A stretch of DNA of 64,000 nucleotides from Candidatus Bathyarchaeota archaeon. GTDB taxonomy: Archaea > Thermoproteota > Bathyarchaeia > Bathyarchaeales > Bathyarchaeaceae. The DNA lies in the NCBI GenBank assembly GCA_030608565.1, contig JAUWDY010000001.1:15457-79456 (forward strand). The letters are read 5' to 3'. Shown here in pieces: positions 1 through 64,000 of this stretch (its first letter is position 1; each line of letters starts with the position of its first letter). The position numbers and the translations under genes are program-made. Below the pieces are notes generated by a model. That model made no database searches, was not told the DNA's origin, and saw only the letters and a program-made list of their open reading frames with translations.

Positions 1-769
1 GTTTCCCCAATTGGAGTTCATCAACTAACCTCATCAACCTCTTCCGATAACGCTCGCCCTCAGTTTTCCTTACTTCCGGATGAGTCTCTCCAATTATGAG
101 GTAAAGAATTCTTGGTTCTTTCTTAACGAGGGAAGGGAGCGCTCGAATAGCATGTTGAATACCCTTTCTACGGTTTATCAGTCCAAAAGTAGACAAAACT
201 ATCCTATTTCTCAGACCAAGAGAAGTTTTTGGCCTTTCGCTGGTAACAAATGGAACATCGGGACAACCATGTGGGATAACATCGATTTTTTCACGTTTAA
301 TATTATAGCTTTTTAGTAGTTGCAGAGCTGTTGTCGTCATGACGACGATTGACGCGCTATGGTATGCAATACTTTCCAAAACTGTTTGAGCAGTTGGTCC
401 AAAGTTTGGCACAATAGTATGGAGCGTAGTTACTACTGGTTTCTGAAGATCCTCCAAAAACGAATTAATGTATTCCCCCCACTCTCCTCCAAAAAGACCG
501 AATGTGTGTTGGAGATTTATTAAATCAACTTTAGATAGATTAACGTAGCGAACGGCTTGGACGTAATCATCAACAGAGTCTCGTTCAATTTGAAATCTAA
601 CTCTCCTATCATACTTGTAGATTCCCCCTTTCTCATTTATCGCGATAACCACTGATGATTTAAACTCGTGAAGCCCATCTATGGCATTGACCAGATCCTT
701 CGTGTAGTTTGCTATACCACACTCTCGCGGCGGATAAGTGCTTACATAAGCAATCCTTTTATCATCGAC
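1..769 (-). CDS. glycosyltransferase family 4 (GT-B fold), N-terminal part; gene continues beyond the left window edge
   Basis: Absent from the ORF track because it has no stop in the window. My minus-strand translation reads ..NVDDKRIAYVSTYPPRECGIANYTKDLVNAIDG..LHTIVPNFGP..IPHGCPDV..GLINRRKGIQHAIRAL..LYLIIGETHPE, typical of a GT4 N-terminal half. No ATG/GTG/TTG lies in frame upstream of the conserved N-terminus (see finding). Confidence 0.7.
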
Positions 770-1027
770 ATTGAAAAGGGAGAGTTTCTGCTTGGATGTT
801 TGCATTAACTTACTCTACCTACCTTTGGGGCAACCTTCTTCATAAAAAGTCTTGTATCATGCATGCATTTACCTCCCACAGTTGAATGTAACACTTTCCC
901 CTTTTTATCTGTCTTGTTTCTCAATAAAATACCTACCCAAACATCCATCTGGGGTCGGTGCTAGCCACAAAAACATCAAATCCTTTTTTTACAAGATAAC
1001 CACCTAGTTTTTCGGCTATTTTCTTTC

Positions 1028-1089
1028 ATGCATGTTTGATGCATGGCATGCATGCAATCTAACGAACCACTAAAACAAATCCATGCATG
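1028..1089. repeat. cluster of three (ATGC)n palindromic motifs
   Basis: catgcatg (1028-1035), gcatgcatgc (1046-1055) and catgcatg (1082-1089), just downstream of the peptidase stop codon. Confidence 0.8.
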
Positions 1090-1096
1090 GAAGATG

Positions 1097-3028
1097 TTAG
1101 AGGTTTTCGATCTGCACTGGCTCAACTGGATCGGCTAGCTTGAAGCCGAAGATCTTTGAGTAGAAGTAGAGTTCAGCTTCAAGTGAACGTTTAATATTTT
1201 TGGCTTGTCTAAAACCGTGTTGTTCACCGTCAAACGGGAGATAAGCTACCGGTAATCCCCTCTCACGTAAGGCGTCAACCATTAGCTGAGCTTGGCTGGG
1301 AGGAACGACCTTGTCCTCAAGTCCTTGGAACAGGATCATTGGACATGAGATTTGATCGACGAAGTGAATCGGCGAACGTTCCCTGTAGAGGTCACGCCGC
1401 TCAGGATAGGGACCTATCAACCGATCCAGATAACGTGACTCGAATTTATGAGTATCTTTCACAAATGTTTCTAGATCGCTGAGCCCGAAATAGCTTGCTC
1501 CTGCCTTGAAGACGTCACGGAACGTGAGAGCACATAACGTTGTATATCCTCCAGCACTACCTCCACGAATGGCAAGTCGATCACTATCAACTTCCCCCTC
1601 TTTGACTAGGTAGAGGGCTACATTCACACAATCATCCAGATCAACAACACCCCACTGACCATTGAGCCGTTGCCTATAAGCACGACCATATCCACTGCTG
1701 CCTCCATAATTTACATCAACAACTGCGAATCCACGGCTGGTAAAATATTGGATCTTCCAGGAAAGTACAGTTGAAGCAGCACCAGTGGGTCCACCGTGAC
1801 TGATGACCAAAAGTGGCGGAAGCTCTCCAGATGAACCAATGAAATCACCATTTTTTGGAGCATAAAAAAAGGCATGTGTTGTGAGCCCCTTCTCAGTTGG
1901 AAACTCAATTGCGCTTGGGACAGACAGATATTCAGAATCAACCTGTACATTGCTGGCTCGCCGTAGAATCTCAGTCTGAAGTGTTGCCGGATTAAGCTTG
2001 ATAATTGACCATGGCTCGTTTGGTGCTCCAGCTATGAAAACTGCTAGCCCTGGCGATGCATGTAAGCTCCGAATATCCGTGTAGGGATTCTGTATTTTCT
2101 CTGTTTTGCCTGAGATAGTGTCTAAACTTGCCAGATGCCAGACTCCCCCTTTTGTGTATGTGCATATGATGTTGTTTGCAGACTCGAAGGCGTAGGTAGA
2201 TATTCCAAAGACCCATTGTGGGTAACTAAAATCGGCTTGCATCTTGCACAAACACTCAGCTTGTCCATCAAGCCGGCGATAGAGATTCCACCAACCAGAG
2301 CGGTCTGAAATGAAGTGTAAAACTCCCGCTGCAGACCATTCTGGCTGAAGGATGGATTCGTCCTTGCCACCGGCAACGCGTTCGGCATTCTTCAGTGTAC
2401 CGTCAGCCCTTAACTCACTGATCCAGAGTTCTGTTCCATCCCAAGGCATGTTAGGATGGTTCCACGTAAGCCAAGCAAACCGCGAGCCATCAGGGCTAAG
2501 GCGAGGAGACGAGTAGAAATCATTCCCGGAAACTAGAACCCGGCTGTCATTGTTGTCCTTGAGATTGATGCTCACTAAAGCGTTTTCAGCTTGGCGAGTC
2601 GAAACTCTGTGATCTTCGCGCACACAGATTAAACGACTTCTGTGGTGATCAATTATGATGTCAGCATAACGAAGATCAGCCTTAGGAGTTATAGGGTGTG
2701 GTGTAACTCCAGGGTCCAGTTGATAAATTCGCTGGTCTTCAAAATTAGAGAAGTAGATCGTGCCATTGCTAACATTGTACATACCACCCCCATACTCATG
2801 CACGCGTGTTCGAGCGTTTAATGGGGGTGGTGTCATGTCCGAGATATTTCCTTCTAGCGTCCGTCGAACTATGACATACCGTCCTCCCTCATTCGGGCGC
2901 ACCTCAATCCAGTAGATGTCCTCCCCATCAAGAGCCATATAACCAAGCCATATAGTCTTGGAAGCAACCAGATCTGAAGTGATTGGAGATTCCCAAGAAC
3001 CGTATGGCGCTACCTTTGGCTTGCCCAT
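1097..3028 (-). CDS. S9 family serine peptidase (prolyl oligopeptidase / acylaminoacyl-peptidase-like)
   Basis: 643 aa. The C-terminal alpha/beta-hydrolase domain has the nucleophile elbow GGSAGGY and a distal His (GEQHGF). The long N-terminal region is propeller-like. Confidence 0.85.
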   Translation of the reverse strand: MGKPKVAPYGSWESPITSDLVASKTIWLGYMALDGEDIYWIEVRPNEGGRYVIVRRTLEGNISDMTPPPLNARTRVHEYGGGMYNVSNGTIYFSNFEDQRIYQLDPGVTPHPITPKADLRYADIIIDHHRSRLICVREDHRVSTRQAENALVSINLKDNNDSRVLVSGNDFYSSPRLSPDGSRFAWLTWNHPNMPWDGTELWISELRADGTLKNAERVAGGKDESILQPEWSAAGVLHFISDRSGWWNLYRRLDGQAECLCKMQADFSYPQWVFGISTYAFESANNIICTYTKGGVWHLASLDTISGKTEKIQNPYTDIRSLHASPGLAVFIAGAPNEPWSIIKLNPATLQTEILRRASNVQVDSEYLSVPSAIEFPTEKGLTTHAFFYAPKNGDFIGSSGELPPLLVISHGGPTGAASTVLSWKIQYFTSRGFAVVDVNYGGSSGYGRAYRQRLNGQWGVVDLDDCVNVALYLVKEGEVDSDRLAIRGGSAGGYTTLCALTFRDVFKAGASYFGLSDLETFVKDTHKFESRYLDRLIGPYPERRDLYRERSPIHFVDQISCPMILFQGLEDKVVPPSQAQLMVDALRERGLPVAYLPFDGEQHGFRQAKNIKRSLEAELYFYSKIFGFKLADPVEPVQIENL

Positions 3029-3182
3029 CTTTGATTACCCGTATTTCTATATGGGAGAAATGCGTAAATAATTTGCATGCATGCACACCATATAGAAAAC
3101 TGCTAAGATCGATCGATTTTAACTTGTTATGTGAGTATTTGCAAAGTCGATATATCGCACGCTAAACTATTTCTGAGATTGT

Positions 3183-4526
3183 TCACTTTTTCTCAGGTTT
3201 ACTGATTACAGCTTCTTCTTTCAGAGGCTCCACAATGAGTGTTAGCCCTTCCTTTGCCAAAATCTTTACCTTCTGATTGGGCTTTATTATTGTGTCTGAA
3301 CGTGCCTTCCAATACTCGCCATGAAAACGAATAAACCCCACTTTCTCTGGACCAATCTCATCTATCGTTCGACCAACTCCGCCAATAAATTCAAGCACAG
3401 TAAGCCGCTTTTTCTTTGCCTTAACTATCTTGTAAAGAACCAACGCTGAGAAAACTGTCAAAATTGCTACAAAGGCTATTACTATAAGCATGAAGGGCTG
3501 ATACCACTCTGGAGAAATCAACCATCGTGCAGGATCAAATCTCAGCAAGAGCAACGTTCCTACTGATAGGCAAACTATTCCAACTGGTCCAAAAAACTGG
3601 AGTCCTGGTTCTCGCATTTCTACGAATATAAAAACTCCGCCTAAGGTAATGAGTATGATAGTTAATAAATCCATATAGAACCCTAGTCCAATTAAACCCA
3701 AGATTAAAAGAATGCACCCCATGATTTCTCCTTCATATCCAGCAGTGAAGAAACCAAAAATGACACCGAAAACCCCAAGATTGAACAAGAGGTACGCAAT
3801 CATAGGGTCTGAAATGATGCATAGAACCCGCACACGTATACTTGCCCCAAAATAATGTATTACCGCATTTCTCGTTTGAATTGTCAATTGCCGCTTTTCC
3901 GCCACTTCCACGCTCATACCATCAACAACCTCTAAAAGTTTTTTTAGCGTGTCCGCCACTATTTCCATCACCCCATAGTTTTTCGCATCCTCTGCCCCTA
4001 TGTTAAGGTTTTCCGTCACGAACTTGGCGACAATCGTTTCATTTCTACCATGCATTTCTGCTCTTAGCTCAATAAACTTCGTTAGCGAATTGATTAACTT
4101 CGGGTCCTCTACCAATTCTCCAGTTGGGTATGCCCGTGGAGCGCAAGATCCTATAATAGAGAACGGTGCCATTGCCGCTACGTGGGATGAAAGGACGATG
4201 AAAGTGCCTGCAGACCATGCTGTTGCTCCTTTCGGATGCACAAATGAGACCACGGGGATGGATGACCTTTCAATCATGTCTATGATAGTAAATGTTGCAT
4301 CCAGCAAGCCTCCATGAGTGTTTAAAACGAGCACTACGGCTTTAGCGTTGATTTTGTGGGCTTCATCCATTCCTTCCCTAACGAGTTCTGAAGCTGCAAA
4401 GTTGATCACCCCATCCAATTTTATAACAATTACAGAATCACTGCTGGATTCGAAAGAGGTGCAAACTCCTAACCACATAGAAAAAAGGAGAATCGTAACG
4501 AGTACATGTGCGACGCGTAGGCTCAT
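3183..4526 (-). CDS. NfeD-type membrane-bound ClpP-class serine protease (stomatin operon partner)
   Basis: 447 aa. It has an N-terminal TM, a ClpP-like domain, a central multi-TM block and a C-terminal NfeD OB-like domain (GFIRFHGEYWKARS). It overlaps the upstream stomatin gene by 4 nt. Confidence 0.85.
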   Translation of the reverse strand: MSLRVAHVLVTILLFSMWLGVCTSFESSSDSVIVIKLDGVINFAASELVREGMDEAHKINAKAVVLVLNTHGGLLDATFTIIDMIERSSIPVVSFVHPKGATAWSAGTFIVLSSHVAAMAPFSIIGSCAPRAYPTGELVEDPKLINSLTKFIELRAEMHGRNETIVAKFVTENLNIGAEDAKNYGVMEIVADTLKKLLEVVDGMSVEVAEKRQLTIQTRNAVIHYFGASIRVRVLCIISDPMIAYLLFNLGVFGVIFGFFTAGYEGEIMGCILLILGLIGLGFYMDLLTIILITLGGVFIFVEMREPGLQFFGPVGIVCLSVGTLLLLRFDPARWLISPEWYQPFMLIVIAFVAILTVFSALVLYKIVKAKKKRLTVLEFIGGVGRTIDEIGPEKVGFIRFHGEYWKARSDTIIKPNQKVKILAKEGLTLIVEPLKEEAVISKPEKK

Positions 4527-5314
4527 TTCTTCTTAACCTGTTCCCCTTTCCTCGCGGTTGAGCGGGCTATGGCAATGATGTTCCCAAGTTCGCGTAGGTC
4601 AGTGGTTGAAGTAACCACTACCAAGTTCTTTTCGCGTGCGATGTCTGTTAGTGTTTGAAGCTCTCGCAGCTTTAGTGTGATCGGGCTTTTCTCGTAGACT
4701 TCTGCAGCCTGCGCCATCTTCTCTGCTGCAATATATTCTCCCTCAGCCACGATGATCCTAGCTCTTTTCTCCCTTTCAGCTTCTGCTTGCTTTGCGATTG
4801 CCCTCTGCATTTCCGCGGGAAGTAGGACATCACTAATGGCCACCGCGCTTACTTTTATTCCCCACGGGTCGGTCATTTCATCTATTTCCTCTTGAATGTT
4901 CTTTGTGAACTCTGTCGTTTTTATCAACAGGTCATCGAGCTCCGCGTGACCCAGAACATCCCGTAATACTGTCTTTGCTAACGTTTGAGTGGCGTGAACG
5001 TAATTCTCTACCTCGCAGACAGCCTTTATGGGATCGACCACTCGGTAGTACACGAACGAGTCGATATCGCATCGTATGTTATCTTTCGTAATTATTTTTA
5101 TCATGCGTGCATCGTATGTTATGGTTCTTAAATCTACAATGCGTGGTCTGTCGATTCCCGGTATAAGTAAAATCAATCCTGGACCCTTGGCACCGACGAG
5201 TCGACCTAAACGGAAAATGACTGCTCTCTCGTATTCTTTCACGATTTTGATCGAAGACGCTAGGATGGATAGGATAATTATTATGAGAACAAATAAGGCG
5301 ATGATTTCGTACAT
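4523..5314 (-). CDS. SPFH/band-7 stomatin-like protein
   Basis: 263 aa. An N-terminal TM is followed by an SPFH core (VKEYERAVIFRLGR, LPAEMQRAIAKQAEAEREKRARI). This is the classic archaeal stomatin-NfeD pair. Confidence 0.9.
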   Translation of the reverse strand: MYEIIALFVLIIIILSILASSIKIVKEYERAVIFRLGRLVGAKGPGLILLIPGIDRPRIVDLRTITYDARMIKIITKDNIRCDIDSFVYYRVVDPIKAVCEVENYVHATQTLAKTVLRDVLGHAELDDLLIKTTEFTKNIQEEIDEMTDPWGIKVSAVAISDVLLPAEMQRAIAKQAEAEREKRARIIVAEGEYIAAEKMAQAAEVYEKSPITLKLRELQTLTDIAREKNLVVVTSTTDLRELGNIIAIARSTARKGEQVKKK

Positions 5315-5391
5315 TTAAGGAGTCACTGAAAAATCATTAATACAGACATCCTTAAAAAAGTATGCTCAAGAGCGCTTGATTTGAAGCCGCA

Positions 5392-5566
5392 ATGCATGCA
5401 TAGAGTAAGATATAAGGTGTTAACTTTTCTAACTTCTAATTGTCGTTTCACTTTTATCTAACTGGAGCAAATATACATGCATGCTCACCTTTATAGCAAC
5501 CCAAAAGTGACCGAAATCCCCTATCCTTTTCATGTACTTTTCTTCTGCTTGTCATCATGCATGCAA
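5392..5566. repeat. cluster of three (ATGC)n palindromic motifs
   Basis: atgcatgcat (5392-5401), catgcatgc (5476-5484) and catgcatgca (5557-5566), in the 500-bp non-coding gap upstream of the stomatin gene. Confidence 0.8.
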
Positions 5567-5822
5567 AAATATAGGTTTTCACATTGGTTTTACACATAAA
5601 TGATTGGTTTTTTCCTATGATTTAGACTTGATAATTTTTTGTCAACTAGCGGCTCACAATTTTTAATTTGGAAAACTAGAGAAAATCCAAAATCTATGTG
5701 ACAAGTTGTGAACACCTCTCTTCAGACTCTCTTTCAGCTTCTGTGGTTACTTTTTTAATATCCATGCATTGAATGTATTAAAATAGAAGTGTTAGCTCGT
5801 GACAGCTGTGAGTTGATAGTCG

Positions 5823-6071
5823 ATGCCTTACTATGTCTACATCCTTCTCTGCAAAGACGGCAGCTACTACACTGGATACGCCAAGGATTTCAAACACCGA
5901 GTTGAACAGCACAAAAAGGGTCAAGGCGCCAGATACACAAGAATACATGAAGCTGAAAAGATGGTATACATAGAGGAGTTCAACAGCCGCAGCGAGGCTA
6001 TGAAGAGAGAACACAGAATCAAATCACTCAGCCACAACGAGAAACAACGATTGATCAACAGCCAACAATAA
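5823..6071 (+). CDS. GIY-YIG nuclease superfamily protein (small stand-alone, UPF0213/YhbQ-like)
   Basis: 82 aa. YYVYILLCKDGSYYTGYAKDFKHRVEQH matches the GIY...YIG...R..(E/Q)H pattern. Confidence 0.8.
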   Translation: MPYYVYILLCKDGSYYTGYAKDFKHRVEQHKKGQGARYTRIHEAEKMVYIEEFNSRSEAMKREHRIKSLSHNEKQRLINSQQ

Positions 6072-6487
6072 AATGCATGCATTCAAACGATGGCGAAGCG
6101 TCTCTTTGTCTAAACCAACACAATCTTTTGTTGAGATATCTAGTGAACTTTCTAAATTTCTAAGAAATAACTTATTCAGAAATATGAATTAGAAAATTAA
6201 GTATGATTTTTCTCTTGTCAAATTCTACAGCTGCTCGAGCGCTCTTCCTTTTTAATTCATTTCTCAGTTTCATCCTTAAGATCTATGCAGTCGCAGCTGC
6301 GATAACTCTCGCTGCAACCTCTATCCATTTTTTGCGTTGAATAAACTCCACATCCCCCAACAATACTTTGGTTCCAATATTGACGGAACTGTCAACTTTC
6401 ATTCTGACGAGCCATTCATGACGCCGATTGTTTGAATAAAAGTTCATTATTGATCAACCTGTCATGCAAACGCGTTCATTGAGGACT

Positions 6488-7735
6488 TCACGAACGCCTC
6501 GTTAAAATGTTGAAGTCGTTAAGATCTATTTTGCGTGTCGCTTGGACGAACCATCCCCAAGATTTGTTCAGATCTCTATTTCGGAAAACTTCAAGATTTG
6601 CTCTTACTTCTGCATCTATGATCACTGGGTCATTCAGGTATAGCTTTGCTTCTCCAACTCGAAATGTCCAAGGATACTTATCTTTATGTTGAACTTTGGG
6701 GTGAGGTTTCTTCTCGGGCCTTGACATTACCTTCGCATGTGCTATAACCCCTTTCCCACTCGCATGGAAGCACAGCCAATCCCCTGGTTTTAAGCGCTTT
6801 CTACCTGGCGTTCTTTCCCCGAAAGCGTATATTTTTTCTTGCCCGACGAGAGTCTGAATCACCTGTTCAGCTGTTGCCTCAGCTTCAGATTTTACAGGTG
6901 TAAGCCAATATTTGGGTTCTCCAGCTTCTATAGGTGGTTCTACTTCAATTGGCAGCTCTTCCAAAGGTGACTGCGCGACTACGCGTGCTATCAGCTCGAC
7001 TACAGGATCAACCCTTGGGCTAGAGGGAAGCAAAATGGCCAATATATCTTCATGGTTGACCTCATATTCGTTCATCATCTCAGCGAGTGAGAGCAAAGAT
7101 TCGACTGAGATAATTCGAAGTTTGTTTGTTCTCCTCTCTGCTATGATAGCATTCTCAAGTTGATTGACTTCAGGGTCCGGACGACCTACAACATAAAGGC
7201 CATATGCATTGTCCCAAGCTGGAATCTTCTTCTCAGAAATCAAGTCGTCCACGTAGCCAACCAACGTTGCCGTTCTTATCGCGTATGTTTCGGTAGTTTT
7301 AGCTTCCACGACAATATGAGCACCTGAAGGTGATTTCCAGTACCCATCAAACCCTATTTTGCCTCTGATCCCATGATACCGCCCGAACTGCACTTCAAAG
7401 CCTAACAAGCTGCCAAGATGATTGACCAGGTCCTGCAATGCCCGATTATATTGGTCACCGGACAGTCTTAAACACTCTTCGGTATAGTCACGGATTTGGC
7501 CAACTTCTTGAACGTTATCTCTCAAGAAGACTCGAAAACGTTCTCTTGGAGTTTCAACTCCAGCCGAGTCATCGAGTTTGCCTACTAGGTTTAGGATTTG
7601 TCGAAGGGATATAGCCGTCCTTTTTCCAATCATGTCACTCAATGTCTGTCCCCTCTTAACTTCAAAGAATCTAGTTATACTAACTGTTAGAGCAGCTTTT
7701 ACGTTTTTATATGCTTTGACCAATCTCTTCCTCAA
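6488..7735 (-). CDS. PD-(D/E)xK restriction-endonuclease-like domain fused to a C-terminal EVE (PUA-like) domain
   Basis: 415 aa. The central motif is GFDGYW...AHIVVEAKT (D...ExK). The C-terminal segment is KYWLTPVKSE..PGDWLCFHASGKGVIAHAKV..YPWTFRVGEAKLYLNDPV, typical of EVE domains. Confidence 0.6.
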   Translation of the reverse strand: MRKRLVKAYKNVKAALTVSITRFFEVKRGQTLSDMIGKRTAISLRQILNLVGKLDDSAGVETPRERFRVFLRDNVQEVGQIRDYTEECLRLSGDQYNRALQDLVNHLGSLLGFEVQFGRYHGIRGKIGFDGYWKSPSGAHIVVEAKTTETYAIRTATLVGYVDDLISEKKIPAWDNAYGLYVVGRPDPEVNQLENAIIAERRTNKLRIISVESLLSLAEMMNEYEVNHEDILAILLPSSPRVDPVVELIARVVAQSPLEELPIEVEPPIEAGEPKYWLTPVKSEAEATAEQVIQTLVGQEKIYAFGERTPGRKRLKPGDWLCFHASGKGVIAHAKVMSRPEKKPHPKVQHKDKYPWTFRVGEAKLYLNDPVIIDAEVRANLEVFRNRDLNKSWGWFVQATRKIDLNDFNILTRRS

Positions 7736-7771
7736 GCAACGACAAGACTAATGCATGCCTGTGGGTGCGAA

Positions 7772-8350
7772 TCAAGCTGACATTTCACTGCAGAGCCCAA
7801 GAATAGGCTCAAAGCCAATCATTATGACAGAAATCGGTTCCTCGGCGGTCCCTCTTCTTCGATATCGTATGTCTTCATCCTGAAATTCACCAATCAAACC
7901 TGGTTGTTTACGGAGTCTATCAGCAACTGCACCTTCAATTCTCTGTCGAATGCGCTCTTCAGCATCAAGAGGAGCCACGAAAATTCTGAATTGCCTTAGA
8001 TACTCATTGATGATTGGTGCCAACTCTAAGTACCGATTCAAAAACTCCAGCATTCGCTTAGGTACTATCTCTCTGTATTCCTTTTTCCACATACCACCCC
8101 ATACAAGCAGTTTAGATCCATTAGCAAGTTGGCGTGGATCATATATTCTGTAATATCCATTCAGGCAGCTTTGTGTGTGCTCTACGAAGCGTTCAGCAAA
8201 TGATCTTCCTGTTTCTCCTACATAGTAGGTCAAGTATTGGTTCTTGAAAGGAACTGTCCATAAATAGATGCCAGGTTGCTTTGCTTCGTGTGTAGTAAAA
8301 ATGGAGTCATCTTCTGTTCCGTAAAACTTGAATGGTCCATACCAGCGCAT
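7772..8350 (-). CDS. GIY-YIG-like nuclease domain protein
   Basis: PGIYLWTVPFKNQYLTYYVGETGRSFAERFVEH. I start it at M86 of the tracked ORF (ATG at 8348-8350), because the first 85 codons of 7772..8605 look like non-coding read-through. It lies 36 nt upstream of, and co-directional with, 6488..7735. Confidence 0.6.
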   Translation of the reverse strand: MRWYGPFKFYGTEDDSIFTTHEAKQPGIYLWTVPFKNQYLTYYVGETGRSFAERFVEHTQSCLNGYYRIYDPRQLANGSKLLVWGGMWKKEYREIVPKRMLEFLNRYLELAPIINEYLRQFRIFVAPLDAEERIRQRIEGAVADRLRKQPGLIGEFQDEDIRYRRRGTAEEPISVIMIGFEPILGLCSEMSA

Positions 8351-8631
8351 TTCATACTTCTTAGAATCCACAAGTCTCGCATCCTTTTTGGTTTCTAATA
8401 CAGCGCGCGTATATTGCTGTTTTCCTGTGCCACCAACTTTTGACAGATGGTGACAATTAGACCACAGCCAGAATTTGAATAACTGTATCCAGAGACTCCT
8501 GATTGCAATGTTGTTGAGTTTTACAATTTTATAAATTACAAACGATATAGAAAACGTAATTTTACAAGAAATTAACCTATTTGTAATTATATTTTGTAGA
8601 ATCAAAGTGTAAGTAGACCATATGAGTAGTC

Positions 8632-9153
8632 TTGGAGGTTATGTACACCAAGGCTAAAGCGATAATAAGAAATAGTCTCTTGCATGAATGCCTGTCTATG
8701 CCTCGCGAGATATCTTGTGGAGCCGTTGTATTCAAGAAGAATCAGGAAGTAAAATATCTTCTCTTGCACTACGAGGAAGGTCATTGGGACTTCGTAAAAG
8801 GTAATATTGAACCGAATGAGAGTGAGAAGGACACAGTCATTAGAGAACTTGAAGAAGAGACCAGCATCATCGAAGCCCAGTTCATTGACGGCTTCAGAGA
8901 GAAGATAAGCTATTTCTATAGAAGAGGAGGCAACACCATCTACAAGGAAGTAGTCTTCTTTCTGATTCAAACACGAGAAAGCAGGGTTGCGTTATCCAGT
9001 GAACACGTAGGATACAAATGGTTAAGTTACCAGAAAGCTACAGAAAGACTCACTTTTAACATTGCTAGAAGCCTATTGAAAAAAGCACACCAGTTCTTAG
9101 AAAATCAAGATATGCATGCACAAGTGGAGAGAACGAAAAAGGCCTTGGATTGA
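8632..9153 (+). CDS. NUDIX hydrolase
   Basis: Nudix box GHWDFVKGNIEPNESEKDTVIRELEEETSI (Gx5Ex7REUxEExGU). The true start may be the internal MPREISCGAVVF. Confidence 0.85.
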   Translation: MEVMYTKAKAIIRNSLLHECLSMPREISCGAVVFKKNQEVKYLLLHYEEGHWDFVKGNIEPNESEKDTVIRELEEETSIIEAQFIDGFREKISYFYRRGGNTIYKEVVFFLIQTRESRVALSSEHVGYKWLSYQKATERLTFNIARSLLKKAHQFLENQDMHAQVERTKKALD

Positions 9154-9849
9154 TCATGCATGCATTTTCGTAGCCTTTTTCGACGCACGTGTCAAAATGT
9201 TTTGAAGCTGAGTTATACTGGAAATCGTGAAATCTGACGCTTTCTGCAATTCATTTTTTCTTGCTTCGTAAGTGACGAGACCTACTGTTGTGATGCCTAA
9301 TTCTTGTGCGGGTTTGAGTTCTCTTCCCATGTCCCCTATCACAACAGTATCGTCGGGACTGGACCTAGCTATGGCAAGTGCACATCGATAGAGTTTCCTT
9401 CTTTGCTCATGATAAGGAAAAAGAGGAAGTGAAGTCAGTCCGAAATGTTTAGCTGTCACATCTCGCGTAACAATGTCGCGAAATAGCTCATCGATGCCAA
9501 AGAACTTCAATTCTTCACTGACCTCTGCCGGAGTCTCTCTTGAAGTGACGCACATGAGTGAGTTTTTCTTGGATAGAGTCTTCAATGTAGACTCTGCTCC
9601 TTCTCTAAGCACCGAAAAGCGATATCTCTTGACAAAAGCCGCTGTCCAGTATTTGACTGCCTTATTGGTGAGTCCCAGTCCCAATTCCTTGAACACATCG
9701 GTGTAAGAAGGGAATTGAACACATAGCTGCTTAACCTTGCTTTTCGAAACAGTTATTCCGAAATGATTAACGGTGTCGTATATCACTTCTATTTCTCGCT
9801 GATTAATGTCAATCAGCGTCCCGTCGAGATCAAAAAACAAAGATTTCAT
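9154..9849 (-). CDS. HAD-superfamily hydrolase (phosphatase-like)
   Basis: Motif I FFDLDGTLID and motif IV-like VVIGDMGRE. It converges on the NUDIX gene with no spacer. Confidence 0.8.
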   Translation of the reverse strand: MKSLFFDLDGTLIDINQREIEVIYDTVNHFGITVSKSKVKQLCVQFPSYTDVFKELGLGLTNKAVKYWTAAFVKRYRFSVLREGAESTLKTLSKKNSLMCVTSRETPAEVSEELKFFGIDELFRDIVTRDVTAKHFGLTSLPLFPYHEQRRKLYRCALAIARSSPDDTVVIGDMGRELKPAQELGITTVGLVTYEARKNELQKASDFTISSITQLQNILTRASKKATKMHA

Positions 9850-9943
9850 AACGTTTCCTCTGTTTCAAGGTATCTTAACCACTACTTCGTTTTTGATAAA
9901 GCCTTACCTTAAAAGGCTTATATCTCCTCACAAAACTCATTGT

Positions 9944-10111
9944 CTAAAGCTTCTTTATCACCCAAGCTTCATTCTCAACCTCAACAAAATCAACACAATC
10001 TTCAAACTTTCCAATACAATTACACTCAACAAAATGCTTACAGTTTAGACAGATCTCAACTCGCTCACGTTTTAGCTTCCTCTTTAGTTCTTCATCTTTC
10101 ATTTTAATCAT
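9944..10111 (-). CDS. possible small Cys-rich (zinc-ribbon-like) protein, 55 aa
   Basis: Below the ORF-track size cutoff. My translation is MIKMKDEELKRKLKRERVEICLNCKHFVECNCIGKFEDCVDFVEVENEAWVIKKL (CxxC..CxC..C). There is no homology evidence. Confidence 0.3.
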   Translation of the reverse strand: MIKMKDEELKRKLKRERVEICLNCKHFVECNCIGKFEDCVDFVEVENEAWVIKKL

Positions 10112-10130
10112 CAATAAGCACGTGTTTAAT

Positions 10131-10179
10131 AGTTGAATACACTAAAATCCTAAGAATGGAAAATCGTATGTATTCAACT
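10131..10179. repeat. 11-bp perfect inverted repeat (AGTTGAATACA / TGTATTCAACT) with a 27-nt loop
   Basis: Read directly at 10131-10141 and 10169-10179, in the ORF-free gap upstream of the ParB-ASCH gene. Confidence 0.8.
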
Positions 10180-10387
10180 AACTGCTCGTCTACACAAGAT
10201 CAGAAATTGAAACCTGCATGCGGTGTTTCTGAAATGAGCATCAAACCGCGTGTATGGACGCTTCTGTTCTAGACCTTTTTAACATTGCTCAATGTTGATA
10301 TAAGCGTCTAAAAAGCATAAAAGAAATTTGACATCACGCATGCACCACATTTTTTAGTAGGTAAACCCGGATTTAGTAAGGGAAAAA

Positions 10388-11407
10388 ATGTCGCACCAAG
10401 TTCAAGAAATTGAAATAGATAAAATTCATCACAACAAACTCAATCCAAGGCTGGATATAGACTCTCAAGAACTCAATGAACTGGCAGAAACCATTAAGGA
10501 AGTTGGCTTGCTTCAACCGATTATTGTTCGACCAATTGAAAAAGGAGACTACGAAGTTGTTGTCGGGGAAAGACGATATAGAGCTGCTCAACAGGCCGGT
10601 CTAAAAACTGTAAGAGCGTACGTCCGAGACTTCACAGATGAAGAGGTTGTAGAGCTGAATCTAATAGAGAATGTCCAGAGAGCAGATCTCAGTGCAGTAG
10701 AAAAAGGGAATTGCTGTAAGAATTTGATGGATAAATATCCCAAAAGATATCCGACGCTAGCAGCAGTTGGTGGTAGAATAGGAGTTTCTGGCACAACTGT
10801 AAGAAGCTGGCTTCAACTAGTCGAAGCACCTTTGGAACTTCAGAAAATGGTGGCGCCAGCAGCTAAGATAGGGGTTCCCAGAGAATCTGGAAAAATAGAT
10901 TGGGACACTGCAGTAACAATAACTCGACGTGTTAAGCAGCCCGAGAGACAAGTCGAAATCGCTCGAGAAATCGCAAGTAAACCAATCTACAGAAGAGAAG
11001 CAAGGGAAGTTATCGCCAGAGCTGCAATGGAACCTGAGAAGCCGATTAAGGAACTAATCAAAGCAGTTGTTGAAACTCCATATGAACTTCCTTTTAGACT
11101 ATCCCACATGAAACCTATCCTTAACGGTGTCAAAACTCAGACTTCGAGAAAGGGTATACGAGATCCCAAAATCAAAATAGGCGCCAAGATTCATGCTGCT
11201 GTCTGGGAACCTCATTTTGCGGATTTGATCGTCACTTCAATCAATCGTAAGCGATTAGGAGACTTTACTGAGGAGGATGCCAAACGAGAAGGAGGATATA
11301 CCTTAGATGAATTCCGAAAAGTCTGGATTAAAATTCATGGGAAGTGGGATGAAAATGAGTCTGTCTATGTGATCGGTTTCCAAGCAGAAGAAAAAGAGGA
11401 AGAGTAG
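10388..11407 (+). CDS. ParB/Srx N-terminal domain + HTH + C-terminal ASCH domain fusion protein
   Basis: The ParB box is LNPRLDI..LAETIKEVGLLQPIIVRP...VVVGERRYRAAQQAGL. The C-terminal ASCH-like segment is HMKPILNGVKTQTSRKG...AKREGGYTLDEFRKVWIKIHG. Confidence 0.75.
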   Translation: MSHQVQEIEIDKIHHNKLNPRLDIDSQELNELAETIKEVGLLQPIIVRPIEKGDYEVVVGERRYRAAQQAGLKTVRAYVRDFTDEEVVELNLIENVQRADLSAVEKGNCCKNLMDKYPKRYPTLAAVGGRIGVSGTTVRSWLQLVEAPLELQKMVAPAAKIGVPRESGKIDWDTAVTITRRVKQPERQVEIAREIASKPIYRREAREVIARAAMEPEKPIKELIKAVVETPYELPFRLSHMKPILNGVKTQTSRKGIRDPKIKIGAKIHAAVWEPHFADLIVTSINRKRLGDFTEEDAKREGGYTLDEFRKVWIKIHGKWDENESVYVIGFQAEEKEEE

Positions 11408-11409
11408 GA

Positions 11410-12156
11410 ATGTCTTGGAAAAAAGAGTCGATTATTGTCTTGGTCAAAGCCACCCCGATCTGGAGTGCTTCTCTAGGACGATACACAATCTGTACTGCTG
11501 GAATTGCAGAAGACGGAGGATGGCGAAGGTTATACCCATTTACTTGGAGAACAATCAAGAATAATAACATCAGACTATGGGATTCAATATCAGTTGAAAC
11601 CAAAAAACCATCTAGAGACCAGCGCCCTGAAAGTCGGAAAATAAAGAATGATACAGTTGCGAATCTTGGATGTGCAATAAGCAATAGGGAAAAACGACGA
11701 AAATACTTGAATGGACTCACCGATTCTCAGATTCCTAACGCCACCAAAGAAAAGAAAACACTTTCAGTTATCAAACCCATTCTGTTTGAGTTTTCAGTAG
11801 AAAAAAGGGAGGAAAAAGTTGACCAAGCAACGCTTTATGGAGGGGAGTTCAAAAAAAGACCTTATCACAATATTGGAATTTTCTACAAGTTCAAATGCGG
11901 AGAAAAGGGTTGTGGTGTATGTAGAAAGGTTGGGAAATTCCACATAATGGAATGCTTTGATTTTGGAGCAAATCATCTGTACAGACGGTATGATGACGAG
12001 AATGTTGCAGAAGAAAAAGTTCGTGATAAGTGTTTTACGAAAATGAGATTTGATTATGATTGTTGGTTTGCAATGGGAACTCACAGCCTGTATCCCTTTT
12101 TGAGATGGATGGTTATAGGTCTACTATGGATGAAAAAAGCAATACCTACACCTTAG
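11410..12156 (+). CDS. hypothetical protein, Cys-rich (CGEKGCGVC...H..EC)
   Basis: 248 aa. It starts 3 nt after the ParB-ASCH stop, so it is probably co-transcribed. I recognise no family. Confidence 0.5.
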   Translation: MSWKKESIIVLVKATPIWSASLGRYTICTAGIAEDGGWRRLYPFTWRTIKNNNIRLWDSISVETKKPSRDQRPESRKIKNDTVANLGCAISNREKRRKYLNGLTDSQIPNATKEKKTLSVIKPILFEFSVEKREEKVDQATLYGGEFKKRPYHNIGIFYKFKCGEKGCGVCRKVGKFHIMECFDFGANHLYRRYDDENVAEEKVRDKCFTKMRFDYDCWFAMGTHSLYPFLRWMVIGLLWMKKAIPTP

Positions 12157-12285
12157 AATGCATGCATAGGATTTCTATAAAATATGCGTGAAACGGCTTT
12201 TGCAGATACCTTGCATTTTCATTTCGAAACGTTATATTCTGCTTGACACTATTATGAGAAGTCATAACTCTCATGAGGGAGCGTT

Positions 12286-14190
12286 TTGATTGAATCATCA
12301 TTGAGTTCTCAGATAGAAAGAACTGGAAATATCTTGAGAAAGGGTGCGTCTGATCAGATTGTAGATTATAATAGACGCTTCGAGTCTATCAAAGGCCTTT
12401 ATGACACTTTTCTTGCTGATCTACTTGTGTCAGATTTTAGCTACGAGAAAGCCTATGAGACAGCAAAGAGATTCTTGGGTTCTGACAAAGTAGAGTTTGC
12501 AGCGGTTGACGGTACTGAATACACTCGTCCATTGTTTGACATGGTGATATTTTTTGGAGGTTCATACGCTGCTAGAGGTACTATAGAGTTCAAAAAAGAT
12601 AAACCTCCTAAAGTTGAGTATGCAACTCGCTTTCTTGAGCAAGGAAGAGGAATTTCCAGTTGCATACCTCTTTACGTTAACAAGGTTGTAGAAGTTGACA
12701 AGTCACTGAGTCCCATGTTAGAACTTGAACCCACTAGGATCTCTTTAATTAAGCCTTTGACTGACGAGTCAATAGCAAATAATTCATCGATTGCTTCCTG
12801 GATCATGGCTTTTTCGGAAATCTACCTAGCCTATAAACTAGCATCAGAACCAGAAGAAAACATCAAGATCTTGTTTCTTGACAGAAGTCTAACTTGCATG
12901 CAATCAAGTCTGATGTATGACACTTCTAGGAGGAAACGGTGGAAAACACATGGAGCTCTCTTTGGCTATGAAATTGATGGAGAATCTATCGATATGAACG
13001 ATCTTGCATTTGGAAGACATCGGATTCTTAACAAAGATTTAGGGACACCTTCTCCTAGAGGGGACTATCTAAGGTACAGTATTATCTATCTCCTTGAAGG
13101 AAAAGATTCCCATTCGTCTTTTAACGAAATCTGCAGAGAATTGAGCGTTAAAGATGAGAAGAGACGATCAAGGGTTTTGCGATATATCAAGAAGTCTGTG
13201 AAAGAGAATTATCTGGAAGAGAAAGCAGGAAAGTATAAAGTAAATTCCAAGTATAAAACTTCATGGCAACGACTCAAGAAACTCGTTAACATAATCGGGA
13301 AACAACTCTTTGAAGAGATAGTAGATAAAAATCCTCTTCAGGTAAAGAAGGGAGACAAATTCGATTGGTTGACAACACAAGACATTGCTTTTCTGACATT
13401 GTTTTGCATATACATGTTGGTTGAAGAATGCTGGAATAGAAAGATTCTGCTTTTAGGAATAACTAAGGACACTGCTTCTAGAGATTTCAAGAATCATGTT
13501 ATCCCTGTATTTGTTAATCAAAGAATATGGAAACACGTTGTTGATCAAGACAAATTGAGAGATGTTCCAAACACTGACAGGATGTTTCTTCAATCCATTA
13601 GCCTCTTCAACTACCAGAAAGTGAAGGTTCCTTGGAGTTTAGTGGAATATGACTCTGCCTTTCGAACTATAATCCCTGATCTGAAGAAGCGTATGGGCTA
13701 TGTTAGTGGAGCGATTAGAAACAGGATAATTCCTGAGAGACTCTTCGTCAAATCTTATATTCAGCTTTCTCAAGCAAAATCTGATCCTCAACTTCGCAGC
13801 AACGTTTTGTTCATAGATAGACTAGTTTATCCCGATTTTGATCTCAAGAAGGAATTAAGAGTGTCTTTCAAACAGGATTATGGTGGAGCAACTGAACCTA
13901 TTGATGTTATTGTGTTCAGAGATAAGAATATGGATAATGAGGTTCAGAACTTAGTCATGATAATGCTTGAAGCTATGACTAGCCCCAGTATTCCAGAGGT
14001 TTTTGGACATAACAAGCCTTTATTCATAGCTGACAAGGTGGCTAAATGGCATTATGGTCAGGCGAGGAAAATTATAGATACAACTGGACGATGGATTATT
14101 AACCGTCATGATCTTAGAAAGTTTGTGTTTTACATGAGTACGTTTAGGGAAAGGAGGTCACAAATTGAATCTGCAAGAAGAGAAATTTAA
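12286..14190 (+). CDS. NurA-like nuclease domain protein (large, divergent)
   Basis: 634 aa. The N-terminal EFAAVDGTEY resembles the catalytic (I/V)DGS motif of NurA. It overlaps the downstream HerA-like ATPase by 26 nt. Confidence 0.5.
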   Translation: MIESSLSSQIERTGNILRKGASDQIVDYNRRFESIKGLYDTFLADLLVSDFSYEKAYETAKRFLGSDKVEFAAVDGTEYTRPLFDMVIFFGGSYAARGTIEFKKDKPPKVEYATRFLEQGRGISSCIPLYVNKVVEVDKSLSPMLELEPTRISLIKPLTDESIANNSSIASWIMAFSEIYLAYKLASEPEENIKILFLDRSLTCMQSSLMYDTSRRKRWKTHGALFGYEIDGESIDMNDLAFGRHRILNKDLGTPSPRGDYLRYSIIYLLEGKDSHSSFNEICRELSVKDEKRRSRVLRYIKKSVKENYLEEKAGKYKVNSKYKTSWQRLKKLVNIIGKQLFEEIVDKNPLQVKKGDKFDWLTTQDIAFLTLFCIYMLVEECWNRKILLLGITKDTASRDFKNHVIPVFVNQRIWKHVVDQDKLRDVPNTDRMFLQSISLFNYQKVKVPWSLVEYDSAFRTIIPDLKKRMGYVSGAIRNRIIPERLFVKSYIQLSQAKSDPQLRSNVLFIDRLVYPDFDLKKELRVSFKQDYGGATEPIDVIVFRDKNMDNEVQNLVMIMLEAMTSPSIPEVFGHNKPLFIADKVAKWHYGQARKIIDTTGRWIINRHDLRKFVFYMSTFRERRSQIESARREI

Positions 14191-16015
14191 AGCACGTTTC
14201 ACGGATTTCGATGGAAAGTTTCGGGGAAGGCTTAGTGCAGTAATTCCCAAAATGATGATGGGTGAATCTAAGTTTGTGTCAGCAAGGTTTGATTGCAGAG
14301 TGAAGGTGGAATACCAGAAAGACTTGATGGGTCTTCTGGAAGAGGGTATGCTATTGGCTGTGAGGAATTTCAAACCCTCAGAATCTGGAGAAAGGTTTAC
14401 TCTCATGGAAATTTCCAGAGTGTGGCCAGAACACTTCGGGCTTCGAGGTCTAAGAGATTCAAGTTACTATCCAATGCAATTTGAGATCATAGAACAATCA
14501 GAAGGAGATTGGAGTACAGACGACAAATCTACAATGATGGTGCAAATCAGCTCTATACCAATAAACTATGACCTTTTCTTAAAAGAAGATGATTCATGTG
14601 AGTTCAAGAAAGGTTTCTCTTATCCGGTGATTGCAAGTAAAGCCTACATACTGAACAGTAGTATGATCAATCGCATGTACAACCAGAGAATAATCGAAAA
14701 GATGGCCATCGATGTTTCTGGGACAACTGCGGATGCAAGAGCTGATCCTCGTCTCGGAGTTATTAAGATGTTCGAGGCAAGTAAAGCGAGAATTCCTATC
14801 TACATCGACTTTGAAAGCCTTGTTAGGTATCATTTCGGAGTTTTTGCATTCACAGGTGGTGGCAAGAGCAATTTGACGTCAAATATTCTCAGACGGATTC
14901 TCTATCACACTAAAGACACGAAGGTTGTGATCTTTGACATTAGCTGTGAATATCCATTCCTGCTAATGGATGTCTTTGCTGATCCAAACATATCCTCGAA
15001 GATAATACTTGAGAATAGAATAGATATTGTTCAACAGTTCTACGACTCAATAGTCAAACCAAAGGAATACGAAGGTGACAATAGAGTACTTGAAGGCTTG
15101 AAGAAGATATTTGACTTCAAAGACAGAATTGGCTATTATGCCAAGCCTAAGTTAGTGATCCCAAATTATGCAAAATTCCTAGATGAGCTAAAGAACTTAT
15201 GGAAAGGTTCTGCAGACAAGCCCCATTATGTCAATGCTATTGATGAGATTAAAGGTGCTGTGATAAAATACATGGAAGACAACAGATTCGTGGAGAATCA
15301 ACCAATAGACGAAGAATTTGTCAAATTTATACATGAAAAAGCTTCTCAGGCAGTAAATAAGTTCAAAGTAAGTGACAGGAGCGGTTTGTACGCTTGGGGA
15401 AACACAAGAATTGAGTTGCTTGATGTATTTAGAAAGGCACGAGAAGAGGAGCAAAAAGAGATCAAAGGGTTGACAACCCGCAAGATTCAAGGATTGATTC
15501 AAGGGAGAGAGAGACTTGTATGTATATCCATTTCTGACCCGGCTACAATCAAGAGCATCGTTATAGCGCTGACTCGCAATATGCTTGCCGAGAGAAAGCG
15601 AGAATTCAAAGTGAAACCATACGTTCTATTTGTGTTTGACGAGGCTCAAGAGTTTATACCTGCAGGCGCATCAGGGATTGATGGAAGGTGCTCAGGGAGT
15701 GTTGAGACGCTTCTTAGGCAAGGAAGAAAATATGGTCTAGGAGGTTGTGTGGCAACACAGAGAATAGCTTATCTCAATACTAATGCACTGCAACAGTTAC
15801 ATACATATTTCGTTGGCACATTGCCAAGACCTTATGACAGACAGGTAGTAAGCAGCACATTCATGATTGACCAAGGAATTCTGGAGAAGACTCTTGAGTT
15901 TGCACCTGGTGAATGGCTACTGTCCAGTTACATTGCAACAGGAATTGAGAATGTACCCATTTTCATAAGAGCCGACAATGCAGAGACGGAAATCGAAAGT
16001 TTTCTAAGTTTCTAA
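14165..16015 (+). CDS. HerA/FtsK-superfamily (DUF87-type) ATPase
   Basis: 616 aa. Walker A is GVFAFTGGGKSNLTSN and Walker B is VLFVFDEAQEFIP. It also has the GGCVATQRIAYLN segment typical of HerA. The N-terminal region is barrel-like. Confidence 0.75.
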   Translation: MNLQEEKFKARFTDFDGKFRGRLSAVIPKMMMGESKFVSARFDCRVKVEYQKDLMGLLEEGMLLAVRNFKPSESGERFTLMEISRVWPEHFGLRGLRDSSYYPMQFEIIEQSEGDWSTDDKSTMMVQISSIPINYDLFLKEDDSCEFKKGFSYPVIASKAYILNSSMINRMYNQRIIEKMAIDVSGTTADARADPRLGVIKMFEASKARIPIYIDFESLVRYHFGVFAFTGGGKSNLTSNILRRILYHTKDTKVVIFDISCEYPFLLMDVFADPNISSKIILENRIDIVQQFYDSIVKPKEYEGDNRVLEGLKKIFDFKDRIGYYAKPKLVIPNYAKFLDELKNLWKGSADKPHYVNAIDEIKGAVIKYMEDNRFVENQPIDEEFVKFIHEKASQAVNKFKVSDRSGLYAWGNTRIELLDVFRKAREEEQKEIKGLTTRKIQGLIQGRERLVCISISDPATIKSIVIALTRNMLAERKREFKVKPYVLFVFDEAQEFIPAGASGIDGRCSGSVETLLRQGRKYGLGGCVATQRIAYLNTNALQQLHTYFVGTLPRPYDRQVVSSTFMIDQGILEKTLEFAPGEWLLSSYIATGIENVPIFIRADNAETEIESFLSF

Positions 16016-16086
16016 TGTGCAGTTTGGTTTAAAAAATCTTGTAAACCTCTAGAATTTTCTTTTAGTTAGAAATTGGGAAGTTAGAA
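16001..16086. repeat. island intergenic repeat, copy A
   Basis: TTTCTAAGTTTCTA...GTTTGGTTTAAA...TTAGTTAGAAATTGGGAAGTTAGAA. The left core overlaps the last codons (SFLSF*) of the HerA-like gene. Confidence 0.8.
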
Positions 16087-16214
16087 TCCTTAGGAAATTT
16101 TCTTTCGATTTTTTCTTATTTATCTTTATAATATTGATATGAGAGATTCTCAAAACAAAATCTTTCAGAGAAAGATCAGAACTATCAACCAAAATATTTG
16201 TATTATAGTTTTTC

Positions 16215-16232
16215 TACTATAATATTATAGTA
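16215..16232. promoter_or_regulatory. perfect 18-bp palindrome TACTATAATATTATAGTA (candidate operator)
   Basis: Verified by hand to be self-complementary. It lies 58 nt upstream of the wHTH gene start at 16290, in a TATA-rich spacer. Confidence 0.6.
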
Positions 16233-16289
16233 AATAATATATAATGTTATAGTTAGAACACTATATAACACTATACGAGTGAGACTAAT

Positions 16290-17354
16290 ATGGACACTAC
16301 AACCTTCCGAATCTTAGATACGATATCTGCAGGATTAGGTAAATCTTTTTCAATTAACCAATTAACTGCAAAGATCAAGGAGAGACATGGCACTGCTCAT
16401 TATGCAAATATCTACAAAAAGTTACACGAGCTAGAAAGACAACAGATCTTAGACTTGAACAAAATAGGAAAGTCCTCTATTGTTAGATTGAACTTCCAGA
16501 ACTATCTATTGATCGATTTACTAACGGAAATGGAGATAAAAAAGAAACTAGAATTTCTACAAGAAAAAACTGATCTTCAGATGCTTCTTCAAGAAATGTA
16601 TAGATATCTGAACAAAATGTATAGCATAAAATCAATCTGCTCCGTGAATCCAAAGAAGAATATAAAGCTCAATAGATTAGAGTTGTTGTTTCTTCTGAAA
16701 ACCTCTAAGGAAGAGTCACTCACACAAGATGAGATAACCAAAATTCTCAATGGACTACAAAAACTGCAAAATAAACACAATCTGAGAATCGATTGTCTTC
16801 TACTTGAAGAGTATGAGTTTTTAAATCTTCTAGAATCAGATGAAATAAACCCCCTCAAAGAAATTCTCTCTGATAAAATAGCTTTCTTCTGTCCTCAAGC
16901 ATTCTGGGATGAGATTCGAGGAATTATTGACAGAGGAATAGAAGTCATAACTAAGGAAAGGGAAACGAAACCTGCAGAGATTACTGAAGTGGATCTAATC
17001 TACAATCTTGCAAGGTTTGGGTATAAGGAATTTGGCTCAAGAATAAGACAAGGACAAAAATTCTGCATTGAGTACATAATCATGGCACTATTGATGCAAA
17101 ATGATGTGAGGCGTATCGAAGCTGTACCGATAATTCTCGCAAAACATAATACCAACAGTAGTCTCTTGCTATTTCTAGCTCAAAAATATAGGCTGTCGGG
17201 AAGATTGCTGGGCCTGTTGAAAATCCTAGAAAAAACAAAGCCAATGAAAGAGATCAAGAAGACGATAAAACTTCTTGAAGCCTTGAATGTAGAGGAGATA
17301 AAGGCAGACGAAGAAAGCATTCTACAAAAGATGAGGCTATACAATGCCGCTTGA
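16290..17354 (+). CDS. winged-helix (wHTH) N-terminal domain protein, partner of the downstream nucleotidyltransferase (AbiEi-like role proposed)
   Basis: 354 aa. The N-terminal FRILDTISAGLGKSFSINQLTAKIKE...YKKLHELERQQIL has a wHTH-like pattern. It overlaps the next gene by 11 nt. Confidence 0.45.
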   Translation: MDTTTFRILDTISAGLGKSFSINQLTAKIKERHGTAHYANIYKKLHELERQQILDLNKIGKSSIVRLNFQNYLLIDLLTEMEIKKKLEFLQEKTDLQMLLQEMYRYLNKMYSIKSICSVNPKKNIKLNRLELLFLLKTSKEESLTQDEITKILNGLQKLQNKHNLRIDCLLLEEYEFLNLLESDEINPLKEILSDKIAFFCPQAFWDEIRGIIDRGIEVITKERETKPAEITEVDLIYNLARFGYKEFGSRIRQGQKFCIEYIIMALLMQNDVRRIEAVPIILAKHNTNSSLLLFLAQKYRLSGRLLGLLKILEKTKPMKEIKKTIKLLEALNVEEIKADEESILQKMRLYNAA

Positions 17355-17850
17355 CAAAAGTCGTTTGCTTGATTTCCTAGCGGTTTTGGATGTTGAACTC
17401 AATAGGAAAATCACAGTCGTGGCAGTTGGCGGCACTGCAATGACGCTTCTCGATCTGAAACCTTCAACAGTTGACATTGACTTCACTGTGCTAAACGCGG
17501 ATTATGATGATTTCAATAAGGCCTTGGCAAATCTTTCGCATGGTTTCAAAGTGGACGTATATACAGATGGAATGATCTTCAGTCAAGCTCTTCCTGACGA
17601 CTACTTGGAGAAGAGTGTCCCGATAACTAGCTTCCAGCACATAAACTTGAAAGCTCTTCATCCGGTTGACATAGTAGTAACGAAAATTGGAAGACTAGAC
17701 CAAAGAGACATTCAAGATATCGAAGCTTGTGTTAAGAAATCTAAGCTCTCAAAGACCCAAGTTGAGGAAAGAGCGAATCAGGTTCAATATGTGGGTCGAG
17801 AAGAGAACTACAAATACAATCTGCAATACGTTTTGAAGGAAATGTTCTGA
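17344..17850 (+). CDS. nucleotidyltransferase-fold protein (AbiEii/MNT-like)
   Basis: 168 aa. VVAVGGTAMTLLDLKPSTVDIDFTV fits the hG[GS]x9-14DhDh minimal NTase motif. Confidence 0.6.
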   Translation: MPLDKSRLLDFLAVLDVELNRKITVVAVGGTAMTLLDLKPSTVDIDFTVLNADYDDFNKALANLSHGFKVDVYTDGMIFSQALPDDYLEKSVPITSFQHINLKALHPVDIVVTKIGRLDQRDIQDIEACVKKSKLSKTQVEERANQVQYVGREENYKYNLQYVLKEMF

Positions 17851-17899
17851 GTATTCGATATTCTAGTTTCACCAGAAATTGTTACAATCGGAAGTTTGT

Positions 17900-17987
17900 T
17901 TTCTAAGTTTCTACTTTATAATCAAGTTTAAGATTTTATAAACTTCTAATTTTTATTTGGAATTAGGAAGTTAGAAGTTGGAAAGTT
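17900..17987. repeat. island intergenic repeat, copy B
   Basis: TTTCTAAGTTTCTACTTTATAATCAAGTTTAAGATTTTATAAACTTCTAA...GGAATTAGGAAGTTAGAAGTTGGAAAGTT, between convergent stop codons (17850 and 18009). Confidence 0.8.
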
Positions 17988-18008
17988 AAAATCGAGGGCT
18001 CAATCCTG

Positions 18009-18941
18009 CTATTTACGTAGATTAAGTCTATTCAAAATCCGTCTAGTGTTTTCCAGTACCCACATAGTGGTGAGTCTATTCGGTATGTCTCCACGGTGAA
18101 CAGCCAAATTTCTGACATATGACACTTCCTGAAGCGCGCGCGCTTCGTGCTTATCAACAACTCCAAACTTCAGGGCCAACTGCAACAAAACTCCCAGAGA
18201 TTTCCTTTTTGCGCTCACATCTTTCATTCTTAATGCTTCTTCCAAGGCTAACTCAAGGGCTATCGTAGTCCTAACTAAGCATTCAAGGTAGTTTCCTGTT
18301 CTAAAGGCTATATCAGCTCCTGCCAAAGGTTCTTCAACAGCAGGTTTTGTCGATGCTGATTGCTTCTCTTCTTTGATAAGTCTCCGGACTTCCTTCTTCT
18401 TTTGTTTTCTTGTTTCAAGACCATCTTGTAGAGTCTCGAAAATGAATCTTCTCAGATCATTAGCCACTTGTTCATAGAGATCCTCTTTTCCACGAAACTG
18501 ATGGTATTTGAATTGACTCTTAAGGTCTTCTTCGATGAATTTGGTGAGTTTTTGGTCTCTTCGTTTAACCTTCTTAACATAGGTTAGACAGGGTTTCCGA
18601 TATCTCACTGCTTCTTTGTACTCTTTCATAGCTATTTCGGAATATTCACGCCCAAAAACACCAACATAGATATCAGAATTTCTGACCGCCTTGAGTGATG
18701 CTTCCAGAACATCCCTTGAGTCAGCTCCCATATTTTCAAGCGGTACACACGCTAAGAACGGAATACTGGAGATTACTTTAGCTAGCCTGTTTCGTTCCTT
18801 CTCAAATTCTTCTTGGTCTGAACTCAAAAAGATATCGAGGCTTTTTCGTGGCATTTTCCTTACATCTGTTGTTTTCTTGTCTTGATTTATAATTCTTCGT
18901 ATACAAACTCGTAACCTACTATGTGTTGTCTTGAATTTCAA
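18009..18941 (-). CDS. DUF4062 (TIR/deoxyribosyltransferase-like) N-terminal domain + C-terminal HEPN domain protein
   Basis: The N-terminus IFLSSDQEEFEKERNRL...NSDIYVGVFGREY matches the DUF4062 pattern. The C-terminus has the Rx4H motif YVRNLAVHRGD. The likely start is M30 (18854). Confidence 0.6.
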   Translation of the reverse strand: MKFKTTHSRLRVCIRRIINQDKKTTDVRKMPRKSLDIFLSSDQEEFEKERNRLAKVISSIPFLACVPLENMGADSRDVLEASLKAVRNSDIYVGVFGREYSEIAMKEYKEAVRYRKPCLTYVKKVKRRDQKLTKFIEEDLKSQFKYHQFRGKEDLYEQVANDLRRFIFETLQDGLETRKQKKKEVRRLIKEEKQSASTKPAVEEPLAGADIAFRTGNYLECLVRTTIALELALEEALRMKDVSAKRKSLGVLLQLALKFGVVDKHEARALQEVSYVRNLAVHRGDIPNRLTTMWVLENTRRILNRLNLRK

Positions 18942-19021
18942 ACCTGTGGAAGTATGGAGAAACTGAAGGGAACAGAGAGGCTGGGGAGAGACCTACTCTG
19001 TGGAGTATCCGATAGTAATCG

Positions 19022-19471
19022 TTATTCGTACCATTCTTCTTCTGCTTCAGGATAATACGATAGGAAGTCACCTTGCATATATACGGGCTGTATCTCTTCC
19101 CGTACTCGTAATCGCTTTGCTCCAGAAACAAATACTAATCCGAAGCCGCTCCTTTCACATTTCTCACTTACACGTTCAGAATCCTTCTTGTACTCGTCGA
19201 AAGGAAGAGCAAGCCACTTGTAGTTACCCTTATACTTCGCCAACTGCCTGAAACCGTGAAATTTCGAGAATGCTCTTGTTAGGGTAGATTCTGCTTCAAA
19301 AACATGAAGGCAATCTCTGCGCGCCTGTATGAACATGAGGTCAGGTCTTTTAAATCGTAAATCTGTAGCTTCAGGCTTTGTCATTCGGGAGACATCGTAG
19401 TTTCGTAAGAAATATCTTTCGATTGCTTTGATCATTCTGCTTTCCCTCAGCATTTCGACCGACCTATGCAC
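19022..19471 (-). CDS. hypothetical protein, possibly a degenerate PD-(D/E)xK fold
   Basis: 149 aa. KRPDLMFI...HVFEAES is only loosely nuclease-like. It sits between the TIR gene and the DUF4062-HEPN gene on the same strand. Confidence 0.35.
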   Translation of the reverse strand: MHRSVEMLRESRMIKAIERYFLRNYDVSRMTKPEATDLRFKRPDLMFIQARRDCLHVFEAESTLTRAFSKFHGFRQLAKYKGNYKWLALPFDEYKKDSERVSEKCERSGFGLVFVSGAKRLRVREEIQPVYMQGDFLSYYPEAEEEWYE

Positions 19472-19477
19472 ACACGT

Positions 19478-19987
19478 TCATTTTTTCCTAAATGCAAAAT
19501 ACAGGATAATCCCAAGTAGTACTAAGAAGGCAACAGCGGTTATCATCGTAAACATTTCTTCACGTTTCTGAATCTCGGATTCCAATCGGAGCTTGAGATC
19601 TGACACATAAGAAGCCACCTTGCTGATTGCTTGTTTTGGGTTAGCTTTGTCAAAAAGTATGTACTCGAGCCCAGCGAGGAGCCCTCCGATTTTCTTTTCG
19701 ATTTTCCTCTCCACCATTGGAATTATCGGTTTTTTGATTATTCTAGCTGCACCTATTTCTTGATTCACAAATTGAGAACGGGTTCCCATATAGGTTAGCA
19801 ATACAACCATACAGTCAGAGGATTTTATGTTATCGATAATCTTTTGGGGCAGGTTCTTCCCGGGTTGAAGATGCTCTTCAGCCAAGTAGACAATCATTCC
19901 CGCTTTCTTAAGGTCGTCTCGAATGCTCGTGACTAGTTTCATATCCCTTGTACTGTGACTAACAAAAACTTTGTATCTCATGAGCAA
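19478..19987 (-). CDS. TIR domain protein with a C-terminal transmembrane helix
   Basis: 169 aa. It has YKVFVSHSTRDMKLV...DCMVVLLT...SQFVNQEIGAA with a candidate catalytic Glu, and a C-terminal hydrophobic helix ITAVAFLVLLGIILYFAF. Confidence 0.7.
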   Translation of the reverse strand: MLMRYKVFVSHSTRDMKLVTSIRDDLKKAGMIVYLAEEHLQPGKNLPQKIIDNIKSSDCMVVLLTYMGTRSQFVNQEIGAARIIKKPIIPMVERKIEKKIGGLLAGLEYILFDKANPKQAISKVASYVSDLKLRLESEIQKREEMFTMITAVAFLVLLGIILYFAFRKK

Positions 19988-19998
19988 CGACCGAATTC

Positions 19999-20084
19999 TT
20001 TCTAAGTATCTATTTTATAGTTTGGTTTAGAGAATATAAGCTTCTAAGATTCTTCCTTACCTTGGAAATTATAAAGTTAGAAAC
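19999..20084. repeat. island intergenic repeat, copy C
   Basis: TTTCTAAGTATCTATTTTATAGTTTGGTTTAGAGAATATAAGCTTCTAAG...GGAAATTATAAAGTTAGAAAC, between divergent gene starts. Confidence 0.8.
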
Positions 20085-20092
20085 TCTCTCGG

Positions 20093-20641
20093 TTGAGCAA
20101 CATGGCAGTGAAACATCATACATTTGTTTGTGGCACTTCAAAGAGTAAAACGGAGGATGCGTATTATATTAGAGCCAAAAATCGATTCTGGCGTAGCCTC
20201 TGCGAAGCAGATATTACCGATAGACAACTTGAGCCAAAGGAATATCGAATACTAGGTAAGAAATATGGAATCTACCTGACAGATATTGTTGATCGTGACA
20301 GTTATATCATAAGATATGATAGGAAAATAGAACCTTTTCATCTGAAAGATGGCTTGAAGAAATTATTCCATAAAATCGATGAAGAGAAGCCAAAGAGAAT
20401 TGGTTTTACTGGGAAGAATGCTGCAACTTGGTTCTATCGATATTTGAATGATCTGGAATTAACAAAGTCTAATAATCCTGCACATAAACGAATTAGAAGC
20501 AATCTGGGAGATTACGGTCTTTTAGATTGGAAATATAAGAACGTAGACTATTCCTTGCTAACTAACACTCACAGAGACTGGCTGCCAGAAATATGGTTGG
20601 ATTTCTGGCAACGTTGCAAGTATGATGTGGATCATTTGTGA
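20093..20641 (+). CDS. uracil-DNA glycosylase superfamily protein (MUG/TDG-like, divergent)
   Basis: 182 aa. NRFWRSLCEADIT..LEPKEY..LGKKYGIYLTDIVDR resembles the MUG NxFW...G(I/L)T(D/N)L(V/I)xR pattern. The canonical GINPG motif is not conserved. Confidence 0.5.
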   Translation: MSNMAVKHHTFVCGTSKSKTEDAYYIRAKNRFWRSLCEADITDRQLEPKEYRILGKKYGIYLTDIVDRDSYIIRYDRKIEPFHLKDGLKKLFHKIDEEKPKRIGFTGKNAATWFYRYLNDLELTKSNNPAHKRIRSNLGDYGLLDWKYKNVDYSLLTNTHRDWLPEIWLDFWQRCKYDVDHL

Positions 20642-20698
20642 GCGTAAGAGAGTAGGAAAAGGAGGAAATGACAATGCATGCAGGCCAGCTCTAACAGA

Positions 20699-20732
20699 TT
20701 TCTAAGTTTTTACTTTATATTGAGTTTAAAGC
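20699..20732. repeat. island intergenic repeat, copy D (left half only)
   Basis: ATTTCTAAGTTTTTACTTTATATTGAGTTTAAAG, between convergent stop codons. Confidence 0.7.
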
Positions 20733-20734
20733 AT

Positions 20735-21202
20735 TCATGCAATTAGTTTTGCAGCTTGGTTCTCTCGCTTGGTTATCGGATTGACTGATCGTCCATATTC
20801 AGCGATTCCAGCAAGAACAAGTATGTCACATATGTGTGGTGCTGACTTCAAATCTACATGGCGATCTGGATAGATTTCTTTTGCCTTCTTCTGGATTTGC
20901 CATTCTATCGTGTCTGGATCATCAGCATAGAATCTTGTTCCTAATCTAGTCCATCTGCCTCTGTTTCTTCTGAGGACTTCCAGAGCGGTCTCAAATCTCC
21001 AGAACTCCAATCTCAGGACTGTAAATTGTTTACTGAACTCTATTTCTATGAACTGTTTTACCTCATTAACACGAATTATCTTGAAACGTTGAGTTTTCGT
21101 CTTGAAGATAGTTCCTCTAGGTGAATCTAAAGACTGGCTACGATTCGACTTCAGCCATTTTAGGAGACTTTCATCCATCAATCTTACCGCCTTACAATAC
21201 AA
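20735..21202 (-). CDS. hypothetical protein
   Basis: 155 aa single-gene cassette flanked by repeat copies D and E. I recognise no family. Confidence 0.4.
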   Translation of the reverse strand: MYCKAVRLMDESLLKWLKSNRSQSLDSPRGTIFKTKTQRFKIIRVNEVKQFIEIEFSKQFTVLRLEFWRFETALEVLRRNRGRWTRLGTRFYADDPDTIEWQIQKKAKEIYPDRHVDLKSAPHICDILVLAGIAEYGRSVNPITKRENQAAKLIA

Positions 21203-21207
21203 TTGAG

Positions 21208-21283
21208 GTTTCTAAGCTTCTAGTTTATAAGTTAAGGTTTTTATAGACTTCAAGTTTTTCCTTTGGCTTAGAAAGTTATAAAC
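21208..21283. repeat. island intergenic repeat, copy E
   Basis: GTTTCTAAGCTTCTAGTTTATAAGTTAAGGTTTTTATAGACTTCAAG...GGCTTAGAAAGTTATAAAC, between divergent gene starts. Confidence 0.8.
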
Positions 21284-21317
21284 TCAAAAGACTCTAGATA
21301 ATCTTTGAGCGATAAAA

Positions 21318-21971
21318 ATGAACCCTGTCTTACGTGAGCAGATTAATGTGCCAAGAATTTGTGATGCAGCTTGCTTGAGGAAGTTCAAGACTTTGCTCTC
21401 ACAATGTTTCACAGTAGAAGAAGACAGCATTCCCAGCCACATGACATTCAAAGCCAGACTTAGACGAACCGGTCTACCAAGAGAAGTACACATCGAAATT
21501 TTCACAAATGAAAACACTGAAATCAAAGGATCTTCAGAAATAGAACCCTTTTTCCAATCCATCCTTCTTGAGCTGAAGCAGATATTTCAGGAAGCAACCA
21601 ACATTCTGAGCACGCAAAGCGTTGTGCGCGTGAACAGAGCTAGAAGAATAATGGCATATATGAGGACCATCTCTGTTGGAAGTGAGGTCGAAAGGATGGT
21701 GATTGTAACGTTGTGTGATGTAATCCTAGACCTACTGGTGACGGAGAAACTCTCCCTTTTTACTCATAAAAGACAAGATTTAGAAGATGAGAGTGTTGGA
21801 GTAAAAGTTGGGAAGTTAGAAAAACAATACAGAATTCCTGTTTACAAACCTAAAGCAATTCGCGACATTAGAGAGCTCAGAAACAGAGTAGCGCATGGAG
21901 GCATATCACCAATAACAGAGGAAGCTACTTTTGCTAGGGATACAACCATCGAAATATTTGAACTATTCTAG
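21318..21971 (+). CDS. HEPN domain protein
   Basis: 217 aa. The C-terminal Rx4H motif is IRELRNRVAHGGISP. Its stop is 3 nt before the next gene. Confidence 0.6.
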   Translation: MNPVLREQINVPRICDAACLRKFKTLLSQCFTVEEDSIPSHMTFKARLRRTGLPREVHIEIFTNENTEIKGSSEIEPFFQSILLELKQIFQEATNILSTQSVVRVNRARRIMAYMRTISVGSEVERMVIVTLCDVILDLLVTEKLSLFTHKRQDLEDESVGVKVGKLEKQYRIPVYKPKAIRDIRELRNRVAHGGISPITEEATFARDTTIEIFELF

Positions 21972-21974
21972 ACG

Positions 21975-22844
21975 GTGAGATATTTGGCTCCAATAGTGAT
22001 AAAAGTAAATAAGGATCAAATTTCGCTACTGAAACAGCTACTTATCAGCAGAATAGATGTTAAACAGCTCAAAACGACTAATCCATACGAAGTATTCAGA
22101 GTCAAATACTATGATTGCTTGATCATCGGGTATACAACTGGCAAGATAGTCGCTAACAAAGAGACTGCGAGGACGCTAATCTCAGGACTACTACCCAAAA
22201 TCTCCAGAGAGCCAGACAGAAAATTGGTGATAGGGTCTGACGAAGCTGGTAAGGGAGAATGGTTAGGACCAATAGTTGTTGCTGCGGTAGCTGTCAAACC
22301 AGCCCAATCATTTGAACTTCAAGCTGCAGGAGTAATGGACAGCAAAGAATTATCCTTGCCTAGAATCCATGAACTCGCTAGTTTCATCAGAGATAATCAC
22401 TACTTGAGAAAACATGTTATAATCACTCCAAGACGGTTCAACGAACTATTTGACGAACTTAAGGATGAGAATAGAACATTGAACGATCTTCTGGCTTGGG
22501 GTCACTCTACAGCAATAGGAGACATACTTGAATCGGTGCGTCAAGATAATGAGAAGATCAGAGTAATTATTGATGAATTCGACAGAATTAAGACTGAACA
22601 GCGCTTACGAAACGTTTTAGACCAGAGTGAAGTTGAAGTCATTCAACGACCTAAAGCTGAAGAAAATATTGCTGTAGCTGCTGCAAGTATAATCGCTCGC
22701 GACCTGAGGGAAGACTACATAGACTTGCTATGTAAGAGACTTCAAAGAGATCTAAGAATTCTGACGGTTGAAGATGCTATTGCAGACGAGAGGGCCACCG
22801 AATACTCCAAAATCAGCTACTTGAAGAAGCGAACACAGATGTGA
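21975..22844 (+). CDS. RNase HII/HIII-family ribonuclease with an RNase HIII-like N-terminal domain
   Basis: 289 aa. It has VIGSDEAGKGEWLGPIVVAAVAV (DEAG[KR]G..GP), MDSKELS and VAAASIIARDLRE. The N-terminal LIIGYTTGKIVANKETA resembles the RNase HIII N-domain. Confidence 0.7.
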   Translation: MRYLAPIVIKVNKDQISLLKQLLISRIDVKQLKTTNPYEVFRVKYYDCLIIGYTTGKIVANKETARTLISGLLPKISREPDRKLVIGSDEAGKGEWLGPIVVAAVAVKPAQSFELQAAGVMDSKELSLPRIHELASFIRDNHYLRKHVIITPRRFNELFDELKDENRTLNDLLAWGHSTAIGDILESVRQDNEKIRVIIDEFDRIKTEQRLRNVLDQSEVEVIQRPKAEENIAVAAASIIARDLREDYIDLLCKRLQRDLRILTVEDAIADERATEYSKISYLKKRTQM

Positions 22845-22893
22845 TGTGCGTTTAATAATTAATTCGGTGGTCAGGAAATAGGAACTGGTAGGA

Positions 22894-24423
22894 ATGGGCT
22901 TGAAATTAGACCAAGCAAATGAACTTGCCCAACAAGCCAGTCAGAAAATGGATGCTGGTGATTTTGAGGGAGCACTCAATCTTGCTTATAGAATTCAAAG
23001 TCTTGGGTCGGATTATCGTGTGTCTTATTTAGTAAGTGGACTTCTGATAGACATTGGATTTGCGCTAGTCAGAGAAGAGATAGTAAAGGAAGGTGTTGAG
23101 CTACTTGAAAAGGATTTTGAATCGATAATTAGTTGTAAGGAATATGCACCTACGACATATTACAATCTTGCAAATGGCTATTACAATCTTTTCCGTTTCA
23201 AAGTTGAGAAGAATCCTAATGCTGCATATTTCAGAGAGACTGAGTTGGATCAAGCAAGAATCTACTATAGACAAGCGCTAGAATACGACTTACAGAATAA
23301 AGTGTTTGCGTCGAAAATCTGGGTGAACCTTGGAAATTGTTTTGACACTCTTGGTAGAGTGGTTGATGCTTTGGAATGCTATGAGGAAGCCTTAAAATGG
23401 AAACCAGATCATGGAATGGCTCTGGGTAACAAAGGAATAGCACTGCGCTACTACGCCCTAGTTTCTGGTGAGCATCAAGCAACGTACTTAATAGAAGCCT
23501 ACTTCCTTCTGTCTCAAGCCTTGAAGCTGGGTGTACCCCCTGAAACTGTTGACACTTTTTCGCAGTATTTGGAAGATATCAAGAGACGCTTTCCAGACAA
23601 AGGAACTTTGGAGAAACCACCCCAATATCCAAGGTATAGAATTGATGCAGAATCGGATGTCGAAAGGTTCTTGGTCGAGTTTTGTTTGAAAAACAAACTG
23701 TTTTTGAATGTCTGTGACTTTTGCCAAAAGTGTGGTGCTGCCATTGGCGATACAGCGGTAATAAAGCGAATGATTGTAGAGATGCGCAAAGAACCAAAGA
23801 AGAACTCTCTAAGAGACAATCGCTATCTTCGTTTGTCAGAGTATTTGAACCAGATCAAACAAGATTATGTTTCTGCGAGGTTCTTGCTTGTTCTTTCGAA
23901 GTATCAAGGATTGAACTTGAATTTTGTAGATAGACATGTCACAATTATTGATACACTTGACCAATGCATGCATAGCATTTATATCCAATTAGTGAAGACA
24001 TCATTCAAAAGCTTCTATGACATCCTAGATAAAATTGCATGCTTCATAAATGACTATTTGGAGCTTGGCATTCATGAGACGCGTGTGGATTTCAGAAAGA
24101 TATGGTACATTGACCTGAAGAAAAAGGAACTTCGCCAGAAAATCGAAGAGAGAAAGAATCCTAGCCTCAACGCGTTGTTTGACATACATAGAGGCTTTCG
24201 GAGAGACGGTCCATATGAGAGACTGCAAGACACTAGAAATGCGCTAACCCATAGATTTGTCAACATCAGAACCTCCCAAGAATTTGAAGATAAGAAGAAT
24301 ATAACAGAAGGCACACTAGTTAAGCGCACATTAGAACTTGCGAGAATAGTAAGAAGCGCAATTATTTATCTGCTGTACTTTGTAGATTTCGAAGAACGTA
24401 AGAAAGAACGTGCACTGAAATGA
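22894..24423 (+). CDS. TPR-repeat N-terminal + C-terminal HEPN (LA2681-like) domain protein
   Basis: 509 aa. TPR-like repeats are present (NLGNCFDTLGRVVDALECYEEALKWKPDHGMALGNKG). The C-terminal Rx4H motif is LQDTRNALTHRFVN. Confidence 0.6.
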   Translation: MGLKLDQANELAQQASQKMDAGDFEGALNLAYRIQSLGSDYRVSYLVSGLLIDIGFALVREEIVKEGVELLEKDFESIISCKEYAPTTYYNLANGYYNLFRFKVEKNPNAAYFRETELDQARIYYRQALEYDLQNKVFASKIWVNLGNCFDTLGRVVDALECYEEALKWKPDHGMALGNKGIALRYYALVSGEHQATYLIEAYFLLSQALKLGVPPETVDTFSQYLEDIKRRFPDKGTLEKPPQYPRYRIDAESDVERFLVEFCLKNKLFLNVCDFCQKCGAAIGDTAVIKRMIVEMRKEPKKNSLRDNRYLRLSEYLNQIKQDYVSARFLLVLSKYQGLNLNFVDRHVTIIDTLDQCMHSIYIQLVKTSFKSFYDILDKIACFINDYLELGIHETRVDFRKIWYIDLKKKELRQKIEERKNPSLNALFDIHRGFRRDGPYERLQDTRNALTHRFVNIRTSQEFEDKKNITEGTLVKRTLELARIVRSAIIYLLYFVDFEERKKERALK

Positions 24424-24474
24424 CAAGCATGCATGTATAGGTACGTGCAAAAAAAGGGAGAGTTTGTCGGGCAT

Positions 24475-25734
24475 CTAGAACCTAAACTCTCTCCGTTTCC
24501 ATACTACTTGCATTCTCAGGGCTTGTGCGAATCCTTTGTCAACTGTTTCCTCACTCATTCGGCCATAATACTTCTTGAGCATGTCGACACTGATCCAGCC
24601 GAGAATTTCCGCGGTGAGTTCATAACTGTAGTTTGTGGCTTCCAGCATGTCTTGAGCTGCTGTGTGCCGCCATATGTGAAAGGGCATCCCTCTCCATAGG
24701 TTTTCTGGGATTCCTGCCTCTTCGTAGCACTCTTTGAAGAGCTCGCCGACGGCGCCACCGTTGAAGGGAAACCATAGGCCTTTTTTCGGCTTTCCAAGGG
24801 CCTCATGCAAATTCGTAAATTCCGTTAGGAACTCTCCAGCAGTGCGCTTCCTCCATTCTATGCCGCCTTTGTCGACTACCGTCTGGATGGCTATCGGGTT
24901 GTGCCATTCCATGTCTTGTATCCTCGCTTGGAGCGTTGCCTTCTTTCTGGACCCCCAATAATAATAGGCCTTAGGCAGCAGTAACATCCTCTTTCTTAGG
25001 TGAGGCTCGTCGCCGAATTTTATTCCGCCTCGATATGCTCGCGTCTTGCAAGTCCAATTGTGCCTCGTCTTTTCTTCTAGCACTCGCATGAATGCGGTTC
25101 GCTGTTCAGGGGTTAATCTTGCCCTGGACCGCTTCGGTTCTTGGAAACTGCTGGGTATTCCTTTGATTGTTAGGTACTCCGCGCTTAACGCGTGCATCGT
25201 CTGAAACCATGATCTGAAAGTTTTCTTTGTGTTATCTATGCCCATGCGTTGTATGCCGTACCGCGTCTGGGTCGTGATTTCTCCGCGTTCCACTTTGGCT
25301 ATGAGGATGACACATTCTTCGATGTGCTCTTGATTTAGGTGTGAAGGATGTAGCCTGAGAACACAGCATATTTTATGTAGGGAATGGATTCTTTGTTTAA
25401 GGTACCCGTGTGAAACTTTTCTGTTGTACGCTAGCATGTCTCTATATCGCTGCACCGCTGGAATCTGCTCAAAAACCGTGTAATCCATCTTCGCTGGGGT
25501 CAACGTGGAATCCGCCAGCGTCATCAGAATTCCATTGATCTTCTTTCTGGCAATTTCTTCGAGCCTCGCATAGATCGTCTTCCGCGACACCTGAAGCTTC
25601 TTTGCCAATATCGTAACCGAATCCGTTGCATACATCTCGATCGCATGTAACAGCTGCTCTTTTGTCACCGCTTTGGGCCTTCCAACCTTTCCATGAACTC
25701 GCTGAGAAACATCATAAACTTTAACATGTTTCAC
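24475..25734 (-). CDS. tyrosine recombinase / integrase
   Basis: 419 aa. The C-terminal catalytic box is FHIWRHTAAQDMLE...LGWISVDMLKKYYGR (HxxR...Y). The N-terminus is HTH-like (LAKKLQVSRKTIYARL). The start codon is GTG. Confidence 0.85.
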   Translation of the reverse strand: MKHVKVYDVSQRVHGKVGRPKAVTKEQLLHAIEMYATDSVTILAKKLQVSRKTIYARLEEIARKKINGILMTLADSTLTPAKMDYTVFEQIPAVQRYRDMLAYNRKVSHGYLKQRIHSLHKICCVLRLHPSHLNQEHIEECVILIAKVERGEITTQTRYGIQRMGIDNTKKTFRSWFQTMHALSAEYLTIKGIPSSFQEPKRSRARLTPEQRTAFMRVLEEKTRHNWTCKTRAYRGGIKFGDEPHLRKRMLLLPKAYYYWGSRKKATLQARIQDMEWHNPIAIQTVVDKGGIEWRKRTAGEFLTEFTNLHEALGKPKKGLWFPFNGGAVGELFKECYEEAGIPENLWRGMPFHIWRHTAAQDMLEATNYSYELTAEILGWISVDMLKKYYGRMSEETVDKGFAQALRMQVVWKRREFRF

Positions 25735-25800
25735 GTTCTTTCACCTCTTACGATTTTCCAAAACCCGTATTCTCCAATAAGGCTGCCGTCGATTCTCATC

Positions 25801-25850
25801 TTTTCCAGCCTTTTTCCACCTTTTCAAACCTTTTCCCGTCTTTTCCAGAC
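25801..25850. repeat. five tandem, exactly 10-bp-phased repeats (iteron/arm-site-like)
   Basis: TTTTCCAGCC TTTTTCCACC TTTTCAAACC TTTTCCCGTC TTTTCCAGAC, lying 67-116 nt upstream of the integrase start. Confidence 0.85.
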
Positions 25851-25925
25851 GTGGGATAAACCGTTTTCAAGCTTAATTTCAAAAAACAAACGAAAAACAA
25901 GCTTTGTGAAAAACTAAAAAAAAAT

Positions 25926-25957
25926 TATAGGGGGGTCTATAAAAGAGAGAGAATAGC
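25926..25957. repeat. copy 1 of a ~30-nt inverted repeat shared with 49126-49160
   Basis: TTATAGGGGGGTCTATAAAAGAGAGAGAATAG. The reverse complement of 49126-49160 reads GGGGGGCTATAGGGGGGTCTATAAGAGAGAATACG. The two share a 17-nt exact core, TATAGGGGGGTCTATAA. Confidence 0.85.
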
Positions 25958-25970
25958 ATCATGTAACGTG

Positions 25971-27560
25971 TTACTTCAAGGTTTTAGACATGTAAGGCCC
26001 ATCATAACCATAACCAAACCGCATATAATACCGCTTCGTCCCAACCGCACTAATAACAACAACCTTCCTACAACCATAATCCTCCCGTGATATCCGTTCA
26101 GCCTCAGACAACAAAGCCTCACCGTAGCCTTTATGCTGCCAAGCCTCAGCCACATGCGCTCCAACAGGAACCAAAGGACCATAAACATGAAGCGCCCGAA
26201 CAATCGAAACATCTCCACCACAGATTTCAGACCTATGCGCACATTCAGACGGAATACGCAACCTAAGATAACCAACAAGAACATCGTTAACAGGATCCTC
26301 AAACGAAATAAAAACCTCTTCTCCCCCTGAAGCCTTCTCCTTAATTGTTAACAATCGAACATTATCTAGGTCAGGCTTCACCTTATCCATTAACCAACGA
26401 TGCCCCACCTCACGACAACGCATACACCGACAACGCATCCCCTCAGCCCTAAGCTTCTGTTGAACTAACTGCCGAAGATTACTTCGATTCACCCCAGCCT
26501 CAATAAGAAAAGCCGGAATATCCCTCTGAACCCGCATTATCCGAATCCAAGAAGGAACCAACTTCTTCACCTCAAAAACAAGCTGAGCCGCCTCATCAGT
26601 AGTATATGGCACGTATTCTCCTCTCTTCCACCAATCATAAGCCCTAGTCCCCTTGAGAACGAGACAAGGATAAATCTTAATCATATCCGGCTTAAAATCA
26701 GAATTCACGAATATTTCTTGAAAAGCCTCCAAATCACGCGCATAACTTGAACCCGGCAAACCCGGCATAAGATGATAAACCACCTTCAACCCCGCATCTT
26801 TCAATACACGAGTAGCTTCAACAACATCTTGAACACTGTGCCCCCGATCAACCAACTCATAAACATCATCATACACGTTTTGGACACCCAATTCCACACG
26901 AGTCACACCCATAGACAACATGTGATCAACATGAGTTTCTTTAGCCCAGTCAGGACGAGTCTCCACCGTAATCCCAACATTACGAATTCGACTCGTCTCC
27001 GCCAGTTTCTTAGCCTCATCCAAAGACCTAGATCTCTCTTTAGTAACTGCATCCAAACATCCTTGAATAAAACGCTCTTGATAATCCACAGGCATGCTAG
27101 GAAAAGTTCCACCCATAATTATAAGCTCCACTTTATCAACCGTATGCCCAATTGCCTCCAATTGCCCAATACGGTGACTCACTTGCCTATGAGGGCTAAA
27201 CTCATTCTGTATCCCCCTCATCGCAGCAGGCTCATACCCAGTATAGCTCTGAGGAGCCCCATAAGGAGGACCCCCAGGACAGTAAGCACATGGAACCGTT
27301 TTGGGACAAGGCCAAGGTTTAGTCATCACAGCAACGATTGTAATCCCGGAAATGGTACGGGTAATTTTTCTGCGAAGTAAAGGCAATAGCTTAGTTTTTT
27401 CATCTGGTCTGAGGCGACTTATCAGTTCCGAGCTAGAGGGAACCCGTTTCAATTTATACTGGCCAGCAACTTTCATCTTGACCAGATTGACATCTTCTTT
27501 TGAGGCACTTGGAAGCTTCATCAAACGTTCAATGATTTCTCTGCAAACTTCGTTACTCAA
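25971..27560 (-). CDS. elp3: Elp3-type tRNA uridine(34) modification enzyme (radical SAM + GNAT)
   Basis: 529 aa. It has the Cys cluster CPKTVPCAYCPGG, a radical-SAM core, and a C-terminal GNAT domain (WQHKGYGEALLSEAE). Confidence 0.9.
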   Translation of the reverse strand: MSNEVCREIIERLMKLPSASKEDVNLVKMKVAGQYKLKRVPSSSELISRLRPDEKTKLLPLLRRKITRTISGITIVAVMTKPWPCPKTVPCAYCPGGPPYGAPQSYTGYEPAAMRGIQNEFSPHRQVSHRIGQLEAIGHTVDKVELIIMGGTFPSMPVDYQERFIQGCLDAVTKERSRSLDEAKKLAETSRIRNVGITVETRPDWAKETHVDHMLSMGVTRVELGVQNVYDDVYELVDRGHSVQDVVEATRVLKDAGLKVVYHLMPGLPGSSYARDLEAFQEIFVNSDFKPDMIKIYPCLVLKGTRAYDWWKRGEYVPYTTDEAAQLVFEVKKLVPSWIRIMRVQRDIPAFLIEAGVNRSNLRQLVQQKLRAEGMRCRCMRCREVGHRWLMDKVKPDLDNVRLLTIKEKASGGEEVFISFEDPVNDVLVGYLRLRIPSECAHRSEICGGDVSIVRALHVYGPLVPVGAHVAEAWQHKGYGEALLSEAERISREDYGCRKVVVISAVGTKRYYMRFGYGYDGPYMSKTLK

Positions 27561-27832
27561 GTGAATTCATCTACAAACATGCATTACGCGCTTTTAGATA
27601 AACCTACAGCATACCAACTGAAAATTATGCGCCAGATCTATCAACTCAAAATCGAAATATTAAAAAATCGATTTCTAAACAAAAAAGGGAAAAGAAACAA
27701 ACACTAAGAGGCCGCTACCGCACCTTGACACCCTCAAGAAAATAAGCCAAACCTATTTGCCAATCATTTGAACCTTACAGTAGATCGGTGTAGAAATTGG
27801 CACACACATGCGCTCAAACCGAAGGAGTGCCG

Positions 27833-28944
27833 CTATTCAAAGTTTTCAAGCTGATCTAAACCCAAATCTACTGGGAGAGGTTTCTCCGGCTCCGCACAAG
27901 GATCAATATTAAACAGACTTGGCGCTATAGTTCCAAACCCACTAGGCAAACGCGACGAATGCACACCCGTCATCACAAGCGTCACCTTCAAAATCCCAGC
28001 CAAACTCGGATTCACTCGGGCACCCCAAATAACAGTAGCATTGCTCTTCATCATCTCCGTAATAATTTCCCCAACCCTATTCGCTTCTTCAACAGTCATC
28101 TGATCATCACCACAAATATGAATCAGCGCCCCCGAAGCCCCCGCATAATCAATATCAAACAGAGGACTCCTCAAAGCATTACGAACAGCCTCTTCCGCCC
28201 TGCCTGGAGCATCCGACTCACCAACCCCAACAACCGCCAACCCACCCTCTCTCACAACAGTTTTGAAATCTGCAAAGTCCAAATTAATCAAACTCGGCGC
28301 CGAAATAGTTTCCACAATTCCTTTAATCAAGTTCGCCAACACTTGATCTGCAATCTTAAACGTCTCATTCAACGGAAGCTGACCCGCAAACTCCATTAGC
28401 TTATTGTTATCAATCACAACCACAGTATCACATTCCCTCCGCATCTCAGTCAACCCTTGAGCCGCACATTCAATTCTACCCTTCTCAATTCTAAAAGGCA
28501 GGGTAACAACCCCTATCACAATCGCCCCGTTACGCCGAGCAATCTTCGCCACCATCGGAGCTGCACCAGTTCCAGTCCCACCGCCCAAACCAGTTGCGAC
28601 GAACGCTACATCAACATCTCTGAGAATCTCCTCCACCCGCTTCTCTGACTCCTCAACCGCAGCTCTGCCAACCTCTGGATCTCCTCCAGCTCCGAAACCT
28701 CGAGTCACCTCTTCTCCAATCAGTATTTTATGGGCGGCACGCGCCGTGTTGAGGTGCTGTAAGTCCGTGTTAATGGCTATGCACTCTGCACCCTTCACGT
28801 TCATCTCCATTAGCCGAGTAACTGTGTTATTCCCTGCGCCTCCCACGCCCACAACCACGATACGGCAGTGGCCTGGTTTACGGTTCTCCTGGACTGTGTT
28901 TTGCCAAGTTAACTGCAAAGCCTCACTGTTTGACCTAGCCATTT
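27833..28944 (-). CDS. ftsZ: cell division protein FtsZ
   Basis: VVGVGGAGNNTV and the tubulin signature GLGGGTGTGAAP. I prefer the start at MARSNSE (ATG 28942-28944), which overlaps the stop of the upstream RHH ORF (ATGGCTAG). Confidence 0.9.
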
Positions 28945-29081
28945 GGCTTTCTCCCCCATGCCTCAATGCTGAGAAGATCTCGAACCGCTACTCGGATAGC
29001 TTCAGCTCTGTTGGGATAAAATTTTTCTTGTACCAATTGATCTAACGCTCGGATGTAAGGCTCGGGGAGATATAATGTAAT
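28935..29081 (-). CDS. ribbon-helix-helix (CopG-like) small protein upstream of ftsZ
   Basis: My translation is ..(I)TLYLPEPYIRALDQLVQEKFYPNRAEAIRVAVRDLLSIEAWGRKPNG*. No ATG/GTG/TTG lies in frame before the beta-strand, so the listed 5' end is a candidate ATT. Confidence 0.5.
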   Translation of the reverse strand: MTLYLPEPYIRALDQLVQEKFYPNRAEAIRVAVRDLLSIEAWGRKPNG

Positions 29082-29367
29082 TAATCTCGTCTCGTATCCC
29101 TCCTGTTCAGTAACGTCTGTGAAAACAAGAAAAGCTTCGTAGAGAGTTATATTGCTATGTGTTAAGAAGTAAATATATTTCGATCATGCAAAGGTATGTC
29201 CTTATAAAGCTTTCTCACGACCTTCTTTTAGTCCGCTGCGTTTTTATGTGAAAATGGCGGCGATTTTTCGGAATGTTTTTTATACTTTTCTTATATGACT
29301 AAAATAACGTCTTATGTGTAGGTTACTATGTTTTGAAGCGTCGTTATAGTGGAGTGGAAAGAAGCTG

Positions 29368-30657
29368 ATGACTAGAAGGGGCAAACGAGTTTATGTTAAG
29401 AGTTTTGGTTGTCCGGTAAATATTGCTGATGGGGAATGTATTGTTGGTTGTCTTTCGCAGGCTGGTTATGAAATTGTTGAAAACGTTGACGCTGCGGACA
29501 TTTTGATTTATAATACTTGTGCGGTGAAGTCTCCTACGGAAAATCGGATGATAGACGTTTTGAGAAGAGTTTCGGAAGATAAGCGGCTCATCATAACTGG
29601 TTGTTTGCCGTTGATAAATTTTGAGAGGTTGAAGGCTCAGGTCAAGTTTGATTGTGTGTTAGGACCAGCTCCTGGTTCTGGAATCGTTGAGGCTGTAGAT
29701 AATGTGAGTCGCGGACAAAAGGTTGTTATGTTGAAGTATGATTCGAAGCCGAGTCTTGATCTTCCCAAAACTCCTGTAAACGAAGCTGTTGGGATAGTGC
29801 CGATTAACTATGGTTGCTCGGGGTCGTGCTCTTATTGCTGTGTTCTCTTTGCGAGGGGACATTTGAGAAGTTATGCACCAAGTGAGATAGCTAGAAGGGT
29901 GCAACGCGATCTTGCTTCCGGCGTTAATGAGATATGGCTGACTTCCCAAGACACAGCGTGTTATGGAAGAGACTTTGCAACTAGTCTCGCGGATTTGCTT
30001 AGCGAAGTTTGTAAAATCAAAGAGAAGTTTTTTATTCGTGTTGGGATGATGACGCCGAATTATGCGCTGGAATTGTTGGATGGTTTGATTGATGCTTATA
30101 GGGATGAGAAGGTTTTCAAGTTTTTGCATTTGCCTGTTCAGAGTGGAGACGACGAGGTTTTGAGGCTTATGAATCGTTTCTATTCTGTGGAGGACTTTAA
30201 GAAGGTTATTTACACCTTCAGGAAAAAGTTTCCCAAGATAACGGTGGCTACTGATGTTATCTGCGGCTTTCCGGGTGAAAGTCGAGATGCTTTTGAGCAT
30301 ACAGTGCAACTTGTTGAGGAGGTTCAGCCTGATATTGTTAATATCTCAAAGTTTTTCCCGAGACCCCGTACGCCTGCTGCAAAAATGAAGCAGCATCCAC
30401 CTGAGGAAGTAAAAGCGAGAAGTAGAAGGATGGCTGAGGTGGCGAGAAGAGTTTCGTTTAAGAAAAACGAAACTTGGATGGGTTGGGAAGGACAAATACT
30501 TATTGACGAAAAAGGGAAGAAACCAGCATCGTGGGTTGGGAGGAATTGTGCTTACAAGCCCATTGTGGTGAGACGCGGTGATTTTTTGCTTGGGAGGTTT
30601 GTGGATGTTAGGGTGGTTAAAGTTTTTCCGACTTATTTGGAAGCTGAGGTCATTTGA
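29368..30657 (+). CDS. archaeal MiaB-like / MtaB-type tRNA methylthiotransferase (radical SAM)
   Basis: 429 aa. It has a UPF0004 N-domain (FGCPVN..NTCAV), a radical-SAM CSGSCSYC motif and a C-terminal TRAM-like domain. Confidence 0.85.
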   Translation: MTRRGKRVYVKSFGCPVNIADGECIVGCLSQAGYEIVENVDAADILIYNTCAVKSPTENRMIDVLRRVSEDKRLIITGCLPLINFERLKAQVKFDCVLGPAPGSGIVEAVDNVSRGQKVVMLKYDSKPSLDLPKTPVNEAVGIVPINYGCSGSCSYCCVLFARGHLRSYAPSEIARRVQRDLASGVNEIWLTSQDTACYGRDFATSLADLLSEVCKIKEKFFIRVGMMTPNYALELLDGLIDAYRDEKVFKFLHLPVQSGDDEVLRLMNRFYSVEDFKKVIYTFRKKFPKITVATDVICGFPGESRDAFEHTVQLVEEVQPDIVNISKFFPRPRTPAAKMKQHPPEEVKARSRRMAEVARRVSFKKNETWMGWEGQILIDEKGKKPASWVGRNCAYKPIVVRRGDFLLGRFVDVRVVKVFPTYLEAEVI

Positions 30658-31022
30658 TATGGTGTTCGTATGCGAAAGGTCTAGGTATAGAGGGAAAAGA
30701 GAGATAGAGACGGATATACCTGGGTCTAGAAGAGTAGTCGTGTGGATATGTAACAGTTTCTATCCCGGTCTACCGTCGTCATACATGGCATAGAAGAAAC
30801 CAGCTCTCCAGTTTACGTCAACGTGGAAACACCGGAGCAACACAGCTAGCGGTACACTAGCATCAGGGTAATAGAGGTTCTCATAACGACTGCGATAACT
30901 GCAATGGCAATTTACAGCAAAAGAATGAAAAGTGAGAAGTAACGCAGCACATCAAACTACTTTTGGTATTATTATATCAAGTCAACCGGTATTAACGAAT
31001 GGACAGAAATCTCCTGACATCT

Positions 31023-32546
31023 CTACCTTCTTGACCTTTTCAGATACATCTTCCAACTCAAAGCCATATTCTTGGGATGCGAAGCCTTAACCTCGTCCAA
31101 ACGAGTTACCGCCGCATTCTTCGGAGCTTCCAAAACAAAATCAGGAGTTGAATACGCCTCATCCGATATCTTTCTCATCACCTCAACAAACCTGTCCAAC
31201 TCCTCCTTCTCAAAAGATTCAGTCGGCTCAATCATCAACGCCTCATCAACTATAAGTGGGAAGTATATTGTCGGCGCGTGCATGCCATAGTCCAAAATCC
31301 TCTTAGAAACGTTAAACGCACGTACCCCAGTCTCTTTATACAGTTTCTTGGCACTAATAACACACTCATGTTTTCTCAGTCGTCCCTGAGCATAAGGAAG
31401 CTCAAAACCACGAATCTTCTCCAGCTTCTTCATAACATAATTAGCATTCAACACAGAAACCTCCGCCACTTCTTCAAGCCCCTCCGCGCCTAAACTAAGA
31501 ATGTAAGCGAACGCCTTCAACAGAACCCCAACGTTTCCATAGAAGCCTCTGATTCTACCAACGCTGTGTGGCTTGCCATAGTCTAGACGATACTGTTTAC
31601 CATCGGACACTATTCTCGGAACTGGCAAAAACTTTTCGAGTTCTTCGGACACTCCGATAGGACCTGCTCCCGGACCTCCACCACCATGAGGAGTTCCAAA
31701 GGTTTTGTGTATATTCATGTGCACGATGTCGAACCCCATGTCTCCAGGCCTCACTTTCCCAAGAATGGCATTAAGATTCGCACCGTCATAATACAGCAGT
31801 CCGCCAGCCTCATGAACAATCTTCGCGATTTCTTCAATGTTTTTCTCGAAAATCCCCAGTGTATTCGGGTTTGTCAACATCAATCCTGCTGTACGTTCTG
31901 AAACAGCGGCTCTTAACGCTTCAAGATCGACACAACCATCTTCATCGGAAGGAACGACCACAACCTTGAACCCTCCCATAGCTCCACTCGCAGGATTAGT
32001 GCCATGCGCCGAATCAGGCACAATAAGTTCAGTTCTCTTTCCAAGCTCATCGTTCAATTTGTGATAAGCCCGCATGATCAACGTACCCAAGAATTCTCCG
32101 TGAGCCCCAGCTGCCGGCTGCAAACTCACTTCGTGTGTGCCAGTAATCTCCGCCAGCCATCTAGAGAGCCGATACATGATTTCAAGTATGCCCTGAACCG
32201 TTCGTTCATCTTGATATGGATGAATCAAGGTTATAGAAGGCAATTTAGCGAGGACTTCATCGATTTTCGGGTTATATTTCATAGTGCAGCTTCCAAGCGG
32301 ATAAAAGCCCGAGTCAACACCAAAATTCATCTGAGACAAACGAACGTAGTGCCTCACCACTTCAACCTCTGAAAGCTCCGGCAACCTTGGAAGCGTTTTC
32401 CTTCGCAACTTCTCCGGCAAAAATGCCTTTGTGTCTCCGACTACGCGCTGAATTTCTTTCTTAACTTTCGGTATGGTGCAACCTCTTCTTCCAGAGCGCC
32501 CCAACTCGAAGATCATTCGTTCATTCCAACGTGCTTGCCTAAACAT
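31023..32546 (-). CDS. gcvPB: glycine dehydrogenase (decarboxylating) subunit 2
   Basis: 507 aa. It has the PLP-lysine region HMNIHKTFGTPHGGGGPG. Its start abuts the gcvPA stop. Confidence 0.9.
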   Translation of the reverse strand: MFRQARWNERMIFELGRSGRRGCTIPKVKKEIQRVVGDTKAFLPEKLRRKTLPRLPELSEVEVVRHYVRLSQMNFGVDSGFYPLGSCTMKYNPKIDEVLAKLPSITLIHPYQDERTVQGILEIMYRLSRWLAEITGTHEVSLQPAAGAHGEFLGTLIMRAYHKLNDELGKRTELIVPDSAHGTNPASGAMGGFKVVVVPSDEDGCVDLEALRAAVSERTAGLMLTNPNTLGIFEKNIEEIAKIVHEAGGLLYYDGANLNAILGKVRPGDMGFDIVHMNIHKTFGTPHGGGGPGAGPIGVSEELEKFLPVPRIVSDGKQYRLDYGKPHSVGRIRGFYGNVGVLLKAFAYILSLGAEGLEEVAEVSVLNANYVMKKLEKIRGFELPYAQGRLRKHECVISAKKLYKETGVRAFNVSKRILDYGMHAPTIYFPLIVDEALMIEPTESFEKEELDRFVEVMRKISDEAYSTPDFVLEAPKNAAVTRLDEVKASHPKNMALSWKMYLKRSRR

Positions 32547-33950
32547 TTACGATTTCTCCTCCAAAATTGCCTCTAAAGCCCAAGCGAGGCGATCAATATC
32601 CTCTTTCGAATGCATTTCAGTGACACAGTACAACGCGGTTTCACCCAACTCGGGAAGCTCCTTCGCAATGTTTTTTCCTCCGTGAACCTGATGTTGCAAA
32701 AGCCTTTCATGTACGTCGCGCGCAGTTTTCCCCGTTTGATCAAAATTCACTGTAAATTCTTTGAAGTGCGCAGACTTGAACATAGGTGTTGTGATTCCAT
32801 CTATTTTCGCCAGAAGCTGCATCGCGTAACGTGCTTTGCACAGGATTGCTTCACCTAACTCTCTCATGCCCCTGGGGCCAAGTAAGGCTAGGTAAACTGC
32901 AGAGGCAACCGCACATAAAGATTCATTAGAGCAGATGTTGGATGTAGCCTTCTCTCTTCTAATATGTTGCTCCCTGGTTTGTAGAGCCATACAAAATCCT
33001 CTTTTCTTTCCATCAACAGTGTTCGTCATACCAACTGTGCGACCGGGCAATTGTCGGATTAGTCGCATGTCGTCCCGACAAGCAAATATACCAAGTAACG
33101 GTCCGCCATAGTTCATGGGATTTCCAAGCGGTTGGCCCTCACCGACCACAATGTCCGCGCCGTATTCACCTGGTGGTTTCAATACGCCAAGCGAGATGGG
33201 GTCAACCCCAACTATGAACAATGCCCCGTGGTCGTGTACTATTTCAGCGATGTCTTCAGCTTGCGTTTAAATAAAACCAAGGTATGCTGGGTTCTCGACA
33301 TACACGGAGGCGGTTTTTTCTGAAATCTTTGTTTTCAAGTCTTCAACATCAAGTTGTCCAGTTTCTGATTCATAGCCGACAGACTTGATACGCATTCCTA
33401 TAGGCTCGGTGTACGTTTTCAGTGTCGCTTTTCTTTCTGGATGAATAATTTTGGGAACGAGGGCTTCGGTTCGATGGGTTAGTCGAGCGGTCATACGTAC
33501 AGCTTCACCGAGAGCGGATGCCCAATCATACATAGAGCAGTTGGCCACCTCCATCGCTGTGATTTCGCAGATCATGCTTTGATACTCGAAAAGTGCTTGC
33601 AACATTCCTTGGGAAACTTCCGGTTGATATGGAGTGTAGGATGTGAAGAGTTCTGTTCGTTGAATAGTGGTTTCAACGGCGGCGGGCACGTAGTGAGGCC
33701 AGCAACCAGCTCCTAGAAAGATAGGCATGTCTTGGAAAGTCTTGTTTTTGGATAGGATGGTTTCAACAAGTCTTTTAACTTCCTGTTCTGACGTTGGGCT
33801 AGGGAGGTCAAGTCTTCTTTTTAACTTGAACCTCTGAGGAACATCCGCGTAAAGTTCTTCTATGCTCTGGATTCCAATCCTCCTCATCATTTCCTCTTTT
33901 ATTTTTGGAATAGAGTTTGGAATGTAAGGGTGAGTAAAGGATTTAGCCAT
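32547..33950 (-). pseudogene. gcvPA: glycine dehydrogenase subunit 1 (GcvPA) interrupted by an in-frame TAA at 33267-33269
   Basis: ORFs 33267..33950 and 32547..33221 are in the same frame (both end coordinates are 2 mod 3). Reading through the stop gives ..NPAYLGFI*TQAEDIAEIVHDHGALFIVGVDP.., a continuous GcvPA. Confidence 0.7.
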
Positions 33951-34214
33951 GTTTTTTCACCGCTGAAAGTTAAGACTATTTCTAAGTCGTTTTCTTTAAG
34001 CTTTGTTAAAACGCTGGCAGACTAGAATGACCAGAGACCATCGAGCTTGTAGTTTTCCATCATTTTAAGCACTCATGCTATACCAAACTAAGACTATCAA
34101 ACATCTAGTAAGAGTCACCAAATTTTACCGCTTTGCTTAAGTACTAAGAATAGAAACTCCTAAAAGGAATCAATCAATTGCTAACTTGACAAGTCTGTAT
34201 GGGATGTTGAACCA

Positions 34215-34625
34215 ATGAAGATGAATTACGAGGAGATGCTGAAGCGTGCGCGTTCGCAACTTCCACCTGAAATGCTTGAACACAAACGATTCGATATTCC
34301 TAAACCTCGCTGCCATGTTATTGGCATGCGAACAATTTTTCGAAACTACAAAGAAATATGTGATACCCTAAACAGAGACCCACACCATTTGCTAAAGTTT
34401 CTTTCCAGAGAGATGGCCACCGCTGGAACCACAGATAGGTCACGACTGGTTTTCCAAGGGAGATTTAGATATGACACCTTTGAGCGACTCATCAAGAGAT
34501 ACGTTGACGAATTCGTTATATGCCCAGTGTGTAAACGACCAGATACGAAAATAATTAAAGAGAAACGGCTCTATTTCTTAATATGTGAGGCATGCGGAGC
34601 AAAGTCATCTATAAGACCAGTATAA
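34215..34625 (+). CDS. translation initiation factor aIF-2 subunit beta
   Basis: 136 aa. The C-terminal zinc ribbon is CPVCKRPDT...CEACGA. Confidence 0.9.
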   Translation: MKMNYEEMLKRARSQLPPEMLEHKRFDIPKPRCHVIGMRTIFRNYKEICDTLNRDPHHLLKFLSREMATAGTTDRSRLVFQGRFRYDTFERLIKRYVDEFVICPVCKRPDTKIIKEKRLYFLICEACGAKSSIRPV

Positions 34626-34626
34626 A

Positions 34627-34932
34627 GTGCTCAGATTGGAAGTCTACGTGAACGTGCAGAGACGCGGGCAATATACGCTTCTGGCTACATGCGACATCGA
34701 ACTGCTAGGAAAAATCCTAAACGACGGAAAAGTTGTCTTCGAGGTACGAAAAGAGTTTTACATGGGACCAAAAATGAGTGTAGAGGAAGCTGTCGACCTC
34801 ATGAGACAATCCACTATGGTGAACATGATTGGACGAAATATCGTTAAGAAAGCAATAGAAAATGGCTTGATTCATCCAGAGGCGGTTTTAGAGATCTCAG
34901 GCATCCCACACGCACAGATTATTAAAATATGA
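34627..34932 (+). CDS. DUF424-family archaeal protein
   Basis: 101 aa, in the conserved position directly after aIF-2beta. It contains LATCDIELLGK. Confidence 0.6.
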   Translation: MLRLEVYVNVQRRGQYTLLATCDIELLGKILNDGKVVFEVRKEFYMGPKMSVEEAVDLMRQSTMVNMIGRNIVKKAIENGLIHPEAVLEISGIPHAQIIKI

Positions 34933-34997
34933 TAAATGTCCTCTTAACCTATTTAAGCAACGTTCCTCTCCTTTTTTAAAGAAGTCTTTGAGGTAGC

Positions 34998-35306
34998 TTG
35001 TTGGGAAAAAAGAAAATTATCAGCGAAGAAGAAATCAAAGATATGGTGCTTCCAGTCGCGAACGATATGCTCGACATAGCTACGCGACTGTTAGGTTTTG
35101 ACAGAGTTTTGATGAAATGTCAAGATGGTCATGAACGACTCTGTAGACTTCGCGGTAAAATGAAGAGGAGAGTTTGGATAAGAATAGGGGGCGTAGTCCT
35201 CGTTTCTCCGTGGGATTTCCAATCTCACAAACGTGGTGACGTTATTTGGCGTTACAAAAAATCTCAGGCTGAATGGCTTCGAAAGAACGGATATCTTTCT
35301 ATTTAA
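34998..35306 (+). CDS. translation initiation factor aIF-1A
   Basis: 102 aa with an S1-like OB fold: CRLRGKMKRRVWIRIGGVVLVSPWDFQ..KGDVIWRY. Confidence 0.9.
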   Translation: MLGKKKIISEEEIKDMVLPVANDMLDIATRLLGFDRVLMKCQDGHERLCRLRGKMKRRVWIRIGGVVLVSPWDFQSHKRGDVIWRYKKSQAEWLRKNGYLSI

Positions 35307-36115
35307 TGAGGAGGGCTACAGTGTCTTTTCGAAGAAAAGTGGATAAGAAGATACTGCGCAAGGAGAAGATGTATGAAATCAAGAGGTTGATGAGAGAAAA
35401 AAGGAGCGAGGAACTCGAGGTTTTGGAAGAAGTTTTTGACCGCTCTACGCTCATGACCATCTACGACTTTCTAAACAAGGGAACAATCGACGAGATACAT
35501 GGTGTTGTGAAAGCTGGAAAGGAAGCTCGAATCTATTGGGGAAAAGATTCGGATGGAGAAGAACTCGCGATCAAAATCTACCTAACCATTTCATCTGAGT
35601 TCAAGAAGGGCATGCTTCCCTACATCGATGGTGACCCACGCTTCGCCCATGTTCGGAGAAACTCGCGGGCCCTCGTCTACGCTTGGGCTCGGAAAGAATT
35701 CAAAAACTTGCGGTGTGTGCGCGAGGCTGGAGTCAAGGCTCCTAAACCCATCGCTGTCAGCAAAAATGTGCTCATCATGGAGTTTATCGGGAAAAACGGG
35801 GTCGGCGCTCCTGTCATGAAGGAAGTCCCTCCACAGAGTCCAGAACGAGTTTACCGACGGCTACTAGCCTACGTAAAGAAAATGTATCATAAGGCTGAAC
35901 TGGTGCACGCAGACCTAAGCGAATACAACGTTATGATGTGGAAGAACAAGCCTGTTCTGTTCGATGTTTCACAAGCGGTGTCCCGCAAACATCCCATGGC
36001 TCACCAATTTCTGCGAAGAGACTTAGAAAACCTCTATCGATACTTCAAAAAACTGGGTGTAGATGTACTATCCGTAGATGAAATGTACAGGAGGGTTTTG
36101 GGTGGCAAGCGCTAG
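35273..36115 (+). CDS. rio1: RIO-type serine protein kinase (Rio1)
   Basis: GKEARIYWG, LVHADLSEYNVM and FDVSQAV. The start may lie at an internal Met. Confidence 0.85.
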   Translation: MASKERISFYLMRRATVSFRRKVDKKILRKEKMYEIKRLMREKRSEELEVLEEVFDRSTLMTIYDFLNKGTIDEIHGVVKAGKEARIYWGKDSDGEELAIKIYLTISSEFKKGMLPYIDGDPRFAHVRRNSRALVYAWARKEFKNLRCVREAGVKAPKPIAVSKNVLIMEFIGKNGVGAPVMKEVPPQSPERVYRRLLAYVKKMYHKAELVHADLSEYNVMMWKNKPVLFDVSQAVSRKHPMAHQFLRRDLENLYRYFKKLGVDVLSVDEMYRRVLGGKR

Positions 36116-36689
36116 CACCTTCTTGAAAATTCCGCGAGAACGCATCGGAGCACTTGTAGGTCCTAACGGTCGCGTGAAAGAAGTCATCGAGAAGAAGCTC
36201 TTGGTTGATCTTGAAGTTGACAGTGAAACAGGTGGCATCAAAATAGTACTAACGCCCACTGCACAAGACCCATCTCTTCTCTTCAGAGCCAAGGAAGTGA
36301 TTACCGCAATTGGCAGAGGCTTTTCACCGGAACGTGCGTTTAGGCTGATTGGAGACGATGAAGTCGTGTTGGAAGTCATTGATTTACGGGAGATTGTCGG
36401 CAAATCTCAGTCTGATATGAAGCGACTAAAAGGGAGAATTATTGGGAAGGAGGGAAAAACCCGAAGGATCATTGAGGAGTTGACTGAAGCTAGCGTTTCT
36501 GTGTTTGGGCACACTATTTCTATCATTGGGGACATGGAACAGGCTGAAGCGGCGAGGGAGGCGATTCAGATGTTCCTTAGGGGAAGCCAACATCGCACGG
36601 TGTACCGATTTCTACATAGAAAAAGAAGAGAACTGAAGAAAAAGAAGATGGAACTCTGGGAGCCGTCACATGAGAAATTAGAACCGTGA
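36078..36689 (+). CDS. KH-domain RNA-binding protein (Dim2/Pno1-like)
   Basis: Two KH GxxG loops (LVGPNGR, IIGKEGKTRR), in the conserved aIF-1A/Rio1/KH neighbourhood. Confidence 0.8.
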   Translation: MKCTGGFWVASASTFLKIPRERIGALVGPNGRVKEVIEKKLLVDLEVDSETGGIKIVLTPTAQDPSLLFRAKEVITAIGRGFSPERAFRLIGDDEVVLEVIDLREIVGKSQSDMKRLKGRIIGKEGKTRRIIEELTEASVSVFGHTISIIGDMEQAEAAREAIQMFLRGSQHRTVYRFLHRKRRELKKKKMELWEPSHEKLEP

Positions 36690-36919
36690 GTGAAAAGAGC
36701 CTCTATTCTCTTCGATACATCATTTGTTATCATTTAATAGTTCAAAGCTAAAATAATTATGTAAATTCTAATTTTTTATGTGTTTTTTGTGAATCTGCTT
36801 CAGTTCTTCAGTCACCAGTTTTTTCTAATGCGGTTAAATTAAAATGTAGGAAATAGTATTTTGAAGAGGATGATGTGTGTAACCGTAAAAAACTTGAGGA
36901 GTTATAGGAGGTTGGATGG

Positions 36920-38443
36920 GTGGCACAAACTTTTGAAGAAATTAGTGCCGCTGACTTCTTCTACCGCAACCGAGACATAGCTGGTTTCACCAATCCAGCA
37001 AGGGCAGTCTTCTCATCTATGAGAGAACTTGTAGAAAACGCCCTTGACGCCTCCGACCTATACAGCGTATCTCCAGACATATACATCCGGCTGTCTCAAG
37101 AGGATGAGGCAGAACCTGATGAAATCGCCGTTTATACGTTAAGAATCGAAGACAATGGTTCAGGCATTCCACCGCGTCACATACCCTCTGCATTCGGCCA
37201 GGTTTTGTTCGGTTCAAAATACAAGTTAAAACAGGCAAGAGGCACGTTCGGCCTCGGAGGAACCATGGCAATACTCTACGGCCAAATTACCACACACAAA
37301 CCGGTTTACGTTGCCTCAAGCACCGGCACATCAAAAATTTACAAATATAAATTAATGATAGACATCCAAAGAAATCGTCCCCTCATTTTAGACCGCAAAA
37401 TCCAGATAAACAAAGACAAATGGCGTGGAACAATCGTGGAATTTTGCCTAGAAGGCGACTATTTCCGAGCTATGCCAAAAATCTTGGAATATTTGAAACA
37501 GACAGCGTTGGTGACACCGTACGCAAATATAACTTTCATTGACCCTAAAGGACGCTTATACAAGTTCACCCGCGTCACAACGAAAATGCCACCGCCACCC
37601 AAAGAAACACTACCTCATCCATATGGAGTGGATGTGGAAACTATTCAACGCCTTATACGAATCACTCCGTGCCGAAACATGCTAGACTTTATGAAAACAC
37701 ATTTCCATAGGGTTGGCGAGAACATCGCGCATCACTTTTTAGAGTTTGCTGGAATAAGCGAGAGAAAAAATCCAAAAAAATTGAAACCTCATGAGATCGT
37801 GAGGCTTGTACGAATGATAAAGAGGTTTAAGGGCTTCCTTCCCCCAGACGCGAGTTGCTTGTCTCCGTTAGGTGAAGAACTGTTAAAGGCAGGGATTCTT
37901 AAAGAATTGAAACCAGAGTTCACTGCAGTTTTTCAACGCAAACCCTCAACTTATTCTGGTCATCCTTTCATTGTGGAGACGGCGATAGTGTATGGCGGAG
38001 ATGTACCGAAGGACGATTTTCCTGTGTATCGATTTGCTAACAGGATTCCATTGTTATATGATGAAGCTAGTGACGTTTCAGTAAAAGTCATAAGATCCAT
38101 CAACTGGCGAAGATACAAAGTTTTACCTGACATGCCCATTGCTATTCTGGTACATGTGTGTAGCACGAAGGTTCCCTACAAAACTGTGGGCAAAGAGTTC
38201 ATAGCGGACAGACCGGAAGTGAAGAGGGAAATCCTGAACGGTATTCGCGAGGTGGCCCGTCAACTTCAACGCTTTTTGACTAAACGGGAACACGTTGAAA
38301 AAGAAAGGAGGCGACTATCCGTCTTTTCCAAGTATTTGCCCAAGATCGCTCGGTTCTCCACGGAACTAGCTGGAAAAGAAAAAACACCTGACATTAAAAA
38401 ATTGTTAAGGACTGTGAGAAAACTTGAAGAAGAAAAAAAATGA
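36920..38443 (+). CDS. top6B: DNA topoisomerase VI subunit B
   Basis: Bergerat-fold motifs ELVENALDA, EDNGSGIP and GTFGLGG. Confidence 0.9.
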   Translation: MAQTFEEISAADFFYRNRDIAGFTNPARAVFSSMRELVENALDASDLYSVSPDIYIRLSQEDEAEPDEIAVYTLRIEDNGSGIPPRHIPSAFGQVLFGSKYKLKQARGTFGLGGTMAILYGQITTHKPVYVASSTGTSKIYKYKLMIDIQRNRPLILDRKIQINKDKWRGTIVEFCLEGDYFRAMPKILEYLKQTALVTPYANITFIDPKGRLYKFTRVTTKMPPPPKETLPHPYGVDVETIQRLIRITPCRNMLDFMKTHFHRVGENIAHHFLEFAGISERKNPKKLKPHEIVRLVRMIKRFKGFLPPDASCLSPLGEELLKAGILKELKPEFTAVFQRKPSTYSGHPFIVETAIVYGGDVPKDDFPVYRFANRIPLLYDEASDVSVKVIRSINWRRYKVLPDMPIAILVHVCSTKVPYKTVGKEFIADRPEVKREILNGIREVARQLQRFLTKREHVEKERRRLSVFSKYLPKIARFSTELAGKEKTPDIKKLLRTVRKLEEEKK

Positions 38444-39515
38444 AAGTTCAGTTACGGAGAAGCGAAAGAAAGTTCTAGCTGGTTTGGAAAACTTTGGAAT
38501 GAAGCTCTATGACCAGATGGAAGAAGGCGTTTTCCCTTGGATTAAGATGCCAAGCCGATCCATCGAAAACATCTTTTACAGTCAAGAGGTTCGGCAATAC
38601 ATTTTAGGAGACAAAACTGTACGTAGAACTTCTCGGAATATACGTCACATTCGCCCTCTTACGCGGCTGGTTTGGGCTGCCCGTTTTGTCCATGAACTTA
38701 CGCAACATCGGAAGACTTCTACTCTTCGTGATGTATATTATTCGGCGCAGGCATATGACATGACGTTCAAGGACCAACCGGAATCCAACAATATCATAAC
38801 TGACCTTGAAACCGTGGTCGGTCTCTCCCGAGAGGATTTTAACGTTTTTCCTGAAGAACGTTCAGCCATCTTCGGCGACTTAACCATCGAATACACAGTT
38901 CCCGGCTATGAAGGTAGACAACTAAATTTAACATCACATCCCGACGGAATGATGATAGGCCCAGCGCTTACTTCTGCCAATTTTGTCAAAACCGGCGCAG
39001 ACATGGTTATAGCTATCGAGAAAGGAGGCTTATTCACGCGTTTCATAGAGGAGGCGGTTCACAAAAAATTCAATGCACTCCTTGTGCTTACGGCAGGTCA
39101 GGCCCCCCGCGCTACAAGACATTTTATTCATAGACTAAACAAAGAGTTAGACCTCCCAGTACACATATTCACTGACGGCGACCCATGGGGAATGCACATT
39201 GCGATGGTTATCATCTCAGGATCAGCGAACGCAGCCCATCTCAGAGAGTTGACTACTCCCGATGCCACTTGGAGCGGTATGTGGGCAACCGATATCGTAG
39301 ATTATAAGCTACCGAGTGATCCGTTGACTAACATAGATATCAAACGCCTCCACGAGCTGCAGAGGGACCCACGTTATAAAGGAAAGCTTTGGCAAAGAGA
39401 AGTGAAGAAATTTTTAAAGATTAAGAAAAAGGCGGAGCAAGAAGCTTTCAGCAGATACGGATTAACATACATTGTTGATGAATATCTGCCTGCGAAGCTG
39501 GAAGAGACTAGCTGA
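38424..39515 (+). CDS. top6A: DNA topoisomerase VI subunit A (Spo11 family)
   Basis: It has the Tyr region TLRDVYY, and Toprim motifs VIAIEKGG and FTDGDPWG. Confidence 0.9.
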   Translation: MKKKKNESSVTEKRKKVLAGLENFGMKLYDQMEEGVFPWIKMPSRSIENIFYSQEVRQYILGDKTVRRTSRNIRHIRPLTRLVWAARFVHELTQHRKTSTLRDVYYSAQAYDMTFKDQPESNNIITDLETVVGLSREDFNVFPEERSAIFGDLTIEYTVPGYEGRQLNLTSHPDGMMIGPALTSANFVKTGADMVIAIEKGGLFTRFIEEAVHKKFNALLVLTAGQAPRATRHFIHRLNKELDLPVHIFTDGDPWGMHIAMVIISGSANAAHLRELTTPDATWSGMWATDIVDYKLPSDPLTNIDIKRLHELQRDPRYKGKLWQREVKKFLKIKKKAEQEAFSRYGLTYIVDEYLPAKLEETS

Positions 39516-39611
39516 TTTAATCTTCGTAAAAGTGCCCGACTCATCGGTATTTTAATAAGGTTAAAATAACGCTTTCACAACCTGAAGTAAGCCTAGAATA
39601 GAGGGTGGGAT

Positions 39612-39815
39612 ATGAGCGAAGAGGTTGGTTCCGGATTAACTATAGCCGAGAAAATCTCTGGGTTAATAGCTCTCCTCATAGGGGCGACAATCATCTATTT
39701 TACGTATGCTAGTCCCCCTTCGGGATATGTTAAGCCTTTCTCTGGCATCTTTTTAGTCGCTGGCTTTGTATTAGTAGCAGTCGGCATTGTTTTAGTGTTA
39801 GCAAGGGCTGAATAG
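39612..39815 (+). CDS. small membrane protein (two predicted TM helices)
   Basis: 67 aa with two hydrophobic stretches. Confidence 0.45.
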   Translation: MSEEVGSGLTIAEKISGLIALLIGATIIYFTYASPPSGYVKPFSGIFLVAGFVLVAVGIVLVLARAE

Positions 39816-39824
39816 ACATAATTT

Positions 39825-39955
39825 TGGCGCCGCCGGACGGATTCGGACCGTCGACCCACTGGTTAACAGCTTCAACCTCTGATAGAGATTCTATCAAAGT
39901 CAGTTGCTCTACCTAACTGAGCTTTCGCCCACGTTTATGTTGCGTGTACGGCGGC
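39825..39955 (-). tRNA. tRNA-Asn(GTT) with two putative non-canonical introns; CCA encoded
   Basis: Hand fold: exons 39955-39947 (GCCGCCGTA), 39922-39901 (GCTCAGTTAGGTAGAGCAACTG) and 39870-39825 (G CTGTTAA CCAGT GGGTC GACGG TCCGAAT CCGTC CGGCGGC G CCA). Introns of 24 nt (between positions ~9/10) and 30 nt (~30/31). Confidence 0.7.
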
Positions 39956-40134
39956 TTGATTTTTCAACGGCGCCGTTTAATTTGACACTTTGTAGCGATA
40001 TTTAAAGTTTGGTTGCAGAGACGCCGAGCTTCAGATGTGCACGCATAATATACAAGTGGTTCCTTTAGCGAAAGAGGAATTAGAAACCTTTTTGATGTTA
40101 AAGAACTATTCAATTAACCAAAGGAGGTACTATC

Positions 40135-40953
40135 ATGAGTTGGGGAATTAAAAACCGTTTGGCACGACTAATACAACCTGATGGTCATTGCTTGTTTTTG
40201 CCCATAGATCACGGATATTTTCAAGGACCTACCACAAAATTAGAAAAGCCAGGCGAAACTGTCAAACCACTTCTCCCTTATTGCGATGCGATTTTTGTCA
40301 CGAGAGGAGTACTGCGTTCATGTATAGATCCGAATAGTAAAACACCCATCATTCTAAGAGTATCTGGGGGTACGAGTATTGTTGGAGAAGATCTGGCCAA
40401 TGAAGGAATAACCACATCTCTAAAAGAAGCTATACGTCTTAATGCGTCAGCCGTAGGTCTTTCTATCTTTGTTGGCAGCAAATATGAACATCAGACATTA
40501 TTAAATCTTGCAAGACTCGTTGATGAGGCTGAAGAATATGGAATTCCTGTAATGGCGGTTACTGCCGTAGGTAAGGAGTTGGGAAAAAGAGAAGCCCGTT
40601 ATCTTGCTTTATCCTGTAGAATTGCCGCTGAACTGGGTGCCAGAGTAGTAAAAACTTACTGGTGTGAAAACTTTGAAAAGGTTGTAGATGGTTGTCCTGT
40701 TCCAGTCGTTATAGCGGGTGGACCTAAAGTAGACACGGAACTTGAGGTATTTGAATTTGTTTATGATGGTATTCAAAAAGGCGCTATAGGTGTAAACCTA
40801 GGAAGAAACATTTGGAAAAATGATTACCCAATTGCAATGATCAAGTCTATAAGAGCAGTAGTTCATGAAAACGCCACCGCAAAAGAAGCAAATGAATTGT
40901 TTGAGAGTGTCAAGAAAGAAGAAACAGGGCAGTTGCTGGCATCATGCGAGTAG
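40135..40953 (+). CDS. class I aldolase of the DhnA/LsrF family (FBP aldolase class Ia / ADH-synthase-like)
   Basis: 272 aa. Schiff-base Lys context ARVVKTYW, plus GGPK..., GRNIW. Confidence 0.75.
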   Translation: MSWGIKNRLARLIQPDGHCLFLPIDHGYFQGPTTKLEKPGETVKPLLPYCDAIFVTRGVLRSCIDPNSKTPIILRVSGGTSIVGEDLANEGITTSLKEAIRLNASAVGLSIFVGSKYEHQTLLNLARLVDEAEEYGIPVMAVTAVGKELGKREARYLALSCRIAAELGARVVKTYWCENFEKVVDGCPVPVVIAGGPKVDTELEVFEFVYDGIQKGAIGVNLGRNIWKNDYPIAMIKSIRAVVHENATAKEANELFESVKKEETGQLLASCE

Positions 40954-41984
40954 CGATGTATTACAACAATAAAGACATTAGAATAGAGGAGATGCCAAAA
41001 CCGAAAATTGGTCCCAATGAATTGCTGGCAAAAGCTATGGCCTGTGGTATCTGTGGCAGCGATGTGATGGAGTGGTATCGCATCAAAAAGGCGCCGAGAG
41101 TCTTAGGACATGAGATGACTGGAGAAATTGGAGAAATTGGAGATAATGTGAAAGATTTCAAAGTTGGGGATAGAGTTTTTGTATCCCACCATGTTCCCTG
41201 TAATAAGTGCCTATATTGTTTAGACGGTCAACATACTGTATGCGAAACTTTACACAATACGAACCTTGATCCTGGCGGGTTCTCTGAATTTGTTCGTGTG
41301 CCAAAGATAAACGTTGAATATGGAACATTTTTGTTACCTAATGAAATATCTTTCGAGGATGGAACCTTTATCGAGCCTTTAGGCTGTGTTATAAGAGGGC
41401 AAAGAAGAGCAAGCATAAAATCAAATCATACTATCCTCGTCATAGGCAGCGGTATCTCCGGATTACTTCACATAAAGCTTGCCCGTGCTAAAGGTATTAA
41501 AAAAGTGATTGCAACCGATATCAACGAGTACCGGATGAATGCGGCAAAGAAATTTGGAGCAGACGATGTAATCAATGCTAGAGATGACGTGCCCGCCCGT
41601 GTAAAAGAAGTCAACAAAGGTAGACTCGCTGATCGTATTGTTGTCTGTACAGGAGCTGTATCAGCTATCAAACAGGCTTTGAAATCTATAGATGCTGGAG
41701 GCACTATTCTTTTCTTTGCTCCTACCGAGCCTGGAGTCGATATCTTTCTACCCTTCAATGAGTTTTGGAGTAGTCAGACAACTTTAACGACTACCTATGC
41801 TGCTGCTCCTAATGATCTTGAAAAAGCGATAGAATTGATTCGTTCTCGCAAAGTGAAGGTACACGATATGATAACACATCGATTGAGTTTAGCAGAAATA
41901 AGTAAGGGCTTCCAACTTGTTGCAGATGCGAATGAGTCTATCAAAGTGATAATAAAACCACGGAAAGAGATTGAGTTCGATTGA
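40944..41984 (+). CDS. zinc-dependent medium-chain alcohol/threonine dehydrogenase family protein
   Basis: CGICGSD, GHEMTGEI and a Rossmann GSGISG motif. Confidence 0.85.
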   Translation: MRVAMYYNNKDIRIEEMPKPKIGPNELLAKAMACGICGSDVMEWYRIKKAPRVLGHEMTGEIGEIGDNVKDFKVGDRVFVSHHVPCNKCLYCLDGQHTVCETLHNTNLDPGGFSEFVRVPKINVEYGTFLLPNEISFEDGTFIEPLGCVIRGQRRASIKSNHTILVIGSGISGLLHIKLARAKGIKKVIATDINEYRMNAAKKFGADDVINARDDVPARVKEVNKGRLADRIVVCTGAVSAIKQALKSIDAGGTILFFAPTEPGVDIFLPFNEFWSSQTTLTTTYAAAPNDLEKAIELIRSRKVKVHDMITHRLSLAEISKGFQLVADANESIKVIIKPRKEIEFD

Positions 41985-42318
41985 TGCTCGTATGAATGGA
42001 GATTTATCGTATCCATGTGGAACGTCGAAACTTGGAAATTCTACGGTCTAACTACTTCCTTCCGTTCAGTCGAAACAGCAAACAAAGGATAGTCGTTCTT
42101 CAGTGCAGATTCTTTTTCAGTCTACCCAAAATGCATGCATCAGCTATTCTTGTTGACCAAGACTTGATTATGTTGAAACGAAATATGGTCTCGCGAATGT
42201 ATCAATGAGAGATGAAGACCAACTATGAGAAGGTTAAGTGGGTTTTCTTGAAGCGTCAATAATTCACCAGAAGTTTCATTTATACGATGTGCCCATACAA
42301 ACTGTGGGAAAAGCCTTG

Positions 42319-43521
42319 ATGGTTGGCGTCGTTGGAAAACCCAACACCGGCAAGTCCACGTTCTTCTCCGCTGCAACACTAGTTCCAGTTGAGATTGCGA
42401 GTTATCCGTTCACAACCATAAAGCCGAATCGAGGAATAGGCTACGTACGAACCCCATGCGTGTGCAAAGAATTTAACGTAAAAGACAACCCGAAAAATTC
42501 CACATGCATAGACGGAATACGATTAATCCCAGTCGAGTTAATAGACTGTGCCGGCCTCGTACCAGGAGCATGGCAGGGAAGAGGACTGGGAAACCAGTTT
42601 CTAGACGAAATTAGAAAGGCAGACGCCCTCATCCACATTGTGGACGCCGCTGGAACAACGGACTCGGAGGGAAAATTGTGCAAGCTTGGTTCTCACGATC
42701 CCGCAGAAGATGTACGTTTCTTGGAGAAGGAGATGACGATGTGGCTTGCGCAGATATTGAAGAGGGACTGGTCTAAAATCGCTAGAACCGTTGGGTCGGG
42801 TACAGAGGACCTGTTCACTCTCCTCGAAGAACGGTTCAGCGGACTCGCCATAAAGAGAACACATGTCATGGAGGCACTGAGAAAAACAGAGCTTAATGCA
42901 GAAAAACCAATCCTCTGGAGCGACGACGATCTCATCAAGTTTCTCGACGTTTTGAGGAGAATCTCTAAACCCATGCTGATTGCGGCAAACAAAATCGATC
43001 TTCTACCAGCGGAAGAAAATGCTGAACGATTGAAAGAGCTGGACTATACGGTTGTTCCATGCTGTGCAGAAGCAGAGCTGGCGTTGAGGAGAGCCGCAGA
43101 GAAAAAGTTGGTCGACTACAAGCCTGGAGACTGCAACTTTGAAGTTATGAAGCCTAAGGAGCTAACAGAAGTTCAGAATAAAGCGTTAAAAGTAGTTCAA
43201 GAAAGGATACTGCAGAAATTTGGATCCACCGGCGTACAAGAGGCCATTAACATGGCGTTCTTTAAACTGTTGAATATGATTGTCGTTTATCCAATTGAAG
43301 ACCTTGAACATCTCAGTGATCATGAGGGCCGAGTGCTTCCAGACGCATATATTGTGCCCTACGGCACCACCGCACGACAACTAGCTTACTTAATTCACAC
43401 AGAATTAGGGGAAAGTTTCATCTATGCAGTTGAGGCTCATGAAAAGAAGAGAATTGGAGAAGACCATGTGTTAAAGGACAGGGATGTGGTTTCAATAGTA
43501 AGCGCTAAGAAAAGAGGTTAA
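42319..43521 (+). CDS. YchF/OLA1-type P-loop NTPase with C-terminal TGS domain
   Basis: VGVVGKPNTGKSTFF, DCAGLV and NKIDL motifs, with a TGS-like C-terminus. I start it at ATG 42319 rather than the tracked GTG at 42238. Confidence 0.8.
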   Translation: MVGVVGKPNTGKSTFFSAATLVPVEIASYPFTTIKPNRGIGYVRTPCVCKEFNVKDNPKNSTCIDGIRLIPVELIDCAGLVPGAWQGRGLGNQFLDEIRKADALIHIVDAAGTTDSEGKLCKLGSHDPAEDVRFLEKEMTMWLAQILKRDWSKIARTVGSGTEDLFTLLEERFSGLAIKRTHVMEALRKTELNAEKPILWSDDDLIKFLDVLRRISKPMLIAANKIDLLPAEENAERLKELDYTVVPCCAEAELALRRAAEKKLVDYKPGDCNFEVMKPKELTEVQNKALKVVQERILQKFGSTGVQEAINMAFFKLLNMIVVYPIEDLEHLSDHEGRVLPDAYIVPYGTTARQLAYLIHTELGESFIYAVEAHEKKRIGEDHVLKDRDVVSIVSAKKRG

Positions 43522-43536
43522 GTTTCCTTCCTTTCA

Positions 43537-43758
43537 TTACGCTTTTGATCGGACTTCTTTTTCAAGCCAGCCTGTTCTAATATTTTCTTTTCGGTCACGC
43601 GACGTATACGGCTTTATGTCCACAACTGGTGTGTCGTCTACCATGTCGACTCCTCTAACCTTCAATATGTTTCCTTTTCTCTTCAAAAGTTCTACAACAG
43701 TGAAACCTATAGGGTTAGACCTATTAGGATGTCTTGTGGCAAAAATGCCGCGTAAGCC
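43537..43758 (-). pseudogene. C-terminal remnant of a TrmO/TsaA (YaeB)-family tRNA methyltransferase
   Basis: My translation is GIFATRHPNRSNPIGFTVVELLKRKGNILKVRGVDMVDDTPVVDIKPY.., matching the family core. An in-frame TAA (43759-43761) lies directly upstream, and no N-terminal half is found before uppS. Confidence 0.6.
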
Positions 43759-43857
43759 TTAGTACCAAAGAGGTTTCACGTGAAGCGAATAACCCTATCG
43801 ACTTAAGTTCTCTCTTCACTCCTACGCACCCCTCTATAGACTAACCACACGCATATT

Positions 43858-44640
43858 CTACTGGCCAAAACGCCTCTTCCGCCTCTGATACGTCCGGACA
43901 GCCCGCAAAAGGTCGATACGCCGAAACTTAGGCCAATACACATCTAAGAAACAAAGTTCACTATATGCACACTGCCACAGCAAAAAGCCACTCAGTCGTT
44001 CCTCCCCAGAAGTTCGAATAATCAGATCCGGATCCTGTTTAGGCATATGAGCCGTATACAAATACTGCTCAAAAACCTCTTCATCAATCTCGTCAGAATC
44101 CATGTCTCCCCTCTTCACTTTCTGAGCGATCTTTCTCGTTGCATCCACGATCTCAGCTCTTCCACCATAAGCCAAAGCTATATTCAAAAAATGCTCATCA
44201 TAACCTTTCGTGGCCTTCTCTACCCGTCTAATTATCTCTTGGAGCTTCTTCGGCAAAAGACCGATCCTACCTATAACCTTAACTCGAACCTTTTGTTCAT
44301 GAATACGTTTGTTTGTGAGAATTTCACTCAATTTTTCCTCAGCTAACTGCAGGATTTCACCCACTTCTTGTAAAGAGCGTTGAAAATTTTCGGTTGAAAA
44401 CGCGTAAAGAGTAATCGATTTTACATTCAAATCCAAGCACCAGTCTAATAGCTCTTCAACCTTCTCGGCGCCGTGCTGATGGCCAAACAAAGGATTTAAC
44501 GACGACTCAGAAGCCCATCGACGATTTCCATCTAATATAATAGCGATGTGTTCAGGCTTCATACCATTCTTCACCTGCTGCCAGAGCCACTTCTCGTAAG
44601 CCTTATACACGCCGAGTAGAGACAACAACGTCTGCAGCAT
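43858..44640 (-). CDS. uppS: cis-prenyltransferase (undecaprenyl diphosphate synthase family)
   Basis: HIAIILDGNRRWA and RTSGEERLSGFLLWQ. Its start overlaps the MTAP stop (TAATG). Confidence 0.9.
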   Translation of the reverse strand: MLQTLLSLLGVYKAYEKWLWQQVKNGMKPEHIAIILDGNRRWASESSLNPLFGHQHGAEKVEELLDWCLDLNVKSITLYAFSTENFQRSLQEVGEILQLAEEKLSEILTNKRIHEQKVRVKVIGRIGLLPKKLQEIIRRVEKATKGYDEHFLNIALAYGGRAEIVDATRKIAQKVKRGDMDSDEIDEEVFEQYLYTAHMPKQDPDLIIRTSGEERLSGFLLWQCAYSELCFLDVYWPKFRRIDLLRAVRTYQRRKRRFGQ

Positions 44641-45470
44641 TATTTAACCTCGAATCTTGCAGCCCTAAGCGCATGCGCACACAAACAGTGACGTTCTGAG
44701 GGTAAGTGCTTGATAGTTTCTCTTAAAATTTGCTGAATAACTGGATTTTTCTTTTCTGCTACATTAGCCACTTCATCAGCGGTTAACTGTTGTTGCATCC
44801 CCGCCGCCATGTTCGAAACAAAACATATGGTTGCGTAACACATTTCCAGCTCACGCGCAAGCATAGCTTCTGGTGCACTCGTCATACCGACAATGTCACA
44901 GCTCAACCGTCTAAACATTTCAATCTCTGCAGGAGTTTCGTAACGGGGGCCCTCCGTGCAAACCAGAACAGCGTGATCCCATACCTGCACACCCCGTTCC
45001 CTAGCCGTTTTAATCAAAAGTGCACGAATCGTCGGACAGTACAACTGAGACATGTCTACATGTGTAACAGGGGCGTCGTCGTAGAAGGTGAGCTGTCTGA
45101 GTTTAGTGAAGTCAACCAAATCATGTGGAACAACCAAGTCGCCTGGTTCAAAATCGGATTTTATGGCTCCAACCGCGTTTGTCGCAACGACTTGTTTGAC
45201 ACCAATTTTGTATAAAGCAAAGACGTTTGCTCGATAATTCACCTTGTGTGGAGGAACAGAGTGATGGATGCCGTGGCGAGGCAGAAACGCAACGGGTTTT
45301 CCGTTAACTTGACCTAGGGATATGGGAGGTGGGAGGCCGTAAGGGGTTCCAACTCGAATCTGCTCGGCGTCCTTCAACAAAGCTTCTAAACCAGTTCCGC
45401 CGATTATTGCCACATCAGCCTTCGCTAAACTCTTCAATTTCTTCTTTCTTCTCCCTGAAAAAACGAGCAT
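44640..45470 (-). CDS. S-methyl-5'-thioadenosine phosphorylase (PNP family)
   Basis: VAIIGGTG, FLPRHG and GMTSAPE motifs. Confidence 0.85.
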   Translation of the reverse strand: MLVFSGRRKKKLKSLAKADVAIIGGTGLEALLKDAEQIRVGTPYGLPPPISLGQVNGKPVAFLPRHGIHHSVPPHKVNYRANVFALYKIGVKQVVATNAVGAIKSDFEPGDLVVPHDLVDFTKLRQLTFYDDAPVTHVDMSQLYCPTIRALLIKTARERGVQVWDHAVLVCTEGPRYETPAEIEMFRRLSCDIVGMTSAPEAMLARELEMCYATICFVSNMAAGMQQQLTADEVANVAEKKNPVIQQILRETIKHLPSERHCLCAHALRAARFEVK

Positions 45471-46629
45471 ATTTTCTATGCAGCAAAAAGGTGGCTAAGA
45501 CGGCAGCTACGATCAAAGGTATGCCAATAATAATAGTAGCTACAAGCCCTACGGTGTAAGTTTCTGCCTGTTCAGGATAAATAAGAATCTGTGATGCTTG
45601 GTAAAACATTGGCCACGACCATGCAACCGCAACCACAATGACAATGGTGCGCCACATCCGAGGGTCATGCTCGAAATACCAGCGGATTGCCCTACCAGAA
45701 AGCAAGACGCAGATGCCAACTATTATAAGAGCTATAGATCCTGAAATGAACCATCCTATTAGGTTGGGAAGTAGAGCGATCCATTGACCAAAATCTACTG
45801 GAGGCGGCTGAGGAATCGAATCTGCGGTAGCAACTCCTCCCAGATAGCAACCGACGAGACCTAATAGAACCCCAGCGACTGTAGAATAATTTGCTATTTG
45901 TATTGGAAGGGGTGGTGGAGAATATTCTCGAACGAATCTGTAGAACTTCAGTGCTGCTTTGTCAATTCTGAATCCTTTTATGAGAAGGAATGCGCCACAA
46001 ACGATGAGAAAGGCTATTCCTGTGTATCTTATCCAACCAGTTATGTATAGAATGCCTAAGATTATCATTAAAATTCCGGGTAAGCCAAGCATAATCCGAG
46101 AATAACGTGGGTTCTCCCAAATCATTTTTAAATATCGAGAAAAAACCGCTGCTGTTTCTTCGATCGATTCACTATGTGTCACCACGATCCTTCGAACCGA
46201 GGTCACAGGCACCCGAGATTGAACTAACGGTAAAATCGCCTCATCACCGAAACCGTCCGTGACGAGGATAACGTCGCTTGCTGGAAAGCTTTCTAGCACT
46301 TCGGTGAGTTCAGATACGAGTTTTCTATCTGCTCCGACTCCACCCAGTTCGGAACCTGCTATAGTTGCAATTTGATGGATCTCAGATGGTTTGCTCCCTT
46401 TTTCTAGATGATCGTAGATTCGAACTGCTTCAAACATGGCGTTGGCATCTGGCTCCTCAGGATCCTCCAGAGCGAGGCTGACAGCTGCATCTATGTTTTC
46501 CTTTCTTCCAAGAACTGGTGTCTTTATCCTTCCTTTCACGCCCAGATCGTCATCTCTGTCAACGCAAAGGACGAGAATGCGTTCCGACTCTTTTTTTGTG
46601 GGCTTTGGCATAGCCTTCCGCTCGTTCAT
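45415..46629 (-). CDS. DUF373-family archaeal membrane protein
   Basis: A cytosolic N-domain (LVLCVDRDDDLG..DPEEPDANAMFEA) followed by multiple TM helices. Confidence 0.7.
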   Translation of the reverse strand: MNERKAMPKPTKKESERILVLCVDRDDDLGVKGRIKTPVLGRKENIDAAVSLALEDPEEPDANAMFEAVRIYDHLEKGSKPSEIHQIATIAGSELGGVGADRKLVSELTEVLESFPASDVILVTDGFGDEAILPLVQSRVPVTSVRRIVVTHSESIEETAAVFSRYLKMIWENPRYSRIMLGLPGILMIILGILYITGWIRYTGIAFLIVCGAFLLIKGFRIDKAALKFYRFVREYSPPPLPIQIANYSTVAGVLLGLVGCYLGGVATADSIPQPPPVDFGQWIALLPNLIGWFISGSIALIIVGICVLLSGRAIRWYFEHDPRMWRTIVIVVAVAWSWPMFYQASQILIYPEQAETYTVGLVATIIIGIPLIVAAVLATFLLHRKYARFFREKKEEIEEFSEG

Positions 46630-46705
46630 TTGCTAAATCTTTATCGTTTAACTTTTTGTCTTCCATCCTTCTTTAAAGTTCCGTAAATTGTGCACATGCA
46701 GAATT

Positions 46706-47575
46706 TTAAGAATCATAAATCCCCTTGTCAGTGAGAGCCTTAAATTCCTGCCACGTTAACTTCTCACCACGTTTTAACTTTTCTAACGCTCTTTCTTCCA
46801 ACTCTTTACGCAGTTCAAGTTGGCGTTTAGCTTCCATCTTCTCTTCTATTTGATGTAGTTCTTGTTTGAGGGATTTGATCTGACATGAAAATTCTATGTA
46901 TTTTTGATGAGGATGTTGCGCTTTCTGTTTGGTCTCCAAAAATTTTTGATGCATATCATCTGCATCACTTTGAAGGGTGTAAGTTTTATTTAGTGTATCG
47001 AGCATTTCTTCATGAAGTTTTTGACTTTGCTTAGCGAGTTTCGAGAGCTTTTCATGGCAAATGTTTGCCTCAGTTTCAAGCGTTTTCTCTCCAGTTTGAA
47101 GCTCGGTGAGTTTTTCTCGTAGTTTCTGCATTTTTTTGTAAACTACCAATTTGTTCTCAAGCACTCGCACTTGATCAACCAACAACTTTTCCTCTTCTAG
47201 GGAGAGAGAACTAGTTTGAATCTTCCACTCGAGGTTTTCGATTTCTCTTTGTATGTTTTCCATGCTTTGAGATGGTTTCTTTCTCACGCGTTCTCTTATT
47301 TTTTCCTTTAATCTCATAATTTGAACATGCTTTTGTTTACGTTTCACTCTTGTTTTTTCACGTTGGCTTTTGAGCTCTTGAACTTGTTCGTTCAATGTGT
47401 CACGTCTCTGTTTAAGGTCCGCGGCTTCTTGTCGCAGCTTTTTAATCTGTTTATGTATAGCGTTTCTTTTTTCAGCCCACTCTTTTGCTTCAGAGTTCAG
47501 CTTGTCGAGTTCCTTCTCAAGCGGGGCGAGTACTTGATTAAGTTCCGCAATTTTCTGTTTGAGGGATTCAGACAC
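46706..47575 (-). CDS. archaeal coiled-coil protein (COG1340-like)
   Basis: 289 aa, almost entirely heptad-like and rich in K, E and Q. Confidence 0.6.
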   Translation of the reverse strand: MSESLKQKIAELNQVLAPLEKELDKLNSEAKEWAEKRNAIHKQIKKLRQEAADLKQRRDTLNEQVQELKSQREKTRVKRKQKHVQIMRLKEKIRERVRKKPSQSMENIQREIENLEWKIQTSSLSLEEEKLLVDQVRVLENKLVVYKKMQKLREKLTELQTGEKTLETEANICHEKLSKLAKQSQKLHEEMLDTLNKTYTLQSDADDMHQKFLETKQKAQHPHQKYIEFSCQIKSLKQELHQIEEKMEAKRQLELRKELEERALEKLKRGEKLTWQEFKALTDKGIYDS

Positions 47576-47753
47576 GTTTTTTTCTTCCTACGCCGGGTTT
47601 GGCCTGTTCAAGGATTCTTTGAATCAAGTTGTTTCCTTTTGTTGATGAAAAAAGTGGAGGGTCCAGTTCTCTTTGATTCGTCGATGGGTTACCATGTGGT
47701 TTTGCACTTGCATGCATGCAGAGAATGCTTCATACTTGGGATGGTTAGAGCTC

Positions 47754-48461
47754 TTATTCCAGTATGATTCTTGCATCGACCGTTTTCGCACCTTTTTTGT
47801 AGACCATGATGGGGTTCAGATCGAGTTCTTTGATTTCCAGATGATCCATCACCAGCCTTGAGGTTTTTAGCAAAATGTCCACAATGGCATCGATGTCTAC
47901 GGAGGGTTGACCACGATAGCCTTTGAGAATTGGATATGCTTTTACTTCGGTGACCATCTCTTGGGCGTCTTGTCTAGTGATAGGCGCTATTCTAAACGTT
48001 ACGTCTTTGAGAACCTCAACAAAGATTCCGCCGAGTCCAAACATCAGAGCTGGGCCAAATTGGGGGTCCTTTGTTGCTCCAACGATAACCTCGGTTGACT
48101 GAGGGGCCATCTCTTGAACGAGAATGCCTATAATCTTGGTGTCTGTCTTGTGCTTCTTTACGTTTTCCAAGATTTTCTTGTAAGCGTCTTTAACCTCTTG
48201 GGCGCTGTTCAAATCAAGGATAACGCCGCCTACATCAAACTTGTGAATAACATCGGGAGAGACAATCTTGAGAACCACTGGATAACCGATTTCTTCAGCA
48301 AACTTCGCAGCCTCATCAACGTTTTTTGCCACTTTGAACTTCGTTACGGGTATCCCATACTCTCTGCATATGGTTTTGGCCTCTGGTTCAAGTAGATAGT
48401 TTCTCCCTTCTTCACGAGCATTCCTAAATATCTGAGCAACTTTTCTCAACGAGTTCAACAA
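47754..48461 (-). CDS. ADP-forming acetyl-CoA synthetase beta-type ATP-grasp domain protein
   Basis: LLEPEAKTICREYGIPV, YPVVLKIVSPDVIHKFDVGGV and ELDLNP. Confidence 0.8.
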   Translation of the reverse strand: MLNSLRKVAQIFRNAREEGRNYLLEPEAKTICREYGIPVTKFKVAKNVDEAAKFAEEIGYPVVLKIVSPDVIHKFDVGGVILDLNSAQEVKDAYKKILENVKKHKTDTKIIGILVQEMAPQSTEVIVGATKDPQFGPALMFGLGGIFVEVLKDVTFRIAPITRQDAQEMVTEVKAYPILKGYRGQPSVDIDAIVDILLKTSRLVMDHLEIKELDLNPIMVYKKGAKTVDARIILE

Positions 48462-48668
48462 CCCTTCATTGAAGAAATATAGACCAGTTATCTTTCTAAC
48501 TTTTCGTGTATTTTAACCTTAAGCATTTTTTGATTCGTTCGAAAATTGGGGACGCGGTAACATTCTGCATGGAAATGTTGTCATCGTTTTTCTCGTTCGA
48601 GTTGGAGAACTTGTGTTTGTTTTGCGTAAAATCTCCAGTAATCTTCTGAATATGCCTAAAAATGTTGG

Positions 48669-48881
48669 TGGTCGGGCGGGCAGGACTTTCATGAAGTGAA
48701 ACCTTCATTTTGAAATCGCCGAGCTGAGATTAGCCCTGCAGCTCTCCTGCGACAATCCGGTGTCTGCATGTATGCTTGGTAGGCTGGGTGACACCTACCG
48801 TGGGTGGATGTCTACAGCGTCTTCGTCAGCTGGTTTTGGCCAAGCTGGCTCGGAAGCTCTACCAAGCTGAGCTACCGCCCG
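48669..48881 (-). tRNA. tRNA-Tyr(GTA) requiring four putative introns (213-nt gene, 77-nt mature incl. CCA)
   Basis: Hand fold: exons 48881-48851, 48818-48812, 48761-48746, 48714-48708 and 48684-48669. Joined they give CGGGCGG TA GCTC AGCTTGGTA GAGC T TCCGG CTGTAGA CCGGA TTGTC GCAGG TTCAAAA CCTGC CCGCCCG A CCA. It has C1-G72 and A73 as in archaeal tRNA-Tyr. Confidence 0.7.
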
Positions 48882-48944
48882 TTGTCGACCAAGAAAATAG
48901 GGGAATCAAACGGATATATTAACTTTGATTTATTGTGGGTTTTT

Positions 48945-49036
48945 TGGTGGACCGGGCGGGATTTGAACCCGCGGCTTCCGCCTTTTTCGGCTTGGCACGC
49001 GAAGGCGGCGTTCATACCAAACTGAACTACCGGCCC
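48945..49036 (-). tRNA. tRNA-Ala(CGC) with a 14-nt canonical (37/38) intron; CCA encoded
   Basis: GGGCCGG TA GTTC AGTTTGGTAT GAAC G CCGCC TTCGCG[tgccaagccgaaaa]A GGCGG AAGCC GCGGG TTCAAAT CCCGC CCGGTCC A CCA. The G3:U70 identity pair is present. Confidence 0.85.
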
Positions 49037-49125
49037 ATATTGGTTTTGATTTGTTAGTTGATATATAGGTTTTTGAGGTGGGTGTCTCTCTTCTATTAGC
49101 CAGCCCCTATGATTTTTTGCGGTTT

Positions 49126-49160
49126 CGTATTCTCTCTTATAGACCCCCCTATAGCCCCCC
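49126..49160. repeat. copy 2 (inverted) of the ~30-nt repeat shared with 25926-25957, with a local tandem TATAG-C6/7 duplication
   Basis: The + strand reads CGTATTCTCTCTTATAGACCCCCCTATAGCCCCCC, 90-125 nt upstream of the tRNA-Ala 5' end. Confidence 0.85.
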
Positions 49161-49393
49161 CTATACAAAGAGAGGGGTCGCGGATTCTGTCAGGCTTGTC
49201 TTAGGTCTTGTTCTGTTTCTACGCTTTGTGGAAGCCCTGTTTATGCTTTGATTGTGTGAGTCTCCAACATGGATCACGTGAAAAATGTGTGCTGTGGGTT
49301 TTTATTGGTGCCGCCGTCTTTGAGTTAGTGGGCTCACTTGTACTTGTCTCTCGGTTTTTCCGTCCATGCCGCTGTGCAACGTCTGTGAAGCAT

Positions 49394-51046
49394 CTATTCG
49401 TTCAAATCTTCAAGATAAGAAACTGGAATAATATTCCCTACATTCAGAATGTGATTAGGATCAAACGCATGCTTTATTCTGGCAACAGATTTCAAGCCTT
49501 CAACGCCATACATAAGCTTCAAATAAGGCTTCCTTTCGCCATTCTCCACAAAAGTCTTCTTGCCGACCCCATGCTCGGCAGTAATCGTACCTCCTAGTTC
49601 AACTGCTTTCTTCAAAAGAAGTGCGCATGCTCTTTCCGCGCGTACCAACGCCTCTTCAGATTCGGGTATAAAATTGAAATGCAGATGATTATCCCCAACG
49701 TGACCGAAAATTGCATACGAGATTCCTGAATTCTTTCCCACCTCATGATAATAACTCATCATTTTGTCAAATGCTCTTTCCGGGACTGCAATGTCTGTTG
49801 CCACCTTGTGAACTCCTTTTGAGCGTACAATGGTGTTAATTGATTCAGGTAACGCGTGTCTGATGTCTTTTATTTCCTTCAGCCAGTCTATTCCGCGAGA
49901 TGCCATTGTGTCGAGAACGTTACAGCTTTCGAGCAGGTCAACACAACTCTTGAGCAAATCATTGAAAGCCTGTTCGTTCGGAATTTCTTGTTCGAAAAAT
50001 ATGGCGGATTTTGATTTCGCGGGGATTTTTGATGGTGGATATTTCTTTTTCAGCAGTTCTATAGACCTTTCGTCAAGGAATTCTATGGATAACGCGTCAA
50101 TTCCTACTTCATCAGGTTTTTTGCTTCGAGACAAGGTTCGGAGACTTTTCACAAATTTTATGGCGTCACTTTCGCTGGAGAAATGTGCAAAAACGGGGAG
50201 AACATTTTTCGGTTGATTTTCAAGTTTGATTTCAACCTCGCTGATGACACCTAGTGTTCCTTCTGATCCGATGAAAAGGTCTATGAGGTCCATGCCAGGT
50301 TTCGTGTAGTACCCCGCTGCGTTCTTTTTTATATCTGGCATTGTGTAGGAGGGTAATTCAACTGTTATGCGTTTTCCAGACGTCAGAATTATATCGAACT
50401 GTTTTTCTTCGCTTGCAAATACTCTTCCACGTTTAATGTCAAGAACGTCGCCGTTGGGTAATACTACTCGTAGGCGTCTGACGTAGTCTCTTGTGCATCC
50501 GTAATGAAATGTTCGTGCTCCCGATGCATTCGTCGCTACGGTTCCGCCTAGCAGCGCGGTCATTTCCGTTGTGTCGGGTGGATAGCAGAGATTCTTGTCT
50601 TCGAAGATTTTTTTCAAAGTTTCTAGGGGGATGCCTGGAGGCACTATTGCATAGTGTTCATTTCTTTCCGCGTCTTTTTGAATGTACAGGGTGTATTTTA
50701 CGCCCAAGTCCGAGTGCTCAGCCAAGTTTTCCTCCGAGCCTCGTTCAAAAACGTTCGTCATTTTCTCAGTTGCGAGTACGATTCCGCCTTGAGGAACCCT
50801 TGACCCAGTAATACCTGTTCCTGCGCCAGAAATCGTCACGCGAATCTTCCTTTTGTTTGCATCGATGAGAATCTTGGTAATGTGTGCTTCGGTTCGAGGA
50901 AAAAACACTTTTTCAGCTTTTCCCGTGATTAATCGTGATTCGTCTGTGAGATAATTTTCTATAGTAGCTGGCTTAGTTGAGCTGACAAAGTCTGTTTCAG
51001 GAACATCTTTCCTCGGTTTCTCGGCGTAAATTTCATGTCTATGCAT
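49394..51046 (-). CDS. FAD-linked oxidase (GlcD / D-lactate dehydrogenase family)
   Basis: 550 aa. It has an FAD-binding PCMH-type N-domain (ISGAGTGITG) and a C-terminal region with EHGVGK. Confidence 0.8.
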   Translation of the reverse strand: MHRHEIYAEKPRKDVPETDFVSSTKPATIENYLTDESRLITGKAEKVFFPRTEAHITKILIDANKRKIRVTISGAGTGITGSRVPQGGIVLATEKMTNVFERGSEENLAEHSDLGVKYTLYIQKDAERNEHYAIVPPGIPLETLKKIFEDKNLCYPPDTTEMTALLGGTVATNASGARTFHYGCTRDYVRRLRVVLPNGDVLDIKRGRVFASEEKQFDIILTSGKRITVELPSYTMPDIKKNAAGYYTKPGMDLIDLFIGSEGTLGVISEVEIKLENQPKNVLPVFAHFSSESDAIKFVKSLRTLSRSKKPDEVGIDALSIEFLDERSIELLKKKYPPSKIPAKSKSAIFFEQEIPNEQAFNDLLKSCVDLLESCNVLDTMASRGIDWLKEIKDIRHALPESINTIVRSKGVHKVATDIAVPERAFDKMMSYYHEVGKNSGISYAIFGHVGDNHLHFNFIPESEEALVRAERACALLLKKAVELGGTITAEHGVGKKTFVENGERKPYLKLMYGVEGLKSVARIKHAFDPNHILNVGNIIPVSYLEDLNE

Positions 51047-51233
51047 CTTAGCTTCACATTAGAAAGGAAGTGAAGATTTAACTATATCGTTACTTTCTTT
51101 CCGCCTATCCTTTATTTCCGTTTGCGGAAGATTTTGCATCGTCCATTTCGCAGGGATTGTCAAACATTAAGCTTATTTTGAGTTTTCGGGTCATATATGC
51201 CAAAGAGATGGCTTTAATGATGGAGTAATCATC

Positions 51234-52220
51234 ATGAAAAATCACCCAATTTACAAGAGAGTTGAGCAATGGGAGATTTATGACCGGATAACAGGGCAGG
51301 GAATTTATGCAGACGTTGACAAGGAGTTTCTTTCTGCCGAACGATATGACTGGACTCTACTTACTGAAATTGAGTTATTTAGAAATGCCGTTAAAGGATG
51401 CAAGAAAGTTTTGGACATCGGCTGTGGTACGGGTCATCCGTCACTTTATATTGCAAAAGATGTTGGAGTAATTATTGGAATCGATAAATCAGAAAGGATG
51501 ATTGAAATAGCAAAAAATAGGCTAAGGAGAAGTGGGGCAGATAACATAGTCTTTGAGGTGGGGGATGCAGGAAACCTGAAGTTCCCAGACGAAAGTTTCG
51601 ATGCCATCATTCTATGTGGTTCGTTGGCAACTTTGTCAGACAAGAAAAAATCCCTACAGGAGATTAAAAGAGTATTAATGAAGAACGGAAAAGTCGCTTG
51701 TATAGAGGCAAACTGGCTATACCAATCGACGCATGAAAGGCATTTTCAACGAGAGGGCAACTTCGTCCTCACGGAAAAAGGCTCAATAAGGTACCGTTAT
51801 GTGAGACGTTCAGTACGCCCTCACAAGGAAACAGACTACCGCTGCGTTATCAATTCAAAGAGTGCTCTCGGGAAAAAGTTGTTGTCCAACCCTCATTTTC
51901 TTAAACATAAAACCTTGAAAGCAGAAATGAGCATTGAAGAAGTGGAACCTTATTGCGACGAGATTGAATACGACGAACAAGAGAGCTTCGACGCAGAAAT
52001 CATTGTCAGTCTCTTTGCAGAAAACGGTTTCAAAGATATAGTTGTTAGCGGATATGGAATAATGTATGACTTGTTAGATAGCGCAGGTTTGGTCAGCAAA
52101 ATGGCATCTTACATGAAAGAATTAAGCCAAGCAGAAGCAACCATTTCGAGATTACTTGATCCATTGAGAACAGAAATGTTATTCCTCGTGTGCAAGCCTA
52201 ACTCAACTATTGTCCAATAA
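51234..52220 (+). CDS. class I SAM-dependent methyltransferase
   Basis: Motif I VLDIGCGTGHPS. Confidence 0.75.
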   Translation: MKNHPIYKRVEQWEIYDRITGQGIYADVDKEFLSAERYDWTLLTEIELFRNAVKGCKKVLDIGCGTGHPSLYIAKDVGVIIGIDKSERMIEIAKNRLRRSGADNIVFEVGDAGNLKFPDESFDAIILCGSLATLSDKKKSLQEIKRVLMKNGKVACIEANWLYQSTHERHFQREGNFVLTEKGSIRYRYVRRSVRPHKETDYRCVINSKSALGKKLLSNPHFLKHKTLKAEMSIEEVEPYCDEIEYDEQESFDAEIIVSLFAENGFKDIVVSGYGIMYDLLDSAGLVSKMASYMKELSQAEATISRLLDPLRTEMLFLVCKPNSTIVQ

Positions 52221-52384
52221 AAGCAGAAAAAAGGGGAGTTGGCGGGAGACATCTCCACCATAGTAAAGATCTAACCATATTGTTATTGTCTACATGTTCT
52301 CATCGGAGTCTATGAATAATCTTATATTTTCGTTTTTGCTGAAATGCTGTGGCTAATTTCCATCTGCTAGGAGGAAGGTTGTTT

Positions 52385-53762
52385 ATGGCTACTATTAGAG
52401 AGGTTCCGCGCAAGGTTCGTCGTTTTGAAAGGATCGGGGCTCATACTCACATAAAAGGACTGGGTCTCGACGAAAATTCGAACGCGGTTAAGATTAGAGA
52501 TGGGATGGTTGGGCAAGAAAAAGCTAGGGAAGCAGCTGGCTTGATTGTGAAGATGATTCAAGAGGGGAAACTAAGTGGCAAATGCATTATCTTGGCGGGT
52601 CCACCTGGAACGGGCAAGACGGCTATAGCGGTTGCTGTTTCTAGAGAGTTAGGTGCAAACGTTCCGTTCATCCAAATGAGTGGAAGCGAAATTTACAGTA
52701 GCGAGCGTTAAGAAGACGGAGATACTGCTCGGGGCAATAAGGAAGTGCATAGGCGTTGAAATCCATGAGATACGCAAAGTATACGAGGGCGAGCTCACTC
52801 ACTCCGACATTGTCACGGCGCCGCATCCATACAACCCTTACCAAAAGGTGCCTGAAAGCATCCGTCTCACATTGAAAACAGAAAAAGAGGAAAAAACCAT
52901 CGAGGCAGGAGCAACCATAGCTCAACAAATAATACAACAGAACATTTCTGAAGGGAATATAGTACAAATTGACGCTGAAACTGGAAGAGTAGTCAATCTC
53001 GGTCTCAGTTTGGAAAGCGCGAAAGGGAAAAAATACGATGTGGACACGCGTAGGAAGATACCGCGTCCTGCTGGAAAGGTTTTGAAGGAGAAAGAATTTG
53101 TTTACCCCCTCACGCTGGCAGACATGGATGAACTCAATGTTAAGAGTCGAGCAGGAGGCGGGTTCTTTTCAATGTTCCTTGGAGGAGCCGGAACTAAGGA
53201 GATAGACACTGAGATTCGGACGATGGTGGATCAGCAGGTAAAGAAACTAGTTGATGAGGACAAGGCGTTCATTCATCCAGGCGTACTGTTCATCGACGAC
53301 TCACATCTCTTAGACCTTGAAGCCTTCAGCTTTTTGGGCCGAGCCATAGAAAGCGAGCTAGTGCCCATCATTATCCTCGCCACTAATCGGGGCATAGCAC
53401 GAATCCGAGGAACGGACGTGAAGAGCCCCCTGGGCTTTCCGTTAGATCTAGTCGACCGCTCCGTGATCATTGCAACCCACGAGTACGATCCCGACAGCAT
53501 CAGAGAGATACTGCACATACGATCCATTGAAGAGAAGGTAAAGCTAAAGAAAGATGCTCTCGATAGACTCACCGAAATTGGATCCAAGAGTTCTCTCAGA
53601 TACTCAGTTCAATTGCTCAGCCTCGCGTCACAAAACTCAAAGTCGATGGGACATGAAAAAGTAACCGTTGACGATGTGGAAAAGGTTGACAATCTTTTCA
53701 TGGACATTAGAGAAGCTGCGGAACACCTTAGAAGGTACGAAGAGAAAATGATGGTACACTAG
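52385..53762 (+). pseudogene. TIP49/RuvB-like AAA+ ATPase interrupted by a +1 frameshift near 52706
   Basis: ORF 52349..52711 ends ..PFIQMSGSEIYSSER*. The next frame continues (A)SVKKTEILLGAIRKCIGVEI.. Removing c52706 gives GSEIYSSE|VKKTE, the conserved TIP49 junction. Walker A is GPPGTGKT and Walker B is LFIDDSH. Confidence 0.75.
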
Positions 53763-53912
53763 GCCAAATAGGTTCCGTCTTAACTAGGCTCGAACCCTTT
53801 TCTTATATCGTTCAGCTATCGACTTATGTTTTCTTACTCATGACTTAGCCATTATGAATAATAGAAAGCAAAATTAACTGTAGCTTACCTAAAATGTCAT
53901 TGTAATGTCTGG

Positions 53913-54761
53913 TTGAGGCAAATGGGAAAATTAAGTGCGCTTCTACGATTAATTAGACCCGTAAACTGTGTGATGATGGGGTTTGCAGTGATCGTGGGAG
54001 CTTCACTTATTACTTATCCGAACTTTTCAACAAATTTGCTTTTGGGGTTTGTGACATCGTTCACATTGACAGCAGCTTCTATGGCGATAAACGATTATTA
54101 TGACAGAGATATCGACGCAATAAATGAGCCGCAACGTCCAATTCCAAGTGGTGCGATCAGTCCGAAAGAAGCGTTATTCCTCGCCCTTGTTTTAAGCGTA
54201 ATAGGATTCATTGCAGCTTTTAGAACCAATACGCAATGCTTGATAGTCGCCACGGTCGCTTGGATTGTATCTGTAACCTATGTTACTAAGGGGAAACGAA
54301 CCGGGCTTCCTGGAAATCTTTTAGTCAGCACCTGCGTTGTGATTCCTTTCATCTACGGAGGCTTCGCTACAGGAACACCTGAGTTGACCACGATAATGTT
54401 TGTGGCTATTGCCTTTCTTTCAAACACCGGCAGAGAAGTAGCAAAGGACATAGTTGACATTGAGGGAGACAAATCTCAGGACATAAAGACAATTCCAGTA
54501 GTATATGGAGATAGAGTCGCAGCGTTTGTTTCTTCCATTTTCTTTGTCCTCGCTGTAGCTTTGAGCCCCTTACCTTGGCTGCTGAAACTTGTTTCTCCAT
54601 GGTTTCTTCCGCTAGTCATTTTAACCGACGCTGGACTAGTATGGTCTTCTTTTTCACTTGCTCGAGACCATTCTCGAAACAACGCTAGAAGAGTCAAGAA
54701 TTTGGCTTTGATATGGTTTCTTACTGGACTCTTGGGTTTCGTTGCGGGCAGTATTGGCTGA
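53913..54761 (+). CDS. UbiA-family prenyltransferase, digeranylgeranylglyceryl phosphate synthase-like
   Basis: NDYYDRDIDAINEPQRPIPSG, with a multi-TM topology. Confidence 0.8.
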   Translation: MRQMGKLSALLRLIRPVNCVMMGFAVIVGASLITYPNFSTNLLLGFVTSFTLTAASMAINDYYDRDIDAINEPQRPIPSGAISPKEALFLALVLSVIGFIAAFRTNTQCLIVATVAWIVSVTYVTKGKRTGLPGNLLVSTCVVIPFIYGGFATGTPELTTIMFVAIAFLSNTGREVAKDIVDIEGDKSQDIKTIPVVYGDRVAAFVSSIFFVLAVALSPLPWLLKLVSPWFLPLVILTDAGLVWSSFSLARDHSRNNARRVKNLALIWFLTGLLGFVAGSIG

Positions 54762-54767
54762 CAAAAA

Positions 54768-55109
54768 TTATCTGACTTTGCTTCCTATTTCCACGTCTTT
54801 TTCAGGTTTTATCAAGATAACGTTGCCCTTAGTGTCTTCGGCGGCAAGTATCATGCACTGGGATTCCACGCCCATCATTTTCTTTCTTTGCAAGTTCAAG
54901 ACAAAGGCGTATTTTTTATCTATCAATTCTTCTGGTTTGTAGTATCGTAGCAGGCCTGCTACTGATTGCCTCTTTTCAGAACTAAAATCAACAATCATCT
55001 TGATCAGGTTTCTCGACTCTGGTATCTGTTCAGCTTCAACAATCTTGCCAACCCGCATATCAAGTTTCAGGAAATCCTCAAACGAGACTTCCATTTTAAC
55101 CACCAACAA
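54768..55109 (-). CDS. tRNA-binding domain protein (CsaA/Trbp111-like OB fold)
   Basis: FLKLDMRVGKIVEAEQIPESRNLIKMIVDF. Confidence 0.8.
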   Translation of the reverse strand: MLVVKMEVSFEDFLKLDMRVGKIVEAEQIPESRNLIKMIVDFSSEKRQSVAGLLRYYKPEELIDKKYAFVLNLQRKKMMGVESQCMILAAEDTKGNVILIKPEKDVEIGSKVR

Positions 55110-55229
55110 TCATTTCCTTGCTATTCCTTTAGCTTTAAATTTTACGTACACAAATAAAAGTGTCTGGCCAAAGAAAGATAGATGACAAAGGTATATGGGG
55201 CAATGATCCGTCGGGCATGGTGAAGAAAG

Positions 55230-55661
55230 ATGAAAATGCGAACGTTAACAATAAACGATTATGAAGATATGGTCAAGCTCTGGATAGAATCGGCTCTCCC
55301 CTTTAAATCTAAAGGTCGAGACCGTAGGCAAGCCATTGCAGACCAAATAGAAACAGACCCTAGTCTCTTTTTAGGAGCATTCAAAAATAACACACTAATC
55401 GGTGTTGTAATTGGAAGCTACGATTATAGGGGAAAAGGCTGGATCAATCGCTTAGCTGTGAATACAAAATACCAGAGACAAGGCATTGGTCATCGTTTGA
55501 TCACCAGCATGGAGAAAATTCTGAAGGAAAAAGGCGCAGTGGTTACTTGTGCTCTAATTGAGGAGACAAATCAAGAGTCAATTGCAATTTTTGAAAAACT
55601 AGGATACGTCTCTGAGAAATCGATCCTTTATTTCAGCAAGCGAGAAAGCGAAGATGCATGA
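55230..55661 (+). CDS. GNAT family N-acetyltransferase
   Basis: Acetyl-CoA loop RLAVNTKYQRQGIGHRLI. Confidence 0.8.
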   Translation: MKMRTLTINDYEDMVKLWIESALPFKSKGRDRRQAIADQIETDPSLFLGAFKNNTLIGVVIGSYDYRGKGWINRLAVNTKYQRQGIGHRLITSMEKILKEKGAVVTCALIEETNQESIAIFEKLGYVSEKSILYFSKRESEDA

Positions 55662-55664
55662 CGA

Positions 55665-57293
55665 TTATCTGGAACTAGAAACGTTTTTCCTCAGCAATGT
55701 ATCTCGAGCAACTGGCAATTTCTCAGGATAGTCCAAGAAATAGTGAATCCCCCGACTTTCTTTTCGCATCATCGCGGAATCGATGATGAGTTCTGCTACC
55801 AATGCCATGTTTCGTAGCTCGACAAGGTCTGTTGTAAGGATGAAATCCCAATAATACTGGTTGATCTCTTGTTGCAGGAGGGTTATGCGTTTTTTGGCGC
55901 GGGTTAGACGTTTGTCAGAACGCACGATTCCTACATAGTTCCACATCAAACGGCGAATCTCATCCCGATTTTGAGTGATGACCACTGCTTCATCAATGTC
56001 CACGGCTTCTCCCGGTTCCCAAGGAGCAAATGGTTGTAAAGGAATCTCTTCCTTCAGCAATCTTTTGCATCTCTCAGCCGCATGGTCGGCACAAACTAAA
56101 GCCTCAAGTAGAGAGTTGCTGGCCAATCGATTGGCTCCATGAAGACCTGTGCACGCTGTTTCGCCGATTGCAAACAGATTTTTCACATCTGTCTCACCAA
56201 CAATAGTGGCTTTTACACCCCCGCAACAATAGTGGGCTGCAGGGACCACCGGGATCGGATCTTTTGTGATGTCAATTCCGAATGATAGACATTTCTCATA
56301 GATCCCTGGAAATCGAGATCGAATGAACTGATGATCTTTAAAGGATACGTCGAGAAGAACATATTCATCTCCGCTTTTCTTTAACTCCTGATCAATAGCT
56401 CGAGCAACCACATCTCGAGGAGCTAGCTCTTTCATCGAATGGTAATGGTCCATAAACCGTCTTTCACGCTTATCTTGAAGAATGGCTCCTTCGCCTCTGA
56501 GGGCTTCTGAGATGAGAAAGGGTGTTTCGTAGGGACGATATAGACATGTTGGATGAAATTGGGTGAACTCCATGTTCATAATTGTGGCTCCGGCTCGATA
56601 TGCCATGGCGATTCCGTCTCCAGTGGCTATGTCTGGATTGCTTGTGTGAAGATAGACTCTTCCCATTCCACCCGCTGCAAGCACAGTTACCTTTGCCACA
56701 AAATTTCGAATTGTTGAATTCTCTCTGTCTAGAACATAGCATCCTCCACACTGACTATCTTTTACGACAAGGTTAATTGCGATGTGATTCTCAAAAAGCT
56801 TGATGGCTGGATGCCTACTAATGGCATTCAACAGAACATCTTCGATCTCTTCACCCGAAAGATCTTTCGCGTGGACGATTCGTCGCTTTGAATGCCCGCT
56901 CTCCATTCCTAGGTCAAGTTCACCTGTTGCTCTCCTAGAAAAATCGACCCCAAGCGTCATGAGTTCTTGAACACGTGCAGGGCCTTCTCGTACAATCTTT
57001 TCAACCACGTTTCTCTTACTTAATCCGTTGCCACAAGCCAAAGTGTCTCTAATGTGGTTCTCAAAAGAATCCGCTGGAGAAAAAACAGCTGCAATTCCAC
57101 CTTGCGCATAATTTGTGTTCGATTCAGCCTTCTCTTTCTTGGTAACAATCACTACTTGGGCGTGGTCAGCTATCTTTAATGCAAAGGATAACCCTGCGAT
57201 TCCGCTTCCGATCACAAGTACATCTGAGACAACATCTGCCGCGTCCATATGATTCCCACAGAGCTCAAATAAGATGCTTTTGCTTGCATGCAA
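55665..57293 (-). CDS. nadB: L-aspartate oxidase
   Basis: DVLVIGSGIAG, and a succinate-dehydrogenase/fumarate-reductase flavoprotein-like core (RPYETPFLISEALRGEG, HYCCGG). Confidence 0.85.
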   Translation of the reverse strand: MHASKSILFELCGNHMDAADVVSDVLVIGSGIAGLSFALKIADHAQVVIVTKKEKAESNTNYAQGGIAAVFSPADSFENHIRDTLACGNGLSKRNVVEKIVREGPARVQELMTLGVDFSRRATGELDLGMESGHSKRRIVHAKDLSGEEIEDVLLNAISRHPAIKLFENHIAINLVVKDSQCGGCYVLDRENSTIRNFVAKVTVLAAGGMGRVYLHTSNPDIATGDGIAMAYRAGATIMNMEFTQFHPTCLYRPYETPFLISEALRGEGAILQDKRERRFMDHYHSMKELAPRDVVARAIDQELKKSGDEYVLLDVSFKDHQFIRSRFPGIYEKCLSFGIDITKDPIPVVPAAHYCCGGVKATIVGETDVKNLFAIGETACTGLHGANRLASNSLLEALVCADHAAERCKRLLKEEIPLQPFAPWEPGEAVDIDEAVVITQNRDEIRRLMWNYVGIVRSDKRLTRAKKRITLLQQEINQYYWDFILTTDLVELRNMALVAELIIDSAMMRKESRGIHYFLDYPEKLPVARDTLLRKNVSSSR

Positions 57294-57302
57294 ACTTTTC
57301 GG

Positions 57303-58904
57303 TTATATGTTTTCGAATGCTACGTCTATATGCTCTTTTGGAAGCTGTTTTGAAATCAAACTTACAATAATTGTTAAGACAAATGATATTGGTATCGCTA
57401 AAAATAATGGGTCTAAATATGAAACTAGACCGCTCAACGTTATTCCTGAGATCGAGGGTGCAGTCTTATAATACACGAGGCAGTACCAAAGTATGGCAAA
57501 CCAGAAACCACTCATCAATCCAACCCATGCACCAGCCCTCGTAATTTTCCTCCAGTAAATAGTCAACGTATATGGTGCCAAGAATGTGCACGCCATCAAA
57601 CCGAAGAAGAACGATGTTAGATACGCAACTACGTCTGGAGGGTTCAAAGAAAGTATCAAAGTAACAGCTATTATTGCCGCCGTCGCAAGCCTCGTAACAA
57701 GCATAGATTTTTTCCCAGCTAAACCTTTCTTTATAGCTTTGTCGTAAACGTCTCTCCCAATACTGGCTCCTGCCACATGGAATAGAGCAGCCGCCGTTGA
57801 CATCGCTGCCATCAGAATGGCGAACAAGAAGAGAAGGACAAACCATTGTGGAAAGAGTTCCATAATCACTGTAGGTAAGACCAAATCTGGTGATCCTGGA
57901 TACAAGATTCCGTGGTTAACCATGAATACGTCGCACAAAGGACCGACGCTAAAAGCAGTGAAAGTCATAAAGAGTATGAATATTCCACCAATTGGAACTG
58001 CTAATCGCAAAGCTCTGTCGTTTTTTGCAGTCAAATACCGTTGAATCAATTGTGGCTGGGCAAGAACTCCAATGCCGACACCGAAAATAATCGTTAGCAC
58101 CATCATAAAAGGCTCTGTTAAAAATGGTTGCATAGACGTCAACCCGTTTGGAGCTAAGTTGGCCTCAGGAAATCCAATATTGACCAAGTCTGCCCAAGTT
58201 AGACTGGCTAATGCTTCATGGGCGGAGACTATTCCACCCAGCTTGAAGTACATCCAGCAGTACATCACTAACATTCCTATGAACATTGTAATGCCTTGAA
58301 TTACATGCGCCCACATTACTGCCAGAAGACCGCCGAGGAGTACGTATGCTCCCGCTATTACCGTGAAAATTACTACCGACAATTCATATGGTATCCCAAA
58401 TACAACTTTGATAAGAGAAGATATAGCCAGAAAGACCGCTGTTGTATATGCAACCATAAAGATAGCGATTATTACTCCGCTCACACCCTGCAGTCGCGTA
58501 TCTTTGAATCTATTTCCTAAAAGCTCTGGCAGTGTTTCTGCTCCAAGCGAGATTCCTATTTTTCTAGTTCTTAAGCCGAAGAAAACGAATGCTATGAAAA
58601 CGCCGACAAAAATGTTGAGAAACGCAAGCCACAAGACTGATTGGCCGAACATTGAGGCGATTCCGGAGAAACCTATCAATGCTACAGCGCTTACGAATGT
58701 GGCGCCGTAGGAAAGTGCTACAACAAATCCACCCATCTTTCCGCCAGCGATGTACCAATCTTTCGCTGTCTTAGTTCTCTTATATCCAAGATAGCCTAAA
58801 AATGTGAATATGATAACGTACGCTATTATGAATAGTATAAAAATGATGTAGTTATCCACTTTCTTTTGCACCACGTGTCTTAACGTCTTTTCGAACGTAT
58901 TCAC
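57303..58904 (-). CDS. sodium:solute symporter family transporter
   Basis: 533 aa, about 13 TM segments, SSS-like pattern. The start codon is GTG. Confidence 0.8.
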   Translation of the reverse strand: MNTFEKTLRHVVQKKVDNYIIFILFIIAYVIIFTFLGYLGYKRTKTAKDWYIAGGKMGGFVVALSYGATFVSAVALIGFSGIASMFGQSVLWLAFLNIFVGVFIAFVFFGLRTRKIGISLGAETLPELLGNRFKDTRLQGVSGVIIAIFMVAYTTAVFLAISSLIKVVFGIPYELSVVIFTVIAGAYVLLGGLLAVMWAHVIQGITMFIGMLVMYCWMYFKLGGIVSAHEALASLTWADLVNIGFPEANLAPNGLTSMQPFLTEPFMMVLTIIFGVGIGVLAQPQLIQRYLTAKNDRALRLAVPIGGIFILFMTFTAFSVGPLCDVFMVNHGILYPGSPDLVLPTVIMELFPQWFVLLFLFAILMAAMSTAAALFHVAGASIGRDVYDKAIKKGLAGKKSMLVTRLATAAIIAVTLILSLNPPDVVAYLTSFFFGLMACTFLAPYTLTIYWRKITRAGAWVGLMSGFWFAILWYCLVYYKTAPSISGITLSGLVSYLDPLFLAIPISFVLTIIVSLISKQLPKEHIDVAFENI

Positions 58905-59001
58905 AATAGACCCAATAAATAATGCAGAGCAGAGTGCTTAGTATGCACCCTATCCATGCAACGAACACCCAAAGATCTTGGCCAAGAATCAAAGTTTCCA
59001 C
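58852..59001 (-). CDS. possible small membrane protein overlapping the symporter start
   Basis: 49 aa from GTG (58999-59001): VETLILGQDLWVFVAWIGCILSTLLCIIYWVYCEYVRKDVKTRGAKESG. SSS transporters are often preceded by a small TM subunit. Confidence 0.35.
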   Translation of the reverse strand: METLILGQDLWVFVAWIGCILSTLLCIIYWVYCEYVRKDVKTRGAKESG

Positions 59002-59061
59002 AGCATCCTCACTTCGTCAAAACAAAATAAATCTTGTGCTTCTCTGTGATAAAACTTTAAT

Positions 59062-59124
59062 CCAACCAACCAAACGGGGGAAACGACCAACCAACGGTTA
59101 AAATTTAACCCGACCAACCAAAAC
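59062..59124. repeat. three direct copies of a (C/G)ACCAACCAA motif
   Basis: CCAACCAACCAAAC (59062-59075), CGACCAACCAAC (59085-59096) and CGACCAACCAAAAC (59111-59124), upstream of the symporter operon. Confidence 0.7.
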
Positions 59125-59220
59125 CCAAAGGTTGTCATAACAATCTAGACAGTAATACAAAGTTTTCGCCTTATGCTTCCTTGTGTGTTTGCGAATTACC
59201 TTTCAAAGTTTTGGTTTTTC

Positions 59221-60003
59221 TTAATCTTTCCTTGCTACAATAGCGAATCCTGGCACATATGTTAGCCAATGCTCCCAACTTCCCGGAGCCGCTTGTACAT
59301 GCTGATAGTAATATGGTGCTTCTTGGACATGTTTTATAGATAGTCCTAAGGCGAGGAGCCCATTAAAGATGCTACTCAATGTGTGTCGAAATTCAATAGG
59401 ACCATCCTCAAGTCTACGGATTCGCTCAGTATACGGTCTGGTGATGCGATAACCTTCTCCATCCCAGTCGTCGCAGTCCACGAACTCTGTCGCTGGATTT
59501 GTGAAATTCACTCGATATTTCCCCCCAGTTCTCAACACTCCGGCAACTTCGGAATAGACTTGCTTGACATCAGGGACATAGCTCATACCTGTTCCATATA
59601 CAAGATCAAAAGATTTATCTCCTACACATGAGAGATCGCGCATATCTCCTTGAATGGTGTCAATCTCATATCCATAGTGTGTTGCTGCTTTCTGATCCCC
59701 TCTCAACTGTCCTTCAGCTAGATCCACCACAGTCACATGCGCACCAAGAAGACTAAAAACCACTGACTGTTGTCCTCCACCGGCTGCAAGACACAAGACA
59801 TCCTTGCTTTCAACATCAGCAAGTACACTGGATGGATACATAACGAGCAACGGCTCCGGTACAGGATTCAACTGACCTTTCACATACTGACTAATGAGGT
59901 TAGCATCCAGCTCCAGCCATGGGCGTGTGAATCCACACCCTTCTTTCACCATCTTTTCCCAGTGCCGCTTATTGGTTACTATAATATCATTATGTTTCGT
60001 CAT
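59221..60003 (-). CDS. class I SAM-dependent methyltransferase
   Basis: Motif I VLCLAAGGGQQS. Confidence 0.7.
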   Translation of the reverse strand: MTKHNDIIVTNKRHWEKMVKEGCGFTRPWLELDANLISQYVKGQLNPVPEPLLVMYPSSVLADVESKDVLCLAAGGGQQSVVFSLLGAHVTVVDLAEGQLRGDQKAATHYGYEIDTIQGDMRDLSCVGDKSFDLVYGTGMSYVPDVKQVYSEVAGVLRTGGKYRVNFTNPATEFVDCDDWDGEGYRITRPYTERIRRLEDGPIEFRHTLSSIFNGLLALGLSIKHVQEAPYYYQHVQAAPGSWEHWLTYVPGFAIVARKD

Positions 60004-60244
60004 GTTTTCTCAGCTTCTCAACTTTCCAGTGATCTTTTATATTATAAGAGCGATAGTACATTTTTACTTTTTTTAATTGCTTATTAATCAAGTTAGTAAG
60101 AATTTTGAGAGATGCGCGCGCTTTGCATGCCTGCAACTAGAATGAGAGAGGGGGTTTGGGGGATACTTCCCCCAAGTTGGTGAAGTTTAGGAAGGAATAA
60201 AACTTTAATTCTGCCTTTTCCGTTTTTTCATGTGGGTCTAGGTA

Positions 60245-60589
60245 ATGCCTGAGCGGAAAAAGAAAAGGCGATTTTTTGACCTATTTGGCTTTGATGAAGA
60301 AGATTTTCTGTTGGGGCAAGAGCCTGTCGATGGCGAATCTGGATATTCTATATCTGTAACCTACGGTAACAGTGGCAAACCTGTTGTTCAAGTGTGGACT
60401 CGTGGAGATGTGAACACGGCGGAGTTACGGAGGGATATAGAGCAGCAGTATCCTGGGGCTAGGATTAAGGGATTGGAGAAAAAGCCCTTGATTAAGATAG
60501 TGGGTGAAAAAGACACGAGAAAAAAGGAAGAAAAGCCAAAGAAAAACAATGCTAAGAAAGAGAAGCCTTTGATAAAAGTTATCGAGTAA
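60245..60589 (+). CDS. hypothetical protein with a Lys-rich tail
   Basis: 114 aa ORF. I recognise no family. Confidence 0.4.
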   Translation: MPERKKKRRFFDLFGFDEEDFLLGQEPVDGESGYSISVTYGNSGKPVVQVWTRGDVNTAELRRDIEQQYPGARIKGLEKKPLIKIVGEKDTRKKEEKPKKNNAKKEKPLIKVIE

Positions 60590-60737
60590 AAGAGAAGAAG
60601 TTGTTTTCGCCGCAAAATTTAACGTCAAAGTCCGAGATTGAAAATAAAGTTACTACTCTCTTTTATATCTGTTCCTTTTTGGAAAAATAGGGTGACGATT
60701 TATTAGTAGAGCTAACCTTTTTTGTTAGTGATAACCG

Positions 60738-60968
60738 ATGAGCGAAGAAGAGAAAAAAGAAAAGGCGACAGCGTATCAATCTTCATGGCCGAGACGACCA
60801 GAGAGACCATGGGAACGACCATTGCCCTCACCAACCCCTATGCCTATAATTCCAACAGAAGATGTCAACAGAATACTCAAACAAATATTAGATCGACTGG
60901 GTGCAATAGAAAAGCGGCTGGAAAAGATCGAGAAGTTGTTGGCTGAAAAAGCAGCGTCTTCCACATAG
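60738..60968 (+). CDS. hypothetical small protein (Pro-rich, then a short coiled coil)
   Basis: 76 aa ORF. Competing overlapping ORFs are less protein-like. Confidence 0.3.
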   Translation: MSEEEKKEKATAYQSSWPRRPERPWERPLPSPTPMPIIPTEDVNRILKQILDRLGAIEKRLEKIEKLLAEKAASST

Positions 60969-61102
60969 AATTGCAGATAGTGTCGTCCTCGTCTAGAAGA
61001 GGAGACTAGCCTACTTTCTGGTGTGTCTACCTGCGATAGGAATCAACTTCCCATATTTGGGGCAATCTTTGTCATCAATGACTCAGTATGCGCAAGCATG
61101 TG

Positions 61103-62203
61103 TTATCTGTTAGCCGTTTTAACAGCGTCAGAAACGCGTCTCAAATATTCTAAAGCACATTCGTACGTAGGGAACCCTCCAAGCCCACATTCTGGTCCTG
61201 CGTACAGAATCCTATCCACGCCAAACTTGTTAGCAATCTTGATCAACCGTTTCTTCATCAACCTGTCGCTTTCAAGAAAAACTTTGGGATCCAGGTTTCC
61301 ACTTTTAACTCTCCTCCAAGTTTCTGCAATTTTTTCGTTTATTGTTAATTCACTAATCTTCTGTTGGGAAGCAACTGTTATGCTTTCTCGGATCAAACTG
61401 TCAAAATCCGTGATACATACGCTCGCTTTCAAGAACTTGTCTGTTGACTCTAAGAGTTCTTTGGTTTTCCCAGTTTGGTAGATGGGGTCGTCTACGTGTG
61501 ACTCGATTATGCTCAGCGGTTCTACCTCCCAAAACAGTTCATCCGCCGTGTTGTGAAGGTGTATGCATGTCTGTATGCCTTTAGAGTGGGCCGTGTGAAA
61601 GATGGATTCCCAAGCCTTTCGTAGATGTTCTCTTCCTTCAGAGCCACGGTCGATTAACGGGTCGTCCAGCAATCCAAAGATTGGCTCATCCATGGCAACT
61701 AGGCTTACGCTTCCATATTTCCCATTGAAGAGATTGTTCTCTACTATCTGCGAAATCATCTCTCCTACTCTGCTGAAGATTTCTCTGTCTCTGTAAACGA
61801 AGAGTGAAGAAAGCGTGTAGGGACCTGTGACGCAAACCTTGACTTGAAACGGCTCGCTTATCCTCTCATAAATCTGCTGAGAATTTTCTTTTATCACCGA
61901 AACTTCAGGTATACAACTCTCCTCCGCCCTCAGAGACAGAATCCCCGTCTCCATGTAACCATCCTTCGCCTTCTCCACACCGTCTATCATTCCCAGAAAC
62001 ATCCTGCTCATGTCCCTAAACTGGGGATAGTTTGGAACGTCAATGCCTGCTCTCAGTTTATCAAAAAAACCTTCAACTATCATTCTTTCAAAATATTTAG
62101 CGGTTTTTTCCGTAGGCGAGGATTCGAAGCGTGTCGCGCCCTCCAAGAATCTTTCAACATCACCGATAAGAGGCAGGCTTCCTACGTCACACGATTTAAT
62201 CAT
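61103..62203 (-). CDS. cobalamin-independent methionine synthase (MetE C-terminal domain)-like protein
   Basis: 366 aa. IHLH..., and YAGPECGLGG near the C-terminus, typical of the MetE/URO-D-like fold. Confidence 0.65.
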   Translation of the reverse strand: MIKSCDVGSLPLIGDVERFLEGATRFESSPTEKTAKYFERMIVEGFFDKLRAGIDVPNYPQFRDMSRMFLGMIDGVEKAKDGYMETGILSLRAEESCIPEVSVIKENSQQIYERISEPFQVKVCVTGPYTLSSLFVYRDREIFSRVGEMISQIVENNLFNGKYGSVSLVAMDEPIFGLLDDPLIDRGSEGREHLRKAWESIFHTAHSKGIQTCIHLHNTADELFWEVEPLSIIESHVDDPIYQTGKTKELLESTDKFLKASVCITDFDSLIRESITVASQQKISELTINEKIAETWRRVKSGNLDPKVFLESDRLMKKRLIKIANKFGVDRILYAGPECGLGGFPTYECALEYLRRVSDAVKTANR

Positions 62204-62226
62204 GAAAACTCACAAGCCCGTTATGT

Positions 62227-63219
62227 TTAAGCTGTTTTGAAGTGTTCCCATCCCCTAGCCTCAATAGGAATAATCCTTTCTTTCGTTCTGAGGAGAAGGG
62301 TTTTCTCCTCGGTGACTTGACCAATTTTGGTTAGAGACGCCCCGACCTGTTCAGTAGCTTTTTTTGCTTTCTCCCAAAGTTCAGGTTTCACAGTTACTAC
62401 AATCTCGTATTCTTCCCCGCCGTACAAACTCAGCTCTACCGGATCAAAATCGTGAATCTTTGCGAATTCCTCTACTTCACGGGCGACTGCAAGGTTGTCG
62501 ATGACGAATCCTACGTTACTTGCTCGTGAGATTTCATGTAGGCTCCATGCTAGTCCGTCGCTGGAGTCGATAGACGCGGTTACAGCATGGGTCTGGGCTA
62601 GGGCTAAACCTTCTTTGAGTCGTGCTTGGGGCATAAGAACTGCGTTGACAAGCTCTTTCCTCATCTCAGGAGGAGCTGTGAGGCTTTTAAGCAGAATCTT
62701 TAGGCCAGAGGATGTTTTGCCGAAGACCCCGGTGACTGCAACTAGGTCGTCGGGCTTCGCACCGCTGCGCTTCATCAAATAGCGTTTTTCAACAATCCCA
62801 AATGCGGTGCAGCTTATCACTAGGTCAGAAGCCTCGTTGGTGTCTCCGCCCAAAACATAGGCGTTGTATTCGCGAGCACCAGCGTTTAGTCCCTTGCCGA
62901 TCTGTTCGATGTCTTTCTTTACGAAGCCTCTTGGAATACCAATGGATGCGAGCAGGGCGATAGGCTTTACTCCTTTAGCGGCTAGGTCGCTTATGTTCAT
63001 GACTACAGCTTTACGTGCCGCTTGCCAAAGGTTCATACTTGGCGGAACATCGGTTTTTCCAACGAGCATGTCAGTCTTTATGACAGCGAGTTTTTCGTTT
63101 CCTATATCTACGGCTGAGACATCGTCTCCGAAGGGTACCGGCATATTTGGCATTTGGTCTAGGCATCCGAGAATGATTTCGATTATTTTTCGTTCACCCA
63201 GTTCTTCAGCCAAGCTCAA
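62227..63219 (-). CDS. thiL: thiamine-monophosphate kinase (AIR synthase-related family)
   Basis: FGDDVSAVDI, MNISDLAAKG and GGDTN motifs. Confidence 0.8.
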   Translation of the reverse strand: MSLAEELGERKIIEIILGCLDQMPNMPVPFGDDVSAVDIGNEKLAVIKTDMLVGKTDVPPSMNLWQAARKAVVMNISDLAAKGVKPIALLASIGIPRGFVKKDIEQIGKGLNAGAREYNAYVLGGDTNEASDLVISCTAFGIVEKRYLMKRSGAKPDDLVAVTGVFGKTSSGLKILLKSLTAPPEMRKELVNAVLMPQARLKEGLALAQTHAVTASIDSSDGLAWSLHEISRASNVGFVIDNLAVAREVEEFAKIHDFDPVELSLYGGEEYEIVVTVKPELWEKAKKATEQVGASLTKIGQVTEEKTLLLRTKERIIPIEARGWEHFKTA

Positions 63220-63292
63220 ACATGGGTTTCCTCAGTTAATGAGTTGCGTCCGAACGTCTTAAAAATGTGTGCTTCTCTCAATTGATTTGGAA

Positions 63293-63368
63293 GCCTCGGT
63301 GGCTCAGCTGGTAGAGCGTCAGCCTCGTAAGCTGGTGGTCGGGGGTTCGAATCCCCCCCGAGGCTCCA
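63293..63368 (+). tRNA. tRNA-Thr(CGT), intronless, CCA encoded
   Basis: GCCTCGG TG GCTC AGCTGGTA GAGC G TCAGC CTCGTAA GCTGG TGGTC GGGGG TTCGAAT CCCCC CCGAGGC T CCA. Confidence 0.9.
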
Positions 63369-63536
63369 GATATACATGGGAACTATCTGTTTATCGGAAC
63401 TCAGGCAAGTCTAGAATCCCAAAGACCTCTCTATACCTGTCTGTCTCTGTGTTTCTTTTTCTACAGATTAACAGACACCAGTAAAATATATCAGATCACA
63501 GCTAAAACCATACACTTCGGAGGCATCAAGTTCACA

Positions 63537-64000
63537 ATAGATCTAATTCAAACCTTAATCCTCGCTATCATCCAGGGCATAACCGAATGGCTACCAGTCT
63601 CCAGTACCGGCCACCTCAACATCGCACGAAATTGCATGGGCTTGAGTACAAAAGACCCCTCCTACATATTTTTTGATTTTATGCTACACATAGGAACCTT
63701 ATGTGTCGTCTTAGTAGCGTTTAGAAAGGACATCGTGAAAATCCTCAAAGCCGTAATTAGACGGGATTTCCAAACAGATGAAGGAAAACTAGCCTTATTC
63801 ATAATCGTAGGAAGCATACCAACAGCCATCATAGGTTTTATCCTCGATTTTCTCTTTCAGAAACAATTCGAATCTCTTTATCTCAACTTACTAACTGTGG
63901 GCATAGCTTTGCCAATTAATGGTTTCTTCCTGTACATTTCGCAGCTTAGAAGAAACAATAAAAAACTAAATTATATGGATTCTTTGTTGGTAGGGATAGC
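63537..64000 (+). CDS. uppP: undecaprenyl-diphosphatase (BacA/UppP), 5' part; runs off the right window edge
   Basis: My translation is (I)DLIQTLILAIIQGITEWLPVSSTGHL...GSIPTAIIGF. No canonical start codon lies in frame upstream of the conserved motif, so the listed start is a candidate ATA. Confidence 0.75.
   Translation, partial: MDLIQTLILAIIQGITEWLPVSSTGHLNIARNCMGLSTKDPSYIFFDFMLHIGTLCVVLVAFRKDIVKILKAVIRRDFQTDEGKLALFIIVGSIPTAIIGFILDFLFQKQFESLYLNLLTVGIALPINGFFLYISQLRRNNKKLNYMDSLLVGI

Follow-up and report, generated by a model that had tools for sequence, protein, structure and literature searches.

A Bathyarchaeia tRNA-Tyr gene with four predicted protein-spliced introns

Introduction

Can a tRNA gene that is interrupted at four places, and in which two of the five exons measure only 6 and 7 nt, still give rise to a functional tRNA, and in what order would its introns have to be removed? 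The question is raised by a 213-nt locus on the minus strand (48881-48669) of a 64,000-nt stretch of Candidatus Bathyarchaeota DNA, here called the window, which reads as tRNA-Tyr(GUA) only when four segments are taken out. Reviews give three introns as the maximum for an archaeal tRNA gene (PMC8450103; PMC4033280, published in 2014 and stating "a maximum of three"), and multiple-intron tRNA genes are known from the Thermoproteales, in Pyrobaculum, Thermofilum and Caldivirga (Sugahara 2008 and Fujishima 2010, as summarized in PMC8450103 and PMC4033280). Our literature search found no paper on the tRNA introns of Bathyarchaeia. Here, we describe the anatomy of this locus, the geometry of its splice sites and its conservation across the class, and weigh what these say about its function and its splicing.

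Results

The archaeal tRNA-Tyr frame that a sequence-only reading had claimed for the locus is all present: the first pair C1-G72, A73, the D-arm GCTCAGCTTGGTAGAGC, the anticodon loop CTGTAGA and an encoded CCA. The identity set of archaeal and eukaryal TyrRS consists of the C1-G72 first pair, the A73 discriminator and the GUA anticodon, and the locus holds all three, both in its sequence and in the ARAGORN drawing. On the minus strand the precursor reads CGGGCGGTAGCTCAGCTTGGTAGAGCTTCCG / 32 nt / GCTGTAG / 50 nt / ACCGGATTGTCGCAGG / 31 nt / TTCAAA / 23 nt / TCCTGCCCGCCCGACCA, that is, five exons of 31, 7, 16, 6 and 17 nt separated by four introns of 32, 50, 31 and 23 nt, and the length sum proposed earlier, 77 + 136 = 213, holds. 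Exon 1 (48851-48881) covers positions 1-30 with the 5′ strand of the acceptor stem, the D-arm and nt 27-30 of the anticodon stem, and is followed by intron 1 at position 30/31 (48819-48850). Exon 2, the 7-nt micro-exon GCTGTAG (48812-48818), spans positions 31-37 including the anticodon GTA and precedes intron 2 at the canonical position 37/38 (48762-48811). Exon 3 (48746-48761; positions 38-53) contributes the 3′ strand of the anticodon stem, the variable loop and the 5′ strand of the T-stem; beyond intron 3 at position 53/54 (48715-48745), exon 4 is the 6-nt micro-exon TTCAAA (48709-48714), which makes up T-loop positions 54-59. Intron 4 lies at position 59/60 (48686-48708), and exon 5 (48669-48685; positions 60-76) completes the gene with U60, the 3′ strands of the T-stem and the acceptor stem, A73 and CCA. 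All five exons are thus collinear, on one strand and within 213 nt, an arrangement unlike that of a split or permuted gene.

The earlier claim that four segments must go before a cloverleaf can form is borne out by the 77 nt of joined exons, which fold as a cloverleaf at -35.6 kcal/mol with the T-loop TTCAAAT, a sequence that the neighbouring tRNA-Ala shares. ARAGORN, one of the checks suggested at the time, finds nothing in the unspliced locus, reports an intron-containing tRNA-Tyr if the 37/38 intron alone is left in place, and calls a tRNA-Tyr once the sequence is fully spliced in silico; Rfam does not see the locus either, whether at its gathering threshold or at E<=1.

Upstream of the gene, a BRE/TATA-like element, caaag TTAATATAT (48914-48927, minus strand, with the TTAATATAT box itself at 48922-48914), is centred about 37 nt before tRNA position 1 and may serve as its promoter. 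A T5 run 6 nt after the CCA (48658-48662, minus strand) is likely an archaeal oligo-T terminator. The neighbours are housekeeping genes (PNP_UDP, DUF373, ATP-grasp_5, an FAD oxidase, a methyltransferase and TIP49), with no mobile elements among the genes that adjoin the locus, and a Pfam scan of the seven ORFs around it gave no match to EndA or RtcB.

We described each junction by its bulge-helix-bulge (BHB) geometry, in which two 3-nt bulges are parted by a 4-bp helix H and the cut falls after the second bulge nucleotide, with h denoting the exon-side and h′ the intron-side helix (definitions per PMC7714728, PMC6379350). Structures competent for splicing by this definition, a point that the sequence-only reading had left for checking, exist at all four junctions, canonical at 30/31 and 59/60 and relaxed at 37/38 and 53/54. 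Intron 1 has the canonical hBHBh′ form, with a fully paired H (CTTC/GAAG, 4/4), bulges CGA and ACG, an inner hairpin and an outer helix h of 2 bp (A23-U33 and G24-C32). Intron 2 takes the relaxed form hBH/BHL, in which H is again complete (CTGT/GCAG, 4/4), the anticodon stem serves as h, and no h′ stands beside the 5′ bulge. At the relaxed motif of intron 3, H pairs at three of four positions (CGCA/GGCG, with an A51·G mismatch), h′ is a 6-bp helix (GAGCTG/CAGCTC), and an outer helix of G46-C56, U45-A57 and U44-A58, which follows a U47.U55 mismatch, connects the variable loop with T-loop nt 56-58. The limits first proposed for introns 1-3 stand, but those of intron 4, 48707-48685, give only one of four central pairs and have to be corrected to 48708-48686, where H is complete (TTCA/TGAA, 4/4), h′ is a 5-bp helix (TGAAG/CTTCA) and the T-stem serves as h. 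With this shift of 1 nt the T-loop micro-exon, formerly read as the 7-nt TTCAAAA, becomes the 6-nt TTCAAA. As long as intron 3 is in place the motif of intron 4 is HBh′, and only after its removal is the full canonical hBHBh′ formed.

Geometry of this kind does not arise by accident in the window. Random junction pairs reach 4/4 pairs in H in 2.1 % of cases and combine this with an h′ of >=5 bp in 0.023 %; the joint chance of the four observed junction geometries is about 5e-11, and a chance origin is excluded. Nearest-neighbour folding, carried out as constrained ensemble energies over all 15 intermediates at 37 and 60 °C, favours none of the BHBs, the canonical one included: every one is predicted to be rare, and the canonical one alone has P ~1e-6 at 37 °C. 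Because the BHB motif is held by the enzyme, such energies say little, and a thermodynamic ranking of the splicing order was dropped since the energies do not discriminate.

A genome scan over one genome per species, using a 5′ 26-mer query with two degenerate positions, found at least 119 loci, nearly all of them in Candidatus Bathyarchaeia MAGs. These matches place the window in Bathyarchaeia and reject a Thermoproteales origin, to which a GC content of 43 % had seemed to point. From the matches listed, we aligned 105 Bathyarchaeia tRNA-Tyr genes with a BHB-aware spliced aligner, which placed insertions at four sites only. Among these 105 listed genes, the commonest pattern is 30/31 with 37/38 (66 genes), followed by all four sites (15 genes, from the window and 14 other genomes), 37/38 alone (14), 30/31 with 37/38 and 59/60 (7), 37/38 with 53/54 and 59/60 (2) and 30/31 with 37/38 and 53/54 (1). 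None of the 105 is intronless; five uninterrupted genome matches that could have passed for intronless tRNA-Tyr are bacterial tRNAs with poor identity and were rejected. Scanning metagenomes with the exon 3/intron 3 junction as anchor gave 41 further distinct genes, of which 36 have four introns, so that genomes and metagenomes pooled give four introns in at least 50 of 145 distinct gene sequences and one to three of the same sites in the rest. In a metagenome scan of 241 million records, no tRNA-Tyr lacking the 37/38 intron was matched. An intact second gene, which the sequence-only reading had named as an outcome to look for, thus appeared neither in the metagenome scan nor among the genome matches listed, and the locus is probably the only tRNA-Tyr gene of its genome.

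The four-intron layout recurs in a closed MAG chromosome, CP070759.1 (L114), and in many JGI metagenomes. A near-identical copy of the gene in a different assembly (L002) differs from that of the window at two positions, one in intron 1 and one in intron 3, both in hairpin loops as judged by eye. The mature tRNA sequence is the same in two-intron and four-intron species. On a neighbour-joining tree of intron 2, an alignment of about 50 nt with little signal, the distribution of intron 3 needs 14 changes, compared with a mean of 16.8 after shuffling.

Two side observations concern individual introns of this set. Nine of the 15 four-intron genes among the matches listed share one and the same intron 4 sequence, although their other introns are only about 60-70 % identical. 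On one metagenome contig (L218) the gene has the four introns and, at D-loop position 15/16, a further insertion of 31 nt whose BHB is relaxed (three of four pairs in H, h′ of 4 bp); the spliced product is identical to the window tRNA at 73 of 74 positions. This insertion is a candidate fifth intron, seen on a single contig and partly resembling the 5′ exon.

Selection on the gene can be read from what has been kept and what has been allowed to change. ARAGORN calls tRNA-Tyr(gta) for 105 of 105 products spliced in silico from the genome-scan matches listed. Across 15 four-intron genomes from the same matches, exon identity, measured on nt 26-73, which are free of the constraint of the search pattern, is 98.3 %, as against 62-76 % for the introns; with proper tRNAs as the only products, there is no sign of the relaxed constraint on exons and structure that marks a pseudogene. 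Exon 1 is likewise invariant in the orthologues, yet its positions 1-25 are fixed by the search pattern. No four-intron orthologue departs from GCTGTAG in the 7-nt micro-exon, although the introns on either side of it vary, and TTCAAA is invariant in all genes that have its flanking introns. CCA is encoded in 14 of the 15 four-intron genomes among the matches listed, and a cgaaa..cataaat/catatat box equivalent to that of the window lies at a constant upstream distance in the orthologues.

The splicing helices are maintained as well. Among the matches listed, H is complete (4/4) in 89/89 genes at 30/31, in 104/105 at 37/38 and in 22/24 at 59/60, and at 53/54 the three-of-four H with its A·G mismatch is kept in 16/18 genes, with A-U in L026 and L088. 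The inner helix h′ of intron 1 covaries, with 47 distinct 5-bp versions; in the h′ of intron 3 five pairs are 100 % paired, four of them with double changes; and in that of intron 4 double changes occur in all five pairs, and pairing over the entire construct reaches 96.6 % of cells. The observed covariation score was reached by 0 of 500 shuffles for intron 3 and likewise for intron 4, and helix pairing overall stands at 86-97 %, compared with 14-54 % when the partners are slid. Since the inner helices are wholly intronic, their upkeep is not a by-product of exon conservation.

Discussion

We conclude, from sequence comparison, that the locus is very probably a functional Bathyarchaeia tRNA-Tyr(GUA) gene with four protein-spliced introns that would be removed stepwise. 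Exon constraint, helix covariation and conserved layout together argue against a pseudogene, an artefact and chance, and therefore effectively rule them out. A decaying tRNA-Tyr pseudogene with accumulated insertions, the real tRNA-Tyr lying elsewhere, would fit the failure of ARAGORN and Rfam to recognise the locus, the imperfect motif of intron 3 and the fact that only 64 kb of the genome are in view. We consider it very improbable: exons are nearly unchanged across species where introns are not, micro-exons of 6 and 7 nt stay invariant between variable introns, compensatory changes keep the splicing helices, the promoter box and the CCA are conserved, and neither the metagenome scan nor the genome matches listed contain an uninterrupted Bathyarchaeia tRNA-Tyr that could be the real gene. 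The gene might instead be real but have fewer true introns, with some boundaries wrong, for example if introns 3 and 4 and the micro-exon between them were one unit and the T-loop lay elsewhere. That the first boundary of intron 4 was indeed 1 nt off, and that a GCAGG repeat within intron 3 could pass for a T-stem strand as a decoy, lend this some plausibility, yet if 48745-48686 is taken out in one piece, the T-loop goes with it and no cloverleaf is left. Moreover, TTCAAA is invariant between two hairpins that vary and covary independently, orthologues with 53/54 alone or 59/60 alone of this pair, at the exact sites, show the two to be separate units, and the BHB-aware alignment places the same four sites in 50 genes, leaving this reading about as slight a chance as the pseudogene.

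Fainter still is the prospect that the contig is chimeric or that assembly or binning produced an artefact. The lineage is uncultured, and the exact neighbouring protein is found in one read-assembly only (Logan SRR14876854), but the same architecture recurs in dozens of independent assemblies, the closed chromosome and the JGI metagenomes among them, and the near-identical L002 comes from a different assembly. Hardly any weight falls, similarly, on self-splicing group I or II introns or some other non-BHB element: although some bacterial tRNA genes contain group I introns (PMC13011429), insertions of 23-50 nt are far too short for a ribozyme, Rfam gives no intron family even at E<=1, and BHB geometry is found at all four sites.

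For a functional four-intron gene, the anatomy suggests how splicing could proceed. Transcription from the gene's own BRE/TATA-like promoter would give a precursor of about 220-230 nt, in which the EndA splicing endonuclease would cut within both 3-nt bulges at every intron, leaving the exons to be joined by a ligase of the RtcB type. The motif of intron 1 overlaps that of intron 2 at nt 27-33 (h and H of intron 1 use nt 23-28 and 32-33, H and h of intron 2 nt 27-35 and 39-43), and the motif of intron 3 overlaps that of intron 4 at nt 49-58 (the intron 3 motif uses nt 44-51 and 56-58, the intron 4 motif nt 49-57 and 61-65). Because motifs that overlap in this way cannot coexist, splicing would have to be stepwise. 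All helices of introns 1 (30/31) and 3 (53/54) are already available in the primary transcript, and once these two introns have left, the anticodon stem would be whole again as the outer helix of intron 2, and the T-stem as that of intron 4. Since both outer helices depend on this prior removal, introns 1 and 3 most likely leave before introns 2 and 4. In this order the 7- and 6-nt micro-exons would never be freed as oligonucleotides; exons this small constrain the action of endonuclease and ligase, and the order of splicing must keep them attached. The relaxed motifs of introns 2 and 3 lead us to expect an endonuclease of broad specificity, of the (αβ)2 or ε2 type (PMC6379350).

Several known systems resemble parts of this proposal. 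Thermoproteales genes share with the Bathyarchaeia tRNA-Tyr the short BHB-type introns, at canonical and non-canonical positions and several to a gene; their introns sometimes lie so close that one must leave before the motif of the next can form (PMC8450103), and their relaxed motifs, too, call for a broad-specificity endonuclease (PMC6379350). At most three introns are reported there, compared with four in the Bathyarchaeia tRNA-Tyr, and, unlike in the Thermoproteales, the four-intron state here is conserved in one orthologous gene across many Bathyarchaeia species. In a eukaryote, the red alga Cyanidioschyzon merolae, the nuclear tRNA-Ile(UAU) gene has three introns rather than four, one in the D-arm, one at 37/38 and one in the T-loop; each has a BHB motif, and RT-PCR verified that the outer introns leave before the 37/38 intron (PMC3728597). 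This order matches the one proposed above, which in our case derives only from which helices are interrupted.

The sequence-only reading had taken three introns as the most described for an archaeal tRNA gene. The literature does say so, but Supplementary Data 4 of Valentin-Alvarado et al. 2024 (PMC11291895), compiled with tRNAscan-SE 2.0.12 plus R2DT, has "intron 4" columns that list four-intron Asgard tRNA genes: Freyarchaeia tRNA-Arg(TCT) and tRNA-Ile2(CAT) with four introns predicted and four observed, and Freyarchaeia tRNA-Leu(GAG) and Atabeyarchaeia-2 tRNA-Trp with three predicted and four observed. Four introns in an archaeal tRNA gene are therefore not unprecedented, and the present gene equals the highest count on record. 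In those Asgard genomes most tRNA genes have non-canonical introns and some have four, as here, but they belong to a different phylum and the four-intron genes to different isoacceptors, tRNA-Tyr having one to three introns (PMC11291895). The Asgard cases stand in the supplementary table only, without analysis of BHB motifs, covariation or conservation, and the main text speaks of 'multiple introns' (PMC11291895). What is new here is the lineage, the isoacceptor, the conservation of four introns across many species and the comparative proof. The often-repeated limit of three introns thus fails, and the four-intron state can be stably inherited across many species of a globally abundant archaeal class. 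The graded orthologues, with one, two, three or four introns at four fixed sites, are good material for the study of intron gain and loss.

A separate feature of the 37/38 intron is its shared layout across the class, a covarying 5′ hairpin (48811-48791 in the window, minus strand) followed by a near-invariant block, CAGCCTACCAAGCGYACA (48786-48769, with its core at 48782-48774); read as its reverse complement, the core of this block matches D-loop nt G15-G22. Nine contiguous pairs between block and D-loop can be drawn in 102 of 105 genes among the matches listed, compared with about 2 % of shuffled introns. The two sides change together: among the matches listed, genes with C at exon nt 17 have G in the intron (22/23) and genes with U have A (79/82); the common substitutions in the block are all pair-preserving transitions, and 99.1 % of cells are paired. 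Pairing of the block in the presence of the intron's BHB helix would create a knotted topology with a linker that is often no longer than 2 nt; the block/D-loop pairing is therefore probably an alternative conformer.

The intron of the Haloferax volcanii pre-tRNA-Trp is a C/D box guide that acts on its own exons. Related material is given in PMC7994747. The likeness lies in a long intron at the canonical position with a conserved stretch complementary to its own exons; the target in Bathyarchaeia, however, is the D-loop, through 9 bp to nt 15-22, whereas in H. volcanii it is positions 34 and 39. A C/D guide in intron 2 was rejected: unlike the H. volcanii intron, the distinct intron-2 sequences among the matches listed contain no C/C′ (RUGAUGA) or D/D′ (CUGA) boxes, and Rfam returned no sRNA family at E<=1. 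An H/ACA guide fared no better: an ACA does follow the block, but there is no covariation across the supposed lower stem, since intron nt 1-4 have their covarying partners in the 5′ hairpin. It is conceivable, if rather unlikely, that the orthologues represent a stepwise series of intron accumulation from one to four, with the insertion of L218 as a candidate fifth, in which the antisense element of the ancient 37/38 intron is an intron-encoded folding device. Such an element could hold the D-arm open or switch conformers, and so affect which BHB forms and in what order introns leave; if true, this would be control of multi-intron tRNA splicing at the RNA level, which has not been described before.

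The window holds three further tRNA genes. One, tRNA-Asn(GTT) at 39955-39825 (minus strand), has two introns with canonical BHBs, at 8/9 (39947-39924) and 30/31 (39900-39871), and is missed by both ARAGORN and Rfam when unspliced; ARAGORN confirms it after splicing in silico. Annotation that relies on ARAGORN or Rfam, the only finders we ran, would score Bathyarchaeia as lacking tRNA-Tyr and tRNA-Asn, and misses of this kind distort inferences about completeness and decoding. Both programs report tRNA-Ala(CGC) at 49036-48948 (minus strand), with one 37/38 intron, and tRNA-Thr(CGT) at 63293-63368 (plus strand). The intron of the tRNA-Ala contains CCAAGC, which is complementary to the D-loop; we did not extend the antisense idea to it, since the BHB mini-hairpin GC-CAA-GC explains this stretch. 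With the tRNA-Tyr included, the four tRNA genes of the window carry zero, one, two and four introns.

Conserved elements in the tRNA-Tyr introns

The 37/38 intron of the tRNA-Tyr gene contains a near-invariant block, CAGCCTACCAAGCGYACA (48786-48769, minus strand), that is also present in the same intron across the orthologous Bathyarchaeia tRNA-Tyr loci L002-L120, and whose core (48782-48774) is antisense to nt 15-22 of the D-loop in the same pre-tRNA. This pairing comprises 9 bp in 102 of 105 tRNA-Tyr genes among the matches listed; the block covaries with exon nt 17, and its substitutions are all pair-preserving. We found neither C/D nor H/ACA features in the block of the Bathyarchaeia genes.

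Intron 4, atgaaggtttcacttcatgaaag (48708-48686), is identical in nine of the 15 four-intron genes among the matches listed (L003, L008, L031, L033, L057, L076, L106, L002 and the window gene), even though introns 1 and 2 of these nine genes share only about 60-70% identity. This disparity suggests either strong constraint on intron 4 or its recent spread or gene conversion. Within intron 3 (48745-48715, minus strand), GCTGCAGG nearly repeats GTCGCAGG, the T-stem 5' strand in the exon just before it; the repeat may be a trace of intron origin or a decoy. In three species (L076, L088 and L089), the T-stem 3' strand reads TCCCGC, versus TCCTGC otherwise, giving an A51.C63 mismatch in the predicted mature tRNA-Tyr.

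A candidate five-intron gene

One metagenome contig, L218, provides a candidate five-intron tRNA-Tyr gene (4754-4988, plus strand), with the usual four introns and a 31-nt insertion at 15/16 in the D-loop. The insertion can form a relaxed bulge-helix-bulge (BHB) motif, with 3 of 4 pairs in the central helix (H) and a 4-bp inner helix (h'), and the spliced product is a tRNA-Tyr identical to that of the window at 73 of 74 positions. Some similarity between the inserted sequence and the 5' exon means that it could also reflect a partial duplication.

Other intron-containing tRNA genes

A tRNA-Asn(GTT) gene at 39955-39825 (minus strand) carries two non-canonical introns, both with canonical hBHBh' motifs: 24 nt at 8/9 (39947-39924; H CGCC/GGCG) and 30 nt at 30/31 (39900-39871; H CAAC/GTTG, 9-bp inner helix). 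The unspliced locus gives no ARAGORN call and a below-threshold Rfam score of 25.9 bits; the identification is ARAGORN's call on the product spliced in silico. Its T-loop (TCCGAAT) has an unusual C at position 55.

On the same strand as tRNA-Tyr and 66 nt upstream of it lies tRNA-Ala(CGC) (49036-48948, minus strand), with its own TATA-like box, cctatatatc. Its canonical 14-nt intron has a fully paired H (TTCG/CGAA, 4/4) and an inner mini-hairpin, GC-CAA-GC.
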